From Eudoraea sp. (GTDB lineage Bacteria; Bacteroidota; Bacteroidia; Flavobacteriales; Flavobacteriaceae): 64,000 nt of DNA. Shown here in pieces: positions 1 through 64,000 of the stretch (position 1 is the stretch's first letter; each line of letters starts with the position of its first letter). A program made the position numbers and the translations under genes. The notes under the pieces are model-generated. The model was not told the DNA's origin. It saw only the letters and a program-made list of their open reading frames with translations, and searched no databases. The stretch is taken from NCBI GenBank assembly GCA_024639765.1, contig JAHEHU010000001.1, positions 2,800-66,799 on the forward strand. The letters run 5' to 3'.

Positions 1-534
1 TTAGGCCCTAATTACTATTCATTTAACTATGGTGGCATCCATTTTATTAGTATTGACGGCGTAGGGTATCAGAATCTTTACTACTATGGAGGTGTAGATG
101 AAACCCAGTTAGCCTGGCTGGAAAAAGATCTTGAGCATTTAGATTTGGACACTCCGGTTGTAACCTTCAATCATATTCCTTTTGTTTCCCCTGGTTTCTC
201 ATTTCAAGATTTTGAAAATGATGCTTTCTATGGCCCACAACTATTGGAGCAAAGCAATAAATTGGAACACAGGCACATTGTGCATAATTTTAAGGAAGTT
301 CAACGACATATTGGCAAAAGACCTTATCCTCTGGCGCTTGCCGGACATTATCATGCTCCTCAAATAAGCAACATACTCGGGTCTGACACCCAATTTGCCC
401 AGACGGCAGCCATTACAGGTCCGGATACCTTTAGTTACAATGGATTTGAAGTTCGTTCAGGATTCACACTTTATGAAATTAGGGAAGGAACTATTTATTC
501 GAGTAAATTTATTCCCCTTACTTTCAATAAATAA
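1..534 (+). CDS. metallophosphoesterase family protein, C-terminal fragment (5' end outside window)
   Basis: Frame 1 is open from base 1 (LGPNYYSFNYGGIHFISIDG...VVTFNHIPF...LAGHYHAP). It carries GNH-like and GHxH phosphoesterase motifs. Stop at 532-534. Confidence 0.6.
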   Translation, partial: LGPNYYSFNYGGIHFISIDGVGYQNLYYYGGVDETQLAWLEKDLEHLDLDTPVVTFNHIPFVSPGFSFQDFENDAFYGPQLLEQSNKLEHRHIVHNFKEVQRHIGKRPYPLALAGHYHAPQISNILGSDTQFAQTAAITGPDTFSYNGFEVRSGFTLYEIREGTIYSSKFIPLTFNK

Positions 535-584
535 GCCTATTTACATTAAATTATATTACTCTAAGCATTTTAATAAAGTTACTT

Positions 585-2321
585 ATGAAAAAAATACTAC
601 TCATATCTTCCATCCTTTTGTTCTTCTTCGGATGCGCAGAAAAGGCAGATCAATCAAAATTAAATGATCAAAAAGATTCAAGTTGGTGGAAAGAAGCTGT
701 TATCTATCAGGTCTATCCCCGTAGTTTTAAAGATACTGATGGCGATGGTATTGGCGACCTCAAAGGGATCATTGAAAAGCTTGATTACATAAAAAGTCTG
801 GGGGTTACCATGGTTTGGCTCAACCCAATCTACAGTTCGCCCAACGCAGACAACGGCTATGATATTAGTGATTACCGTGCTATTATGGAAGAGTTCGGAA
901 CCATGGCCGACTTTGATGCGCTACTCAAAGGCCTCCATGAACGCGATATTAAATTTGTGATGGATGTGGTAGTGAATCACAGCAGCAATCAACATGAGTG
1001 GTTCAAAGAATCCAGAAGTTCCAGGGACAATCCTTACCGCGACTATTACCACTGGTGGCCGGCCGAAAAAGGCACTCCTCCATACCGCTATAGTCTTTTC
1101 GACGCTAAAGGTGATGCCTGGAAATACGATTCCATTACAGATGCTTACTACCTGCATTATTTCTCCGAACAACAACCAGATCTGAAGTGGGAAAATCCAA
1201 AGGTACGTCAGGAGGTCTATGACTTTATGAAGTTCTGGGCAGATAAAGGGGTGGATGGTTTCCGTCTCGATGCTTTCCAGTTTGCGGCAAAGGATACAAC
1301 ATATCCTGTTTTTCCAGATGATCTTGAGGAAAATTTTGTTCAATATTATGCCATGCAGGACGGCTTGCATGCCTATCTGAATGAAATGCATGAAGAGGTA
1401 TTTAGTAAATACGATGTAATGTCTGTAGCCGAAGGCGCAGGGCGTAATTTTGAAGAGGCCCATGAATTGGTGGATGCTGACCGTAACGAACTTAACATGG
1501 CCTATGCCTTTGAAGGAGTAGATATTGCCAAACCGGAGGGATACTCTCTGGCTCACTTTAAAGAAGTGTTTTCTCGCTGGGATAAAGAATTTTCAAAAGA
1601 AGGGTGGTTATCCATCTTCCTGGCGAATCATGACCAGGCAAGGTTGGTTAGCAGATTTGGTAATGACTCTCCAAAATTCAGGGCGCCATCAACCAAAATG
1701 CTGAATACTTTTATCCTTAGTATGAGAGGCACACCGTATTGTTATTATGGGGATGAGTTGGGGATGACCAATATTGGTTTTGACAGTATCTCCCAATATC
1801 AGGATATTGCCGCCCTCAATGGTTATGAGAAAGTAAAGTCTGAAGGTGGTGATCTGGAAGAATACCTCCTCAATCTAAAGTTCTCATCCCGGGACAATGG
1901 TCGCACTCCCATGCAGTGGGATAGCTCTATGAATGCCGGTTTCAGCAGCGGTAGGCCATGGCTGCCGGTCAATGATAATCATAACAAAATCAATGTAGCC
2001 TACCAAGATGCCGATCCGCTAAGTTGCCTCAATCATTTCAGGAAAATGGTGCAACTGAGAAAAGACAAGCCTATTTTGGTCTATGGACAATATGAACTGC
2101 TTATTCCGGAACACGAACAGATCTATGCCTTCACGCGCGAACTAAATGGAGAAAAAGTATTGATAATGCTAAACTTCTCATCGGAAGTAGCCACAGTGGA
2201 CATCCCGGTAAAAGAAAATCTCGGTGAGCTTTATATCAATAATTACGAAAGGGTATTTTTAAAGGACAGAGTATTATCTATGGAACCCTATCAGGCATTC
2301 ATCTATACCCTCACAAAATAA
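585..2321 (+). CDS. GH13 alpha-glucosidase / oligo-1,6-glucosidase-like lipoprotein
   Basis: 578-aa ORF with lipoprotein signal MKKILLISSILLFFFGC. GH13 conserved regions are present: DVVVNHSS, GVDGFRLDA, VAEGAG, FLANHDQ. Confidence 0.9.
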   Translation: MKKILLISSILLFFFGCAEKADQSKLNDQKDSSWWKEAVIYQVYPRSFKDTDGDGIGDLKGIIEKLDYIKSLGVTMVWLNPIYSSPNADNGYDISDYRAIMEEFGTMADFDALLKGLHERDIKFVMDVVVNHSSNQHEWFKESRSSRDNPYRDYYHWWPAEKGTPPYRYSLFDAKGDAWKYDSITDAYYLHYFSEQQPDLKWENPKVRQEVYDFMKFWADKGVDGFRLDAFQFAAKDTTYPVFPDDLEENFVQYYAMQDGLHAYLNEMHEEVFSKYDVMSVAEGAGRNFEEAHELVDADRNELNMAYAFEGVDIAKPEGYSLAHFKEVFSRWDKEFSKEGWLSIFLANHDQARLVSRFGNDSPKFRAPSTKMLNTFILSMRGTPYCYYGDELGMTNIGFDSISQYQDIAALNGYEKVKSEGGDLEEYLLNLKFSSRDNGRTPMQWDSSMNAGFSSGRPWLPVNDNHNKINVAYQDADPLSCLNHFRKMVQLRKDKPILVYGQYELLIPEHEQIYAFTRELNGEKVLIMLNFSSEVATVDIPVKENLGELYINNYERVFLKDRVLSMEPYQAFIYTLTK

Positions 2322-2334
2322 AGTGACTCATTAA

Positions 2335-3858
2335 TTAATCAATGACCACTTTGTAAGTAGGATCCTCCAAAACATTCACCTCAATGATGTCGTCTGCATT
2401 TTTCAGTAATTGAATGCAATCTCGACTCAAATGTTTGAGGTGTAGTTTTTTACCTACTTTTTGATAGCGTTCAGTGATCTTGTTTACAGCTTCTATAGCA
2501 GACATGTCTACGATCCTGCTTTCTTGAAAGTCGATAACTACTTCGTCCGGATCGTTCAACACATCGAACTTTTCATTGAATAGCGTTACCGAACCAAAGA
2601 ACAAGGGTCCGTATATCTCATAATGTTTTACCCCATCCTCATCCACATATTTCCTGGCACGGATCCTTTTGGCATTATCCCATGCAAATACCAGCGCTGC
2701 AATGATCACCCCTACTAAAACAGCCAGGGCAAGATTATGAAGAAAAACGGTCACTAGGGTTACAAGGATCATCACCAAAACATCGCTCTTTGGCATTCTG
2801 CGAAAGGTTCGCAAGCTGGCCCATTCAAAGGTACCCAGGGCAACCATGATCATAAGACCTGTCAAGGCCGCCATAGGAACTCTTTCAATAAGATCTGCTC
2901 CAAACATGATAAAGACGAGTAGCATTAAGGCCGCCACAATTCCGGAGAGCCTGGCGCGGGCCCCATTAGATGTATTGATCAAACTCTGGCCTATCATGGC
3001 ACATCCTCCCATTCCTGAGAAGACACCCGATAGGATATTGGCTGTACCCTGGGCCACCGCTTCCTTGTTTCCACGACCCCGAGTCTCTGTGATCTCATCC
3101 ACAATATTGAGTGTTAAGAGACTTTCAATAAGTCCGACACCGGCCACAATAGCCGCGTACGGAAAAATAATTTGGAGGGTTTCTAAAGTTAGAGGCACCA
3201 TGGGTAAATGAAAAGGAGGGAAACCTCCTTTAATAGAGGCAATATCCCCAATGGTTCGTGTATCGATCCCAAAGAACAGCACTATTCCGAATACCAACAA
3301 GATAGCAACCAGGGATGCGGGTACCGCCTTGCTGATCTTAGGCAGGCCCCAAATGACCAACATAGTTAACAGTACAAGTCCAGAAAAAAGATACAAGGTA
3401 CTTCCACTGAGCCAGTCACCTTCCGCTGTTTTGAACTGGGTTAACTGGGAAAGGAAAATGATGATGGCCAGGCCATTTACAAATCCAAAGATCACTGGGT
3501 GTGGCACAAGCCTCATTAATTTCCCTAATCGTAATATCCCTGCAAGTACCTGTAGTATGCCAGCCAGGACCACTGCTGCAAAGACATATTCTACCCCATA
3601 CTGCTGCGCCAGGGCAACGATCACTACCGCCACAGCACCTGTAGCGCCGGAGATCATCCCGGGTCTACCCCCTAAAATTGATGTAACCAAGCCCATTACA
3701 AAAGCCGCATACAGTCCTGTAAGGGGAGAAAGACCGGCGATTAATGCAAACGCTATGGCCTCTGGCACCAAAGCCAGCGCCACAGTGATCCCTGATAGGA
3801 TCTCGGTCTTATAATTTACTTCTTGTGAAAAATCGAATAGATTAAGATACTTCTTCAA
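2335..3858 (-). CDS. SulP family inorganic anion transporter with C-terminal STAS domain
   Basis: 507-aa polytopic membrane ORF with GGRPGMISGATGA and MIGQSLIN motifs. The C-terminal STAS-like region contains YEIYGPLFFGS. Confidence 0.9.
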   Translation of the reverse strand: MKKYLNLFDFSQEVNYKTEILSGITVALALVPEAIAFALIAGLSPLTGLYAAFVMGLVTSILGGRPGMISGATGAVAVVIVALAQQYGVEYVFAAVVLAGILQVLAGILRLGKLMRLVPHPVIFGFVNGLAIIIFLSQLTQFKTAEGDWLSGSTLYLFSGLVLLTMLVIWGLPKISKAVPASLVAILLVFGIVLFFGIDTRTIGDIASIKGGFPPFHLPMVPLTLETLQIIFPYAAIVAGVGLIESLLTLNIVDEITETRGRGNKEAVAQGTANILSGVFSGMGGCAMIGQSLINTSNGARARLSGIVAALMLLVFIMFGADLIERVPMAALTGLMIMVALGTFEWASLRTFRRMPKSDVLVMILVTLVTVFLHNLALAVLVGVIIAALVFAWDNAKRIRARKYVDEDGVKHYEIYGPLFFGSVTLFNEKFDVLNDPDEVVIDFQESRIVDMSAIEAVNKITERYQKVGKKLHLKHLSRDCIQLLKNADDIIEVNVLEDPTYKVVID

Positions 3859-3940
3859 ACGCCTATGGTTTTAAGGGCGCAAAAATACCACAAAATGAAC
3901 AGGCAGCCTTAGCTTCTGAAAGAATTGTGGATTTGGTACC

Positions 3941-4912
3941 CTACCAGGGAGATATTCCCAATAATCGTTCTCCAAGGGGTGATAAATTAGCAGTTTCATA
4001 CTTTTCCTGTTCCCAGTTGCGCGGATCCCCGGGAAAGGCATAGCCCTCAGGGGCCACTCTGTTCTTCCAGGAATTGATGCGCCACGCCAATAGTGGCTCA
4101 TTCTGTGGTTCTGCAGGCATCATTGATATATATTGGGCAATCCGTACTTTGTCCTTTGATCTGTTAGGCCTGATGCCATGGGGTTCTGTACTATTAAAAA
4201 TCAACAGATCACCGGCTTCCAATTTCACCTTTACGATCTTATCTTCCAAATCTGATATATCTGGTTGAAACCTATCCCTGTCCTCTGGTTGTCCAAGTTT
4301 CCAGGTGTCGTAATTTCTGTAGAGCCAGGGAATACATTGAAATCCTCCCATGTTATCATCGGTTTGATCTGCAAGGGCCAATACCCCCTGAACATTCTGA
4401 GGTTTGGTTTCCGGGTCATAATCCCAATGGATAAATCCTTTGCGTTCAAAGCCGGGGCGTTGCGGAAAATTGAGGTTTGCCCGGTCTATGGTGACCCACA
4501 ATTCTTCCGTTCCCCACACATCTACAAAAGCATCATAAATACGCTTTTCCTGTCTGTTATTCCAGAGATGCTGATGATTGTATACTTCAACCATGCCGGT
4601 GCCCGTAAGCTCTTTCATTTTCATTTCCGCCCTGGGAGGTGCATACCAGGTCTCGCGATCTTTCGGATCCTTCTCATCAAATTCCCAAAGAAAATCGGCC
4701 GTGGCTTTTGCCTGTTCCTTGGAGATAGCATTTTTCACAACAATATAACCATTGTGAATCCAAAATTTCCAATCTTCTTCGCTTAAGACACGCAAAGGCT
4801 TTCCGTTAGACCGGTCATTAAGTTTTATTGAACTACTGGTGGCAGTAGATGGGTTTCCGGGTATTTCGGCATGACCCTTATTTCCCATTTCGATGTTGTA
4901 CTTGGATTCCAT
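3941..4912 (-). CDS. phytanoyl-CoA dioxygenase (PhyH) family Fe(II)/2-oxoglutarate dioxygenase
   Basis: 323-aa ORF with an HxD motif (FIHWDYD) and a distal His (TEPHGIRPN). Overall resemblance to PhyH/ectoine-hydroxylase-like proteins. Confidence 0.7.
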   Translation of the reverse strand: MESKYNIEMGNKGHAEIPGNPSTATSSSIKLNDRSNGKPLRVLSEEDWKFWIHNGYIVVKNAISKEQAKATADFLWEFDEKDPKDRETWYAPPRAEMKMKELTGTGMVEVYNHQHLWNNRQEKRIYDAFVDVWGTEELWVTIDRANLNFPQRPGFERKGFIHWDYDPETKPQNVQGVLALADQTDDNMGGFQCIPWLYRNYDTWKLGQPEDRDRFQPDISDLEDKIVKVKLEAGDLLIFNSTEPHGIRPNRSKDKVRIAQYISMMPAEPQNEPLLAWRINSWKNRVAPEGYAFPGDPRNWEQEKYETANLSPLGERLLGISPW

Positions 4913-4971
4913 ACCATTTTAATAAAGGAGATTAACACCATAAGATACTGAAAATAGCCTTTGTAAGAAAG

Positions 4972-5006
4972 AAAAAAGCCACCCTTTCCATTCAGGAAAG
5001 GACGGC
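4972..5006 (-). terminator. intrinsic terminator downstream of the lipoprotein gene
   Basis: Minus strand reads GCCGTCCTTTCC-TGAAT-GGAAAGGGTGGC followed by TTTTTT. Confidence 0.6.
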
Positions 5007-5065
5007 TTTCATCTAACTAACCAACCAAAAAATATCTTTATCTACTATGTACTAAAATAGACAGT

Positions 5066-5989
5066 TTACGTACGTTTGCGAACCACATTCATAATGGGGT
5101 TTTTGGTCTTTACTCGCTTCTTCCCGGAGACAGCGTTTTCCGATCTCAGGAATTGAATATACCCCCTTCCTTGAAATTCATACACCGTACCACTATCTGG
5201 GTGATACAATTCTATAGTACTGTCATTTATGACATATAACTCAAAATAATCATCCCCCATAAAATCATAATCGAGTGTCAACGTTTTTAGTGATTCGTCA
5301 TTTGGCACATCATACACTTCATAAAAACCTTCGTAATCCCATAAAATACCATTGATGGGTGTCCCTATTGGATCTATTGATGACCTGAATGTAGTACCTC
5401 CATTACTTTCGTAAAATTGCAGAAAATTTTCTTCATCAAAATCGTTGATAGCGCCGGTTTCACTTACAAAGGTCTTCTCCCAAACATCGTATTCCTGCAG
5501 CAGGTATTCAATATTCTCGTAAAATACCCTGTCATAATCAAAACTTCCGCGTTGATAACCATCCAGGAAATAAGAAGTATTGGAGCGTCTGTCATATATT
5601 TCCAGTGTTCTTGAATTTACCTGATATACATCAAACACCCACAGTCCGTCCACATCATGATCTATCTCAAGGACACCACTACCTCCATCATAATATCCTA
5701 CCCTAATGCCCAGGCCATTCCCCGTTTTTCCGATCCCGGAGATATTGTTATTGGCATAGAGCAGCCCATTTGTAAAAGACAAAGTAAAAGCTCGCTGCAG
5801 GAAAGGCACTTCACCAGATCCCTCTGTAGCGTTAATGTCTATATACCAAAGATCATAGGCCTGCATAAGTTGCCTGGTTTGCAAGGTTGTATCCTCTACA
5901 AAAACGTCTTCTAAGATAACCTCCGTGTAACAGCCATTTAGAAGCAACATCAGCAAGGTTGCTGTACCGAGTAGTGTAAATTTTTTCAT
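5066..5989 (-). CDS. hypothetical lipoprotein with two internally repeated modules
   Basis: 307-aa ORF with lipobox LLLNGC. The two halves end in similar strands (YQVNSRTLEIYDRRSNTSYFLDGYQRG / YVINDSTIELYHPDSGTVYEFQGRG). Confidence 0.6.
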   Translation of the reverse strand: MKKFTLLGTATLLMLLLNGCYTEVILEDVFVEDTTLQTRQLMQAYDLWYIDINATEGSGEVPFLQRAFTLSFTNGLLYANNNISGIGKTGNGLGIRVGYYDGGSGVLEIDHDVDGLWVFDVYQVNSRTLEIYDRRSNTSYFLDGYQRGSFDYDRVFYENIEYLLQEYDVWEKTFVSETGAINDFDEENFLQFYESNGGTTFRSSIDPIGTPINGILWDYEGFYEVYDVPNDESLKTLTLDYDFMGDDYFELYVINDSTIELYHPDSGTVYEFQGRGYIQFLRSENAVSGKKRVKTKNPIMNVVRKRT

Positions 5990-6114
5990 GATGTACTTTT
6001 TATGGTTCTGTTAATGTATAAAACAAGCATCGTGCCATTTGTTTTATATTTCTGATAATCAGTCTTTTATGAGCTAATGGTTTTTAATTACATTTGCTAG
6101 GAGAAGAACAATTC

Positions 6115-7116
6115 ATGAAAAAAGACATACGTTTTGCAGTAATGGGAGGAGGTAGCTGGGCAACAGCTATCGTAAAAATGCTTACTGAAAACCTATCCAA
6201 TGTCATCTGGTACATGCGCAGTTCAGAGGCTATTGCATTCATAAAAAAAGAAAAGCATAATCCTAATTACCTTACCTCTGTTGAGTTTAACCTTAGTCAA
6301 TTAACACTCACAGATACTATAGATAATGCTGTGCAGGAGGCCGATATCCTAATTTTTGCCATCCCTTCTGCCTTTCTAGAAAAAGAACTTCAAAAACTTA
6401 CGGTCCCTTTGACAGATAAGACCATCTTTTCAGCGATCAAAGGAATAGTACCTGAATCCGGAAAGATCGTTGGGGAACATTTTCATGAGAAATACAATAT
6501 TCCCTTTGAAAATATTGGGGTCATTACGGGGCCATGCCATGCGGAGGAAGTTGCGCTGGAACGTCTGTCATACCTTACTATAGCAAGTGCAGATAAAGAC
6601 AAAGCCAAGATGGTGGCTTCCTATCTTAATAGCGAATACATTAAAACAAAGATATCTGATGATATCATTGGCACTGAATACGCGGCGATGTTAAAAAATA
6701 TCTATGCGCTTGCAGCAGGTATAGCACATGGTCTTGGATATGGTGATAATTTTCAAAGCGTCTTGATGAGTAATGCCATACGCGAAATGAAGCGTTACAT
6801 AAAGAGAGTTCATAAGATGAAACGCAACATTAATGATTCTGCCTATCTGGGAGACTTGTTGGTTACGGGCTATTCTACTTTTAGTCGTAATCGGATGTTT
6901 GGCAATATGATAGGGAAGGGGTACACTGTAAAAAGTGCCATGATGGAGATGAACATGGTAGCAGAAGGCTATTATGCCACCAAAAGTGCCTATGAACTAA
7001 AAAATACTTTTAAGAGTAAAGTACGTTCTCCTATCATTGATGCTGTTTATGCAGTATTATATCAAAAAGAGAATGCACGAAAGACCTTTAAAAGACTGAC
7101 AGACCTCCTTGATTAA
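6115..7116 (+). CDS. gpsA: NAD(P)H-dependent glycerol-3-phosphate dehydrogenase
   Basis: Rossmann motif AVMGGGSWATA and GPCHAEEV motif. The ATG at 6115 is preferred over the upstream TTG at 6094. Confidence 0.9.
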   Translation: MKKDIRFAVMGGGSWATAIVKMLTENLSNVIWYMRSSEAIAFIKKEKHNPNYLTSVEFNLSQLTLTDTIDNAVQEADILIFAIPSAFLEKELQKLTVPLTDKTIFSAIKGIVPESGKIVGEHFHEKYNIPFENIGVITGPCHAEEVALERLSYLTIASADKDKAKMVASYLNSEYIKTKISDDIIGTEYAAMLKNIYALAAGIAHGLGYGDNFQSVLMSNAIREMKRYIKRVHKMKRNINDSAYLGDLLVTGYSTFSRNRMFGNMIGKGYTVKSAMMEMNMVAEGYYATKSAYELKNTFKSKVRSPIIDAVYAVLYQKENARKTFKRLTDLLD

Positions 7117-7139
7117 AGGAAAATAAAGATCCTGTTAGG

Positions 7140-8807
7140 TTACATTCTTTCTAACGAAAAATCGGAATGCGATTTTAAGATAGTTTCCATTGTTTCCTTC
7201 CATTCCTGCACCTTAGCCTCATCTGTTTTGAAAACCCTCTGCAATTCCGAACAGACCGGCTCCATTAAACTTCGTACACTTTGTATATCAAAATATAACC
7301 GTCCTGTTCTTCGGATAAAGAAGTCCATCGGAGATTGCACCATTTCATAGGCAATTGCAAACTCCAATTCTGAAAGGGCCATACGAATCGAGATGTCTTT
7401 TTCTTTTCTGGCTTTATAAAAATTAAGAATAGCCTCTGTTTGGACCCCGTAATTGGTCACCAGATACCAGGCATCATATTTGGTGAAGTTATCTGCCCTA
7501 ATACGTTCATAAATTGCTGCGATATACTTTTTTACTTCTTTGTATGTCTTGAATTTGCTGCCACACAGCGGTATGGTTTCGGTAAGACATTCTGGTACTT
7601 TCTCGCCTTGCTCTTCTTCCATTGTTCTTGTGATCCTGTTCACCACACGCTCTGCCATTTTCCTGTAGCCGGTCAATTTTCCGCCGGCGATACTTATAAG
7701 TCCGGTGTCTGAGGTAAAGATCTCATCCTTGCGTGAAAGTTCGGAAGTAGACTTTCCTTCTTCATGGATGAGGGGGCGCAGCCCCGCCCAGGAAGATTCA
7801 ATATCCTCCATTTCTAAATTGATGCTGGGGAACATATTATTTACCGCTGCAATGAGATAAATAGCATCGGCCATATCGGTTTCTACCTTATCCTTGTCCA
7901 GGTTGTAATTGGTATCTGTAGTGCCTACATAGGTTACCTTTCCTCTGGGAATAGCAAAAATCATACGGCCGTCTGGCACATCAAAATACACAGACTGATT
8001 TACCGGTAATTTGTTATGTGGAAATACAACATGGACCCCTTTGGTAAGATGTAAACGTTTTCCTTTTTTGGAATTGTTGATGCTCCTCAGTTCATCTACC
8101 CATGGACCCGTAGCACTTACAACATAGTTGGAATTTACCGAAAACTCATCTCCTGATATACAATCTTTCACTGTTACCCCCTTTACAAGACCTTCCCTAT
8201 ACATAAAGTTGGTCACTTCGGCATAATTGAGGGCCTCTGCCCCGTATTTTAAACTGGTTTTGATATTTTCCAGGGTAAGACGGGCGTCATCTGTACGGTA
8301 TTCTGCGTAATAGCCTGCTCCTTTTACCTTTTTTTTAGGCAATAGTGGTTCCAGGGCCAATGCCTCTTTTTTCTCCAGCATTTTTCGTTTATCATCTCCT
8401 GAAACTTGGGCCAAGATATCGTACACTTTTAAACCAACAGAAGTGAGCCATTTCCCATAGGAGCCCCCTTCAATAAGTGGTAAAAGCATTTTCTCCGGTA
8501 ATACCAGGTGGGGCGCTAATTTATGAACTATGGCTCTTTCGGAACCTACCTCCTTTACCAGCCAGAAATCGAATTGTTTCAGGTATCGCAGCCCCCCATG
8601 AATGAGTTTGGTAGATTTGCTACTTGTGCCTGAGGCAAAATCGCCCTTCTCCAACAACAGCACTTTTAAGCCACGAGATGCCGCATCGAGCGCAATTCCT
8701 CCACCTGTGATCCCTCCTCCAATAACTACAATATCAAAATGTTCTTTGGCAATTTTTTCAACGGTAGTTGCCCTGTTCAAATTAGAAAAAGGAATCGCTT
8801 TTTTCAT
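7140..8807 (-). CDS. glpD: FAD-dependent glycerol-3-phosphate dehydrogenase/oxidase
   Basis: 555-aa ORF whose N-terminus reads DIVVIGGGITGGGIALDAASRGLKVLLLEKGDFASGTSSKSTKLIHGGLRYL, typical of GlpD. Confidence 0.9.
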   Translation of the reverse strand: MKKAIPFSNLNRATTVEKIAKEHFDIVVIGGGITGGGIALDAASRGLKVLLLEKGDFASGTSSKSTKLIHGGLRYLKQFDFWLVKEVGSERAIVHKLAPHLVLPEKMLLPLIEGGSYGKWLTSVGLKVYDILAQVSGDDKRKMLEKKEALALEPLLPKKKVKGAGYYAEYRTDDARLTLENIKTSLKYGAEALNYAEVTNFMYREGLVKGVTVKDCISGDEFSVNSNYVVSATGPWVDELRSINNSKKGKRLHLTKGVHVVFPHNKLPVNQSVYFDVPDGRMIFAIPRGKVTYVGTTDTNYNLDKDKVETDMADAIYLIAAVNNMFPSINLEMEDIESSWAGLRPLIHEEGKSTSELSRKDEIFTSDTGLISIAGGKLTGYRKMAERVVNRITRTMEEEQGEKVPECLTETIPLCGSKFKTYKEVKKYIAAIYERIRADNFTKYDAWYLVTNYGVQTEAILNFYKARKEKDISIRMALSELEFAIAYEMVQSPMDFFIRRTGRLYFDIQSVRSLMEPVCSELQRVFKTDEAKVQEWKETMETILKSHSDFSLERM

Positions 8808-8893
8808 TCGTAGAATCTTTGTTTAGAAATAGCTTTATAAAAATAGGTTACTACAAAGGATACACAAAATTTAGAAGTTTAAGCTACTGTTAA

Positions 8894-9205
8894 CTATAGA
8901 TGGCCAAACTCGTATTCCCTCTCTACTAAGCAAATACGTAATTTATACCATTGATACCACAATTCTTTTCCTTTCTCCTGAGCTACTAGATGTTCACTAT
9001 GATTCTTCCATAAGCGGACAGCTTCCAGGGATTCCCAGTAACTTACACTGATTCCCTTCTCACTTCTGGCCGATTCAAAACCGAGAAAACCAGGTTGTTT
9101 TTCTGCCAGAGACTCCATTTTACGGGCCATCTCTACATATCCATGTTCTCCCTCTTTCCTTAGTGTGGTAAAGATCACGGCATAGTATGGGAGTTGTTGG
9201 TTCAT
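8894..9205 (-). CDS. antibiotic biosynthesis monooxygenase (ABM) domain protein
   Basis: 103-aa ORF with a ferredoxin-like ABM pattern (YAVIFT...GFLGFES...SYWESLEAVRLWKNHSEH). Confidence 0.7.
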   Translation of the reverse strand: MNQQLPYYAVIFTTLRKEGEHGYVEMARKMESLAEKQPGFLGFESARSEKGISVSYWESLEAVRLWKNHSEHLVAQEKGKELWYQWYKLRICLVEREYEFGHL

Positions 9206-9558
9206 TGGATATACTCTTTTTCCAAAAAATACCCTACTATGGCTTCCTTCATCAAGACAGATTGTTCTCCGGCCTTCAATGGTGGTAGGGCTTCTTTTAT
9301 TTTGTAGTGGGGCCAGCCTTGTTCATCGAAGAATTCGAACTCATAGTATCCGTAAGGTTCAAGCAATCTGCATATGGCAATATGCATCAGGTTGATCTTT
9401 TCATCCTTTTTGTACTTCTTGTGGTACTGCCCCAGTTCCTGAATTCCAACCAAATAAATAATGGCATCCAAATCAAGGGGATCTCCATCTGAAAATTGGG
9501 AAGAAAGTCTGTGAACCAATAGTTCCCATTGTTCCTTAAGTATCTTGTCTCTGCCCAT
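9202..9558 (-). CDS. conserved hypothetical protein
   Basis: ORF trimmed to the ATG at 9558 (MGRDKILKEQ...). It overlaps the ABM gene by 4 nt. No recognisable motif. Confidence 0.5.
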   Translation of the reverse strand: MGRDKILKEQWELLVHRLSSQFSDGDPLDLDAIIYLVGIQELGQYHKKYKKDEKINLMHIAICRLLEPYGYYEFEFFDEQGWPHYKIKEALPPLKAGEQSVLMKEAIVGYFLEKEYIQ

Positions 9559-9647
9559 ATATACGCTATTACAAGGGGTAAAATGATGAATTATTGAAGG
9601 TTCAAAGGTACAAATCAAAGTTCTATCTTTGTATAAAACAACATCTT

Positions 9648-10157
9648 GTGAGTTTTATTGATATTGTTCTGGGTTTGCTATTACTTTATGGTCTTTTTAA
9701 AGGGGTGCAAAACGGTCTTCTGGTAGAACTTGCCTCAATCCTGGCATTGATAGCCGGCTTATACGGGGCCATTCATTTTTCATATATAGTGGGTAATTAT
9801 ATGGCGTCTCATTGGGATTGGAATGAACGCACCATGAGTCTTCTATCCTTTATTATTACCTTTTTTATTATTGTTATTGTAGTGGTCATGGCAGGGAAAT
9901 TACTTACCAAGATTGCTGAATTTGCCATGTTGGGCCTGCTTAATAAAATTGCAGGTGGGCTATTTGGTATTTTGAAAGTGGCCATTATCCTTGGGGCACT
10001 TTTGATCTTCCTGGAGAGCGTAAACAAAAATCTCAGAGTGATCAATGAGGACACCAAATCCGAATCGGTACTCTATGAACCCATACGCAATATTGGCGAT
10101 CTGGTCTTTAGTGCCGTTATAAAATCGGATACCGATAGTGACCAAAGCGCTGAATAA
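9648..10157 (+). CDS. cvpA: CvpA family membrane protein
   Basis: The in-frame GTG at 9648 gives an N-terminus (V)SFIDIVLGLLLLYGLFKGVQNGL, typical of CvpA, followed by four TM segments. The upstream TTG at 9594 is less likely. Confidence 0.7.
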   Translation: MSFIDIVLGLLLLYGLFKGVQNGLLVELASILALIAGLYGAIHFSYIVGNYMASHWDWNERTMSLLSFIITFFIIVIVVVMAGKLLTKIAEFAMLGLLNKIAGGLFGILKVAIILGALLIFLESVNKNLRVINEDTKSESVLYEPIRNIGDLVFSAVIKSDTDSDQSAE

Positions 10158-10174
10158 AACAATTAGATAGTAAC

Positions 10175-10236
10175 ATCCGATGAACCAGAGGCACTATTAA
10201 AATTAATTGATTGGTCCCGGAAGTGCATTTCATCGA
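10175..10236. repeat. degenerate copy of a palindromic intergenic element (see 49225-49260)
   Basis: ATCCGATGAA ... GTGCATTTCATCGA are shared with the hairpin after purF. Here the arms are separated by about 38 nt. Confidence 0.4.
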
Positions 10237-10354
10237 ATAAATCCTTCATTTAATACCTTGCTTAAATCATTTTTAGTATTATTACAGACTTCAATAAAAT
10301 TTGAAGTACACGAGAACCCCCACTTCTTTTCTACCTGCTTGCGAGTAACACTAT

Positions 10355-10831
10355 ATGAAAAGAAGTCTGCATACAGCTTTCCTGGCTTTAAGCATCCTGT
10401 TGATAGTTTCTTGTAGCAAGGAATCTATAAATAGTGAAACCATTCCTGTGGCGGTAAATGCCGTGGCCGTTGAGCAGGAGCTACTCGGTATTGTAAATTC
10501 CCATAGAAATTCGCTTGGTGCCACACCTTTAGAATTTAGTGCCCTGGCCTACGAGCATGCCAACCTCCATACAGATTATATGATCTCTAAAGGAACCATA
10601 AGCCATGATAATTTTAGTTCCCGTGCTTCCAAAATTGCTGCTGAAACCAATGCCAAACAAATAGCAGAAAATGTGGCCAAGGATTATCCTACGGCTGCTG
10701 CAGCTTTTCAAGGTTGGTTGGAGAGCCCTAATCACAAGAGTACAATGGAAGCCGACTTCACCCACACGGCTATTAGTGTAAAAATTAGCGCAAACGGAGA
10801 TTATTTCTATACTCAGCTGTTCTTTAAATAG
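10355..10831 (+). CDS. CAP/SCP/PR1-like domain lipoprotein
   Basis: 158-aa ORF with lipobox LIVSC and CAP-domain motifs (HRNSLG...HDNF...GWLESPNHKSTM). Confidence 0.8.
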   Translation: MKRSLHTAFLALSILLIVSCSKESINSETIPVAVNAVAVEQELLGIVNSHRNSLGATPLEFSALAYEHANLHTDYMISKGTISHDNFSSRASKIAAETNAKQIAENVAKDYPTAAAAFQGWLESPNHKSTMEADFTHTAISVKISANGDYFYTQLFFK

Positions 10832-10911
10832 AGGGCTACATACCAGTTACTTTTCTTATTTTTGATAGAAGGAGTTCTACTTTTACCTTTTCTGACATTT
10901 AATACTTAAAT

Positions 10912-11454
10912 ATGGCCATACAACCCCCATTTAATCTTACTCAATGGATTGAGGAAAACCGCGATTTGCTAAAACCTCCGGTAGGAAATAAAAATCTATA
11001 TAAAGATGCCGGGGATTATATTGTAATGATCGTAGCAGGCCCAAATGCACGCAAGGACTATCACTACAATGAGACAGAGGAACTTTTCTATCAATTAGAA
11101 GGAAATATTGAAGTGCTGGTGCAAGAAGATGGCGTGAAAAAAAGCATGAAACTGGGGCCCGGTGATATGTATCTGCATCCCGCTAAAATTCCTCATTCCC
11201 CTGTTAGACACAAAGATTCTATAGGCCTCGTGATTGAAAGAAAACGCGCCGACCAACAGGCGAAAGACGGTTTGCTCTGGTTTTGCGATACCTGCAATCA
11301 CAAATTATATGAAGTTTATTTTACCCTCAAAGATATTGAGCAGGACTTTTTAAAGCACTTTGAGCACTTTTATGGCTCCAAGTCTTTGAGAACCTGTAAT
11401 AATTGTGGTACCATCATGAAAACGGACCCAAGGTTCGTAGCAGAAAAAAGTTAA
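10912..11454 (+). CDS. nbaC: 3-hydroxyanthranilate 3,4-dioxygenase
   Basis: 180-aa cupin (YHYNETEELFYQLEG...HPAKIPHSP) with a C-terminal rubredoxin-like CDTC...CNNC site, as in HAAO. Confidence 0.85.
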   Translation: MAIQPPFNLTQWIEENRDLLKPPVGNKNLYKDAGDYIVMIVAGPNARKDYHYNETEELFYQLEGNIEVLVQEDGVKKSMKLGPGDMYLHPAKIPHSPVRHKDSIGLVIERKRADQQAKDGLLWFCDTCNHKLYEVYFTLKDIEQDFLKHFEHFYGSKSLRTCNNCGTIMKTDPRFVAEKS

Positions 11455-11470
11455 TAGACATCCATTCCCT

Positions 11471-11833
11471 ATGGCATTGGCAATAAAGATCCTCATTGGA
11501 CTAACAGCACTTTTACATTTGTATTTCCTTTGGCTCGAAATGTTTGCCTGGACCAGCAGAGCGCCAAAGATTTTTAAAAAGTTCCCAAAAGATCTTTTTG
11601 AACCTACAAGGACCCTTGCTGCCAACCAAGGCTTATACAATGGTTTTCTTGCGGCCGGATTGATCTGGACCTTTTTTATTGAGGATGGACCATGGCGCTT
11701 CTATGTATCCATCTTCTTCCTTAGTTGTGTGATAATCGCTGGGGTGTACGGTGCATTTAGCGTTTCTAAAAAGATCTTTTTTGTCCAGGCGCTACCTGCC
11801 CTTATCGCTCTCATACTACTGCATATCATATAA
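11471..11833 (+). CDS. DUF1304 family membrane protein
   Basis: 120-aa ORF with four TM segments and N-terminal LHLYFLWLEMFAW...ANQGLYNGFLA pattern. Confidence 0.65.
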   Translation: MALAIKILIGLTALLHLYFLWLEMFAWTSRAPKIFKKFPKDLFEPTRTLAANQGLYNGFLAAGLIWTFFIEDGPWRFYVSIFFLSCVIIAGVYGAFSVSKKIFFVQALPALIALILLHII

Positions 11834-11932
11834 GTTTTCTTTAGGACGGATTTGCGGCAATTGCACCCGCAAGATTCGAAATATTCGTAGCTTTGCAATA
11901 CAACGTACTAATCTTTTTAAAAACACACAATA

Positions 11933-13486
11933 ATGGCAACGGCAACAGTTGATTCAGGGATCCAAAAGGCCCTTAAAGCACTAAATATTAAAGACCTTAA
12001 TGAAGGCACTTCCACGGGTTCTCATTTCTTTTCAACAGGTGAGACTTTAGATTCTTTTTCCCCGGTAGATGGAAGTAGAATTGCCGGTGTAAAGACAACT
12101 ACCAAAAAAGACTATGATAAGGTAATGGCAGCCGCAACAGAGGCGTATAAAACATGGCGACTAAAACCGGCTCCACAGCGTGGTGAAATAGTGAGGCAAT
12201 TTGGTCTGCGTTTGCGAGAATTAAAGGAACCCCTAGGGAAACTGGTCTCATACGAAATGGGAAAGTCATATCAGGAAGGCCTGGGAGAAGTTCAGGAAAT
12301 GATCGATATCTGTGATTTTGCAGTAGGACTGTCCAGACAATTACACGGACTTACCATGCACTCTGAGCGACCAGGGCATCGAATGTACGAGCAATACCAT
12401 CCGCTCGGGGTGGTAGGGATCATTTCTGCGTTTAACTTCCCTGTGGCCGTATGGGCATGGAATACTGCACTTGCCTGGGTATGTGGTGATGTATGTATTT
12501 GGAAACCTTCAGAAAAAACGCCTCTATGCGGAATTGCATGTCAGCATATCATTGCCGATGTACTGAAGGAGAATGGCCTTCCTGAAGGAATTTCTTGTCT
12601 CATAAACGGAGATTATAAAGTAGGTGAATATATGACCCATGATCAGCGAATTCCGTTAATCTCTGCTACAGGATCTATCCGCATGGGAAAAATAGTTGCA
12701 CAGGCTGTTGGTAGCCGATTGGGGAAATCACTTTTGGAATTAGGTGGGAACAATGCCATTATCGTAACCCCAAATGCCGATATAAAAATGACTGTCATTG
12801 GTGCTGTATTTGGGGCTGTAGGAACTGCAGGGCAACGTTGTACGTCCACAAGAAGACTGATCATCCATGAATCTATATACGGACAAGTAAAAGAAGCCCT
12901 GGTTGATGCCTATGCTCAATTGCGTATTGGGAATCCGCTAGATGAGACTAATCACGTAGGGCCGCTTATAGATACAGACGCAGTAGCTGCCTACAAAAAT
13001 GCCTTGGAAGAAGTTGTGGCTCAAGGAGGTCAACTTCTGGTAGAAGGTGGTGTTCTTCAAGGAGAAGGATATGAAAGTGGTTGTTATGTAAAGCCGGCGA
13101 TCGCAGAGGCCAAAAACTCGTTTAGTATTGTACAGCACGAAACTTTTGCTCCTATTCTCTATCTGTTGTCCTATTCAGGAGAGGTTGAAAATGCCATTGC
13201 CCTTCAAAATGGTGTGGTACAAGGATTGTCATCGGCTATAATGACCAGCAATTTAAGAGAAGCGGAGCAATTCTTAGCAGCATCAGGCAGCGACTGTGGT
13301 ATTGCCAATGTGAATATTGGAACTTCCGGAGCTGAAATAGGGGGTGCATTTGGTGGCGAAAAAGAAACTGGCGGTGGTCGTGAATCTGGATCTGATGCCT
13401 GGAAGGTTTATATGAGAAGGCAAACCAATACTATTAACTACACTACAGAATTACCACTGGCACAAGGCATAAAATTTGATCTATAA
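11933..13486 (+). CDS. ALDH7-type aldehyde dehydrogenase (piperideine-6-carboxylate / aminoadipate-semialdehyde dehydrogenase-like)
   Basis: 517-aa ORF with catalytic motifs ELGGNNA and GQRCTSTRR. Length and N-terminus resemble antiquitin-type enzymes. Confidence 0.8.
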   Translation: MATATVDSGIQKALKALNIKDLNEGTSTGSHFFSTGETLDSFSPVDGSRIAGVKTTTKKDYDKVMAAATEAYKTWRLKPAPQRGEIVRQFGLRLRELKEPLGKLVSYEMGKSYQEGLGEVQEMIDICDFAVGLSRQLHGLTMHSERPGHRMYEQYHPLGVVGIISAFNFPVAVWAWNTALAWVCGDVCIWKPSEKTPLCGIACQHIIADVLKENGLPEGISCLINGDYKVGEYMTHDQRIPLISATGSIRMGKIVAQAVGSRLGKSLLELGGNNAIIVTPNADIKMTVIGAVFGAVGTAGQRCTSTRRLIIHESIYGQVKEALVDAYAQLRIGNPLDETNHVGPLIDTDAVAAYKNALEEVVAQGGQLLVEGGVLQGEGYESGCYVKPAIAEAKNSFSIVQHETFAPILYLLSYSGEVENAIALQNGVVQGLSSAIMTSNLREAEQFLAASGSDCGIANVNIGTSGAEIGGAFGGEKETGGGRESGSDAWKVYMRRQTNTINYTTELPLAQGIKFDL

Positions 13487-13603
13487 TGTTCTCTTTTGAG
13501 TATATTTATTTGATAGTGGGAATGAAAAACTTCTAAAAAATACCCTATAGCTGTTATCTGAATTTTTAATACCTTGTAAGAAAATACATCTAATAATGAT
13601 TCC

Positions 13604-13699
13604 ATGTCTAAAAAAACAACAAACATCATTGGATTTATAATCACCCTGCTCGCAGGTGTCTATTTTTTTGTTAATTACTGCAGTCAATGTGCTTTATAA
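13604..13699 (+). CDS. possible 31-aa small membrane peptide
   Basis: ATG...TAA ORF encoding MSKKTTNIIGFIITLLAGVYFFVNYCSQCAL, with one TM helix and a C-terminal CxxC. It is below the ORF-track cutoff and has no other support. Confidence 0.2.
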   Translation: MSKKTTNIIGFIITLLAGVYFFVNYCSQCAL

Positions 13700-13790
13700 C
13701 AGATTTCTGGTATATGCAGAAAGAACAAATCTTTTACCTAGTGGCTGTGATCAAACAAACAATACACTAAGAAATTAAAACACATTTCCT

Positions 13791-14315
13791 ATGGATTTAG
13801 AATATATGGATATCTGGTGCTGGCTTATTCCATTGGCCGTTGGATTAATTTGTGGTTTCTTTGGCTATCTTATTGGTCGAGGGTCTAACCCAACTGTTGA
13901 TTATTCTTCAGAAATTAAAGATCTAAAACAGCAATATGAAAAGGCCAAGGCAGATCTGGCTAACTGTGAACAAAAGCTGGCAGCCGGTTCTGCATTGAAT
14001 AATGATGCCTTTCAAGCGTTCGATGCACAGGCTGCTAAAGAGGCTCTTGGCAAAGCAGTAAAATTCAACGATTTATCTTTGATAGAAGGTATTGGGCCTA
14101 AGATCCGAAGCCTTTTCCATAATTTCGAAATTATTTCCTGGCAGACACTGTCTGAGACATCAGTAGCTAAATGTCAGGAGGTTTTGGATTCCGGAGGGGA
14201 TCGGTATAAAGTTCACGACCCTGCCTCATGGCCCATGCAAGCAAAAATGGCTGCCGAGGGGAAATGGAAGGATCTGGCCAAATGGCAGCATGATCATAAA
14301 CATGGCAAATTATAG
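13791..14315 (+). CDS. membrane-anchored hypothetical protein with helix-hairpin-helix-like C-terminal domain
   Basis: 174-aa ORF with an N-terminal TM segment and a coiled-coil stretch. The C-terminus reads LIEGIGPKIRSLF... Confidence 0.6.
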   Translation: MDLEYMDIWCWLIPLAVGLICGFFGYLIGRGSNPTVDYSSEIKDLKQQYEKAKADLANCEQKLAAGSALNNDAFQAFDAQAAKEALGKAVKFNDLSLIEGIGPKIRSLFHNFEIISWQTLSETSVAKCQEVLDSGGDRYKVHDPASWPMQAKMAAEGKWKDLAKWQHDHKHGKL

Positions 14316-14321
14316 AAAATT

Positions 14322-14342
14322 CCCGCTTTAAAAGGCGGGTTT
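14322..14342. terminator. weak bidirectional hairpin between convergent genes
   Basis: CCCGCTT-TAAA-AGGCGGG flanked by short A/T runs. Confidence 0.35.
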
Positions 14343-14343
14343 C

Positions 14344-15342
14344 TTATAGCATTCCATTAGCTTGAACCCAGCTAAACCGGTACTGATCCTCTGGAAATTT
14401 CATGCGTTCCGAGATGCGTATTAATCGCTCCGGAAGTTTCATTAGATAATCTCTGGCCTTTTCTGCTTCTGAACTTAAACTTCTGAGTGACCCAAGATCC
14501 CAATAGGCATTTAATTTTTGCAAGATCTCAATATAATCCTGAGAAGTGTAGACCCCTAGTCGTTGCGCACAATTTGAAAAATTTTCAAAGGCCGTTCCTA
14601 TAGTGCCTCCAGATTCCCTCAGAAAATGGGCAGGCATCACAATTTTATGCTTCATCATATCTGCGAAGGCCAGGACCATTCCGTTGGGATCATGGCCAAG
14701 GATAGTCTTCACAAATTCGCGGTATGCCAGGTGATGACGCATCTCATCTCCTGCAATAATGGAGCACATTTTACCCAAAAGGGTATTCCCTTTTTTCTTT
14801 GCCATCTTCCCTACCCTTTTATGGGAAATATTGGTGGCCAATTCCTGGAAGGTGGTGTAAACAAAATTTTTGTACGGATCCCTGTCTGTTCCAATATCAA
14901 AACCATCGGTGATCAAATGCTGCGTAGAGATCTCTATCTCTTTCATATTCACTCTGCCAGACAGATACAGGTATTTATTTAATACGTCCCCATGTCTGTT
15001 CTCTTCTGCTGTCCATGCCCGCACCCATCTAGACCAGCCATTGTTTTCCTTGGCATGCTGATTGATCCCCTCTACATCCATAAGCCATGACTCATAGGTT
15101 GGTAACGCCTCCTCAGTAATGGTATCGGCTACCAGAGTTACCCAAAAATCATATCCCAATTCCTTGGCCTCTTCTCTAATCTGTTCAACATGATCAAAGA
15201 ATCCGTCCGATTGAGAATCGGGCAAGAAATCCGAAGGTTGCCAAATCTCATCTGCAGGTATAAGGAAATCATCCATAAACCCGGATACTTTTGGCTCAAT
15301 AGCATCCATCACTTCTAGTCGAATATTCTTCATTTGTTCCAT
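14344..15342 (-). CDS. soluble acyl-ACP desaturase (di-iron, plant/mycobacterial type)
   Basis: Two (D/E)ExxH di-iron motifs (TAEENRHGD, AGDEMRHHL). The start is trimmed to ATG 15342 (MEQMKN), which avoids overlap with the upstream gene. Confidence 0.85.
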   Translation of the reverse strand: MEQMKNIRLEVMDAIEPKVSGFMDDFLIPADEIWQPSDFLPDSQSDGFFDHVEQIREEAKELGYDFWVTLVADTITEEALPTYESWLMDVEGINQHAKENNGWSRWVRAWTAEENRHGDVLNKYLYLSGRVNMKEIEISTQHLITDGFDIGTDRDPYKNFVYTTFQELATNISHKRVGKMAKKKGNTLLGKMCSIIAGDEMRHHLAYREFVKTILGHDPNGMVLAFADMMKHKIVMPAHFLRESGGTIGTAFENFSNCAQRLGVYTSQDYIEILQKLNAYWDLGSLRSLSSEAEKARDYLMKLPERLIRISERMKFPEDQYRFSWVQANGML

Positions 15343-15400
15343 GTTACTCCACAAAGTACGATAATTAATAAAGGAAATTCTATTAAAAGAATACCAAAAT

Positions 15401-16126
15401 TTAGTTTCTGCCCTGCTCTTCGGGATAAAATAAGTATACCGGATCGCTTTGCCAAAATTCCTTGGTATCTGCATCTAGGATCGTTAAAGGACCTTTGTAC
15501 GCCGCTGCAGTGTCAATGTTCCAAACATTAGCGGCCCGGTATGGTTCGGTCTTTCCTATTTTGCTTAAAGGAGTATGACCAATATAGATCTCTTTGTAAT
15601 GAGTGAGGCGTTTAGGATAATAAACGCTTTCCCTGGGTATTCCGGGATCTAAAGAAAGTGCCAACTCCCAAAGGGTGCGATCCCAGTAGAATGTCTTGGA
15701 AAAATATTCAAAATCTACTCCCTTAAGATTGGTGAATCCGGCATGTAAATAAAGTCTTTGTTCCTTGTCCAAATAATAATTTCGAAGCCCCTCATAAAAT
15801 AAAAGATGTGCTTTCCTGATTTCATTCCCGGCTCTTTCATAAGAATCAATGGTTGCCTGTCCTCCGTTCATTAACCATAAGGGATTGTCTTCTCCGGTCT
15901 CCAACCAGTGATAACAAAGATCATCGTGATTGCCCCTAAGAAAGATACATGTATGCTTCTGTTGTAATTCCATGAGAAAAGTAACCGTTTCAGCGGCTTC
16001 ACTCCACCCATCCACATAGTCTCCTAAAAAAATCAGCAGATCGCTCTGCTGTATGTTGGCTCTTTTCAATGCCTGCTGCAAGCCTTTTACTCCTGCATGA
16101 ATGTCTCCTATGACCAATGTTCTCAT
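15401..16126 (-). CDS. metallophosphoesterase (Ser/Thr phosphatase / ApaH-like)
   Basis: Motifs GDIHAG, GDYVDGW and RGNHDD. Start trimmed to MRTLVIGDIH. Confidence 0.8.
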   Translation of the reverse strand: MRTLVIGDIHAGVKGLQQALKRANIQQSDLLIFLGDYVDGWSEAAETVTFLMELQQKHTCIFLRGNHDDLCYHWLETGEDNPLWLMNGGQATIDSYERAGNEIRKAHLLFYEGLRNYYLDKEQRLYLHAGFTNLKGVDFEYFSKTFYWDRTLWELALSLDPGIPRESVYYPKRLTHYKEIYIGHTPLSKIGKTEPYRAANVWNIDTAAAYKGPLTILDADTKEFWQSDPVYLFYPEEQGRN

Positions 16127-16279
16127 GCTACAAAAATCGCAAATTATCATAGGAACTCCATGTGGTGGTACTAAAAAACCTGCATTCTCATCCTATTTCT
16201 ATAAATTCTACATGACATGGTTTATATTGCACTGTAATTTTCACGTTTTTTGTAACTCCTAAACCACAGAGGCCATTTT

Positions 16280-17236
16280 ATGCCATCGAAACGAATTTAT
16301 TGTATCGGAGAATTATTAATAGATTTTGTCGCTGAAAAACAGGGGGCCGATCTTTCAAAGGCTTCCCTCTTTACTAAAAAAGCTGGCGGGGCTCCCGCTA
16401 ATGTAGCATGCGCCATATCTAAATTAGGCGGTAAAAGTGCCTTTATAGGATGTGTGGGAATAGATCCCTTTGGAACTTTTTTACTAAATACCTTAGAGGA
16501 ATGCGATGTAGATCTTTCCCTTGTGCAAAGATCACAGATTTTCACAACCCTCGCTTTTGTTTCATTGGCAGAAAACGGGGAACGCGACTTTGTATTTTCT
16601 AGAGGGGCCGATAGGGAATTAACGTATGATTCTTCGGTTAAAGTTGCTTTCAAAGATCAAATGATTCATTTAGGTGCAGCTACCGCGCTCTTGGGAGGGC
16701 CTTTGGAAAAAGCTTACGGACATTACCTGTTCGACGCAATTACCGAGAATGCCTTTATAAGTTTCGATCCCAATTTCCGTGCCGATCTGTGGAAAGATAA
16801 CGAAGCTACTTTTATTAAAAAAAGCATGCCTTATATAGAGAAATCTCATTTGTGTAAATTTAGTCTGGAAGAGGCTCAAATGATATCAAAAAAGAGTTCA
16901 CTTACCGAGGCATGTGCTGAGCTGCATACTATTGGCGCCAAGATCATTGCGGTTACCCTGGGTTCTGAAGGCACCTATGTAAGCACCAAAAACTCTCAGC
17001 AGACCATTCCAAGTATTCCCGTGACTCCTGTAGATACAACCGGAGCTGGGGATGCATTTATTGGATGTCTATTACAGCAGATCAGTACGCTCCCAACCCA
17101 TGATCATATTTTAGAAAATGATACGCTTCTTATGGATATGGTTGTTAATGCCAATAAGGCCGGAGCAATAACAACAACGGGGTATGGGGCTATTGAATCT
17201 CTGCCAGATGAACGTCAATTGTACGCTTCGAAATGA
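16280..17236 (+). CDS. PfkB-family fructokinase
   Basis: 318-aa ORF with PfkB signatures GGAPANVA and DTTGAGDAF. It overlaps the next gene by 4 nt. Confidence 0.8.
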   Translation: MPSKRIYCIGELLIDFVAEKQGADLSKASLFTKKAGGAPANVACAISKLGGKSAFIGCVGIDPFGTFLLNTLEECDVDLSLVQRSQIFTTLAFVSLAENGERDFVFSRGADRELTYDSSVKVAFKDQMIHLGAATALLGGPLEKAYGHYLFDAITENAFISFDPNFRADLWKDNEATFIKKSMPYIEKSHLCKFSLEEAQMISKKSSLTEACAELHTIGAKIIAVTLGSEGTYVSTKNSQQTIPSIPVTPVDTTGAGDAFIGCLLQQISTLPTHDHILENDTLLMDMVVNANKAGAITTTGYGAIESLPDERQLYASK

Positions 17237-19173
17237 ATCAAACAGCACTTCACAGGAAGCTTGCCTCAAAAGACCTGAAGGATCTCCAAAAGGGTAGCCT
17301 TCAAAAACTTTTTGATCTTCGTGTTGCTACAAACCTTCCGCTTATCAGGGAATTGTTTTACAGCCTTTACAGCGATCCCAAACACAACACTTATTTTAAA
17401 GAACTTCAGGAATTACTCCCTGTATTGTTTGAAACCAGATCGGACGAACTAAAAAACAGAGACCTTCAGTTACTTAAGAAGGGAAACTGGTATCAGTCCG
17501 AAAAAATGGTGGGGATGCAATTATATGTAGACCTATTCAATAAGAACTTGAAAGGGATAGAAGAAAAGATCCCCTATTTCAAGGAATTAGGAATAACATT
17601 CCTCCACCTCATGCCGATAACTACCAGACCCAAAGGGGAAAATGATGGCGGATATGCTGTTAATAGTTATACAGCCGTAGACCGTCGGTTTGGTTCTAAG
17701 AAAGATCTGCTTTCTCTCACTTCCAAATTAAGAGAGAATGGTATTTATCTCATGCTCGATTTTGTGGTGAATCATACCTCCGATGAATATCCCTGGGCGA
17801 AAAAAGCTCTGAAGGGAAGTCCTAAATATCAGGGATATTATTATATGTTTCCGGATAGGACCGTTCCAGATGCATTTGAAGCATCCTTGCCAGAGGTATT
17901 CCCGGCTACATCGCCCGGAAACTTTACATACCGGAAAGAAATAGATCGTTGGGTAATGACGGTTTTTAATACCTATCAGTGGGACCTCAACTATTCCAAT
18001 CCAAAAGTGTTCTTAGAGATGTTGTCTAACCTGGTCGCTTTGGTGAACAACGGAGTTGATGTAGTCCGTTTTGATGCCCTTGCGTTTCTGTGGAAAAAAA
18101 TTGGAACAAATTCACAGAACCTGCCAGAGGCCCATTTGCTCATTACCTTGTTCCGAATGTGTTTGCAAACCATTACACCCGGTGTTATATTTCTGGCAGA
18201 AGCTATAGTGGCCCCTAAGGATATTATTAAGTATTTTGGAGAGGGAAACAGGAAAGGGAATGAGTGTGAAGTTGCCTACAACGCCTCTTTAATGGCGTTA
18301 TTGTGGAATTCTATTGCAACTAAAAAAACCTTGCTGCTTACCAAGACCCTTCAGAACAGTCCGGGAAAACCGGAAGAAACAACCTGGATAAATTATGTTC
18401 GATGCCATGATGATATTGGCCTTGGATTAGAAGATCAGTATATCTCGGAAATTGGGTGGGATCCGTGGCTTCACCGTTCGTTTTTACTGGATTACTATTG
18501 TCAGAAATTAGATTGGAGTCCGGCTATTGGATATACTTTTATGTATAATCCGTCTACCGGTGATGGAAGGATAACAGGGAGTTGTGCCTCCTTATTAGGC
18601 CTTGAAAAAGCAATGCGCAACAGCCAGGAGGAAGCTATTGAAATAGCCATAAAAAAGATCCTGATGCTTCACGGTATCATTTTGTCTTTTGGAGGGATTC
18701 CATTGATCTATGCCGGCGATGAACTTGGAACCCTGAATGATTATTCCTATTTGAATAATGATCACAAAAAGGAAGATAGCAGATGGGTGAACAGACCTGC
18801 ACACGATTGGGGAGCAGTCGCTAAATTAAAGGAAGATGACAGGCCAGCCTCCATTATTTTCCAAGGACTTACACATATGATCTCTCTGAGAAAGAAAACA
18901 AAACTGTTTTCAGATACCAATAATGTGGTCTTGCACGATCCCCGTAACCCACATTTGCTGCTCTATGAACGTACGGGGAAAAAGAAAAATGGGGTCTGCA
19001 TCCTTGCCAATTTTGATGAACACCCACAGATAATAGATGCCTCCATACTCGTATCATTGGGATATATAAAAGAAGGAGTACTCCATGATCTTCTTACCAA
19101 TAGAAAAAGGTCCTTACATAGCGGCCTGGTGGAAGTGCAACCCTACGATATCCTTTGGCTTACGAAGCCTTAA
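17233..19173 (+). CDS. amylosucrase-type GH13 sucrose-utilising glucosyltransferase
   Basis: 646-aa ORF. The block FNTYQWDLNYSNPKVF...GVDVVRFDALAFLWKKIGT...FLAEAIV...YVRCHDDIGL closely parallels the Neisseria polysaccharea amylosucrase signature as I recall it. Confidence 0.85.
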   Translation: MNQTALHRKLASKDLKDLQKGSLQKLFDLRVATNLPLIRELFYSLYSDPKHNTYFKELQELLPVLFETRSDELKNRDLQLLKKGNWYQSEKMVGMQLYVDLFNKNLKGIEEKIPYFKELGITFLHLMPITTRPKGENDGGYAVNSYTAVDRRFGSKKDLLSLTSKLRENGIYLMLDFVVNHTSDEYPWAKKALKGSPKYQGYYYMFPDRTVPDAFEASLPEVFPATSPGNFTYRKEIDRWVMTVFNTYQWDLNYSNPKVFLEMLSNLVALVNNGVDVVRFDALAFLWKKIGTNSQNLPEAHLLITLFRMCLQTITPGVIFLAEAIVAPKDIIKYFGEGNRKGNECEVAYNASLMALLWNSIATKKTLLLTKTLQNSPGKPEETTWINYVRCHDDIGLGLEDQYISEIGWDPWLHRSFLLDYYCQKLDWSPAIGYTFMYNPSTGDGRITGSCASLLGLEKAMRNSQEEAIEIAIKKILMLHGIILSFGGIPLIYAGDELGTLNDYSYLNNDHKKEDSRWVNRPAHDWGAVAKLKEDDRPASIIFQGLTHMISLRKKTKLFSDTNNVVLHDPRNPHLLLYERTGKKKNGVCILANFDEHPQIIDASILVSLGYIKEGVLHDLLTNRKRSLHSGLVEVQPYDILWLTKP

Positions 19174-20306
19174 TTGTAGCGTACTTTCCGCAAGATACGC
19201 AGCGATTCCTTGAGGTTGTTGTATACTGTTTCCTCCCTCGATCTGATTAGGCCTCTCAGGATCTCCATTTGTTCCTTTGCTTCTTCAAAGCCATTTAAAT
19301 AACAAATGAGATAAGTAGCAGGTGCCAGTTTCAGATCTGAGACCTCGGTCTTAGTAAGCGTTCTGTTTTTTTGAATTTTTTGGACCAGCGAATTGTTGGC
19401 ATTATAGATATGATGTAAGGTCTTCCTGTCGTATTGTGGGGGTTCGAAGATCAGTTCTCCAGAAATCTGGTATGTACCATTATCCTGAAAGCCAATCCTC
19501 ACCTTCTCCAAAGGAAAGTACCGTTGCTCTCTGCCGAGGCCCAGTTGCACATATTCAGTGATGGTAAAAGAATTATCTGTAAAGTGAATGCTGATCTCAT
19601 CGAGCGTTGAGTAAAATAATTTTACCTGCTCATTGATCAATTCTATATCTACCCGCGAATAATAGGTCTTGTCCTTTACCTTTTTCTTATTCCCTGCCCA
19701 ACAGATCACAAATTGTTCTTTAAAAACTTTGTAGTTGCTGCTGAGGTCTTTATGACGGTAATTGAGAAAGTCGATCACCCCATCCAAGGTAAGTTCAATA
19801 TTGTTACGTGCGTGGTGCTCTATGGTAGCCACGGTAGCCGAATTCAGGTCTTTCAGGTCTATATCGAAGGCTTTGGGCATACTTATGCTCCCTTCTCTGA
19901 AGAAGACAGCACCACCATAATATTTCCAAATGTTCTTTCGTAACGAACAGACTTTACCATTAGATCGGATAGTCACTAAGCCAACCACTTTTCCTTCCGG
20001 AAGATGTGGAAATGGAATATTTTCATACGCTATTAATGGCGGATTGTCTAAATAGGCATTGACAAGATTCTGTATCTTACTATCATCAAAAAAATCGACA
20101 CCAACTATTTTGTTGTCCTCGTCTTCTACACCTATGGCGATATAAGAATTGTTTTCGGGATTACTGTTAGCCAGGGCGCAAACGTGCTTTAAAAATTTAG
20201 CCTTCCCTTCTTTCTGACCAATATCTATGAAGCGTTTTTTATCATAAAAACTGTTCTCATCATTGTGAGCCAAAAGGTTTTTTACCAGCAGGCGTTTGTT
20301 GATCAT
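19170..20306 (-). CDS. AlbA_2 (Schlafen-like) nucleic-acid-binding domain protein with uncharacterised C-terminal half
   Basis: 378-aa ORF. The N-terminus reads ENSFYDKKRF...FLKHVCALANSNPENNSYIAIGVEDEDNKIVGV, matching the AlbA_2 pattern. The C-terminal ~230 aa carry no motif I recognise. Confidence 0.6.
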   Translation of the reverse strand: MINKRLLVKNLLAHNDENSFYDKKRFIDIGQKEGKAKFLKHVCALANSNPENNSYIAIGVEDEDNKIVGVDFFDDSKIQNLVNAYLDNPPLIAYENIPFPHLPEGKVVGLVTIRSNGKVCSLRKNIWKYYGGAVFFREGSISMPKAFDIDLKDLNSATVATIEHHARNNIELTLDGVIDFLNYRHKDLSSNYKVFKEQFVICWAGNKKKVKDKTYYSRVDIELINEQVKLFYSTLDEISIHFTDNSFTITEYVQLGLGREQRYFPLEKVRIGFQDNGTYQISGELIFEPPQYDRKTLHHIYNANNSLVQKIQKNRTLTKTEVSDLKLAPATYLICYLNGFEEAKEQMEILRGLIRSREETVYNNLKESLRILRKVRYN

Positions 20307-21058
20307 ACTTGTTTCTTCACAATGGTACTACTTGCCTGAGCCGTTGGCATCACCACCAGGTCGGCAATGTTTACATGGTAGGGTCTGGTGACTACAAAGT
20401 ATATGATATCTGCAATGTCTTCGGGTAGTAATGGTTGATAGCCCTGATACACTTTTTCGGCACGTTTCTCATCCCCTTTAAAACGCACCTCACTAAATTC
20501 AGTCTCCACCAGACCAGGATTTACGGAACCTACCCGAATACCATATTCATTGAGGTCTAAACGCATCCCTTGATTTATGGCATCTACGGCATGTTTACTG
20601 GCGCAGTAAACATTTCCATTTGGATAGACCTCTTTCCCAGCCGTTGAACCTATATTGATGATATGCCCGGATCTATTAGTAACCATCACTGGTATTATGG
20701 CCCTGGACACATATAGCAGGCCCTTTACATTGATGTCGATCATCGCATCCCAGTCTGTGAGATCTCCGGATTGAATGGGATCCAAGCCATGGGCATTCCC
20801 GGCATTATTGATTAAAATGTCTATGGTCGCAAATTCCTTGGGAAGCGATTCTATTGCTGCTTCTACCAACTCCTTTTCCCTCACATCAAAATTGAGGGTA
20901 TGTACTTTAGTATGGGCACTAAGCTCCTTCGCCAGGGAATCCAGATTTGCCTGTCGCCTTCCACAAAGTACCAGAGATATCCCATGATAAGCGAAAAGTT
21001 TGGCGGTGGCCATACCAATGCCACTTGTTGCCCCTGTAATAAATGCTGTTTTATTCAT
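20303..21058 (-). CDS. SDR family oxidoreductase (YdfG-like)
   Basis: Motifs TGATSGIG, NNAG and YCASKHA. Confidence 0.85.
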   Translation of the reverse strand: MNKTAFITGATSGIGMATAKLFAYHGISLVLCGRRQANLDSLAKELSAHTKVHTLNFDVREKELVEAAIESLPKEFATIDILINNAGNAHGLDPIQSGDLTDWDAMIDINVKGLLYVSRAIIPVMVTNRSGHIINIGSTAGKEVYPNGNVYCASKHAVDAINQGMRLDLNEYGIRVGSVNPGLVETEFSEVRFKGDEKRAEKVYQGYQPLLPEDIADIIYFVVTRPYHVNIADLVVMPTAQASSTIVKKQV

Positions 21059-21078
21059 AGCAATTAAATTTATATCTG

Positions 21079-21954
21079 TCAGGGAACTTTATGCCCTTGA
21101 GATGCCGTTAAGAGTGTAAACCAGTCTTCCAGTTCCATGTTGATTTCAGAGGCCTTTATACTATCGGCCAGTCTGTCCATATGGGTTGTCCCAACAACAG
21201 GATGTATATGTGCAGGATGTTTCATTAGCCAGGCAAGGATCAATTGGTCCTCACTAGCCTGATACTTTTCCTTGAACGGGAGCATCACTTCCTTAATTCT
21301 TTGGGTTCTTTCGGAATCTTCTCTAAAATACGACCCCAGAGGAGACCATGCCATGGCCACTCTTTTCTTAGTGATACAATCATCTAAAGTGCCGTCATAC
21401 ATTACCCCCTCGGCGGTAAGAGAACATTCTACCTGGTTGGCACTCACCGCAACTGCCGTCTCTATCATTTCAATCTGAGAAGGAGTAAAATTAGATACTC
21501 CAAAAGCACGAATCTTGCCGCTGCTCATCAGCCGTTCAACAGCCTCAGCTATTGGTTCAGGATCCATCAACGGGCTCGGCCTGTGTAATAAAAACAGATC
21601 TAAATACTCCGTATGTAATTTTTCCAGAGAACGTTCTGCAGACCATATGATATAGTCTGTTGAATACTCATAATGCTTGGTTACATTATTCCTGGTTTCA
21701 CAAACATATTGAATGCCGCACTTGCTGATCAATTCAATATCCTCCCGTTGGATTCTGCTTTCAGAAAATGCCTTTCCAAATTCTTCTTCATTGCCATATG
21801 CCCCATAGATATCGGCATGGTCAAAAGTGGTGATGCCGTGTTCCAGGCAATGATTCATTAAAGAGATCATCTCGTTTTTAGAAAGCTGTTTTCCCCAACT
21901 TCCCCAAGTCATCGTTCCGGCAATAATTCTGGAATATTTTGAAGGTGTTTTCAT
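21079..21954 (-). CDS. aldo/keto reductase
   Basis: 291-aa ORF with FDHADIYG, HRP and an AKR-like C-terminal region. Confidence 0.8.
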   Translation of the reverse strand: MKTPSKYSRIIAGTMTWGSWGKQLSKNEMISLMNHCLEHGITTFDHADIYGAYGNEEEFGKAFSESRIQREDIELISKCGIQYVCETRNNVTKHYEYSTDYIIWSAERSLEKLHTEYLDLFLLHRPSPLMDPEPIAEAVERLMSSGKIRAFGVSNFTPSQIEMIETAVAVSANQVECSLTAEGVMYDGTLDDCITKKRVAMAWSPLGSYFREDSERTQRIKEVMLPFKEKYQASEDQLILAWLMKHPAHIHPVVGTTHMDRLADSIKASEINMELEDWFTLLTASQGHKVP

Positions 21955-22110
21955 AGACGAGTGAAATTACTAAAAATCCCTTAAATACTTCATAAAACTT
22001 GGGGTTCCCGAAATTTTTTAACCAATCATTAACAGGCATTGAATGAATAAATTTTCATTTTGCATATCCTTTGATCTAATAGATTGATAGACAAATATTA
22101 AAAGATAATT

Positions 22111-23112
22111 ATGGAAGAAAACAATACGGTGGATATAAGTGCAGTAAATGAGAAAATTGCCCAGGAAAGTGCCTTTATAGATCTACTGATGATGGAGATG
22201 AATAAAGTGATCGTAGGTCAAAAGCATATGACAGAACGATTACTGATAGGACTTCTTGGCCAGGGTCACATTTTATTGGAAGGGGTTCCCGGCCTGGCAA
22301 AAACATTGGCCATCAACACATTGTCAAAAGCAGTTAAGGGAAGTTTTAGCCGTATTCAATTTACACCAGACCTTTTGCCGGCAGATGTAGTAGGTACTCT
22401 GATCTACAATATGAAGGTGAATGATTTTTCCATTAAAAAAGGCCCCATTTTTGCCAATTTCGTGTTGGCAGATGAGATTAACCGAGCCCCTGCTAAGGTA
22501 CAATCAGCATTGCTGGAGGCTATGCAGGAACGACAGGTAACTATTGGAGATGAAACCTTTTCTTTGGATGCCCCATTCTTAGTTATGGCCACTCAGAACC
22601 CTATTGAGCAGGAAGGAACATATCCTTTACCGGAGGCACAGGTAGACCGATTTATGTTAAAAACGGTGATAGACTACCCAAAGATGAATGAAGAGCAAAT
22701 GATAATTCGGCAGAATTTGAAGGGAGCATTTGAAAAGGTAAAGCCGGTCATTACAGTTAAACAGATCCTGAGTGCTCAAAAGGCAGTAAGGGACGTCTAC
22801 ATGGACGAAAAAATTGAAAAATATATTCTCGATCTTGTCTTTGCCACTCGCTATCCTGAAAAATATAACCTGGAAGATCTCAAACCCCTTATAAGCTTTG
22901 GAGCATCCCCGCGGGGAAGTATAAACTTAGCGATTGCTGCCAAGTGCTATGCTTTTATAAAACGAAGAGGTTATGTAGTGCCAGAAGATGTAAGGGCAGT
23001 CATACACGATGTCTTAAGGCACAGAGTTGGAATAACCTATGAGGCTGAAGCCGAAAGTGTCACCTCGGAGGAGATCATCAATCGTATTGTTAACGAAATT
23101 GAAGTGCCCTAA
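22111..23112 (+). CDS. MoxR-family AAA+ ATPase (first gene of the Bat operon)
   Basis: Walker A GVPGLAKT, Walker B LADEINRA, and TQNPIEQEGTYPLPEAQVDRF. Confidence 0.9.
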   Translation: MEENNTVDISAVNEKIAQESAFIDLLMMEMNKVIVGQKHMTERLLIGLLGQGHILLEGVPGLAKTLAINTLSKAVKGSFSRIQFTPDLLPADVVGTLIYNMKVNDFSIKKGPIFANFVLADEINRAPAKVQSALLEAMQERQVTIGDETFSLDAPFLVMATQNPIEQEGTYPLPEAQVDRFMLKTVIDYPKMNEEQMIIRQNLKGAFEKVKPVITVKQILSAQKAVRDVYMDEKIEKYILDLVFATRYPEKYNLEDLKPLISFGASPRGSINLAIAAKCYAFIKRRGYVVPEDVRAVIHDVLRHRVGITYEAEAESVTSEEIINRIVNEIEVP

Positions 23113-23177
23113 AAGTTCAATGTTTGAAAATAAGTTCAACTGTTACCTTTTGAACCAACCTGCTAAAACTTGAACCC

Positions 23178-24044
23178 ATGGATACAAAAGAACTACTCAA
23201 AAAAGTTCGTAAAATAGAGATCAAGACCCGTCGGTTATCCGACCACATTTTTGGGGGAGAATACCATTCTACCTTCAAGGGACGAGGTATGACCTTTAGT
23301 GAGGTTCGGCAGTATCAGTTTGGAGATGACGTTCGCTCTATTGACTGGAATGTTACTGCCCGATATAACGAACCGTTCGTAAAAGTTTTTGAAGAAGAGA
23401 GGGAGCTTACTTTAATGCTCATGGTAGATATTAGTGGTTCCGAGTTATTTGGAACGGTAAATCAGTTCAAAAAAGCCGTGATCACAGAAATATCCGCTAC
23501 ACTGGCATTCTCAGCACTCCAGAACAATGATAAAGTGGGGATGATCTTATTCACAGATGAAATTGAATTGTTCATTCCTCCAAAAAAAGGTAAGAGTCAT
23601 ATTCTAAGGATCATTCGCGAATTGCTTGAGTTTAAACCGCACAGTAAAAAGACCAATCTTACGGAAGCCTTAAAATACCTCTCCAATGTGATGAAAAAAA
23701 AGGCCATCGTTTTTATCCTTTCAGATTTTATGATGGATGACTATGAGCGCACCTTGAAGATCGTAGGCAATAAACACGATGTTACAGGAATAAGGGTCTA
23801 TGATCCCAATGAGGAGAACATCATTAACCTGGGAATGGTACAGATGGAAGATGCTGAGACCGGTGAGGTACATGTTGTAAATACACAATCCAAAAAAGTG
23901 CGTAGTGCCTATGAAACCCATTACAGGGATAGGGTGAGCTACTTTAAGAATGCCTTTACAAAATCAGGTGCAGGTATATTGGATTGCAGGGTAGATGAAA
24001 GTTATGTAAAAAAATTACTGGGATATTTTAAGCAAAGAGGGTAA
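23178..24044 (+). CDS. DUF58 domain protein
   Basis: GEYHSTFKGRGMTFSEVRQYQFGDDVRSIDWNVTAR is the typical DUF58 partner of MoxR. Confidence 0.85.
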   Translation: MDTKELLKKVRKIEIKTRRLSDHIFGGEYHSTFKGRGMTFSEVRQYQFGDDVRSIDWNVTARYNEPFVKVFEEERELTLMLMVDISGSELFGTVNQFKKAVITEISATLAFSALQNNDKVGMILFTDEIELFIPPKKGKSHILRIIRELLEFKPHSKKTNLTEALKYLSNVMKKKAIVFILSDFMMDDYERTLKIVGNKHDVTGIRVYDPNEENIINLGMVQMEDAETGEVHVVNTQSKKVRSAYETHYRDRVSYFKNAFTKSGAGILDCRVDESYVKKLLGYFKQRG

Positions 24045-24052
24045 CAAAAATA

Positions 24053-25708
24053 ATGAGCAGTTCTAAAACATATTTAAAATTTAAGGAAGTGATACCATTT
24101 GGTGGTTCACTTGTCCTAATTTTTATGTTATGTGCCCTTACTGTAAATGCACAGACAGAACCACGGGTACGCACTACTGTAGACACCACTTCCATAAAGA
24201 TCGGGGAACAAATTCAATTTCTGGTGACCGTAGAGGCAGACACTACGGCCCAAGTGATCTTTCCTGAAGGTCAAACCTTTTCTCCATTGGAAACTGTGGA
24301 GGCCTTTAAAACAGATACCACAAGGCAACTAGACCGCATGACGCTTCAAAAGATCTATGCGCTAACACAATTCGATTCTGGTTCTTACACCCTGCCTACA
24401 CAGCGAATAGAGATAGATGGAAAAGGATATTTTACAGATTCCTTAAAAATACAGGTGACCTCCATTGAGGTAGACACTATTACGAGGGAGTTTTATGATA
24501 TTAAGCCACTGATTCCCGTAGAAAAAAATACCATAAACGTTCCGTTTTTTATTTGGGTCATTCTTGGGGTTTTGGTTATTGCGGGCTTGGTTTATTGGTT
24601 CTTGTTTAGAAAAAAACAATTGAGTGAAGATGAAAAAGAGGCTCTTCTTCCTCCTTATGACCGAGCCCTTTTGGAGTTAAAAAGGCTCGAAAATTCTCGT
24701 TACATCATTCAGGATGAATACAAAAAATACTATTCGGAACTAACGGATATTGTAAGGTCTTACCTGGAAGAGGACGTGCATATCTCAGCACTGGAGAGTA
24801 CAACAAGTCAGCTTATTTCCAAGTTGGAAATGATGAAAGATGCAGGGGCCCTTAAAATTGAAGCAGATACGATAGATCAATTCAAAAAAATACTGGAAAC
24901 TGCAGATCTCGTGAAATTTGCGCGCTCTAAACCAGCTTCCTCCGCAGCCGAAGAAGACAGGAAAGCTATTGAACAGATCGTGATCAAAACCAAAGAGGCT
25001 ATCCCGGAACCCACAGAAGAAGAATTAATGCAGGAGGCTGCTTATCAGGAGGCATTACTTTTAAGAAAAAGGAGAAAGCGATGGATACAAATAGGTTTTT
25101 CTGCAGCAGCCCTTGTGATCCTTGCCCTTGGAGCGTCTGTATTCTACTATGGATTTGAGAATGTTCAGGATACGTTACTTCGCAATCCGTCCAAACGATT
25201 ATTGGAAGGCGAATGGGTTAGCAGTTCCTATGGTTATCCACCAATTGATCTCTCTGCTCCTGAGGTCTTGATAAGGCAAGAAGTGGTGATCCCACCTGAG
25301 GAGAAAGATAAGATCAAGAATACCCAGGTTTTTTCCTATTACAATCCGGAAACTATGCTGGGAGTAGGTACCACCTCCACTATGTTGGTAGAACCTACAG
25401 ACCCTGATTATCAAAAAAGTATAGATGAGGTCTTAAAAGAGTTTGTAGATAAAGGTGCCAGAAACATCATAACAAAACAAGAAGAATTTAGTTCTGCATC
25501 CGGAGTACCCGGACTTAAAGTCTTCGGAAGTGGTACGTTCCAGACTGGTAGTTCTGGTGAAAAAGTAAAAGGAAAATATGCCATTATACTTTTCGGAGGA
25601 AAGGGATTTAAGCAACAAATAGTGCTCTCCTGGGAAGAGGGGGATTCCTATGCCGAAGAGATCATCAATAGAATAATAAACTCCATAGACGTAAAAACAC
25701 AGGTGTAG
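24053..25708 (+). CDS. Bat-operon membrane protein (BatD-like N-terminal module, TM/DUF4381-like segment, extra C-terminal domain)
   Basis: 551-aa ORF with a signal sequence, then a BatD-like region (IKIGEQIQFLVTVEAD...). A TM segment (FFIWVILGVLVIAGLVYWFLF) follows. A second TM and a ~180-aa C-terminal domain complete the protein. Confidence 0.55.
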   Translation: MSSSKTYLKFKEVIPFGGSLVLIFMLCALTVNAQTEPRVRTTVDTTSIKIGEQIQFLVTVEADTTAQVIFPEGQTFSPLETVEAFKTDTTRQLDRMTLQKIYALTQFDSGSYTLPTQRIEIDGKGYFTDSLKIQVTSIEVDTITREFYDIKPLIPVEKNTINVPFFIWVILGVLVIAGLVYWFLFRKKQLSEDEKEALLPPYDRALLELKRLENSRYIIQDEYKKYYSELTDIVRSYLEEDVHISALESTTSQLISKLEMMKDAGALKIEADTIDQFKKILETADLVKFARSKPASSAAEEDRKAIEQIVIKTKEAIPEPTEEELMQEAAYQEALLLRKRRKRWIQIGFSAAALVILALGASVFYYGFENVQDTLLRNPSKRLLEGEWVSSSYGYPPIDLSAPEVLIRQEVVIPPEEKDKIKNTQVFSYYNPETMLGVGTTSTMLVEPTDPDYQKSIDEVLKEFVDKGARNIITKQEEFSSASGVPGLKVFGSGTFQTGSSGEKVKGKYAIILFGGKGFKQQIVLSWEEGDSYAEEIINRIINSIDVKTQV

Positions 25709-26707
25709 ATGTTTGAAAATATTCAATTCGCAAATCCAGAGTTTTTCTGGTTGTTCTTAGGACTTCCACTGGCTTTGCTTTGGTATTTTTTTAAACGAAA
25801 AGAAGAAACAGCTAGCCTGAAAATATCGAGTATCCAGGGGTTTCCCAAGAACGATCTTCTTCCCAAATTAAAACCGTTGTTGTTTATATTGCGTTTACTG
25901 GCAATCGCTGCTATTATTACAGCTATGGCAAGGCCTCAAACGCGGGAAATATCTACCCGGACAAAGACCACAAAAGGAATCGATATTGTGATGGCAATTG
26001 ATGTGTCATCTAGTATGCTGGCAAGAGATCTGCGACCAAACCGGTTGGCAGCATTAAAAGAAGTAGCTTCTAATTTTATTCGGGAACGACCTAGTGACCG
26101 AATAGGTTTGGTTGCTTATGCAGGAGAAAGCTACACTAAAACACCGATCACAAGTGATAAAGGAATAGTGTTAAACGCTCTTCGTGAAATAACATATGGG
26201 CAATTGGCAGATGGAACAGCCATAGGAATGGGGTTGGCTACTTCCGTCAACAGATTAAAGGATAGTAAGGCAACATCAAAGGTCATTATCCTACTAACAG
26301 ATGGTGTGAACAATTCTGGATTTATAGAACCACAGACAGCAGCCAATCTGGCGGTTGAGTTTGGGATAAAGACCTATACCATAGGCCTTGGAACTAATGG
26401 TAATGCGCTTTCCCCAATTGCTTACAACGCAGATGGATCTTTCCGATACGGAATGCGGCAAGTTGAAATAGATGAGCCGCTTCTTCAGGAAATAGCCAAT
26501 GTAACCGGAGGTCAATATTTTAGGGCCACCAATAATAAAAAATTAGAGGCCATCTATGATGAGATCAATAAATTGGAAAAAACAGAGGTAGAAGAATTTA
26601 AATACTATAATAACGAGGAGAAATTTAGGCCGTGGATACTTCTGGCAGGGGTACTGCTGCTTTCTGAATGGCTATTCAGAAATACCTTCTTCCGCAGTTT
26701 TATATAA
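25709..26707 (+). CDS. batA: VWA domain membrane protein BatA
   Basis: Two N-terminal TM segments, MIDAS motif DVSSSM, and a C-terminal TM. Confidence 0.85.
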   Translation: MFENIQFANPEFFWLFLGLPLALLWYFFKRKEETASLKISSIQGFPKNDLLPKLKPLLFILRLLAIAAIITAMARPQTREISTRTKTTKGIDIVMAIDVSSSMLARDLRPNRLAALKEVASNFIRERPSDRIGLVAYAGESYTKTPITSDKGIVLNALREITYGQLADGTAIGMGLATSVNRLKDSKATSKVIILLTDGVNNSGFIEPQTAANLAVEFGIKTYTIGLGTNGNALSPIAYNADGSFRYGMRQVEIDEPLLQEIANVTGGQYFRATNNKKLEAIYDEINKLEKTEVEEFKYYNNEEKFRPWILLAGVLLLSEWLFRNTFFRSFI

Positions 26708-26710
26708 GCC

Positions 26711-27757
26711 ATGATTCAAATAGACGAAACAACATACTTATACTTGTTCCTGATCTTTCCGGTCATGATTTTGCTGTATATCGTTATGGTGTACTGGAAG
26801 AAAAAAACACAGCAGAGATTTGCAGAAGCTACCCTGTTGAAGCGACTTTCCCCCAGCAGATCCAACTTTAAGGGAATCATGAAATTGTTATTTCTACTTC
26901 TGGGACTCTCAGGTTTGATCCTTGGATTGGCCAACCCCAAGATTGGGACTAAATTGGAAACCGTTAAGCGTGAAGGGGTCGATATTGTTTTTGCGATAGA
27001 TGTTTCCAAAAGTATGTTAGCAGAAGATATTGCACCAAACAGATTGGAAAAGTCAAAACGCCTGGTTTCAGAGATCATTAATCAGCTGGCAAGTGATCGG
27101 ATCGGTATTATTGCCTACGCAGGGCAGGCAACACCACAATTGCCGATAACTACAGATTATGGGGTGGCAAAAATGTTCTTACAGTACCTCAATACAGACC
27201 TATTATCCTCTCTGGGAACTGCCATTGACGAGGCTATTAAGTTGGCTACCACCTATTACGATGATGAAGAACAGACCAATAAGGTGTTGTTCATTGTGTC
27301 TGATGGGGAGGATCATTCGGAAGGACTGGCTATAGATGCTGTTGACCTGGCGGTAGAGCAAGGCATACGAATATTCACTATTGGGGTTGGGAAAGAAAAA
27401 GGAGCCCCCATTCCTATCAAAAGAAATGGGATCACCCAAGAACTTAAAAAAGATAGTGAGGGAGAGGTAGTAATAACAAAGCTCAATATAGATATATTGA
27501 AAGAAATTGCGGAAAAGGGCAATGGCGAATATATTGACGGATCCAATACCGATGAGGCAGTAGATACGATAAAGGAGGCTCTGAATCAAATGGATAAAAT
27601 GGAATTTGAAGCCAAACAATTTGCAGATTATAAAGACCAGTTCCAATGGTTTTTGGGTGCAGGGTTATTCTTTCTATTTTTAGACATATTTATATTAGAC
27701 AGAAAAACAAAGTGGTTAAAGAGATTGAATCTATTTAATGAGAAGGATCATGAATAA
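26711..27757 (+). CDS. batB: VWA domain membrane protein BatB
   Basis: MIDAS motif DVSKSM, with the same architecture as BatA. Confidence 0.85.
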   Translation: MIQIDETTYLYLFLIFPVMILLYIVMVYWKKKTQQRFAEATLLKRLSPSRSNFKGIMKLLFLLLGLSGLILGLANPKIGTKLETVKREGVDIVFAIDVSKSMLAEDIAPNRLEKSKRLVSEIINQLASDRIGIIAYAGQATPQLPITTDYGVAKMFLQYLNTDLLSSLGTAIDEAIKLATTYYDDEEQTNKVLFIVSDGEDHSEGLAIDAVDLAVEQGIRIFTIGVGKEKGAPIPIKRNGITQELKKDSEGEVVITKLNIDILKEIAEKGNGEYIDGSNTDEAVDTIKEALNQMDKMEFEAKQFADYKDQFQWFLGAGLFFLFLDIFILDRKTKWLKRLNLFNEKDHE

Positions 27758-28571
27758 GGCAAATACATTACTAATTCTATTGCTTATGGCCTCCTTTGTA
27801 TATGCACAGGAAGAAGTGAGCAAAGAAAAAGAGAAAGCTTATAAAAGCTCGATAGATCTGACCTGGGAAGCCAATAAAGAACTTTCGGACAATGAATTTA
27901 TAAACGCCGAAGCAGACTACCGCAGGGCAATTTCAAAAAGTAATGAGAATGTGGTTGCCCCCTATAATTTGGGGACGGCCTACTATAAGAACGAAAGCTT
28001 GGAAGAAGCTTTTGGAAGATTTAAGCAGGTTGGAGAATTAGCCTCTGAAAAGCCCGAAAAACACAAAGCCTTCCATAATATGGGCAATGTCTTTATGAAG
28101 AATGAAGAGTATGATAAAGCTGTGGAAGCCTACAAAGAAGCGCTAAGAAATGACCCTACGGACGAAGAAACCAGGTATAATCTGGCTCTTGCAAAAGCCT
28201 TAGCTGAAAAAGATAAAGACAAGGATAAGCAGGGTGATGAAGACAAAAAAGAACCTGAGGAGAAAAAAGACGACAAAGAGGATAAGGAGAAAAAGGAAGA
28301 CCAAGAAGATCAGCAACAAGATAACAAGGAGAAAGACGAAGGGGATCAGGAGAAAGACGAGAATAAAGAGGGTGATGGAGAGGAAAAGAAAGAGCAGCCA
28401 AAACAAGGTGAAAAGCCAGATGAACAAAAAGAACCGAAAAAAAGTCAGCTTTCACCGCAACAAATAAAAAATCTGCTCGAGGCTATGCAGAATGAAGAAA
28501 ACAAGGTGCAGGAAAAGATGAATGAGAAAAAGGTAAAAGGCCCAAAGGTTAAAACCGCAAAAGATTGGTAG
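27738..28571 (+). CDS. batC: TPR protein BatC with K/E/D-rich tail
   Basis: Signal peptide, TPR repeats (YNLGTAYYKN, FHNMGNVFMKNEEYDKAVEAYKEAL), then a charged low-complexity tail. Confidence 0.75.
   Translation: MRRIMNKANTLLILLLMASFVYAQEEVSKEKEKAYKSSIDLTWEANKELSDNEFINAEADYRRAISKSNENVVAPYNLGTAYYKNESLEEAFGRFKQVGELASEKPEKHKAFHNMGNVFMKNEEYDKAVEAYKEALRNDPTDEETRYNLALAKALAEKDKDKDKQGDEDKKEPEEKKDDKEDKEKKEDQEDQQQDNKEKDEGDQEKDENKEGDGEEKKEQPKQGEKPDEQKEPKKSQLSPQQIKNLLEAMQNEENKVQEKMNEKKVKGPKVKTAKDW
28206..28442 (+). repeat. coding low-complexity K/E/D-rich tract inside batC
   Basis: EKDKDKDKQGDEDKKEPEEKKDDKEDKEKKEDQEDQQQDNKEKDEGDQEKDENKEGDGEEKKEQPKQGEKPDEQKEPKK. Confidence 0.8.
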
Positions 28572-30355
28572 TGGTACAGAAGCTTACATATTTGTGTAGT
28601 ATGCTATTCCTAATTTTAGGGACAACCTTTGCGTATTCGCAGGATGAAGAGGCTGTTGAATTTGAGGTTATCTTAAGTAAAGAAAAACTAGGGATCAATG
28701 AGCGTCTGCGGGTAGAATTTACCATGAACAAAGATGGGGATAACTTTACTCCTCCGGATTTTGAAGGTTTCCGTGTGCTTATGGGTCCTTCTCAAAATAT
28801 CAGTTCATCATGGGTAAATGGTGTAAGGAGTTACTCAAAGACCTATTTCTACATTCTGGCACCTACGGAACGAGGTAACTTTACCATTAAACAAGCAACT
28901 ATAGTTATAGACGGTAAAACCTATAAGTCACTTCCCAAGAAAGTGGAAGTAACCGCTGCTGTAGACAAGCCTAGTGACCAGATGACCGCTGATGATGTTG
29001 CTGATGAAAGTCTTCATTTGGTTGCAGAAGTTTCTAAAGCTACGCCCTATTTAAACGAAGCTATAAGTGTCGTTTACAAGCTCTATGTTAGCCCATCTAT
29101 AAATGTGTCTAATTTCCGTCCCCTGGACAATCCTACCTACAATAATTTCTGGAGTCAGGATATCCCTGTTACCTCTTACAATGTTAAAAATGGCACCTAT
29201 AATGGAAAATCGTACCGTTATGTTATTCTAAAACGTGTGGTGTTATATCCCCAGAAAAGTGGTTCCCTGGAAATTGAACCTTTATCCCTTGATGTAACGC
29301 TGGAGGTGCCTACCAATAGGAGAGATTTTTTTGGCGGGCCTATATACGCACAGACCAATAAGACTGTTTCTGCCGGCCAACGTACCATAAGGGTCAAACC
29401 TTTGCCAACCCAAGGGCAACCTAGTAATTTTAGTGGTGCAGTGGGAAATTTTAGGTTTAAGGTTACCACAAGTAAAAAGAATCTTAAAGCTTCAGAATCT
29501 TTACAGGCCATCGTTGAGGTAGAAGGAAAAGGCAATCTTAAACTTTTTCAGTTACCCGTTTTGGAAATGCCCGGATCTCTAGAAGTGTACGAACCGGAAT
29601 TCAATGAAAATGTAAGAACTACCCTTTCCGGGATGCAGGGAAAGGTAAGTGATCAATATACCGTAGTACCTTCATTCAAAGGTAAATATCCCATTCCGCC
29701 TATTAGTTTTAGTTACTTTGACCCTGAAGCTCAAGGGTATAAAACTATTTCTTCTGAGGAGATCATGATAGATGTTATGGAAGGCCCGTTGGAAAACTCT
29801 TCCGGAAGTATTGCCATTGGTCAAAATAATAAACAGGTAATTCAAAGTACGGGATCTCAGTTCAATTTTATAAAATTAACGCCCAATTTGAGGCCTAGCA
29901 AGAATACGGTCTTTTTTGGCTCTCTCAAATTTTACCTATTGCTCATAAGTCCGCTTCTTTTAATTCCATTAGCTATTGTATTTGGAAAGAGAAGAGAAGC
30001 TATAGCCAGTGATGTAGCAGGTAATAAAATAAAAAAAGCAAATAAACTAGCCCGAAAATACCTTTACAAAGCTAAAAAGGCACTAGGAGAAAAAGATGCT
30101 TTTTATATCGCCCTGGAAAAGGCACTTCACAATTATCTGAAAGCAAAACTTAAGATTGAGACCTCCGAATTTGCCAAAGAGAAGGTTGCTTCATTACTAG
30201 CTCAAAAAACAGTAGACACTGAAACCACAGAAGGTTTTATTGGCCTGTTAAAAAATTGTGAGATGGCCAGATACAGCCCGTTTTCTGAGGTTCAAATGAA
30301 ACAAGATTACACCAAGGCTAGTGAGGTCATTTCAGCCATGGATAAACAATTGTAG
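28565..30355 (+). CDS. batD: BatD (oxygen-tolerance) protein
   Basis: 596-aa ORF with a signal peptide, Ig-like repeats and a late TM segment (FYLLLISPLLLIPLAIVF). The start is ambiguous: TTG 28565, GTG 28571 or ATG 28601. Confidence 0.75.
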   Translation: MVVVQKLTYLCSMLFLILGTTFAYSQDEEAVEFEVILSKEKLGINERLRVEFTMNKDGDNFTPPDFEGFRVLMGPSQNISSSWVNGVRSYSKTYFYILAPTERGNFTIKQATIVIDGKTYKSLPKKVEVTAAVDKPSDQMTADDVADESLHLVAEVSKATPYLNEAISVVYKLYVSPSINVSNFRPLDNPTYNNFWSQDIPVTSYNVKNGTYNGKSYRYVILKRVVLYPQKSGSLEIEPLSLDVTLEVPTNRRDFFGGPIYAQTNKTVSAGQRTIRVKPLPTQGQPSNFSGAVGNFRFKVTTSKKNLKASESLQAIVEVEGKGNLKLFQLPVLEMPGSLEVYEPEFNENVRTTLSGMQGKVSDQYTVVPSFKGKYPIPPISFSYFDPEAQGYKTISSEEIMIDVMEGPLENSSGSIAIGQNNKQVIQSTGSQFNFIKLTPNLRPSKNTVFFGSLKFYLLLISPLLLIPLAIVFGKRREAIASDVAGNKIKKANKLARKYLYKAKKALGEKDAFYIALEKALHNYLKAKLKIETSEFAKEKVASLLAQKTVDTETTEGFIGLLKNCEMARYSPFSEVQMKQDYTKASEVISAMDKQL

Positions 30356-30357
30356 AT

Positions 30358-31116
30358 ATGAAAAAGTGGGTTTTATTACTATTTGTATTTACCTTTTCTG
30401 CTGGCATAGCACAGAACGATGTTTTATTCGATAATGCCACCAAGGCCTATAACGAAGGAAACTACCAAGTCGCTATTGACAACTACCATGAGATTCTGAA
30501 GTCGGGTCAGCATTCTGCCGAAGTGTATTTCAATTTAGGGAATGCGTATTATAAAGTAAATAAAATAGGCCCCAGCATTTTTTATTACGAAAAAGCCCTG
30601 TTGCTCGATCCCAATGATGCAGAAATATTGAACAATTTGTCATATGCCCAAAATATGACTATAGATGCCATAGAGCCTATGCCGCAAACATCTATTTCCA
30701 GAATGGTGGCAAGTGTAAAGAACATCCTCACCTTTGATCAATGGGCCTATGCTGCGATCATCTTTATGTTCTTGTTTGTAGTGTTGTATCTGGCCTTCTA
30801 CTTTTTTCAATTTGCTGATAAGAAAAGGATTGCATTTATAGCAAGTATGATATGCTTACTCAGTATGGCACTGAGTATTTTATTCGCTGTTATACAGCAC
30901 CGTGACTTTACACAAAACCGCCCTGCGATCATATTTGCTTCCGAAACCGCCGTGAAGGAAGAACCAAACAACAGGAGCAATACGCTTTTTGACCTTCATG
31001 AAGGGAGCAAAGTTTTTGTGGAGGAAGAATTGGATGAATGGAATAAAATTAGGTTAGCTGATGGCAAAAATGGATGGATCCCTGCCACAGAACTAAGAAA
31101 GTTAAAAGAATTTTAG
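30358..31116 (+). CDS. batE: BatE (TPR, TM segments, C-terminal SH3 domain)
   Basis: TPR motifs (YFNLGNAYYK), two TM segments and SH3-like WNKIRLADGKNGWIPATEL. Confidence 0.8.
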   Translation: MKKWVLLLFVFTFSAGIAQNDVLFDNATKAYNEGNYQVAIDNYHEILKSGQHSAEVYFNLGNAYYKVNKIGPSIFYYEKALLLDPNDAEILNNLSYAQNMTIDAIEPMPQTSISRMVASVKNILTFDQWAYAAIIFMFLFVVLYLAFYFFQFADKKRIAFIASMICLLSMALSILFAVIQHRDFTQNRPAIIFASETAVKEEPNNRSNTLFDLHEGSKVFVEEELDEWNKIRLADGKNGWIPATELRKLKEF

Positions 31117-31179
31117 TAGGTCCTTCGCACTACCTTATCTTTATTTCTTATATTTTAGCTTCCATTGTGATAGTTGTCT

Positions 31180-31476
31180 ATGAAGTCTTTTATATTCATC
31201 ATTTTAACATCTGCCTGGTTAACAGGAATACTGGCCCCGCCAGTACTTCAACTGTTAGATGTAAACGGCCCTTTCATATCTATCAATATGAACGAAGAAG
31301 AGCCGCAGGAACAGAGTAAAAAGGACCAAAGTGAAGAGGTCATCCTTTCCGGTCTCTCCGGGCAGCAATCCATAGTTTATTTAAAAAGCTTTTCCCAGGC
31401 GAATTGGGAACACCAAATGTATTACGTGTCCTATACAACGGAGATTCCACTACCACCTCCTGAGGTAGGGCCTTAA
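31180..31476 (+). CDS. hypothetical small secreted/membrane protein
   Basis: 98-aa ORF starting at the ATG at 31180, with an N-terminal hydrophobic segment. No motif. Confidence 0.4.
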   Translation: MKSFIFIILTSAWLTGILAPPVLQLLDVNGPFISINMNEEEPQEQSKKDQSEEVILSGLSGQQSIVYLKSFSQANWEHQMYYVSYTTEIPLPPPEVGP

Positions 31477-31547
31477 TATTTCATCTTTTTTTTCTTTATA
31501 CTAAACAATCTTGATCCGATGGTTCAGGAATCAAACACTTTGCAATT

Positions 31548-33131
31548 ATGTTTAAGACTTTAAAAAACGATTTACCTGCAAGTATAGTCGTATTCTTTGT
31601 AGCCCTTCCCCTGTGTCTCGGGATAGCGCTTGCCAGCGGAGCACCTTTATTTTCTGGCTTAATTGCCGGAATCGTAGGTGGAATTGTAGTGGGGTCCTTA
31701 AGCGGCTCCCATATTGGCGTGAGTGGACCCGCAGCAGGGCTTGCCGCTATTGTACTCACCGCTATTGGTGCATTAGGTGGTTATCAGAATTTCTTGGTGG
31801 CAGTAGTCCTTGGTGGGGCCATACAGTTACTCCTCGGCATCTTAAAAGCAGGGGTCATAGGATATTACTTCCCTTCTTCTGTCATTAAGGGCATGCTAAC
31901 AGGTATTGGAATCATCATAATCCTGAAACAGATCCCCCACTTTTTTGGGTACGATGCAGACCCGGAAGGTGATTTTGCCTTTTTTCAAGTAGACGGTGAA
32001 AATACTTTTTCAGAAATTATAAATACTGTAAATTTTATTAGTCCGGGCCCAACCATTGTTGCCATTATTGGACTTGCCATACTGGTCCTTTGGGATAAGG
32101 TCCTTACTAAAAAGGCAAAAGTATTTAAATTGATACAGGGTCCCCTAGTTGCTGTTGTTGTTGGTATTTTATTCTTTGTTATAACCAAAGACAATGAAAC
32201 CTTTTCAATATCTGGAGCGCAACTTGTGAGTGTTCCTATTCCGAATGATGCTGCTTCGTTTATGAATCAATTCAGCTTTCCTAATTTTAGTGTAATTACC
32301 CGTCCTGAGATCTGGATCACCGCATTTACTATTGCCTTGGTAGCAAGTTTGGAAACGCTCTTATGTGTAGAGGCAACAGATAAGCTGGATCCTGAAAGAC
32401 GGGTTACACCAACGAATCGGGAATTATTGGCTCAGGGTACCGGGAATATCATATCCGGTTTAATTGGCGGTTTGCCTATTACCCAGGTAATTGTGCGTAG
32501 TTCTGCTAATATCCAATCTGGTGGGAAGTCGAAGATGTCTGCTATCATCCATGGGTTCTTCTTGCTCATCTCAGTGATCCTTATTCCACGCTTACTTAAT
32601 ATGATACCATTATCTGTTCTGGCGGCCATTTTATTCATCGTAGGATACAAACTAGCTAAACCGGCCCTTTTTAAGCAAATGTACGATCTCGGGTGGAAGC
32701 AATTTATTCCTTTTACGGTTACCGTTGGAGGGATCATCTTTACAGATCTTCTTGTTGGTATTGGTTTGGGATTAGGTGTGGGCATTGTGGTGATTCTAAT
32801 TAAGAGCTATCAAAATTCTCATTTCCTGCATATAGAGGATAAAAGCAATGGCAAACATAGAATTAAAATGACCCTTGCAGAGGAAGTAACATTCTTTAAC
32901 AAAGGTGCCATTTTAAAGGAGTTGGACAGCTTACCTATAGATACTTATTTGGAATTGGATGTAAGAAAAACAAGGTATCTGGACAATGATATCATTGAAA
33001 TTCTCGACGATTTTGCTTACAAAGCCAAAGAAAGAAATATAGACATAATGTTAATTTCAGAGCTGGGTACTGTTGAAAATCCGTCGAGTTTTATCAACTT
33101 TTTTAAACTAAGACCAGAATTACCTTATTAA
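31548..33131 (+). CDS. SulP family inorganic anion transporter (short STAS-like tail)
   Basis: 527-aa polytopic ORF with ALPLCLGIALASGAP and GLPITQVIVRSSANIQSGG motifs. Confidence 0.9.
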   Translation: MFKTLKNDLPASIVVFFVALPLCLGIALASGAPLFSGLIAGIVGGIVVGSLSGSHIGVSGPAAGLAAIVLTAIGALGGYQNFLVAVVLGGAIQLLLGILKAGVIGYYFPSSVIKGMLTGIGIIIILKQIPHFFGYDADPEGDFAFFQVDGENTFSEIINTVNFISPGPTIVAIIGLAILVLWDKVLTKKAKVFKLIQGPLVAVVVGILFFVITKDNETFSISGAQLVSVPIPNDAASFMNQFSFPNFSVITRPEIWITAFTIALVASLETLLCVEATDKLDPERRVTPTNRELLAQGTGNIISGLIGGLPITQVIVRSSANIQSGGKSKMSAIIHGFFLLISVILIPRLLNMIPLSVLAAILFIVGYKLAKPALFKQMYDLGWKQFIPFTVTVGGIIFTDLLVGIGLGLGVGIVVILIKSYQNSHFLHIEDKSNGKHRIKMTLAEEVTFFNKGAILKELDSLPIDTYLELDVRKTRYLDNDIIEILDDFAYKAKERNIDIMLISELGTVENPSSFINFFKLRPELPY

Positions 33132-33138
33132 ATAAATT

Positions 33139-33954
33139 ATGAAACCTAATAAAAAGAAATATAGATTGCTAGTACTTTCAGATTTATATAAATCTTCAAG
33201 TATGATGTTAAAAAGCGCTGTAGGCCTGGCTAAAATGATCAATGCTGAGTTAGAAGTATTCCATGTTACAAAGCCTTCGGATATTGTAGCCAGCGAAAAT
33301 CAATTATCCGCTATGCGTACAATTAATTCAAAGCATAAAACAATAGATAAGAAAATTCAAAACTTGATTACCCCTATTGAAAAGGATTTCGGAATTAATA
33401 TACCTTATTCGTTTGCGTTCGGAAATGTAAAAAATGAACTAGGTGCTTATATCAAAAAACGGCGACCCGATATTATAGTACTGGGGAAACGAAAATCCAA
33501 ACCCTTTAATTTGATCGGCGATAATATTACAGAGTTTGTGTTAAATGCCCATGATGGTGTAGTTCTAATAACAACAGATAATGATGTACTATTGCCAAAT
33601 GAAGAAATTTCTCTCGGCTTGCTTAATAATTCGAAACCATTCTTAAATTTCGCTTTTGCCGAAGATTTGATGAAACATATCCAAAAACCCATGAAATCTT
33701 TCAAGATCATCAAAAATTCTACCGCGGTAAAGGAAGTATCAAAAGCCATAGATGATGAAACAATAGAATATGTGTTTGAACAAAACGATGGCACAATAAA
33801 AAACCTTTCTAACTACCTGTCAATAAATAACATAAGTCTATTATCGATCGATAGGGGACAGAAAGATCCGGATAACGCGAAGGAATTAATAATGTTGGAT
33901 ATTAATAGTATCATTGGCAAGCTCAATACCCCCCTCTTGATCTCCGGCAAATAA
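33139..33954 (+). CDS. universal stress protein family (tandem Usp-like)
   Basis: 271-aa ORF in which each half has a Usp-like fold pattern (LLVLSDL...IIVLGKRK / ...ISLLSIDRGQ). Weak motif support. Confidence 0.6.
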   Translation: MKPNKKKYRLLVLSDLYKSSSMMLKSAVGLAKMINAELEVFHVTKPSDIVASENQLSAMRTINSKHKTIDKKIQNLITPIEKDFGINIPYSFAFGNVKNELGAYIKKRRPDIIVLGKRKSKPFNLIGDNITEFVLNAHDGVVLITTDNDVLLPNEEISLGLLNNSKPFLNFAFAEDLMKHIQKPMKSFKIIKNSTAVKEVSKAIDDETIEYVFEQNDGTIKNLSNYLSINNISLLSIDRGQKDPDNAKELIMLDINSIIGKLNTPLLISGK

Positions 33955-33987
33955 AAATATAGCAATTCACAAATAAAACAATCTATT

Positions 33988-34617
33988 ATGAAAGCACATA
34001 CAAAAGATACACAGGCAGAAATAACACCAGATGCTGCCATAAAGTTATTAAAAGAGGGCAATAGCAGATTTGTGGAAAATAAAAATGCAGATCGCGACCT
34101 ATTGGAGCAGGTAAATTATACCGCATCTGGGCAATATCCTTTTGCCACAATATTGAGTTGCATAGATTCTAGAGTTTCTGCCGAGCTGATCTTCGATCAG
34201 GGAGTCGGGGATATTTTCAGCGCCAGAGTCGCCGGAAATATCGTGAATGAAGATTTGTTAGGGAGCATTGAATTTGCCTGTAAAATAGCCGGAACAAAAG
34301 TTCTCGTTATACTTGGTCATACTGCTTGTGGTGCAGTCAAAGGTGCATGTGACGACGCTAAATTAGGGAACTTAACCACATTGCTTCATAAAATAAAACC
34401 TGCGGTAGCAGCAGTTACCGAGCCTTCCGATAGTAGTTTGAGAAACTCAAAGAACATCGATTTTGTTAATGCAGTTGCCATAAAAAACGTGGAATTAACT
34501 ATTGAGAATACTCGAAGTCTGAGTCCGGTTCTTAAAGAAATGGAGGATAATGAAGAAATCAAAATTATAGGAGCCATGTACGACATCAATAATGGAAAGG
34601 TTACTTTTATGGATTGA
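33988..34617 (+). CDS. beta-class carbonic anhydrase
   Basis: Zinc ligand motifs SCIDSRV and GHTACGAV. 209 aa. Confidence 0.9.
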   Translation: MKAHTKDTQAEITPDAAIKLLKEGNSRFVENKNADRDLLEQVNYTASGQYPFATILSCIDSRVSAELIFDQGVGDIFSARVAGNIVNEDLLGSIEFACKIAGTKVLVILGHTACGAVKGACDDAKLGNLTTLLHKIKPAVAAVTEPSDSSLRNSKNIDFVNAVAIKNVELTIENTRSLSPVLKEMEDNEEIKIIGAMYDINNGKVTFMD

Positions 34618-34706
34618 AGTAAAACTGTTAGCGGAAAGCCAATGGAATCCATTGGCTTTTTTTATGACTAAAATACTTTATCTTGATACTTTGAATACCG
34701 ATCACT

Positions 34707-36587
34707 ATGAAAAACCTTTTCTCCAACCTGAAGGGAGACCTCTTCGGAGGAATTACAGCTGGTATTGTAGCCCTTCCCTTGGCTCTCGCTTTTGGGGTGA
34801 GTTCAGGAATGGGTCCCAGTGCGGGACTTTATGGAGCCATATTTATTAGTTTTTTTGCAGCCCTGTTCGGTGGTACCAATACCCAGATTTCTGGCCCAAC
34901 AGCCCCAATGACCGCGGTGAGCATGGTAGTTATCGCTGGAATCATTGCGGCAAATGATGGAAGTTTGGAAAAAGCAACACCGGCAATCCTTATCGTATTT
35001 CTATTAGCGGGACTTTTACAAATAGGACTTGGACTCATAGGAATTGGTAAGTATATCCGATACATTCCTTATCCAGTGGTGTCTGGCTTTATGACCGCTA
35101 TCGGTGTCATTATTCTAGTCACACAGGTTTTACCAGCGATTGGTTATTATCCTAAAGAAGATGATGATTTTGTAAATGAATTTAAACCGATGGCCGAAGA
35201 GATTATCTTAGATAATATTCTGAAAGAGGAGGCAGGAGAAGGTATTTTAGTACTGGAAGATTTCGAGGAAACCATTAAAAGAGCCGAGGCTATTACCGAG
35301 GAAGATATGCTCAAAGAAGCTCAAACCCTGGCTAAAACTGATGCATCAGGGGTTATCGGTTCTATTAAGGTGCTACCCAGGGCCCTAAAAAATATCAATT
35401 GGCTCGAACTCATATTGGCTCTTTCAACTATCGTCATCATTTTTGGTTTTAAACGGATAACGACTTTAATACCCAGTGCTTTGGTCGCTTTAATCGTTGT
35501 TTCGGGGGTGGCCTATGGTTTCGGACTGGACTACCGTCCTATAGAGCAGATTCCAAGTGGTTTCCCTACACCCAATCTTAGCATTTTTACCGAATTCAAA
35601 ATGAGTTCCCTAACACCCTATGTTTTTACTGCATTGACCTTGGCGCTCTTAGGAGCCATTGACTCCCTTCTGACTTCGGTAGTTGCGGATAACATGACCA
35701 AGACTAAACACAAGCCCAATAAAGAATTGGTTGGGCAAGGGATCGGAAACAGTATAGCTGCGATATTTGGAGGAATTCCGGGAGCAGGAGCCACTATTCG
35801 TACCGTAGTAAACATCAACTCCGGAGGGAAAACCAAACTCTCAGGGATGATCGCCGGGATACTATTACTCATTATCTTATTGGCCTTAGGGCCTGTTGCT
35901 TCACAGATTCCGGCCGCTGTTCTTGCCGGAATTTTGGTCACCGTGGGTATAGGGGTAATGGATTATAAGGGTTTAAAGGCCATTCCCAGCTTGCCAAAAG
36001 ATTTGAATATAGGACCTATAAAATTCAGTTCTGAAGTTATAATTATGCTGGTTGTTCTTATACTGTCTTCCACCTGGAACCTGGTCTATGCAGTAGGGGT
36101 GGGACTCGTGATTGCCTCCTTGATGTTTATGAAAAAAATGGGCGATCTTACTGCTGAAAGATCAGACGTAAAGGCTTTGGTCGAAGAGGTGAATTGGGAA
36201 GATGAAGCAGATTTTCCAAACTACTTAAAAGAAGAAGTATTTATTAAGCATGTTAAAGGACCTTTGTTCTTTGGGTCTACCAGTGAATTTCAACAATTGT
36301 CAGATCAAATCCCGAGGACGGCCTCAACAGTCATCATTAGAATGGACCGTATGCAATATATGGACCAGTCTGGGTTATATACGTTAGAAGATATCCTTAT
36401 AGATTTACGCAAATCCGACATTACTATTCTTTTTGTAGATGTATTGACCCAACCTCGATATATGATGGAACGGGTAGACATCATACCAGACCTGATTCCT
36501 GAAAATCATATATTTGAAAATTTCGAGGAATGTTTGAGATGGATCAAGGGAAATGTAAGAGATGCCTACAATAAAATAGAAACCTAG
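34707..36587 (+). CDS. SulP family anion transporter with STAS domain and large acidic insertion
   Basis: 626-aa ORF with GGTNTQISGPTAPM and GAGATIRTVVNINSGG motifs and a C-terminal STAS region (HVKGPLFFGS). An ~80-aa hydrophilic insert spans aa 148-228. Confidence 0.9.
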   Translation: MKNLFSNLKGDLFGGITAGIVALPLALAFGVSSGMGPSAGLYGAIFISFFAALFGGTNTQISGPTAPMTAVSMVVIAGIIAANDGSLEKATPAILIVFLLAGLLQIGLGLIGIGKYIRYIPYPVVSGFMTAIGVIILVTQVLPAIGYYPKEDDDFVNEFKPMAEEIILDNILKEEAGEGILVLEDFEETIKRAEAITEEDMLKEAQTLAKTDASGVIGSIKVLPRALKNINWLELILALSTIVIIFGFKRITTLIPSALVALIVVSGVAYGFGLDYRPIEQIPSGFPTPNLSIFTEFKMSSLTPYVFTALTLALLGAIDSLLTSVVADNMTKTKHKPNKELVGQGIGNSIAAIFGGIPGAGATIRTVVNINSGGKTKLSGMIAGILLLIILLALGPVASQIPAAVLAGILVTVGIGVMDYKGLKAIPSLPKDLNIGPIKFSSEVIIMLVVLILSSTWNLVYAVGVGLVIASLMFMKKMGDLTAERSDVKALVEEVNWEDEADFPNYLKEEVFIKHVKGPLFFGSTSEFQQLSDQIPRTASTVIIRMDRMQYMDQSGLYTLEDILIDLRKSDITILFVDVLTQPRYMMERVDIIPDLIPENHIFENFEECLRWIKGNVRDAYNKIET

Positions 36588-36672
36588 AAAGTATTATGCT
36601 TTATTATTGGCTGAAAGAATTACTGTCATGATATAGGAAAACCCTTAAATTTGCCAATTATAGCCGAATATT

Positions 36673-37692
36673 ATGATCGATCAATTAAAAGAGCATATCA
36701 AAGAAGTAAAGGAGTTTTCAACCACTTCTAAAGAAGCTATTGAAACGTTCCGAATTCAATACCTGGGTAAAAAGGGGATCTTGAATCAATTTTTTGCGGA
36801 ATTCAAACAGGTTCCAAATGATCAAAAAAAGGAATTTGGTAAAACCATTAATGAACTGAAAGTACTGGCCACAGAGAAAGTCAGTACCCTTAAAAGTGCT
36901 CTCGAAGCAAAAGGGGGTGATACGTTGGTATATGGTGACCTTACACGCCCCGGCGAACCCATTGAGCTGGGTGCACGGCATCCTATTTCAATCGTAAAGA
37001 ATCAGATCATTGATATATTCTCAAGGATCGGTTTTAATGTATCGGAAGGTCCGGAAATAGAAGACGATTGGCATAATTTTACGGCACTTAATTTGCCAGA
37101 ACACCATCCGGCAAGAGATATGCAGGATACCTTTTTTATTCAGACCAATCCGGATCTTTTACTAAGAACACACACTTCCTCTGTACAGGTGAGATATATG
37201 GAGAACCATGCACCTCCCATCCGAACCATTTCTCCCGGAAGAGTTTATAGAAATGAGGCCATTTCTGCCCGTTCTCATTGTTTTTTCCACCAGGTTGAAG
37301 GCCTGTACATAGACAAGGATGTGTCTTTTGCAGATCTGAAACAAACACTGCAATTCTTTACAACAGAGCTCTTTGGGAAATCAAAAATTCGTCTTAGACC
37401 TTCTTACTTCCCTTTCACTGAACCAAGTGCTGAAGTAGATGTATATTGGGGTCTGGAGACAGAAACAGATTATAGGATGACCAAGGGAACAGGGTGGTTA
37501 GAGATCATGGGCTGCGGAATGGTAGATCCTAATGTTCTGGATAATTGTGGAATAGATTCTAATATATACTCTGGATTTGCTTTTGGTATGGGAATAGACA
37601 GGATCGCTCTATTGCTTCATCAAATTTCCGATATCCGTCTCCTTAGTGAAAACGATCTGCGCTTTCTGGAACAATTCAAAAGTGCTTTTTAA
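36673..37692 (+). CDS. pheS: phenylalanine--tRNA ligase alpha subunit
   Basis: Class II motifs HPARDMQDTF, FPFTEPS and GFAFGMGIDR. Confidence 0.95.
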   Translation: MIDQLKEHIKEVKEFSTTSKEAIETFRIQYLGKKGILNQFFAEFKQVPNDQKKEFGKTINELKVLATEKVSTLKSALEAKGGDTLVYGDLTRPGEPIELGARHPISIVKNQIIDIFSRIGFNVSEGPEIEDDWHNFTALNLPEHHPARDMQDTFFIQTNPDLLLRTHTSSVQVRYMENHAPPIRTISPGRVYRNEAISARSHCFFHQVEGLYIDKDVSFADLKQTLQFFTTELFGKSKIRLRPSYFPFTEPSAEVDVYWGLETETDYRMTKGTGWLEIMGCGMVDPNVLDNCGIDSNIYSGFAFGMGIDRIALLLHQISDIRLLSENDLRFLEQFKSAF

Positions 37693-37706
37693 TTCCTACA
37701 GGAATA

Positions 37707-38213
37707 TTAACGTAATGGAAATCCCTTTGCCGCCCACCAGGGATGGATTTCAATACGTAATCTCCCAGACTGCACCATAGGATCTAAATTTGCTAAACTA
37801 TCTGCCATTGCCTTTGTTGGAGTATTGTAAATAGTAATACCACGAATATCTCCATCATCCCCAAAAGGGCCTGAAATATCCGCGTATCCCAGCTCATACA
37901 TTCTTCCGAGATGTTCGAGGTGTAAGGTTTGCAAACTATCTGCTTCATTCTTGTTCTGAGACCTAACGGGGCCCTTTTTCAGAAAGGCAATAAAATACTG
38001 TTGCATCAATAGAGTGTCGCCTGTTTGAGGGTCAACATAATCAAATAATTCATATCCTTGCTCAATGAGTTCTTGCTTCAATTGAAACACAGATGTAATA
38101 GAATCTGCCTTGTTAATTGTTGATGAAACAGCTTTGTTATTTTCTATTTCCTTGCATCCTATTACAGTTAACATTAAGGCAATGGGCAATAGTCTGATTT
38201 TTGCTTTTACCAT
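37707..38213 (-). CDS. lipoprotein with YciI-like C-terminal domain
   Basis: Lipobox TVIGC. The C-terminal region reads HLEHLGRMYELGYADISGPF...ANLDPMVQSG, resembling YciI. Confidence 0.45.
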   Translation of the reverse strand: MVKAKIRLLPIALMLTVIGCKEIENNKAVSSTINKADSITSVFQLKQELIEQGYELFDYVDPQTGDTLLMQQYFIAFLKKGPVRSQNKNEADSLQTLHLEHLGRMYELGYADISGPFGDDGDIRGITIYNTPTKAMADSLANLDPMVQSGRLRIEIHPWWAAKGFPLR

Positions 38214-38680
38214 GACAAAAATGGATTTTTACTTAATTGTGAATTATAATATTTAGGATCTCCGGTAACTTCATCCCCTAACCATTCGGGTTTTAAAAAG
38301 GTCTCGTCTGCTTGCTGTAACTCAATTTCTGCGATCACCAGCCCTTTATTCTGAGCGTGAAACTCATCAACCTCTACCACATGGGGTCCGCTTTTTACAA
38401 GGTATCTTTGTTTGTGGATCGTGCCTTTATCACATATTTCTAAAAGACTTTTTGCCTCTTCTGATGAAATTTCGCGTTCCCATTCAAAACGTGTGGTTCC
38501 ATCGGGGTCTGTTTTTCCCTTCACTGTTATAAATCCTTTTTCACCGGTAAGGCGCACCCGTACCGTTCGTTCCGGATGAGTACTTAGAAACCCTTGTATG
38601 ATTTCTTCTTTTGCAAAGGCTTCTGCCCTGTAGGCATTAGAAGTGACCAAATATTTTCGTTCTATCTCAATCATAGGCAA
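38207..38680 (-). CDS. CYTH domain protein (CyaB/ThTPase-like)
   Basis: Signature EIERKYLV at the N-terminus. 157 aa. Confidence 0.8.
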   Translation of the reverse strand: MPMIEIERKYLVTSNAYRAEAFAKEEIIQGFLSTHPERTVRVRLTGEKGFITVKGKTDPDGTTRFEWEREISSEEAKSLLEICDKGTIHKQRYLVKSGPHVVEVDEFHAQNKGLVIAEIELQQADETFLKPEWLGDEVTGDPKYYNSQLSKNPFLSW

Positions 38681-39338
38681 CTATATTCACTATTTCATCT
38701 GAAACGATCCTGCCTTTTGGATAGCTGTTATTTGCCAGCCATATCATTGCCTGGGCAATGGTCATAGGATGTATGGCGCGATATTTCTTCAAGGGTCCCT
38801 GAAGTAACATATTAAAAACTGAAAAAAGCTTCTTTGCGATCCACTCCCCAACCCGTTTTTCATCCCTTTTTCCGCCAATGATGGATGGCTGAAGTATATA
38901 GGTATGAGCCGGTCCTTGTGCTAAAACAGCTTCTTCCATTTCCCCCTTGATCCTATTGTAAAATACAGCGCTCTTTACATTGGCCCCTAGGGCCGAAATA
39001 ACAATGAAAGTGTCAATCTCATTTTCCAAACACAATTGTGCTGCAGCCACGGGGATACCAAGGTCTATTTTCCGGTATAATTCTTTATCCGGAGTTTTTG
39101 ATTTTGTGGTGCCAATACAACAATAAACTTCATCTGCTTTGAAATAGGATTTAAAGTTGGATAAAGAGAATAGGTCTCCTATATATTCTTCCAATTTTGG
39201 GTGGTTTATTTTGGAAGCCGATCTCGAAAAGATCTTGATTCTATCGTACCGATGGTCCCTCAATAATTCATCTAACAAAAGGCCTCCTGTGAGGCCCGTT
39301 GCACCCAGAATAATGGCACTTTTCTTTGACCCGTCCAT
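38667..39338 (-). CDS. NAD(P)H-binding oxidoreductase (HTATIP2-like)
   Basis: Rossmann motif ILGATGLTGG. 223 aa. Confidence 0.7.
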   Translation of the reverse strand: MDGSKKSAIILGATGLTGGLLLDELLRDHRYDRIKIFSRSASKINHPKLEEYIGDLFSLSNFKSYFKADEVYCCIGTTKSKTPDKELYRKIDLGIPVAAAQLCLENEIDTFIVISALGANVKSAVFYNRIKGEMEEAVLAQGPAHTYILQPSIIGGKRDEKRVGEWIAKKLFSVFNMLLQGPLKKYRAIHPMTIAQAMIWLANNSYPKGRIVSDEIVNIVAYD

Positions 39339-39366
39339 AAAACTAAGATATGACTTAAATTTGTTT

Positions 39367-40464
39367 ATGCAGTACGATTTCCCCCTACGGAAAATTATTC
39401 ATGTTGATATGGATGCGTTTTATGCATCTGTTGAGCAATTAGACCAGCCAGAGCTGAAGGGAAAACCATTGGCGGTAGGCGGAGGGTCCGAAAGAGGTGT
39501 AGTAGCTGCCGCCAGTTACGAGGCTCGCAAGTTTGGAGTAAAAAGTGCTATGAGCGGATACCTAGCCAAAAAAAGATGCCCGGAACTCATCTTTGTAAAA
39601 CCACGCTTTGATCGCTACAAAGAGATCTCACAAAAGATCAGAGCCATCTTCTTCGACTATACTCATCTTGTAGAGCCACTTTCATTAGATGAAGCGTATT
39701 TAGACGTCACCACCAATAAAGTAGGAAATCCTTCTGCCACCCTTATCGCTCAGGAGATCCGTAAAAGGATCTTTGAAGAACTTGGACTAAGGGCCTCCGC
39801 TGGTATCTCCATCAATAAATTTATTGCCAAAGTGGCCAGTGACATCAACAAACCCAATGGTCAAAAAACAATAAATCCGGAAGAGGTAATACCATTCCTG
39901 GAAGAGCTTGATATAAGAAAATTCCATGGGGTTGGGAAGGTGACAGCTGAGAAGATGTACCAACTCGGTATTTTCACAGGTCTAGATCTTAAGAACAAGT
40001 CCCAGGATTTTTTAGAGGCACATTTTGGTAAAAGTGGTTTGCATTATTATCAGGTTGTTCGGGGAATACATCTCAGTACGGTAAAACCTCACCGCATCCC
40101 AAAATCGTTGGGAGCTGAACGGACATTCAGTGAAAATCTCAGCAGTGAGATTTTTATGAAGGAACGATTGATGCATATCTCCAAAGAGTTAGAAAAACGG
40201 ATCAGAAAATCTGATGTGGCCGGAAAAACGATCACGCTTAAAATAAAATACAGTGATTTTACACTGCAAACAAGGAGTAAGACACTTCCTTATTTTATTT
40301 CGGATCAGGAGTTGATCTTACATACAGCTATGGAGCTCTTATATCAGGATCCCCTGGACAATTCCGTGAGACTACTTGGCATCTCCCTTTCTAACCTGAA
40401 CAGCAGCAGTAAAAAGGCTGTAAAAAAAGAGGCAGTTTCCGTACAATTGAAATTTGATCTGTAA
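39367..40464 (+). CDS. dinB: DNA polymerase IV
   Basis: HVDMDAFYASVEQ, SLDEAYLDVT and HGVGKVT motifs. The start is trimmed to ATG 39367 because the longer ORF overlaps the divergent gene. Confidence 0.9.
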   Translation: MQYDFPLRKIIHVDMDAFYASVEQLDQPELKGKPLAVGGGSERGVVAAASYEARKFGVKSAMSGYLAKKRCPELIFVKPRFDRYKEISQKIRAIFFDYTHLVEPLSLDEAYLDVTTNKVGNPSATLIAQEIRKRIFEELGLRASAGISINKFIAKVASDINKPNGQKTINPEEVIPFLEELDIRKFHGVGKVTAEKMYQLGIFTGLDLKNKSQDFLEAHFGKSGLHYYQVVRGIHLSTVKPHRIPKSLGAERTFSENLSSEIFMKERLMHISKELEKRIRKSDVAGKTITLKIKYSDFTLQTRSKTLPYFISDQELILHTAMELLYQDPLDNSVRLLGISLSNLNSSSKKAVKKEAVSVQLKFDL

Positions 40465-40466
40465 TC

Positions 40467-41909
40467 TTAAAAACTGCAAGACTCTATTTCTGTTACCCTA
40501 AGTGTATTAACCATACCTTTAGCTTTTATTGGCATGGCGGCTAGACTTATAAGCATATCTCCGGTATCTAGGAAACCTTTCTGACAAGCTATCTTATTAA
40601 CATCCTCTATGGTCTCATCAGTAGATACAAATCTATCATAATAAAAAGCTTTGACCCCCCAGAGTAAATTTAGCTGAGTTAAAATGCGTTTGTTTGAGGT
40701 AAAGACCAAAATATGAGCACTTGGTCTCCAGGCCGATATTTGAAAAGCTGTATAGCCACTATTCGTAAGTGTTGAAATTGCTGTTGCTTTTATTTCATTG
40801 GCCATGGTTGCCGCATGGAAACAAACAGCTTTGGTGATGTATCTTTTGGTTCTGATATTTGGCGGTTCTTGAGGCACTTGAATTAGTTCGGAACCTTCAA
40901 CGCTTTGCAGGATACTGGCCATTTTCTCAATTACCTGAATGGGATAATTCCCAACAGATGTCTCCCCAGATAACATTACTGCATCGGCACCATCCATCAC
41001 AGAGTTGGCCACATCATTTACCTCTGCCCTTGTAGGTGTAAGGCTGGTGATCATGGTCTCCATCATTTGGGTTGCGATGATCACAGGAATCCTGGCCCTT
41101 TTAGCTCTTAACACTAACGTTTTTTGGATCAGAGGAACTTCTTGTGCGGGCACTTCAACACCCAGATCTCCCCGGGCTACCATAAGTCCGTCGCAGTACG
41201 ATACTATTTTGTCAATATTCTCAACAGCCTCCGGTTTTTCTATCTTAGCAATGATTGGGATCTTATGTTCAGAATGTTCGGTGATCAGGTTTTGAAGGTC
41301 TATCAGATCCTGACTAAAACGAACAAAACTCAATGCGATCCAATCTACTTGCATAGATATGGCAAAAATGGCATCCTTTATGTCTTTTTTAGTAAGTGCC
41401 GGTAAGGAAATATTTGTATTTGGCAGGTTTACTCCTTTTTTAGATTTTAGAGGTCCTCCCTGTATTACTTTAGCCTTTACCTCATCCTTTTTATTAGTGG
41501 TAAGCACCTCAAACATAAGCTTTCCATCATCTAAAAGAATACGCTCCCCCGGGTTTACATCTCTCGGAAACTCTGCGTAATTCATATAAACCTTCTCCGC
41601 ATTTCCTTCAAAAGCTTTTCCGGTTACAAATGTTATCTCATCACCGGGGGCAACTACTACTTCACCGGCCATAACCCCTACCCTTAGTTTAGGACCCTGA
41701 AGATCACCAAGAATAGCTGTGTAAATTCCCAGTTCTTCATTCAATTCACGGATCATTTTGATCCGTGTCTTTACATCGTCATAATCAGCATGGGAAAAAT
41801 TAATGCGAAAAACATCGACCCCTGCTTCTATCATTTTCCTAAGGGTTTCCTTGTCACTGCAAGCAGGACCCAAGGTAGCCACTATCTTTGTCTTCTTCTT
41901 ATTGGGCAT
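40467..41909 (-). CDS. pyk: pyruvate kinase
   Basis: TKIVATLGPA, MVARGDLGVE and ATQMMETM motifs. Confidence 0.95.
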   Translation of the reverse strand: MPNKKKTKIVATLGPACSDKETLRKMIEAGVDVFRINFSHADYDDVKTRIKMIRELNEELGIYTAILGDLQGPKLRVGVMAGEVVVAPGDEITFVTGKAFEGNAEKVYMNYAEFPRDVNPGERILLDDGKLMFEVLTTNKKDEVKAKVIQGGPLKSKKGVNLPNTNISLPALTKKDIKDAIFAISMQVDWIALSFVRFSQDLIDLQNLITEHSEHKIPIIAKIEKPEAVENIDKIVSYCDGLMVARGDLGVEVPAQEVPLIQKTLVLRAKRARIPVIIATQMMETMITSLTPTRAEVNDVANSVMDGADAVMLSGETSVGNYPIQVIEKMASILQSVEGSELIQVPQEPPNIRTKRYITKAVCFHAATMANEIKATAISTLTNSGYTAFQISAWRPSAHILVFTSNKRILTQLNLLWGVKAFYYDRFVSTDETIEDVNKIACQKGFLDTGDMLISLAAMPIKAKGMVNTLRVTEIESCSF

Positions 41910-41912
41910 TAT

Positions 41913-42371
41913 TTAAAAAATTAGGTTGGGCTTAGATTTTAATTTTGCCGTATCAATTTCATAGGCAGTGACCACCTTAGGGATCGCCTTAATCTTTTGT
42001 AACAGCGTAGAATGTAATTCAATATCATCCAATTTCAAAAGGAAATTTACTTCTTTATGTTCCGGTACCAACTGATGACTGGTATATGAAAGCTCTTCCG
42101 GGAAGAGATCATCCGGATTCGATTGCTCTGAGGTGATACAACTATTCTTAAATAAAGTCCAGTTTCGGTCGTATAATTCGTCTTTCCACTCAAAACAAGG
42201 ATAGGAAATAGAGGGAGAAAAGCTAAGGTCCTCTGACAATCTTTTCAATCGGATCTTTAACACCTCATTCAATGCATAAACAAGCGCAAAATCTTCCAGG
42301 CTGGTATGAATACCCACCAGTGAAAATTCCTCATCATACATATCCTCATATAGCCGCAAGGTTGCTCCCAT
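41913..42371 (-). CDS. IPExxxVDY-family protein (Bacteroidota-specific, function unknown)
   Basis: 152-aa ORF beginning ...EEFSLVGIHTSLEDFALVYALN, lying between rnc and pyk as in other Bacteroidota. Recognition is from memory of the family name only. Confidence 0.55.
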   Translation of the reverse strand: MGATLRLYEDMYDEEFSLVGIHTSLEDFALVYALNEVLKIRLKRLSEDLSFSPSISYPCFEWKDELYDRNWTLFKNSCITSEQSNPDDLFPEELSYTSHQLVPEHKEVNFLLKLDDIELHSTLLQKIKAIPKVVTAYEIDTAKLKSKPNLIF

Positions 42372-42485
42372 AAAAAAGCGTAAGATGTAAATATATAATT
42401 TATAACGTTAGTTGCCTAGTGACTGAGGGCCTTATCTGCTGTTAATACGTTACGCAATCCTTTGCGTACTTCAATAAGGAGAAGT

Positions 42486-43223
42486 TTAAGAATTTTCTAT
42501 TTTGTGTTGTAAGGCAAAAAAAGCTCTTTTCGATGCTTTTTCTTCTGCCTTCTTTTTAGAAGTAGCTCTGGCCTTGGCCATCACTTTACCATTTATACTG
42601 AATTTTACCGCAAAATGTTTTAAAGGATCTTTACCATTGTCCTCATAGACATTGTATTTGAATTCTTTTTTTTGTTTTTGACACCATTCTATTAAAAGAC
42701 TTTTATAACTGATCACCTTCCCTTCTAGTTGTTCAATGTCTACGTAGGGATCTATAACGCGGTCCGTTATAAATTGTTCACAGTACTTATATCCACGATC
42801 CAGATAAATAGCACCAATCAGGGCTTCAAATACGTTGCCGTGGATATTGTCTCCAAAATGCGTTTTTGGTATTTTGCTCTCCACAAAATGAATCAGGTTG
42901 AGGTCCTTCCCAAGTTCATTTAAATGTTTTCTACTTACAATTTTAGAGCGCATCTTGGTAAGATAGCCTTCGTCACCTCCGGGCACCTCATTATACAAAT
43001 GCTTGGAAATAATTGTCCCCAACATGGCATCACCCAGAAATTCCAGTCGTTCATAGTTCATGGGGTTGCCTTGTTTGTCTTTTACGTTTGCCGAACGATG
43101 AAGAAAGGCTTTTTTGTAAATGCCTATATTTTTTGGTTTAAATCCCAGGATATTTGTTATTCCCAAAAAAAAATCCCCATCCTGTTTGGAATGGGAATTG
43201 AATATATTAGAGGGAAAATTCAT
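42486..43223 (-). CDS. rnc: ribonuclease III
   Basis: ERLEFLGDA signature and a C-terminal dsRBD. Confidence 0.9.
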   Translation of the reverse strand: MNFPSNIFNSHSKQDGDFFLGITNILGFKPKNIGIYKKAFLHRSANVKDKQGNPMNYERLEFLGDAMLGTIISKHLYNEVPGGDEGYLTKMRSKIVSRKHLNELGKDLNLIHFVESKIPKTHFGDNIHGNVFEALIGAIYLDRGYKYCEQFITDRVIDPYVDIEQLEGKVISYKSLLIEWCQKQKKEFKYNVYEDNGKDPLKHFAVKFSINGKVMAKARATSKKKAEEKASKRAFFALQHKIENS

Positions 43224-43229
43224 TAATCC

Positions 43230-44480
43230 TTAGATAATTTTTTTAAATACTACACAAGCATTATGGCCACCAAAACCAAAGGTATTGCTCATAGCTACAC
43301 GAACGTCTCGTTTCTGAGCTTTGTTCAGTGTTAGGTTCAGGGTGGGATCTATATGTTCATCAACCACAGAATGATTAATGGTTGGAGGTACCAGACCGTG
43401 TTTCAATGCAAGTATTGAAGAAATAGCTTCAATAGCTCCGGCGGCACCTAATAAATGACCCGTCATTGATTTGGTTGAATTTATATTGATATTAGGCGCA
43501 TGTTTTCCAAATACCTGCGATATTGCCTTCAATTCTGCTACATCACCCAAAGGTGTTGAGGTGCCATGGGTATTGATAGCATCAACATCTTCCGGATGTA
43601 TACCAGCATCTTGTAAACAATTCTTCATTACCCGCACTACTCCGATACCTTCGGGATGAGGAGCGGTCATATGGTAGGCATCACTAGACATTCCCCCTCC
43701 TATGATCTCTGCGTATATTTTTGCCCCTCTTGCTTTCGCATGCTCATACTCTTCAAGGATCAATGCCCCGGCACCTTCTCCGAGAACAAAACCATCTCTG
43801 GTAGCATCGAAAGGTCTGGAGGCCGTCTCCGGGCTTTCATTTCTGGTTGACAGGGCATGCATGGCATTAAAACCGCCCATCCCTGCGAGGGTAACGGCTG
43901 CTTCACTTCCTCCGGTAACGATCACGTCGCAATGCCCCAAACGTATATAGGTCAGGGCATCGATCATTGCATTTGCCGAAGAGGCACATGCAGATACCGT
44001 TGTATAATTAGGGCCCATAAAACCGTGTTTGATGGAAATATTTCCCGGAGCAATATCGGCGATCATTTTAGGAATAAAGAAAGGATTGAACCTTGGAGTG
44101 CCATCTCCATTCGCAAAATCCATTACTTCATTTTGAAATGTCTCTAGTCCACCGATCCCTGCACCCCATATAACACCAACTCTAAATTTGTCTACTACGT
44201 TTAGGTCGAGACCTGCGTCTAAAATAGCTTCATCCGAAGATACTAAGGCATATTGCGCAAATCTGTCTAGCTTTCTGGCTTCTTTCCTATCAAAGAAATT
44301 AAGGGGATCAAAATTCTTGATTTCGCAAGCAAATTTTGTTTTGAATTTCTCGGTGTCAAAATAGGTAATAGGCGCAGCGCCACTCTTACCTGCCTTAAGA
44401 CCTTCCCAGTATTCATCCAGGGTATTGCCAATAGGAGTCAAAGCCCCTAGTCCGGTAACTACAACTCGTTTTAACTGCAT
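43230..44480 (-). CDS. fabF: beta-ketoacyl-ACP synthase II
   Basis: Active-site SACASS, HGTSTPLGD and GFGGHNA motifs. Confidence 0.95.
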   Translation of the reverse strand: MQLKRVVVTGLGALTPIGNTLDEYWEGLKAGKSGAAPITYFDTEKFKTKFACEIKNFDPLNFFDRKEARKLDRFAQYALVSSDEAILDAGLDLNVVDKFRVGVIWGAGIGGLETFQNEVMDFANGDGTPRFNPFFIPKMIADIAPGNISIKHGFMGPNYTTVSACASSANAMIDALTYIRLGHCDVIVTGGSEAAVTLAGMGGFNAMHALSTRNESPETASRPFDATRDGFVLGEGAGALILEEYEHAKARGAKIYAEIIGGGMSSDAYHMTAPHPEGIGVVRVMKNCLQDAGIHPEDVDAINTHGTSTPLGDVAELKAISQVFGKHAPNININSTKSMTGHLLGAAGAIEAISSILALKHGLVPPTINHSVVDEHIDPTLNLTLNKAQKRDVRVAMSNTFGFGGHNACVVFKKII

Positions 44481-44527
44481 GGAACCAATTTTTGTTTCAT
44501 AGGAAATACGTATACCACCTGAAAATT

Positions 44528-44566
44528 AAAAAAAAATATCCATGCAGCATGGTAACCACATGGATA
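44528..44566 (-). terminator. hairpin plus U-tract between acpP and fabF (terminator/attenuator)
   Basis: Minus strand reads TATCCATG-N14-CATGGATA followed by T9. Confidence 0.5.
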
Positions 44567-44594
44567 ATTCACATCATGTTCCTGATATCATTAC

Positions 44595-44828
44595 TTATTT
44601 GGCCTCTTCAATATAACTGATAGCCTGGCCGACGGTTGCGATATTTTCAGCTTGATCATCCGGAATTTGAATATCAAATTCCTTTTCAAATTCCATTATT
44701 AACTCAACAGTGTCTAATGAATCTGCTCCCAGATCGTTGGTGAAGCTAGCTTCTGCAACTACTTCATTTTCATCCACGCCTAACTTATCAACGATAATTG
44801 CTTTAACTCTTGATGCAATGTCTGACAT
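44595..44828 (-). CDS. acpP: acyl carrier protein
   Basis: 77 aa with the DLGADSLD phosphopantetheine site. Confidence 0.95.
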
Positions 44829-44859
44829 AATTTTATTGGTTTTAATTTTTAATTGTTGG

Positions 44860-44867
44860 CAAAAATA
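44860..44867 (-). promoter_or_regulatory. candidate Bacteroidota -7 box for acpP
   Basis: Minus strand TATTTTTG matches TAnnTTTG, 31 nt upstream of the acpP ATG. No clear -33 element. Confidence 0.35.
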
Positions 44868-45071
44868 AAAAACTTTGGTGGAAATACACCATGTGAAGCC
44901 AATTTGTGGGGTAATTTAAGAAATTTAATGGCAAGTGTATTACTTTAGTACCTTAAATATTGATTGAAGAATTGTTTCCGTAGTGATATTGGAACGAAGC
45001 ATTCCTAAATCTCAATTAACCCTTTAGAATCTTCTGTAACTCCTGTGCCTAAGAGAAGTTAAATTTACATA

Positions 45072-45641
45072 ATGAAGCGTATTGTCCTTTTTGCCTCAGG
45101 CTCTGGTTCTAATGTTGAAAATATTGTTACGTATTTCTCAGGACATTCTAATATTACCGTTTCCTGTGTTCTTACCAATAAACGCGACGCACATGTCCTA
45201 GATCGTTGTAATAGATTAGGGGTCCCGGCCTTTTATTTTAATAAAGCCGGATTTGTAAACACTCCACTAGTTTTGCAACTATTAAAATGTTTAGAACCAG
45301 ATCTTATAGTGCTGGCGGGCTTCTTGCTGAAAATACCGCCTGATTTGGTCAACGCTTTTCCGGGGAAGATCATTAATATCCATCCAGCCTTACTACCCAA
45401 ATACGGAGGAAAAGGGATGTATGGTAAACATGTACATATTGCGGTAAAATCAGAAGGCGAATCTGAAACGGGCATCACTATCCACTACGTTAATGAACAT
45501 TATGACGAAGGGGCAATCATAAAGCAATTCAAGGTGGAGATCGCCAAAGAAGATACCGTAGACCAAATCACGGCCAAAGTGCACGCTCTGGAGCACCGTC
45601 ACTTCCCTCAGGTTATTGAAGACATACTATTGGAATCATAA
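45072..45641 (+). CDS. purN: phosphoribosylglycinamide formyltransferase
   Basis: FASGSGSN and INIHPALLPKYGG motifs. Confidence 0.9.
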   Translation: MKRIVLFASGSGSNVENIVTYFSGHSNITVSCVLTNKRDAHVLDRCNRLGVPAFYFNKAGFVNTPLVLQLLKCLEPDLIVLAGFLLKIPPDLVNAFPGKIINIHPALLPKYGGKGMYGKHVHIAVKSEGESETGITIHYVNEHYDEGAIIKQFKVEIAKEDTVDQITAKVHALEHRHFPQVIEDILLES

Positions 45642-46276
45642 TGGCAGGTAAAAAGAAATTTTATGTGGTCTGGAAAGGTAAGAACCCGGGTGTATATGAG
45701 AGTTGGGAAGCTTGTAAGCAGCAGATCACTGGAGTGAAAGGCGCTCAGTATATGTCATTCTCTTCCATGGAAAAAGCAACCTTAGCTTATAACAGCTCTT
45801 ATGAGGCCTATAAAGGAAAAAAGAAAAAAGATACAGGCCTGTCTGCCAAAGATCTTTTAAAAATTGGGGAACCAACCATGCATTCTATTTCCGTAGATGC
45901 TGCCTCTAGTGGAAATCCTGGTATTATGGAATACCAGGGCGTCGATACCAAAACAAAAAAACGGTTATTCAAACAAGGTCCTTTTCCCGAAGGGACCAAT
46001 AATATTGGTGAGTTCCTTGCCATCGTACACGGTTTGGCCTATTTGAAAGAACGAAAGTCGGATCGTATTATATACACAGATTCCAGAACTGCTATGAGTT
46101 GGGTGAGAAAGAAACAATGCAATACAAAATTACAGCCCAATGCCAAGAACGAGGCCCTGTTTAACCTTATCAGAAGAGCCGTAACATGGCTAAAGGAAAA
46201 TTCTTATAATACCCCGGTGGTAAAATGGGAAACGGCTGCGTGGGGAGAGATTCCCGCAGATTTTGGAAGGAAATAA
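45641..46276 (+). CDS. rnhA: ribonuclease HI with N-terminal hybrid-binding (RNase H1 / viroplasmin-like) domain
   Basis: The N-terminus (KFYVVWKGKNPGVYESWEACKQQ) precedes an RNase H core (SVDAASSGNPG...NNIGEFLAIVHGL...IYTDS). TAATG start/stop overlap with purN. Confidence 0.85.
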   Translation: MAGKKKFYVVWKGKNPGVYESWEACKQQITGVKGAQYMSFSSMEKATLAYNSSYEAYKGKKKKDTGLSAKDLLKIGEPTMHSISVDAASSGNPGIMEYQGVDTKTKKRLFKQGPFPEGTNNIGEFLAIVHGLAYLKERKSDRIIYTDSRTAMSWVRKKQCNTKLQPNAKNEALFNLIRRAVTWLKENSYNTPVVKWETAAWGEIPADFGRK

Positions 46277-46354
46277 TCTGCTTTAATTTAACGTTTTACG
46301 GGGGCATATAGCGAAATACAAAAGTGTATATTTGCAACGAATTGAACATCGATT

Positions 46355-47281
46355 ATGGGTAAGCTTTTAATTGTTGGTACGGTAGCTTTTGATGCCATTG
46401 AAACTCCTTTTGGAAAAACGGACAAGATCCTGGGTGGGGCTGCAACATTTATTGGTCTGGCAGCGGCCCAGTTTAGCTTAGAATCTGCTATAGTATCTAT
46501 TGTAGGTGACGACTTTCCGCAATCTTACCTGGATCTTTTAAAGAATAAAGGGATCGATATTTCGGGTATTGAGATCGTAAAAAATGGAAAGACCTTTTTT
46601 TGGAAAGGAAAGTACCATAATGACCTCAACAGCAGAGACACTTTAATAACCGATCTGAATGTCTTAGCTGATTTTGATCCAAAGGTACCCGCCAATTTTA
46701 AAGATGCCGATGTACTAATGCTTGGCAACCTGCATCCCAGTGTTCAACTGAGTGTTATTCAGCAAATGGAAGAAAAACCTAAGCTGATAGCCCTAGATAC
46801 TATGAACTTCTGGATGAACAATACGTTAGCGGAATTGAAAGAGGTTATTCGTCATACAGATGTCATCACAATTAATGATGAAGAGGCCAGACAGCTTACA
46901 AACGAATACTCGCTGGTTAAAGCGGCTCAAAAGATACAATCTATGGGGCCGAAATATGTGGTGATCAAAAAAGGAGAACACGGGGCCCTATTGTTTCATG
47001 ATGATGATGTGTTCTTTGCTCCGGCTTTACCATTGGAAGAGATCTTTGATCCCACAGGAGCAGGTGATACCTTTGCAGGTGGTTTTGTTGGCCATATTGC
47101 CGAAACAGAAAATATCTCCTTTCACAATTTAAGAAATGCGGTTATCCACGGATCTAATCTTGCTTCCTTTTGTGTAGAAAAATTTGGAACTGAGCGAATG
47201 CAACACCTTTCCAAAGAAGAAGTTAGCAGAAGGCTTAATCAGTTTAAACAATTAACACAATTCGATATTGAGTTACAATAA
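46355..47281 (+). CDS. PfkB family sugar kinase
   Basis: DPTGAGDTF motif. 308 aa. Confidence 0.75.
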   Translation: MGKLLIVGTVAFDAIETPFGKTDKILGGAATFIGLAAAQFSLESAIVSIVGDDFPQSYLDLLKNKGIDISGIEIVKNGKTFFWKGKYHNDLNSRDTLITDLNVLADFDPKVPANFKDADVLMLGNLHPSVQLSVIQQMEEKPKLIALDTMNFWMNNTLAELKEVIRHTDVITINDEEARQLTNEYSLVKAAQKIQSMGPKYVVIKKGEHGALLFHDDDVFFAPALPLEEIFDPTGAGDTFAGGFVGHIAETENISFHNLRNAVIHGSNLASFCVEKFGTERMQHLSKEEVSRRLNQFKQLTQFDIELQ

Positions 47282-47282
47282 C

Positions 47283-47307
47283 GCCCTGTCTTTACGGGGC
47301 TTTTTTT
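47283..47307 (+). terminator. intrinsic terminator
   Basis: GCCCTG-TCTTTA-CGGGGC followed by T7. Confidence 0.7.
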
Positions 47308-47319
47308 ATGACATGAACT

Positions 47320-49218
47320 ATGAGTGACGCTATTAAGCACGAATGTGGGATCTCCCTCATACGTTTGTTAAAACCATTAGATTTCTATAAAAAGAAATAC
47401 GGTTCAACCTTTTATGGGGTAAACAAAATGTACCTCATGATGGAGAAACAACACAACCGCGGGCAAGACGGTGCGGGTTTTGCGAGTATTAAATTAGATG
47501 TAGCACCCGGACAGCGCTATATGAGCAGAGTACGTTCCGTGCAGTCGCAACCCATTCAGGATATATTTGCTCAGATCAATGACAGGATCAATAGGGCTTT
47601 GCAGGAACATCCGGAATACGTAGATGATGCGGAAGCTCAGAAAAAATATATACCATACATAGGGGAAGTATTGTTAGGCCATGTCCGTTATGGCACATTT
47701 GGAAAGAATAGTATTGAGAATGTTCATCCCTTTCTTAGGCAGAATAACTGGATGCACCGTAATTTGATCGTTGCAGGGAATTTCAATATGACCAATGTTA
47801 CCGAATTATTCGATAATCTCGTGCAACTGGGGCAACATCCAAAAGAACTGGCAGACACAGTTACGGTCATGGAAAAAATAGGCCATTTCCTGGATGATGC
47901 TGTGGCCAAGCTCTATAAACAAATAAAAAAGGAGGGGTATACCAAAATGGAGGCATCTCCTTTGATCGCAGAACGACTTAAAGTTGCGAAAATACTTAGA
48001 AAAGCCGCTAAGAATTGGGACGGTGGTTATGCCATGGCCGGCCTACTTGGTCATGGTGATGCGTTTGTTTTAAGGGATCCTTCGGGGATAAGGCCCGCTT
48101 ATTTTTATAAGGATGATGAAGTGGTGGTGGTAGCATCAGAAAGAGCAGCCATACAAACTGTCTTTAATGTAAAATATGAAGCCGTTAAAGAAATTGACCC
48201 GGCCCATGCACTCATAATTAAGAAGAACGGAAAGGTTTCATTAGAAAAGATCATGGAGCCTCTGGAAAGAAAAGCATGTTCTTTTGAACGCATCTATTTT
48301 TCAAGAGGTAGTGATAAAGAGATCTACCAGGAGAGAAAACAATTAGGTAAACTGATTTTTCCAAAGATCCTGAATGCTATAGACCACGATATAAAGAATA
48401 CGGTATTTTCGTATATACCCAATACGGCCGAAACTTCTTTTTTCGGAATGGTAAAAGAGGCCCAGAATTACCTAAATAAGAAAAAAGAAGATCAGATTCT
48501 GGCCAAAGGTTCAGGTATTTCCAGTGAGGAGCTCCACCAGATCCTTGAGATAAGGCCCCGAATAGAAAAAGTAGCTATCAAAGATGCGAAGCTACGAACC
48601 TTTATCACCCAGGATAGCAGCAGGGATGATCTTGTGGCCCATGTCTATGACATCTCATACGGATCAGTGAATAAAAACGATAACCTGGTCATTATAGATG
48701 ATAGTATCGTTAGAGGAACTACTTTAAAGAACAGTATTTTAGGGATCCTGGACAGGCTAACTCCAAAAAAGATAATCGTAGTTTCTTCGGCACCACAGAT
48801 ACGTTATCCTGATTGTTACGGAATAGACATGGCTAAACTGGAGGACTTCATTGCATTCAAAGCAGCTCTCGAACTACATAAGGAACACAAAAGTCTGCAC
48901 CTGGTTGATGACATTTATAAAAAATGTAAAAACCAAATCCATAAGAAAGACCCGGATATCATAAATCATGTAAAGGAATTTTATGCCCCCTTTACTGCAG
49001 ATCAGATCTCACAGAAAATTGGTGAATTGCTAAGTCCGGCCAATATAAAGGCCGAGGTTAAGATCATTTACCAGTCCATTGAAAATCTGCATGAGGCCTG
49101 TCCTAAGAATTTAGGAGATTGGTACTTTACGGGGAACTACCCTACACCCGGAGGTAATAAAGTAGTAAATAAGGCATTTATTAATTTCTATGAAGGCAAG
49201 AATGAGCGCGCTTATTAA
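47320..49218 (+). CDS. purF: amidophosphoribosyltransferase (long Bacteroidota type)
   Basis: N-terminal nucleophile context HECGI and PRPP loop VIIDDSIVRGTT. Confidence 0.9.
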   Translation: MSDAIKHECGISLIRLLKPLDFYKKKYGSTFYGVNKMYLMMEKQHNRGQDGAGFASIKLDVAPGQRYMSRVRSVQSQPIQDIFAQINDRINRALQEHPEYVDDAEAQKKYIPYIGEVLLGHVRYGTFGKNSIENVHPFLRQNNWMHRNLIVAGNFNMTNVTELFDNLVQLGQHPKELADTVTVMEKIGHFLDDAVAKLYKQIKKEGYTKMEASPLIAERLKVAKILRKAAKNWDGGYAMAGLLGHGDAFVLRDPSGIRPAYFYKDDEVVVVASERAAIQTVFNVKYEAVKEIDPAHALIIKKNGKVSLEKIMEPLERKACSFERIYFSRGSDKEIYQERKQLGKLIFPKILNAIDHDIKNTVFSYIPNTAETSFFGMVKEAQNYLNKKKEDQILAKGSGISSEELHQILEIRPRIEKVAIKDAKLRTFITQDSSRDDLVAHVYDISYGSVNKNDNLVIIDDSIVRGTTLKNSILGILDRLTPKKIIVVSSAPQIRYPDCYGIDMAKLEDFIAFKAALELHKEHKSLHLVDDIYKKCKNQIHKKDPDIINHVKEFYAPFTADQISQKIGELLSPANIKAEVKIIYQSIENLHEACPKNLGDWYFTGNYPTPGGNKVVNKAFINFYEGKNERAY

Positions 49219-49224
49219 CTTAAA

Positions 49225-49260
49225 ATCCGATGAAATGCACAAAAAAGTGCATTTCATCGA
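49225..49260. repeat. perfect 12-bp palindromic hairpin after purF; a related degenerate copy lies at 10175-10236
   Basis: GATGAAATGCAC-AAAAAA-GTGCATTTCATC with no U-tract. It may act as the purF terminator or an mRNA stabiliser. Confidence 0.5.
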
Positions 49261-49320
49261 TAATATCTGCATTTAATCGCCTTTATCGTCTTTCCGGACC
49301 TAAGGAAGTTACATTAGTCT

Positions 49321-49393
49321 TGCCATAGCATAAGTAGGTTAAGTTCATGGTAAGATTTGGGGCAAAAAAGGTGGAGACTTCTCCACCTTTTTT
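49321..49393 (+). ncRNA. candidate small RNA, copy 1 of 3
   Basis: -7-like box TACATTAG (49310-49317), then the 40-nt core CCATAGCATAAGTAGGTTAAGTTCATGGTAAGATTTGGGG. Terminator GGTGGAG-ACTT-CTCCACC plus T6. No ORF. Confidence 0.4.
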
Positions 49394-49586
49394 ATTTGGT
49401 AAAGTAGTTCAAAATGGTCCGAGAGCCTAAAAAAGGACTGTTGGTTGTATTCGGGCTCGTGTTGAGTCGATACCTATAGGAAATTCCTGCCAATGCGTAT
49501 TTCTTGACTTCAAATCCCATTGCGGCCCGCGACTGGCCGACCTATGTCTTGGGTCTTCCCTGAAATCAGTTTTAATGTAGGATTTA

Positions 49587-50138
49587 TTAAAATCGATAGC
49601 CCAGGGTCACTCCCCCTCTGCCAACAAGCTCAGGGGCGTAATCGGTATTCAAAAAGTTTCTTCCTATGCCCAGATAAAGATCAACAACAAAACCGCGTGG
49701 CGTCACAAACTTTGCGCCGACCGAGATTCCTAAAGCAAAGTCGGTGTAACTACCTTCATCAGAATAGGTTACATTGCCATTGGCATCGAATGTTGCAAGA
49801 CCATAAAGCGAATCTCCTGTATTTAACATTCCAAAGCCTTCCACAAAAAAGCCCTTGGCATATTTTCTAGAGAAGTATTGACGATAGTAAGGGGTTAAGG
49901 AAAAGGTACGGTATTCATCAAAGAATTCATCATCAGAAAAACTGAACAGCAGGCTGACCCCAAACGAAGATTCTTCATTGATTAGGTATTCATAGGCACC
50001 ATCCAGATATGAAAATATAATGAGGTTAGTCGCATTAAGCTTTAGTTCGTGTTTATCAATATCGTTGGATATTTCGTCCTGGCTAAAGCCCATGTTTACC
50101 ATAGAAAAGATAGCCAATAGTGCTGCTAGTTTTTTCAT
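49587..50138 (-). CDS. small outer-membrane beta-barrel protein (DUF3575-like)
   Basis: 183 aa with a signal peptide, alternating beta-strand pattern and the C-terminal strand GVTLGYRF. Confidence 0.7.
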   Translation of the reverse strand: MKKLAALLAIFSMVNMGFSQDEISNDIDKHELKLNATNLIIFSYLDGAYEYLINEESSFGVSLLFSFSDDEFFDEYRTFSLTPYYRQYFSRKYAKGFFVEGFGMLNTGDSLYGLATFDANGNVTYSDEGSYTDFALGISVGAKFVTPRGFVVDLYLGIGRNFLNTDYAPELVGRGGVTLGYRF

Positions 50139-50146
50139 TTTTAAAA

Positions 50147-50338
50147 TTAGTTAGTTTTGAGTAACGGCATCAAAAGTAATGCCATGAATTTAATTAGTCC
50201 AACAAACGCACCTAAAAAAAGAATAACCTCATAAACCATTAAAAATAAGCTGTCATAATTAAAAGGCGCTCTACCAAAGAAAACGGAAAAGGAACCATAA
50301 AATTTGTAGTCCAATTCCTTAAGAAACCGACCCAGCAT
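50147..50338 (-). CDS. possible small membrane protein upstream of the barrel gene
   Basis: 63-aa ORF with one TM segment (VILFLGAFVGLIKFMALLLMPLL), ending 8 nt before the next gene. No other support. Confidence 0.3.
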   Translation of the reverse strand: MLGRFLKELDYKFYGSFSVFFGRAPFNYDSLFLMVYEVILFLGAFVGLIKFMALLLMPLLKTN

Positions 50339-50420
50339 TACATAAACGGTATTTCAACCAATTAAAGGGGCGTTTATCCAAAACCTTTTTCCACAGAGAG
50401 CTCTTACTCTATTTTTGGAG

Positions 50421-50492
50421 GACCATAGCATAAGTAGGTTAAGTTCATGGTAAGATTTGGGGAAAAAAGGCAGGATAAATCCTGCCTTTTTT
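50421..50492 (+). ncRNA. candidate small RNA, copy 2 of 3
   Basis: Perfect -7 box TATTTTTG (50410-50417) and a 40-nt core identical to copy 1. The terminator has a different sequence: GGCAGGA-TAAA-TCCTGCC plus T6. Confidence 0.4.
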
Positions 50493-50624
50493 ATTTCTGA
50501 TTATCAAAGAATTAACCCTGACCTGGTACTTTTTATTAATTTTTAGAAGCCTATCTTCTTCATCTCTTGTCCAAAATTTCTTTAATTTTCTTTGTTATTT
50601 CTCACAATACCAGTAATTTAGTGT

Positions 50625-50696
50625 TGCCATAGCATAAGTAGGTTAAGTTTATGGTAAGATTTGGGACGAAAAGGGTGGAGACTTCTCCGCCCTTTT
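50625..50696 (+). ncRNA. candidate small RNA, copy 3 of 3
   Basis: -7-like box TAATTTAG (50614-50621) and a core with 2 substitutions. Terminator GGGTGGAG-ACTT-CTCCGCCC plus T4. Confidence 0.4.
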
Positions 50697-50727
50697 CTAT
50701 TGTAATAATCTTGCCTTTTTAGGAAAT

Positions 50728-50761
50728 AAAAAGCCGCAACGTTTGCACGTTGCGGCTTTTT
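50728..50761 (-). terminator. sodA intrinsic terminator (bidirectional hairpin)
   Basis: GCCGCAACG-TTTGCA-CGTTGCGGC flanked by A5 and T5. Confidence 0.7.
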
Positions 50762-50778
50762 AAATTCTATTTAAATCT

Positions 50779-51387
50779 CTACTTATGCTTGTTGTAATAA
50801 TCAGCAACTTTAGCCCAATTCACCACATTAAAAAAGGAAGCTATATAGTCTGGCCTACGATTTTGATAATTCAAATAGTATGCATGTTCCCACACATCCA
50901 ATCCCATAATAGGCGTACCTCCGCATCCTATTCCGGGCATTAGAGAATTATCCTGGTTATGAGTAGCACAGATCTCAACCTTACCTCCTTTATGCACACA
51001 AAGCCAGGCCCAACCAGAGCCAAACAGAGTTCCCGCGGCATTGCTGAATTTCTCCTTAAAACCATCAAAGGATCCGAAAGCGTTATCAATAGCAGATGCA
51101 AGTTCTCCTGTAGGAGCTCCACCAGCATTAGGCCCCATGATCTCCCAAAACAGAGAGTGATTAAAGTACCCACCGCCATTATTGCGTACTGCCTTATTGT
51201 TCATATCCAATCCTGTTAGGATCTCAACAATTCCTTTGGATGCAAGAGGTGTCCCCTCAATTGCAGCATTCAATTTAGTGGTATATCCGTTGTGATGTTT
51301 TGTATGATGTATTTCCATGGTCCTCGCATCTATAGATGGTTCTAAAGCATCGTATGCATAGGGTAATTTTGGTAGTTCAAAAGCCAT
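50779..51387 (-). CDS. sodA: superoxide dismutase (Mn-type pattern)
   Basis: Motifs [20 protein letters not shown] and DVWEHAYYL. Confidence 0.9.
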
Positions 51388-51491
51388 TATTATTTGTATT
51401 AATAGTTAATATTCAGTGAGGCTCAAAAATAAGGATTTTAACAATTATATTCCTATAATTATATGTTAAGAACGCCGCTAGTTTCCTTATT

Positions 51492-54400
51492 TTGCATGTA
51501 AAATTAATTCTTCTGGATCCATACGTAATTTACGATGCATCAGCCGGCTCAGGCAAGACCTTTACTTTGGTAAAGGAATATCTGAAGTTATTACTCGCTG
51601 TTGAGGGAGGGCAACATTTTCGAAAAATACTCGCCATTACATTTACGAACAAGGCGGTTAACGAAATGAAACATCGTATTTTAGGGTGTCTGCACAGCTT
51701 TTCCATTCCTTCTGAAGACAAGGCCAACAATGAGCTATTTCTTCAATTAGTACAGGAGTTGCAACTATCCCCCGAGGTCTTACACAAAAGAGCTAAGAAA
51801 GTACTGAAAGAACTTTTACACAATTACGCATTCTTTGATATTTCCACCATTGATAAATTCAATCATCGACTCATCAAAACGTTTGCCAAAGACCTGAAGA
51901 TCCCTCAGAATTTTGAAGTGGTACTGGATACCGACCTTTTATTAACAGAGGGGGTAGACCGGTTGCTTGGCAATGCAAAGGCCAATGAACAAATCACAGA
52001 TATCCTGATCGCCTTTGCCCTGGAAAAAATAGATGCAAATAAAAGCTGGAATATTGGATACGACCTGGAAAAGGTTGGTGCCATGTTATTTAATGAAAAT
52101 CACTCCCCCTTTCTGGAAGATCTAAAGGAGAAAGACCTTACTTCCTTTTTAGCCTTGCAATCGCTGCTAGTCAAATCTATCGCTTTGCTTAAGAAGGAAC
52201 TAATGTCAGTTGCACAAAACATACTTGATCTCATCGAAGAAGCCGATTTGGAACAATCCGATTTCAAAGCTGGCTATTTTCCAAAGTTTATGAACCAAGT
52301 GATTAAAGATCCCTCTACACTGGATTTTTCGGCAAAATGGAAGCAACAATTTGGCAGCGAACCACTTTATAATAAATCCACTCCGGAGGATAAGAAATCA
52401 AACATTGACGCCCTCCTCCCCCGGTTCACAGCTCTTTTTACCAGAATCAAACAGCGGTATGGCCGTCTTATATTCTATAACAATATTTACCAGAACATTG
52501 TTCCCCTTACCATACTAAATGCGTTACAAAAAGAAATTAATTCCCTTCTTGAAGAAAGGGATCAGTTACCCATATCGGCTTTTAACACCCTTATCTCCGA
52601 ACATATAAAGGATCAACCGGCTCCTTTTATATATGAACGACTGGGTGAAAAGTACAAGCATTATTTTATAGATGAATTTCAAGATACCTCACTTATGCAG
52701 TGGTCTAACTTAGTTCCTCTCATCTCACATGCCCTTCAAAGCGAAGACCTCCAAGGAAATAGGGGGAGTCTTTTTTTGGTTGGTGATGCCAAACAAGCTA
52801 TCTACAGATGGCGGGGGGGTAGATCTGAACAATTCCTAAATCTTATTCACAACAATGATAAGCTTTTCGGAATACCCCCTAAGACTGAAAGTTTGGGAAC
52901 CAATTATAGAAGCTACGAAGAGATAGTGAACTTTAATAATGCCTTTTTTACCTCAACCGTGCCTCATTTAAATAATGAATTATACCAGGATCTATTTATC
53001 AAAGGAAATAAACAACAGCACACCCATAAAAAGGGGGGAATAGTGAGTATTCGGTTTTTAGAGGAATCCGAAAACCCAAAAGAAGATTCTTATTGTGAAG
53101 AAGTGCTTGGTATCATTCATGAGCTGCAAAAAAAGAAAGTGCCCCTTCGGGATATTTGTGTTTTGTTCCGCACTAAGAAACAAGGAGTTAAAGTTGCCGA
53201 ACATCTTTTGGGAAATAAGATTCCGGTTATTTCTTCAGAATCTTTGTTATTGCAAAATAATGCCTCGGTCAATTTCCTTATAAACCTGCTCAGACTTGCT
53301 ACTTACCCTTCAGATCTCAACATTCAGTTCGATATCCTGTCTTTTTTATGTCCGGCTCAGAACAAGCATAGCTTTATTTCTCAAAATCTGGAGAAACTAC
53401 CGGAGCTTTTTAGGTCCGACTTCCATTTTGAACTTTCTGTATTCCATAAGCGATCTGTTTATGATGCCCTGGAATATGCCATAGAGCGTTTTAGACTTTG
53501 TGAAAAATCAAATGCCTACATAAGCTGCTTCCTCGATGCTGTTTTGGATACCGAGCAAACACTAGACACAGGTATCGCAACATTTCTTGCGCAATGGGAG
53601 AAGAAAAAGAAAACATTGAGCATCCCGGCTCCGGAAAGTGTTAATGCCGTACAACTTATGACCATTCATAAGGCCAAGGGACTCGAATTCCCCATGGTGA
53701 TATTTCCCTTTGCCAACACCAATATATATCAGGATAGGGATCCAAAGATCTGGATCCCTGACCAGGATGAGGCCCTGGAAGGATTTAAGAACATCCTGGT
53801 GAGCAAGAAAAAGGAAATGAGCATGTATAGTGAACAAGCCCGGGTGCTATACGAAGAAGAACAGCAAAAAATGGAACTAGACGCCTTCAATCTTTTATAT
53901 GTGGCACTCACCAGAAGTATTCAAGGATTATTCATTGTTTCTGAGATGGATCTCAACAACAAGGGTGAACCAAAGCCCGCCTATTTCTCCGGCCTATTCA
54001 TCCATTTTTTAAAGGAACAACATCACTGGGACCCAAATACGTTACGATATGACTTTGGTGAATTGAACTTTGAAAATGAAAATCCATCTATCGATATACC
54101 TCACATAAGTCTGCCCTTCATATATACCAATAAATATAACAGCAGCCTTACGATCAGTACTCGTGCAGGAGAATTATGGGGCTCTAGCAGAGAGTTGGCC
54201 ATTTCTCAGGGAACTTTACTGCATTATGGCATGAGTTTAATTATGACTCCCGAAGACGTGGCACCCACCGTATCACTTCTAGCAGATACCGGAGCCATTT
54301 CTGCAAACGAGCAAAACAGTTTTTTGGAGCGTTTTAAAAGTATCACAACCCACCCGGCCCTGGCGCCTTATTTTAAAACCGGACTTAAAATTAAGAACGA

Positions 54401-54620
54401 GCAACCATTAATTAATGAAAATGGGGTAATTTTGCGCCCAGACAGGATGGTATTTGAAGAGTTGAGTGTCACCATAATTGATTACAAGACCGGGAAGGAA
54501 TACTCCTCTCATGTTGAACAAATAGACACCTATGCCCAAACAATGACCTCTATGGGCTACAAAGTGAAAAATAAGATCCTTGTCTATATAGATGATGAAA
54601 TAAAACCCGTATTCATATAA
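51492..54620 (+). CDS. UvrD/PcrA-type helicase with C-terminal PD-(D/E)XK nuclease (AddA-like)
   Basis: Walker [16 protein letters not shown], and nuclease motif IIDYKTG...QIDTYAQ. There is no in-frame ATG before Walker A, so the TTG at 51492 is the likely start. Confidence 0.8.
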
Positions 54621-54622
54621 AT

Positions 54623-55816
54623 ATGTACAGTAATATACAGAAGTACCTTAAAGATGAACTTGAGGCCATAGAAGAGGCCGGACTTTACAAAAAAGAAAGG
54701 ATCATTACCTCTCCTCAGGACGCTGTGATCAAAATTTCCACAGGGCAGGAAGTAATAAATTTTTGTTCTAACAATTATTTGGGTTTGTCATCCCATCCCG
54801 AGGTTATCAAAGCGGCCAAGGATACATTAGACTCTCATGGCTTTGGAATGTCATCTGTTCGCTTTATTTGCGGAACCCAGGACATTCATAAAGAATTGGA
54901 GGAAAAGATAGCTTCGTATTATGGCACGGAGGATACTATCCTTTATGCCGCAGCCTTTGACGCCAATGGAGGTGTATTTGAGCCTCTTTTATCTGCAGAA
55001 GATGCCATTATCTCAGATTCTCTAAACCATGCCTCCATCATTGACGGTGTTCGTTTGTGCAAAGCAAAAAGATACCGTTATGCCAATAGTGATATGCAGG
55101 ACCTGGAAACTCAACTAAAACAAGCCGTGGCAGATAACGCACGCTTTAAGGTCATTGTTACGGACGGTGTCTTCTCTATGGATGGATTGTTAGCCCCTCT
55201 GGACAAGATATGCGACCTGGCTGAGACCTATGACGCTATGGTTATGATAGATGAATGCCATGCTGCAGGCTTTATTGGACCAACCGGTAGAGGAACATTG
55301 GAGGAAAAAGGGGTCATGAACAGAATTGATATCATTACAGGCACCTTGGGGAAGGCACTGGGCGGGGCTATGGGTGGCTATACGACCGGTAAAAAAGAGA
55401 TCATTGCCATGTTGAGGCAACGATCGAGACCTTATTTGTTCTCAAATTCTCTGGCACCTGCTATTGTAGGCGCTTCCATAAAGGTTTTCGATATGCTGGC
55501 AGGAAGTACAGAGTTAAGAGACCGCCTTGAAAATAACACACGATACTTTAAAAATGGCTTAAAAAAAGCAGGATTCGATATCATTGACGGTGATTCTGCT
55601 ATTGTACCCGTTATGCTCTACGATGCCAAATTATCACAGCAAATGGCAGACATGCTTCTTAAGAAAGGAATCTATGTAATTGGCTTCTTTTATCCTGTGG
55701 TCCCTAAAGGAAAGGCCAGAATACGGGTACAATTGTCCGCTGCACACGAAAAGTTACACTTGGATAAAGCCATCTCAGCCTTTATAGATGTTGGCAAGGA
55801 GTTAAAAATTATATAA
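54623..55816 (+). CDS. kbl: glycine C-acetyltransferase (2-amino-3-ketobutyrate CoA ligase)
   Basis: PLP-lysine context [10 protein letters not shown]. 397 aa. It starts 2 nt after the preceding stop. Confidence 0.9.
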
Positions 55817-55865
55817 AACCTTAGAACCTATTATATTCAATAGGTTAAAAAAAAAAGAAATTGAT

Positions 55866-55896
55866 TTTGTTAATAATTCTTAACAACTTACATTTG
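55866..55896 (+). promoter_or_regulatory. candidate Bacteroidota sigma-A promoter for the ompA-like gene
   Basis: TTTG-N19-TACATTTG matches the TTTG/TAnnTTTG consensus, 34 nt upstream of the ATG. Confidence 0.45.
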
Positions 55897-55930
55897 CAGC
55901 TAATAAACACTTAAACTTAAAATTTTGAAC

Positions 55931-57289
55931 ATGAAACAGCTTAGCAGATTATTGGTTGTTGGCCTACTTCTAATAGGGTTTAACAACATTCAAGCGCAGG
56001 ATGAAAATAATCCCTGGCAAGTTAGCTTTGGTGTAAACGCAATAGATGTTTATCCTACTAATGACCAAGACGCCGCTTACCCAACAGGTAGTTTATTCAG
56101 TGAGTACTTTAATGTAAACGATCACTGGAATATCTTACCTTCTATTTCCTACGTCTCTGTATCCAAATATGTTGGTGACGGATTCTCAGTAGGAGCCAGA
56201 GGTAGTTTAAACCGTATCTCTAAATTAGGAGACGTTTCGGTAGATGATTTATCTCATTACGCTGTAGATGGAACCATTAAATATAATGTCTTAAAAGACA
56301 AAAAAGTAATCCCATACGTAGAATTCGGTGGAGGTTATACCTGGGTTGATGAAATTGGATTTGGAACTGCTAACGCCGGTATTGGTGCTAGCTACTGGTT
56401 CAATGACAATATTGGTTTTAACGTACAGTCTACGTATAAGCATGCATTTGAAGACTACGGTGTAAAACACTTCCAGCATTCAGCCGGAATTGCTATTAAA
56501 TTTGGTGGAACAGACTCAGACGGAGATGGTATCTATGATAAAGACGATGCCTGTCCAGAAGTTGCTGGTCTAGTTGCTTTCAACGGATGTCCTGATTCTG
56601 ACGGAGATGGTATCGAAGACGGGAAAGATAGCTGTCCTAACGAGGCTGGTTCTAAAGAACTTAACGGATGTCCTGATTCTGACGGAGATGGTATCGCTGA
56701 TAAAGATGATGCTTGTCCTAACGAAGCTGGCTTAGCTGCCCTAGCTGGTTGTCCAGATGCTGACGGAGATGGTGTTGCTGACAAAGATGACGCTTGTCCT
56801 AACGAAGCTGGTCCTGCTGAAAACAAAGGATGCCCATGGCCAGATACAGATGGTGATGGCGTATTAGACAAAGATGATCAGTGTCCAGACGTTGCAGGTA
56901 CTGTAGCTAACAAAGGTTGTCCAGAAGTTACTGAAGAAGTTCAAAAACAATTGAACGATTACGCAAGAACTATCTTGTTCGACACAGGTAAAGCTTCTCT
57001 TAAAACGGAATCTGTTAAAGTATTCGTAGACATTATTAAAATTCTAAACGAATATCCTACTGCTAACTTTACTGTAGAAGGTCACACAGATAGCGTTGGT
57101 AGCGAGAAATTGAACCAATCTCTTTCTGAAAAAAGAGCTAACTCTGTTAGAGACTTCCTAATAGAAGAAGGTATTGGAGCAGATAGATTAACGGCTATTG
57201 GATACGGTGAAGCTAAACCAATCGCTTCTAACAATACAAGAGCCGGAAGAACTCAAAACAGACGTGTTGAGATCAACCTTGTAAAATAA
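55931..57289 (+). CDS. OmpA-family outer membrane protein with thrombospondin type 3 repeats
   Basis: Signal peptide, N-terminal beta-barrel and Asp-rich TSP3 repeats. The C-terminal OmpA domain reads [12 protein letters not shown]...NRRVEI. Confidence 0.9.
56510..56925 (+). repeat. coding tandem TSP3-like calcium-binding repeats
   Basis: Six D-x-D-x-D-G-(I/V)-x-D-x-x-D-x-C-P units ([38 protein letters not shown] ...), with near-identical DNA stretches. Confidence 0.85.
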
Positions 57290-57315
57290 AAATAAACGTT
57301 TTATAACGTGTAAAA

Positions 57316-57341
57316 AGCTCCGCAAATGCGGAGCTTTTTTT
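57316..57341 (+). terminator. intrinsic terminator after the ompA-like gene
   Basis: AGCTCCGC-AAAT-GCGGAGCT followed by T6. Confidence 0.75.
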
Positions 57342-57351
57342 ATTTTTAACC

Positions 57352-60099
57352 ATGCAAAGTTTTCTTGAAGAGGTTGTCGCAGATATTATTCAAACCCAAC
57401 AAATCAGTGATGATCTTGTCCTCGTGGTGCCAAGTAAACGTGCGGGTGTTTTTCTTTTGCAGCAATTTTCAAAAACTACCAGGAAAGCTACTTTTGCTCC
57501 TACCATATTAACTATTGAAGAATTTGTAAAACAACTTTCCGGTATTCGCTATGCTTCCAGCACACAGTTATTTTTTGAATTATACAATGTATATAGCACC
57601 CTTCATAAAGAGCATGCAGAAAGTTTCTATAGCTTTTCCAAATGGGGCAATACCCTGCTTCAGGATTTTAATGAAATAGACAGGTATCTTATTCCTCCTC
57701 ATGAGATATTTTCCTACCTGAGCGCTGTCCAGGAAACCAATCATTGGTATTTACAACCAAACAAAACGCCAATGATTGAATCCTATATCCGCTTTTGGAA
57801 ATCTCTGGAACCACTTTATAATATGTTTAAGGACCATTTGACGGGTCTTGGTATAGGGTATCAGGGAATGGTATATAGAAAAGCATTTGAAAATATTGAA
57901 GCATATGAAAAGACCATAAAGGAAGGTTCACATTATTTTATAGGTTTTAATGCCTTAAATGCTGCCGAATCAAACATCATTCAGACCCTGTTAGCGGAGC
58001 AAAAAGCAACCGTTTACTGGGATATTGACCCTTATTTTCTTCAAGATCCTATTCATGATGCAGGACTCTTTATTCGATCGTACTTAAAAAAATGGCCCTA
58101 TTACGTTTCCAATAAACCAAAAGGGCCAACATCAACCTATAATTCCGCTAAGGAAATTAAAATAATAGGAGTGCCAAAAAATGTTTCTCAAGCTAAATAT
58201 GTTGGTTCTTTAATAGGGGAATTGAATACTAAAGGCAGGTCCGCATTGAATAGTACCGCCATAGTCCTTGGAAACGAGAACCTTCTTAACCCATTGCTTA
58301 ATTCGATGCCTGGAAATATCTCCAATATCAATGTCACCATGGGCTACCCCGTGGCTAGCACACCTGCGGCAAGTCTCTTTAGTGAGTTTATTTCCCTCTA
58401 TGTTACAAAACAGGATAAAGGCTGGTATTACAATGACCTTCTTTCATTTGTCTCACACCCCTATATACAATCGCTCTTTAAGACGCCGCTGAAGACCACC
58501 TCGGCACTTACAAAAGTGATCAAAGAAAAAAATTGGATCTATATCCAACCTCAACAGTTGCCAAAACTAATAAAGACAGATGAAGAGGTTATCCAGCTTT
58601 TATTTTCAGAGCATTTTACCTCCCCCGTGGCTCTTCTTAACGCCTGTACCAACCTACTCCTTTCCTTAAGAAAATACTTTACCATAGAGAAAGATGCGAT
58701 TACCCTCGAATATTTGGTCCAACTCCATGTCGTATTCAATGAGATGAAAGGATACATGCATAAATACGATTTTATAAGTGATCTAAAGTCCTTTGAGAGC
58801 CTATACAAAGAATTGCTAGCCAAGGAAACACTAGATTTTTATGGCGAACCTTTAGAGGGGATACAGGTTATGGGGATGCTAGAAAGCAGAAATCTCGACT
58901 TTGAAACCGTAGTTATTACTTCAGTAAATGAAGGTGTGCTTCCTTCTGGCAAGACCAATTCTTCCTTTATTCCGTTCGATCTTAAAAAAGAGTTTAACCT
59001 TCCTACTTATAAAGAGAAAGATGCTGTATATACCTACCATTTTTACAGACTCCTGCAACGTGCCAAAAATGTCTATATACTTTATAATACAGAGCCCGAC
59101 GTACTGGAAGGAGGCGAAAAGAGCCGATTTATTTCACAATTAGTAACAGATGAGAAGGGGGAAAAGAATATCATGCATTATGTTGCCTCACCAACAATGG
59201 AACTTCCATTAGGCGAACATGAGATAGTAGAAAAAGAAACCGCTATTCTAACTACTCTTAAAGAAAGGGCCGAAAAAGGATTTTCTCCTTCTTCCCTTTC
59301 ACAATATATTCGAAATCCTATCGATTTTTATAAAAAATATGTGCTTGGTATTAGAGATTCTGAAGATGTTGAGGAAGTAATTGCGGCAAATACATTTGGT
59401 ACAGTGATACACAGTAGTATGGAGTCACTATACAAGCCCTTTATTGGCAGCCGTCTTTCTCCGGAAAAACTTAAGGCATTACTGCCCAGCATCCCTAAAG
59501 TAGTAAAGGAACATTTTAAAGAGTACTATCCTAATGTATCCTTAAATAGCGGTCATAATTTGATCGCCTATCATGTTATACAGCGCTATATAGAAAAATA
59601 TATCATCTCAGAAATAAAAGAATGTACACATCATTCTATTGAGCTACTGGCACTGGAAGAGCCTTTTAAAACCCCAATACCCGTTTCTGGTGTCTCCTTC
59701 CCGGTGTTCTTAAGAGGTACCGTGGACCGTGTGGATAAGAAAGATGGAGTGCTGCGTATTTTAGACTATAAGACCGGGAATGCCAAGGTTGCAGACGTCC
59801 AAATAACAGACTGGGAGAGCCTAATCAATGACCCGGAGAAAAGCAAAGCCTTTCAGTTACTTTGTTATGGTTTGATGTACAGGAATACCCATCAACCTGA
59901 GAGCTTTGAGGCCGCTATCATACCTTTTAGGAATCTTGAGGAAGGGCTTCTTACATTTGCGGTCAAAGAGTCTACCGGGAGATCTGCGAAGAACACTACC
60001 ATTTCAGCTGAGACCCTGGATCTATTTCAGCAGCAGCTACAACAACTTATTGGAGAAATTTGCAATCAGCATGAACCTTTTACTGCAAAGGAGGTATAG
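57352..60099 (+). CDS. PD-(D/E)XK nuclease family protein (AddB-like, degenerate ATP site)
   Basis: 915 aa. N-terminal VVPSKRAG sits where Walker A would be. The C-terminal nuclease motif is VDRVD...ILDYKTG...QLLCYG. Confidence 0.7.
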   Translation: MQSFLEEVVADIIQTQQISDDLVLVVPSKRAGVFLLQQFSKTTRKATFAPTILTIEEFVKQLSGIRYASSTQLFFELYNVYSTLHKEHAESFYSFSKWGNTLLQDFNEIDRYLIPPHEIFSYLSAVQETNHWYLQPNKTPMIESYIRFWKSLEPLYNMFKDHLTGLGIGYQGMVYRKAFENIEAYEKTIKEGSHYFIGFNALNAAESNIIQTLLAEQKATVYWDIDPYFLQDPIHDAGLFIRSYLKKWPYYVSNKPKGPTSTYNSAKEIKIIGVPKNVSQAKYVGSLIGELNTKGRSALNSTAIVLGNENLLNPLLNSMPGNISNINVTMGYPVASTPAASLFSEFISLYVTKQDKGWYYNDLLSFVSHPYIQSLFKTPLKTTSALTKVIKEKNWIYIQPQQLPKLIKTDEEVIQLLFSEHFTSPVALLNACTNLLLSLRKYFTIEKDAITLEYLVQLHVVFNEMKGYMHKYDFISDLKSFESLYKELLAKETLDFYGEPLEGIQVMGMLESRNLDFETVVITSVNEGVLPSGKTNSSFIPFDLKKEFNLPTYKEKDAVYTYHFYRLLQRAKNVYILYNTEPDVLEGGEKSRFISQLVTDEKGEKNIMHYVASPTMELPLGEHEIVEKETAILTTLKERAEKGFSPSSLSQYIRNPIDFYKKYVLGIRDSEDVEEVIAANTFGTVIHSSMESLYKPFIGSRLSPEKLKALLPSIPKVVKEHFKEYYPNVSLNSGHNLIAYHVIQRYIEKYIISEIKECTHHSIELLALEEPFKTPIPVSGVSFPVFLRGTVDRVDKKDGVLRILDYKTGNAKVADVQITDWESLINDPEKSKAFQLLCYGLMYRNTHQPESFEAAIIPFRNLEEGLLTFAVKESTGRSAKNTTISAETLDLFQQQLQQLIGEICNQHEPFTAKEV

Positions 60100-60101
60100 T
60101 G

Positions 60102-60818
60102 CTATTTCTTATCGGGCCTGCTTGGTCTCACCTCAATTTTACTGGGCAGCGTTCTGGGGTTCATCCTCAGCAGATCCTCAACCAGTTTTCCAATATCTTC
60201 CGGTTGTATTTTCCAGCCATCACTTTCATTTGGCTGGTGCCCATTAAAGTGGGAAGCAACAGACCCCGGCATGATGGTAGATACCTTAATATCATGTCCG
60301 CGAAGATCGAGCATAGCCGCCTGGGTAAAACCAACTACACCAAATTTGGATGCATTATAACCCGTTCCCGAAGCAAAAAAATTGGTGCCTGCCAAACTAG
60401 CTATTGAGATGTAGTATCCATGTGAATTTTTCAAGGCTTCCAGAGCTGCCTTTAGGGTAAAAAAGGCACCACTTAAATTGGTATCGATCATCTTCCTCCA
60501 ATCCTCAATATCCAAGCTGTCTACTGAGTTAAAAATACCTACTCCTGCATTTGCAACTACCACATCTAGTTGACCCCATTTTTTTAGGATCAGTTCAACG
60601 GCGGCCACTTCATCTTCCGGTTTGGTAACATCAGAGCCAACACCCACTACCCTATCCTCAGAACCAAGAGCTTTGGCCGCCATTTCAGCATCCTTCTTCT
60701 TTCTTCCGCTAATGGCTACCTTCATTCCTGCATCTAACAAAGTCTTGGCAATGCCATATCCTATTCCTTTTGTTCCTCCTGTTATATAAGCTACTTTTCC
60801 TTCTAGGTTGTTCATCAT
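60102..60818 (-). CDS. SDR family oxidoreductase
   Basis: Motifs ITGGTKGIG, ANAG and YNASKFG. Confidence 0.85.
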   Translation of the reverse strand: MMNNLEGKVAYITGGTKGIGYGIAKTLLDAGMKVAISGRKKKDAEMAAKALGSEDRVVGVGSDVTKPEDEVAAVELILKKWGQLDVVVANAGVGIFNSVDSLDIEDWRKMIDTNLSGAFFTLKAALEALKNSHGYYISIASLAGTNFFASGTGYNASKFGVVGFTQAAMLDLRGHDIKVSTIMPGSVASHFNGHQPNESDGWKIQPEDIGKLVEDLLRMNPRTLPSKIEVRPSRPDKK

Positions 60819-60946
60819 TACTTTTTTCCTAAAATAAGCATCGGTAGAGCAGACTTAAAACTTATGGCGTTATACTTTTCTTAAAAATAAAAGAAGGTTG
60901 CATTTTGAAACGTTGCTAAAAAGTAGTTCCTTTGAATTTCCGAAAA

Positions 60947-61023
<77 letters not shown>

Positions 61024-61025
61024 AA

Positions 61026-61051
61026 ACCATCACTCAAGTGATGGTTTTTTT
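61026..61051. terminator. bidirectional terminator after the tRNA and the convergent usp gene
   Basis: ACCATCAC-TCAA-GTGATGGT flanked by A4 and T7. Confidence 0.7.
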
Positions 61052-61052
61052 G

Positions 61053-61850
61053 TTAATCTTTCTTTACGCTTAAGACCAATACAGGGATCTTGGCTGAAAA
61101 TTCGGCCTTATGGATCGTATTCTTTTCCCACAAATTGGTAAATACCCCTCTTTTCCTTCTAAAAACACACAGCAGATCGGGATGATGAGCCTGTATATGT
61201 TCTAATATTCCTAAATATGTTGTGGCATGTTCTGCCAAGGTCAACTGAGAACTTATATCCATCAATGCCGTGTTTACCTTAAGGTCACTGTCTACATATC
61301 CCGGAGTCTTTACAAGCAATAAATGAATCTTAGAGCGAAATTTTTTCTTGATCTCCAGTAACGGATTAAGGATCCTTTTTCTTTTTAAGCTGCCCGATTT
61401 AAATCCTACTAAGACAATCTTATATGGCGTAAATTTCGTTCCTTTCGGCACTATTAGTGTCGGTATATCTGTCCTTTTTATCATTCTCCCTGATGTATGT
61501 CCCAAATACAATTCCTCCGTAACCTCATTACTTCTTGGAGCAATTACAAGCAGATCTATCCCAAGTTCATCATCTATCTCTTTTAGTCCATCAATCAGAT
61601 CACCGTTGTAAGTGGCTATTTTGATCTCTACTTTCTTTGCATCTACCTTATTGATGATCTCTTTAAGCCTTTCTTTGCCACTTTGTGCTACCTTGGCTGA
61701 AATATCTATTAAGTTTCCCGCACCTTTGGTTACATTAAAGACCTCCATTACATACACCTCTGAAGAAAATTTTGAGGCCAGGTCTACTGCGTATTGGAGT
61801 GTTTCATGGGCATTGGGAGAGGTTCCGATAGGTACTAAAATGTTCTTCAT
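61053..61850 (-). CDS. universal stress protein family (tandem)
   Basis: 265 aa. N-terminal KNILVPIGTS...DLLVIAPR and a second half KIVLVGF...DLLCVFRR. Confidence 0.7.
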   Translation of the reverse strand: MKNILVPIGTSPNAHETLQYAVDLASKFSSEVYVMEVFNVTKGAGNLIDISAKVAQSGKERLKEIINKVDAKKVEIKIATYNGDLIDGLKEIDDELGIDLLVIAPRSNEVTEELYLGHTSGRMIKRTDIPTLIVPKGTKFTPYKIVLVGFKSGSLKRKRILNPLLEIKKKFRSKIHLLLVKTPGYVDSDLKVNTALMDISSQLTLAEHATTYLGILEHIQAHHPDLLCVFRRKRGVFTNLWEKNTIHKAEFSAKIPVLVLSVKKD

Positions 61851-61900
61851 AATGGTTAGGTATTAATACTATAAATTTACGGATTAATTGGAATGAAAAG

Positions 61901-62401
61901 ATGATTCGACCTGCAAAGATAGAAGAAATTCCACATATATTGCGCCTTACCTGGGCCTGTGCTCAGCATATGATAGGCAACAATATTTATCAATGGAATG
62001 AGGACTATCCTTCCAAAGAGGCCTTTTTAAAAGATATTGAACGGGGAGAACTTTTCGTCCTGGAGCACAATTCATTGATACAGGGTTGTATTACTATCTC
62101 TTCTCTCATGGATGAGGAATATGCCCCAGTTCAATGGCTCACTCCCAATGATAATAATCTCTATATTCATCGTTTGGCGGTACTTCCAGAACTACAGGGC
62201 AAAGGAAAGGCCAGGTTACTTATGGATAAAGCAGAAAGCAAAGGCCGAGTAGAAGGATATGTCTCCATACGTTTAGATACTTTTAGCAAGAATGAACGAA
62301 ATCAGCGCTTTTATGAAGCCCGTGGATATGAAAAACTGGGACCTGTTTATTTCCCCAAGCAGAGTATTCATCCCTTTTATTGTTATGAACTAGTGTTATA
62401 A
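61901..62401 (+). CDS. GNAT family N-acetyltransferase
   Basis: Acetyl-CoA motif LAVLPELQGKGKARLLM. Confidence 0.85.
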   Translation: MIRPAKIEEIPHILRLTWACAQHMIGNNIYQWNEDYPSKEAFLKDIERGELFVLEHNSLIQGCITISSLMDEEYAPVQWLTPNDNNLYIHRLAVLPELQGKGKARLLMDKAESKGRVEGYVSIRLDTFSKNERNQRFYEARGYEKLGPVYFPKQSIHPFYCYELVL

Positions 62402-62411
62402 TTGGTATGAT

Positions 62412-63746
62412 TTGAAAACTGTAGTCTCCTTTAAGACCATTAACAAGTTAGCCATTCCGGCTACCATAGCCGGAATTGCTGAACCTGTATTGTCTATCAC
62501 AGATACGGCCATTGTAGGGAACATTCCTGTTAATGGATTAGAATCGCTCGCAGCGGTTGGTATAGTAGGAGCTTTTTTGTCAATGCTTATTTGGATACTA
62601 GGACAGACCAGAAGTGCTATTTCGGCCATCATTTCACAATATCTGGGGGCAGGAAAACTAAAAGAGGTGGCCAACTTGCCAGCTCAGGCAATATGCCTTA
62701 ATCTTCTTTTAAGTGTGCTTATACTAGTTGCCACCATCTTTGTGGTAGAGGAGATATTTATACTCCTGAATGCCAAAGGAAAGATCCTGGAATTCTGCGT
62801 ATCTTATTATTCGATAAGGGTATGGGGCTTTCCATTAACCTTACTGGTATTTGCTATCATGGGCATTTTTAGAGGATTACAAAATACCTTTTGGCCCATG
62901 ATGATAGCCATCGTAGGAGCCGTGTTAAACATTGGTCTCGATTTTGTCCTAGTGTACGGCATTGAAGGCTTAATATCACCCATGTATTTAGAGGGTGCTG
63001 CCTGGGCCAGCCTTATTGCCCAGGGAGTCATGGCTGTTATGGCATTGTATCTTCTTATCACCAAAACCAATATTTCTCTAATGCCAAGACTGCAATTGCA
63101 TCCGGAACTAGGCAGATTAGTAGGAATGAGCCTGAATCTTTTTGTACGCACCGTTGCCCTTAACATAACGCTGGTTCTGGCAGTGAGGGAGGCTGCCGCC
63201 CTGGGTGATCGTTTTATTGGAGCCCACACCATTGCCATCAATTTGTGGTTATTTGCCGCATTTTTTATTGATGGATACGGAGCAGCAGGCAATATTATGG
63301 GAGGTCGTCTCCTTGGTGCAAAGGACTATCCCAATTTATGGAAACTCGCTAAAAAAATAATTCTTTATGGTGTAGCCGTCAGTTTGGTATTGATGGGAAT
63401 AGGTGTATTACTTTACAGACCTCTAGGTGCCCTGTTCTCAAATGATATCAACGTACTGCAAACCTTTTATTCCATTTTCTTTATCGTTATTCTAGCCCTT
63501 CCTGTAAATACTGTTGCCTTTGTTTTTGATGGACTATTTAAAGGGCTTGGTGAAATGCGCTACTTGCGAAACGTTCTTCTTTTGGCAACCTTTCTCGGAT
63601 TTATCCCAATGCTCTACTTGGGAAACTTTTTTAACCTTGGTCTTTACGGTATTTGGATAGCCATCACGGTTTGGATGATCATCCGAGGAGGAGCATTGGT
63701 ATGGAAGTTCAGGGCAAAATTTCGTCCGCTATTGCAAAAGGTGTAA
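62412..63746 (+). CDS. MATE family efflux transporter
   Basis: 444 aa with 12 predicted TM segments and N-terminal LAIPATIAGIAEPVLSITDTAIVG. It has a TTG start in the track, so the true start is uncertain. Confidence 0.8.
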   Translation: MKTVVSFKTINKLAIPATIAGIAEPVLSITDTAIVGNIPVNGLESLAAVGIVGAFLSMLIWILGQTRSAISAIISQYLGAGKLKEVANLPAQAICLNLLLSVLILVATIFVVEEIFILLNAKGKILEFCVSYYSIRVWGFPLTLLVFAIMGIFRGLQNTFWPMMIAIVGAVLNIGLDFVLVYGIEGLISPMYLEGAAWASLIAQGVMAVMALYLLITKTNISLMPRLQLHPELGRLVGMSLNLFVRTVALNITLVLAVREAAALGDRFIGAHTIAINLWLFAAFFIDGYGAAGNIMGGRLLGAKDYPNLWKLAKKIILYGVAVSLVLMGIGVLLYRPLGALFSNDINVLQTFYSIFFIVILALPVNTVAFVFDGLFKGLGEMRYLRNVLLLATFLGFIPMLYLGNFFNLGLYGIWIAITVWMIIRGGALVWKFRAKFRPLLQKV

Positions 63747-63767
63747 TTTTGAGGAAATCTATGTTAC

Positions 63768-64000
63768 ATGGGAACTTCCAGAACAAATGGTAGTCTATAT
63801 ACCAATATTCAAAATACCGTTGCATCTGTAGAATTTGGCCATCCAGCCAGTAATTCTTTTGTTTCTGAATTGCTTCAACGCCTTACCAACACTCTTGATG
63901 AGCTTTCACAAAACGAAGACGTCTCCCTCATTGTCCTGCGATCTGAAGGAGATGGTCCTTTTTGCGCCGGGGCTTCTTTTAAAGAACTATTGGCGGTTTC
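63768..64000 (+). CDS. enoyl-CoA hydratase/isomerase family protein, N-terminal fragment (runs off the window)
   Basis: ATG at 63768 with the frame open to the end. Crotonase motif GDGPFCAGASFKEL. Confidence 0.65.
   Translation, partial: MGTSRTNGSLYTNIQNTVASVEFGHPASNSFVSELLQRLTNTLDELSQNEDVSLIVLRSEGDGPFCAGASFKELLAV

Follow-up and report, generated by a model that had tools for sequence, protein, structure and literature searches.

The closest described relatives of the locus analysed here are Rfp13 and its divergent paralogue Rfp15, small RNAs (sRNAs) already known from RNA-seq and 5'-end mapping in the fish pathogen Flavobacterium psychrophilum OSU THCO2-90 (Guérin et al. 2021, ISME Commun 1:33, PMC9723704). 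In that organism Rfp13 is an independent transcribed region giving a 73-nt primary transcript, whose start site (7237 reads, SigA motif) is the A just before CCAT and lies 5 nt past TACTTTTA; Rfp15 too has a mapped primary start site with a SigA motif (PMC9723704). Expression of Rfp13, which ranks among the most highly expressed sRNAs in this, the single species examined, spans log2 9.4 to 17.1 and rises by +7.09 log2 (~136-fold) in stationary phase, by +2.38 log2 (~5-fold, adj. P 0.008) upon iron depletion with 25 uM dipyridyl and by +2.2 log2 with NaCl, and its CopraRNA predictions comprise heterogeneous candidate targets (PMC9723704). Elsewhere in the Bacteroidota, from which the classical RNA chaperones Hfq and ProQ are reportedly missing, the sRNA FopS of Bacteroides thetaiotaomicron pairs next to start codons and is modulated by an RRM protein (PMC11697453), while another sRNA of that species, IroR, is induced by iron limitation (bioRxiv 10.1101/2025.09.08.672848).

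The three units and their family

The window, that is the whole 64,000-nt stretch of Eudoraea sp. DNA analysed, carries three short units on the plus strand between a purF-like gene and sodA (Table 1). An earlier note on this DNA had described them as three same-strand promoter-core-terminator units, and this description was upheld: the 40-mer CCATAGCATAAGTAGGTTAAGTTCATGGTAAGATTTGGGG matches the cores of copies 1 and 2 exactly and that of copy 3 with two mismatches (C24T, G40A), just as had been claimed, and 100 shuffles yielded no chance match. A family HMM (nhmmer) scored the three copies at 58.9, 56.4 and 53.9 bits, respectively, and retrieved no fourth copy in the 64-kb window. The A-rich spacer, GC hairpin and T-run that the note placed after each core are present in all three copies, and the hairpin does differ in copy 2 and contain a U.G pair in copy 3. 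Folding of the complete units gave -22 to -27 kcal/mol (z = -3.1 to -3.9). The three -7 octamers are also where they had been reported, each ending 5 nt 5' of CCATAG. The start coordinates originally given, 2 nt upstream of CCATAG, have to be moved, as the likely +1, a position taken from the mapping of Rfp13 in F. psychrophilum, is the G or A directly 5' of CC (49322, 50422 and 50626). The units thus defined look like stand-alone plus-strand sRNA genes of ~71 nt for which no ORF offers an explanation, again in keeping with the note. The core contains an ATG (ATGGTAAGA), and GUAGGUUAAGUUCAUGGUAAGAUUUGGG would be suited as a probe for the ~71-nt sRNA.

Table 1. Features of the sRNA array and its surroundings (window positions; copies are counted from the likely +1)
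Feature	Position	Strand	Length	Remarks
purF-like amidophosphoribosyltransferase gene	47320-49218	+	632 aa	upstream syntenic anchor
hairpin 3' of purF-like gene	49227-49260
copy 1, -7 box	49310-49317	+		TACATTAG; 5/6 matches to TAnnTTTG; -12 to -5 from the putative +1
copy 1	49322-49393	+	72 nt	type A, first in array, G start; core 49323-49362, A-run, terminator hairpin 49370-49387 (stem GGTGGAG/CTCCACC), T-run 49388-49393
hypothetical ORF	49587-50138	-	183 aa	between copies 1 and 2; outside the sRNA family
copy 2, T-rich -33 region	50386-50390	+
copy 2, -7 box	50410-50417	+		TATTTTTG; 6/6 matches to TAnnTTTG
copy 2	50422-50492	+	71 nt	type B, middle, A start; core 50423-50462, A-run, hairpin 50469-50486 (stem GGCAGGA/TCCTGCC), T-run 50487-50492
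copy 3, promoter	50591-50621	+		-33 TTTG 50591-50594; -7 TAATTTAG 50614-50621
copy 3	50626-50696	+	71 nt	type C, last in array; C24U, G40A; core 50627-50666, A-run, hairpin 50673-50692 (stem GGGTGGAG/CTCCGCCC, one U.G pair), T-run 50693-50696
hairpin with flanking A and T runs	50727-50762		16 bp	separates copy 3 from the sodA end; resembles a bidirectional terminator
sodA, Fe/Mn superoxide dismutase gene	50779-51387	-		downstream syntenic anchor, convergent with array

The 1100-nt gap between copies 1 and 2 is due to the intervening 183-aa ORF, which had no match in Pfam or NCBIfam, nor by tblastn against 240 homologous loci. The purF-like gene has Pfam GATase domains and a sub-threshold match to the purF model TIGR01134.

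The three units are almost certainly Rfp13-family sRNA genes. The first 46 nt of copy 2 are those of the Zobellia galactanivorans Rfp13 homologue (PMC9723704, Table S9), and in an alignment with Rfp13, Rfp15 and six other Flavobacterium homologues GTAGGTTAA is invariant, as is GUAGGUUAA in a 47-sequence alignment; the window cores also align with a F. johnsoniae sequence. The build is shared as well: ~70 nt in which an open 5' part leads through an A-run into a terminator, with a sigma-A promoter in front and the start just before CCAT. The link emerged from the shared neighbours, purF and sodA, as tabulated for F. psychrophilum (PMC9723704), a literal text search of the available literature for the sequence having returned no match. 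In F. psychrophilum, Rfp15 follows a 632-aa purF and Rfp13 is convergent with sodA, but these two copies lie 43 kb apart and Rfp15 is strongly diverged (PMC9723704), whereas the window has three near-identical copies inside one purF-sodA interval. Flavobacterium copies further differ in having one A fewer (GGUAGAUUU) and a variable CAUAAG. Of the three UAAG motifs to which the earlier note drew attention, all stand in the window, but homologues from the genus Flavobacterium do not keep them (CAUUAG, GGUAGAU). Its proposal of a new family therefore does not hold, as the authors of PMC9723704 already list Zobellia and Cellulophaga among the Rfp13 homologues, with the same core as the window copies.

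Rfam 15 contains no model for the Rfp13 family, and at the gathering threshold none of its families, including Flavo-1 and the Bacteroides BTnc sRNAs, matched positions 49200-50800, in agreement with the note, which had recognised no named RNA; over the whole window only a tRNA passes. At E <= 10 the only candidates were STnc40, sraA and FopS, all of them below threshold and driven by the terminator; the best, STnc40, reached 33.4 against a required 45 bits and scored on both strands.

Conservation, promoters and RNA structure across the Flavobacteriaceae

The family is carried by at least 240 loci from many genera (at least 120 each of metagenome contigs and species genomes). These were collected by exact matching to 21-22-nt patterns, a selection that in part predetermines how conserved the family appears. 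Among the 451 collected copies CATAAGTAGGTTAAGTTYATGGTAAGATTTGGG is almost invariant, and a 33-nt stretch of the sRNA is almost invariant; parts outside the search patterns are still exact in 264/267, 172/174 and 170/174 cases. Copies from the genus Flavobacterium and about 10 divergent paralogues do deviate. The chromosomal position, purF-[sRNA]n-sodA, is fixed even where purF identity drops to 58-60% and that of UvrD to ~30%. At least one flanking gene is present in 205 of 224 loci, in most of which purF stands beside the array (189 tblastn matches), and sodA adjoins it in 183 loci. Arrays consist of one to six tandem copies in the order A-B(n)-C, typically spaced by 206 nt, and none of the homologous loci has copies on both strands. 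The earlier note had named loss of the hairpin and -7 box elsewhere, or residence in a mobile repeat, as signs against it; the homologues retain both elements and sit at this one chromosomal locus, and the search of viral contigs and plasmids returned no copy.

A -7 box with at least 5/6 matches occupies positions -12 to -5 in 330 of 427 unique homologous copies. The promoters fall into three classes, A, B and C, specific to the position in the array. In the type-C upstream profile, to which 87 unique copies contribute, conservation extends from about -55 to -1, and the 19-nt spacer of the copy 3 promoter, TTATTTCTCACAATACCAG, is kept across genera.

The terminator stem varies freely in sequence while its pairing is kept. 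Individual folds, each anchored at the base of the stem, gave a terminator hairpin of dG <= -8 in 240 of 245 unique RNAs, and these 245 RNAs included 219 different hairpin sequences, with four to six pair types at each stem position. In a MAFFT alignment the hairpins did not line up with one another, and for this reason RNAalifold did not pick up the terminator. The CCAT/ATGG stem with a 20-nt loop that had been suggested for the core could not be sustained: at -4.1 kcal/mol (z = -0.1) it was equalled by 82 of 200 shuffles, and it lacks covariation support. The 41-nt 5' part is thus essentially unstructured.

The spread of the locus, the purF-[sRNA]n-sodA position, the array order, the promoter classes, the near-invariance over 33 nt and the variation of the terminator are new in this analysis; the available parts of PMC9723704 do not speak of tandem arrays of one to six copies, of an A-B(n)-C order or of three promoter classes.

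Mode of action

We put at roughly 60% the probability that these are tandem Rfp13-family genes, each with its own promoter and terminator, producing a ~71-nt RNA that acts by base-pairing. Each copy would be transcribed from its own Bacteroidota-type sigma-A promoter, from the G or A before CCAT, and would stop at an intrinsic terminator that is likewise its own; the product would be a ~71-nt RNA with an open 41-nt 5' part and a 3' hairpin. The open, G/U-rich and near-invariant 5' region would then pair close to the start codons of several mRNAs, altering their translation or stability. By analogy with GibS and FopS, the sole sRNAs of such a design so far characterised in Bacteroidota, a trans-acting base-pairing regulator using this region is the most likely function. 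Expression is probably controlled by stress and growth phase, as it is for Rfp13 in F. psychrophilum, and the three promoter classes, in their fixed order, probably admit different signals and gene dosage into one regulator.

Our own target searches yielded no mRNA above background. A duplex search of the sRNA against the 67 start regions of the window, which permitted unrealistic loops, gave results no better than those of shuffled sRNAs, and across loci the start regions of pfkB, purF, sodA and uvrD showed no more conserved complementarity to the sRNA than to shuffled controls. The sRNA may bear some resemblance to the 5' end of 23S rRNA, but pairing with rRNA and mimicry of it were both rejected. 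Complementarity to the E. coli 16S, 23S and 5S rRNAs was likewise not above shuffles, and neither the window nor the loci contain rRNA genes. As a counterpoint to pairing, invariance over 33 nt exceeds the usual single seed, and protein binding would fit it too.

A specific version of the base-pairing model is an iron-sparing role like that of RyhB or PrrF, in which Fur would repress the sRNA at high iron and starvation would lead to pairing with mRNAs of iron proteins; we regard this as possible but doubtful. The neighbour of the array, sodA, encodes a superoxide dismutase, and RyhB of E. coli controls sodB. Rfp13 is labelled 'induced under iron depletion' (+2.38 log2 with 25 uM dipyridyl), and its CopraRNA list has feoA, a ferredoxin, an iron ABC permease, fumC and nuoJ (PMC9723704). 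However, stationary phase is a far stronger inducer (+7.09 log2) and salt acts too (+2.2), the iron-protein mRNAs stand below the top CopraRNA ranks and do not dominate the list, and sodA of F. psychrophilum is unresponsive to dipyridyl (+0.32, not significant) (PMC9723704). The sodA start region has no conserved complementarity to the sRNA, and by eye the class promoters bear no evident likeness to the classical Fur box GATAATGATAATCATTATC or the Riemerella 19-bp prediction ATTTAGAATTATTCTAAAT, the flavobacterial Fur motif being ill-defined. It is less probable that the invariant 33 nt form a platform on which some abundant RNA-binding protein binds, such as one of the RRM type as in Bacteroides, so that the RNA would serve as a decoy or sponge whose very high stationary-phase expression titrates the partner protein. 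Such a role would suit the length of the invariant stretch, which is not a short seed, the near-repeat GGUUAAGUU / GGUAAGAUU inside it and the lack of a convincing mRNA in our searches. Up to six copies and an expression of log2 17.1 in F. psychrophilum (PMC9723704) fit a stoichiometric mode, and in B. thetaiotaomicron RbpB binds the single-stranded 5' parts of multicopy sRNAs (PMC11697453); yet members of the genus Flavobacterium carry a changed near-repeat (GGUAGAUUU), and FopS, the sole RbpB-bound case studied in Bacteroidota, still base-pairs (PMC11697453). Slightly more unlikely again is the proposal that the 33-nt segment is a platform for a conserved machine or protein and that the differently wired promoters are a dosage device titrating this partner in stationary phase or stress, which, if true, would represent CsrB- or 6S-like sequestration in a phylum reported to be without Hfq and ProQ (PMC11697453).

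That the units are not independent genes, and represent the purF 3'-UTR, read-through, or a cis leader or attenuator of a neighbour, is very improbable. Copy 1 begins only 104 nt past the purF stop, the purF hairpin has no plus-strand T-run, and a transcribed segment connects purF and Rfp15 in F. psychrophilum (PMC9723704), but a separate -7 box stands at a fixed distance from every copy, the primary start sites of Rfp13 and Rfp15 have been mapped with SigA motifs (PMC9723704), and copies 2 and 3 come after a terminator and an opposite-strand gene. As for a leader, sodA downstream of the array is convergent, and there is therefore no gene for it to serve. The high-identity repetition and the ATG in the core (ATGGTAAGA) might also recall a mobile or dispersed repeat (REP or MITE-like) or a small-peptide gene, to which we assign a negligible chance: all copies lie in tandem on one strand of one syntenic locus, are devoid of terminal inverted repeats and are absent from the viral contigs and plasmids searched, while the ATG frame enters the variable hairpin and is shifted by a 1-nt deletion in Flavobacterium homologues, which rejects peptide coding.

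Significance and comparison with known RNA systems

Flavobacteriaceae are major marine degraders of algal and particulate organic matter, and to our knowledge almost nothing is known about RNA-based regulation in this family. Against this background, an sRNA that is near-invariant over dozens of genera, confined to a single fixed locus, present in up to six copies and served by conserved promoter classes stands out. Its high expression in F. psychrophilum, near-invariance, fixed locus and amplification suggest that the Rfp13-family RNA, in our preferred reading a base-pairing regulator, is likely to be central in regulating the transition to stationary phase or stress. It offers itself as the natural starting point for sRNA genetics in marine flavobacteria, and it merits an Rfam model because present annotation pipelines overlook the family entirely.

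In their organisation the units recall LhrC1-4 of Listeria, Qrr1-5 of Vibrio and PrrF1/2 of Pseudomonas, which are near-identical short sibling sRNAs with their own promoters and terminators, sometimes head to tail at ~100-200 nt and sharing a long invariant stretch, an arrangement that permits dosage and signal integration. These siblings need Hfq, however, and are unrelated to the Rfp13 family in sequence and phylum. The iron-responsive IroR, which is conserved in Bacteroides species, is described as folding into a bulged, extended hairpin at its 5' end, another stem-loop and a terminator (bioRxiv 10.1101/2025.09.08.672848); it has no evident relationship to the window units, and no Rfam model of a Bacteroides sRNA matched them at threshold. 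A resemblance in design exists to FopS and GibS of B. thetaiotaomicron (Rüttiger et al. 2025, PMC11697453), which are likewise multicopy paralogues from the Bacteroidota, about 65-70 nt long, with a canonical -33/-7 promoter, a conserved 5' seed that is single-stranded and, behind it, an intrinsic terminator. There is no sequence relationship, the FopS model (RF04319) scoring 19.8 and 18.8 bits by cmscan against a gathering threshold of 56, mainly through the terminator, and the host family differs from the Flavobacteriaceae. Moreover, FopS copies are dispersed over 14 loci and occur on a phage as well (PMC11697453), whereas the Rfp13 family is arranged in tandem at one locus.

Gene units and their neighbourhood

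Three same-strand units lie between a purF-like gene and sodA. In each, a conserved core leads into an A-rich spacer of 6-7 nt, then a GC hairpin of 7-8 bp and finally a T-run. The earlier note had described these units with their upstream octamers, and the window sequence and shuffles bear out that factual part, with start coordinates 2 nt too far upstream. The 40-nt core (the 40-mer), present three times, was not matched in 100 dinucleotide-preserving shuffles, and a family HMM search found no fourth copy in the window. The octamers TACATTAG, TATTTTTG and TAATTTAG (copies 1, 2 and 3) each stop 5 bases 5' of CCATAG. Whole units fold at -22.3, -22.4 and -26.9 kcal/mol (z = -3.1 to -3.9 against shuffles), a stability that is almost entirely that of the terminator.

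Features of the array and other parts of the window (window positions)
Feature	Position	Strand	Remarks
purF-like glutamine amidotransferase gene	47320-49218	+	632 aa; stop 104 nt before copy 1
Long hairpin	49227-49260		3' of purF, flanks array; no + strand T-run
Copy 1, gene unit	49322-49393	+	arms GGTGGAG/CTCCACC
Copy 1, 40-mer	49323-49362	+	identical to copy 2
Hypothetical ORF	49587-50138	-	183 aa; between copies 1 and 2; signal-peptide-like N-terminus
ORF	50147-50338	-	63 aa; upstream of 183-aa ORF, inside array
Copy 2, gene unit	50422-50492	+	arms GGCAGGA/TCCTGCC
Copy 2, 40-mer	50423-50462	+	identical to copy 1
Copy 3, promoter elements	50591-50621		-33 to -7
Copy 3, -33/-7 spacer	50591-50613		
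Copy 3, gene unit	50626-50696	+	arms GGGTGGAG/CTCCGCCC; one U.G pair
Copy 3, 40-mer	50627-50666	+	two substitutions, C24T and G40A
16-bp hairpin, A/T-flanked	50727-50762		long, flanks array; predicted bidirectional terminator common to array and sodA
sodA, Fe/Mn superoxide dismutase gene	50779-51387	-	convergent with array; its end just after copies 2 and 3
UvrD-like helicase gene			beyond sodA
OmpA-family outer-membrane protein gene	55925-57289	+	454 aa; repeats at 56513-56836
tRNA gene	60947-61020	+	64.3 bits

Since no copy has a + strand gene downstream, a leader or riboswitch role is excluded. The two ORFs between copies 1 and 2 had no Pfam or NCBIfam match and no homologue among the 240 related loci listed; their segment appears to be a lineage-specific local insertion splitting copy 1 from copies 2 and 3, and apart from the 183-aa ORF insertion the array looks compact. 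Transcription of purF may continue as far as the terminator of copy 1, since the hairpin 3' of the gene lacks a + strand T-run. Table S3 of PMC9723704 places a Flavo-1 RNA motif immediately 5' of sodA in F. psychrophilum (LT670843.1, 207187-207266); upstream of the window sodA (51388-51491) there was no Flavo-1 or other Rfam match. Elsewhere in the window, the OmpA-family protein carries tandem 27-aa thrombospondin-type-3-like repeats (DSDGDGIxDKDDxCPxxAG), which explain the 81-nt-period direct-repeat family D1 of the whole-window repeat scan; the protein looks ordinary for flavobacteria.

Membership of the Rfp13/Rfp15 family

The earlier note took the units for a candidate new small RNA family and did not recognise the sequence as any named one. 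Rfam 15 indeed has no family for them: the tRNA gene was the sole above-threshold match in the whole window, and at E <= 10 there were only below-threshold, terminator-driven matches, among them FopS, whose 19.8 bits fall short of its gathering score of 56. The sRNA is real, as the note proposed, but it is not unrecognised: the literature already has it as Rfp13/Rfp15 of Flavobacterium psychrophilum (Guérin et al. 2021, PMC9723704).

According to the supplements of that study, the segment directly after the 632-aa purF is Rfp15 (66 nt) and the one convergent with sodA is Rfp13 (73 nt, CCATTACATAAGTAGGTTAAGTTATGGTAGATTTGGGGCAAAAAAGGCGGAACTTAATAATTCCGCCTTTTTT). Rfp13 is annotated there as 'induced under iron depletion'; its 5' end maps to the A just before CCAT (7237 reads) with a SigA promoter motif, and its array signal, log2 9.4 in early exponential phase, reaches 17.1 both in stationary phase and on agar (limma contrasts: +5.68 transition, +7.09 stationary, +2.38 dipyridyl, +2.2 NaCl, -1.27 plasma). 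The CopraRNA input comprised homologues from F. johnsoniae, F. columnare, Cellulophaga algicola and Zobellia galactanivorans, and window copy 2 is identical to the last over its first 46 nt. The main text calls Rfp11, 13, 15 and 18 conserved and structured, nothing more, and studies only Rfp18; a literature search found no later work on Rfp13/15. We put the probability that the three units are Rfp13-family sRNA genes at about 95%; the window adds three members to a family previously recorded as expressed but uncharacterised.

Distribution, conservation and array order

Metagenome contigs were scanned with an exact pattern covering 22 nt of the core (at least 120 contigs matched) and species-representative genomes with a different, overlapping exact 21-nt pattern (at least 120 genomes). 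Among the matches listed, contigs were mostly marine, often with 2-4 tandem copies, and named genomes were all Flavobacteriaceae (Maribacter, Zobellia, Pricia, Flagellimonas/Muricauda, Eudoraea, Robiginitalea, Cellulophaga, Arenibacter, Croceitalea, Kordia, Polaribacter, Joostella, Zhouia, Flavobacterium piscis, Candidatus Arcticimaribacter and others), the remainder being unclassified Bacteroidota MAGs; an uncultured Muriicola was closest to the window (purF 91%, SodA 87%). The same listed matches yielded 451 copies from 240 loci, 1-6 per locus, always on one strand at a median spacing of 206 nt; in 205 of 224 loci one or more of the genes that flank the window array stand alongside. The recurring layout (purF, array, convergent sodA, uvrD beyond) persists at purF identities of 58-60% and UvrD of ~30%. 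With this fixed locus, and no copies in the viral contigs and plasmids searched, the homologues do not lie inside a longer mobile repeat.

Among the matches listed, the 451 copies share a near-invariant sequence: A or G, CC, one of ATAGC, AGAAC or TGAAC, then ATAAGTAGGTTAAGTTYATGGTAAGATTTGGG and a final G or A. This is not only ascertainment, because the parts that lay outside the respective search patterns likewise match exactly in nearly every copy among those matches (CATAAGTAGGTT in 264/267 genome-scan copies; TTTGGG in 172/174 and CATAA in 170/174 metagenome-scan copies). About 10 diverged paralogues among the matches listed (e.g. ACCATAAACACAATTAGGTTACGTTCTTGGTAAGATTTGGGG), comparable to Rfp15, share the purF-sodA interval with a canonical copy and show that some siblings can diverge freely (loci L037, e.g. 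5064-5109, -; L050; L060; L076; L092; L059, 2986-3031; L016, 2089-2124; L237, 5639-5669).

Most copies measure 68-72 nt from +1 to the T-run end. In 240 of 245 unique RNAs the terminator hairpin reaches -8 kcal/mol or below, with 219 different hairpin sequences, 61 different 5' arms and four to six Watson-Crick or wobble pair types at single stem positions. Varied but paired stems beside a near-invariant 5' part imply that the hairpin is kept as structure, as the earlier note had proposed, and the 5' part as sequence. The -7 box is likewise retained elsewhere (TAnnTTTG at 5 or more of 6 positions, -12 to -5 from the first base, in 330/427 unique copies). Two further proposals fared worse. The CCAT/ATGG stem-loop in the core is as stable as chance (-4.1 kcal/mol, z = -0.1, 82/200 shuffles as good) and does not covary (1 double-sided change in 466 cells, 47 diverse family members), its 5' side being CCAG or CCTG, uncompensated, in 66/451 copies among the matches listed; and the three UAAG motifs are no family feature, Flavobacterium homologues having CAUUAG and GGUAGAU instead.

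Copies fall into three classes: type A, first after purF, with a G start and the -7 box TAnTTTAG; type B, one or more after A, with an A start and the box followed by GGAGG or GAAGA; and type C, last, with C24U, G40A and its own conserved terminator. ABC, ABBC and BBBC are the commonest patterns, and window copies 1, 2 and 3 are types A, B and C. Upstream regions are type-specific and conserved within each type. In type C the conservation spans roughly -55 to -1 (-33 TTTG, spacer TTATTTCTCACAATACCAG, then TAATTTAG), and the 19-nt spacer is conserved across genera (87 loci). Such conservation of a spacer is unusual and suggests a putative operator or regulator site; the Rfp15 promoter, too, has ACCAG directly before its -7 box.

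The available parts of PMC9723704 mention neither how widely the family occurs in marine genera nor its fixed place between purF and sodA. Nor do they mention that copies are amplified in tandem (up to six), that they keep a conserved A-B(n)-C order with promoters specific to each class, that 33 nt are nearly invariant or that the 5' stem lacks support. Our results overturn no expectations; they present a well-defined, probably important regulator, ready for experiments, in a host group that is dominant ecologically and has been little studied.

Mode of action

At least in F. psychrophilum, the data show a conserved, independently transcribed sRNA with strong growth-phase and stress induction. 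An iron-sparing, RyhB-like form of base-pairing is possible but weak: Rfp13 rises 5-fold on iron depletion but 136-fold in stationary phase, no Fur-box-like element was seen in the promoters by eye, and the CopraRNA ranking is headed not by iron proteins but by gliding/adhesin, tRNA-ligase, riboflavin and miscellaneous genes (PMC9723704). The unusually long invariant stretch, an internal near-repeat, very high expression and copy amplification would suit an RNA that binds protein as a sponge, a reading we consider unlikely. Searches for targets in start regions within the 64-kb window and in conserved neighbour genes, and for pairing to E. coli rRNA, scored like shuffled controls.

We favour a regulator that would probably act in trans by base-pairing, because the window RNAs, with an open conserved 5' part of ~41 nt plus terminator (~70 nt in total), a canonical promoter and several paralogues, have the same build as FopS and GibS of B. 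thetaiotaomicron, which pair with target mRNAs beside their start codons and so prevent initiation, an action modulated by the RRM protein RbpB (PMC11697453).
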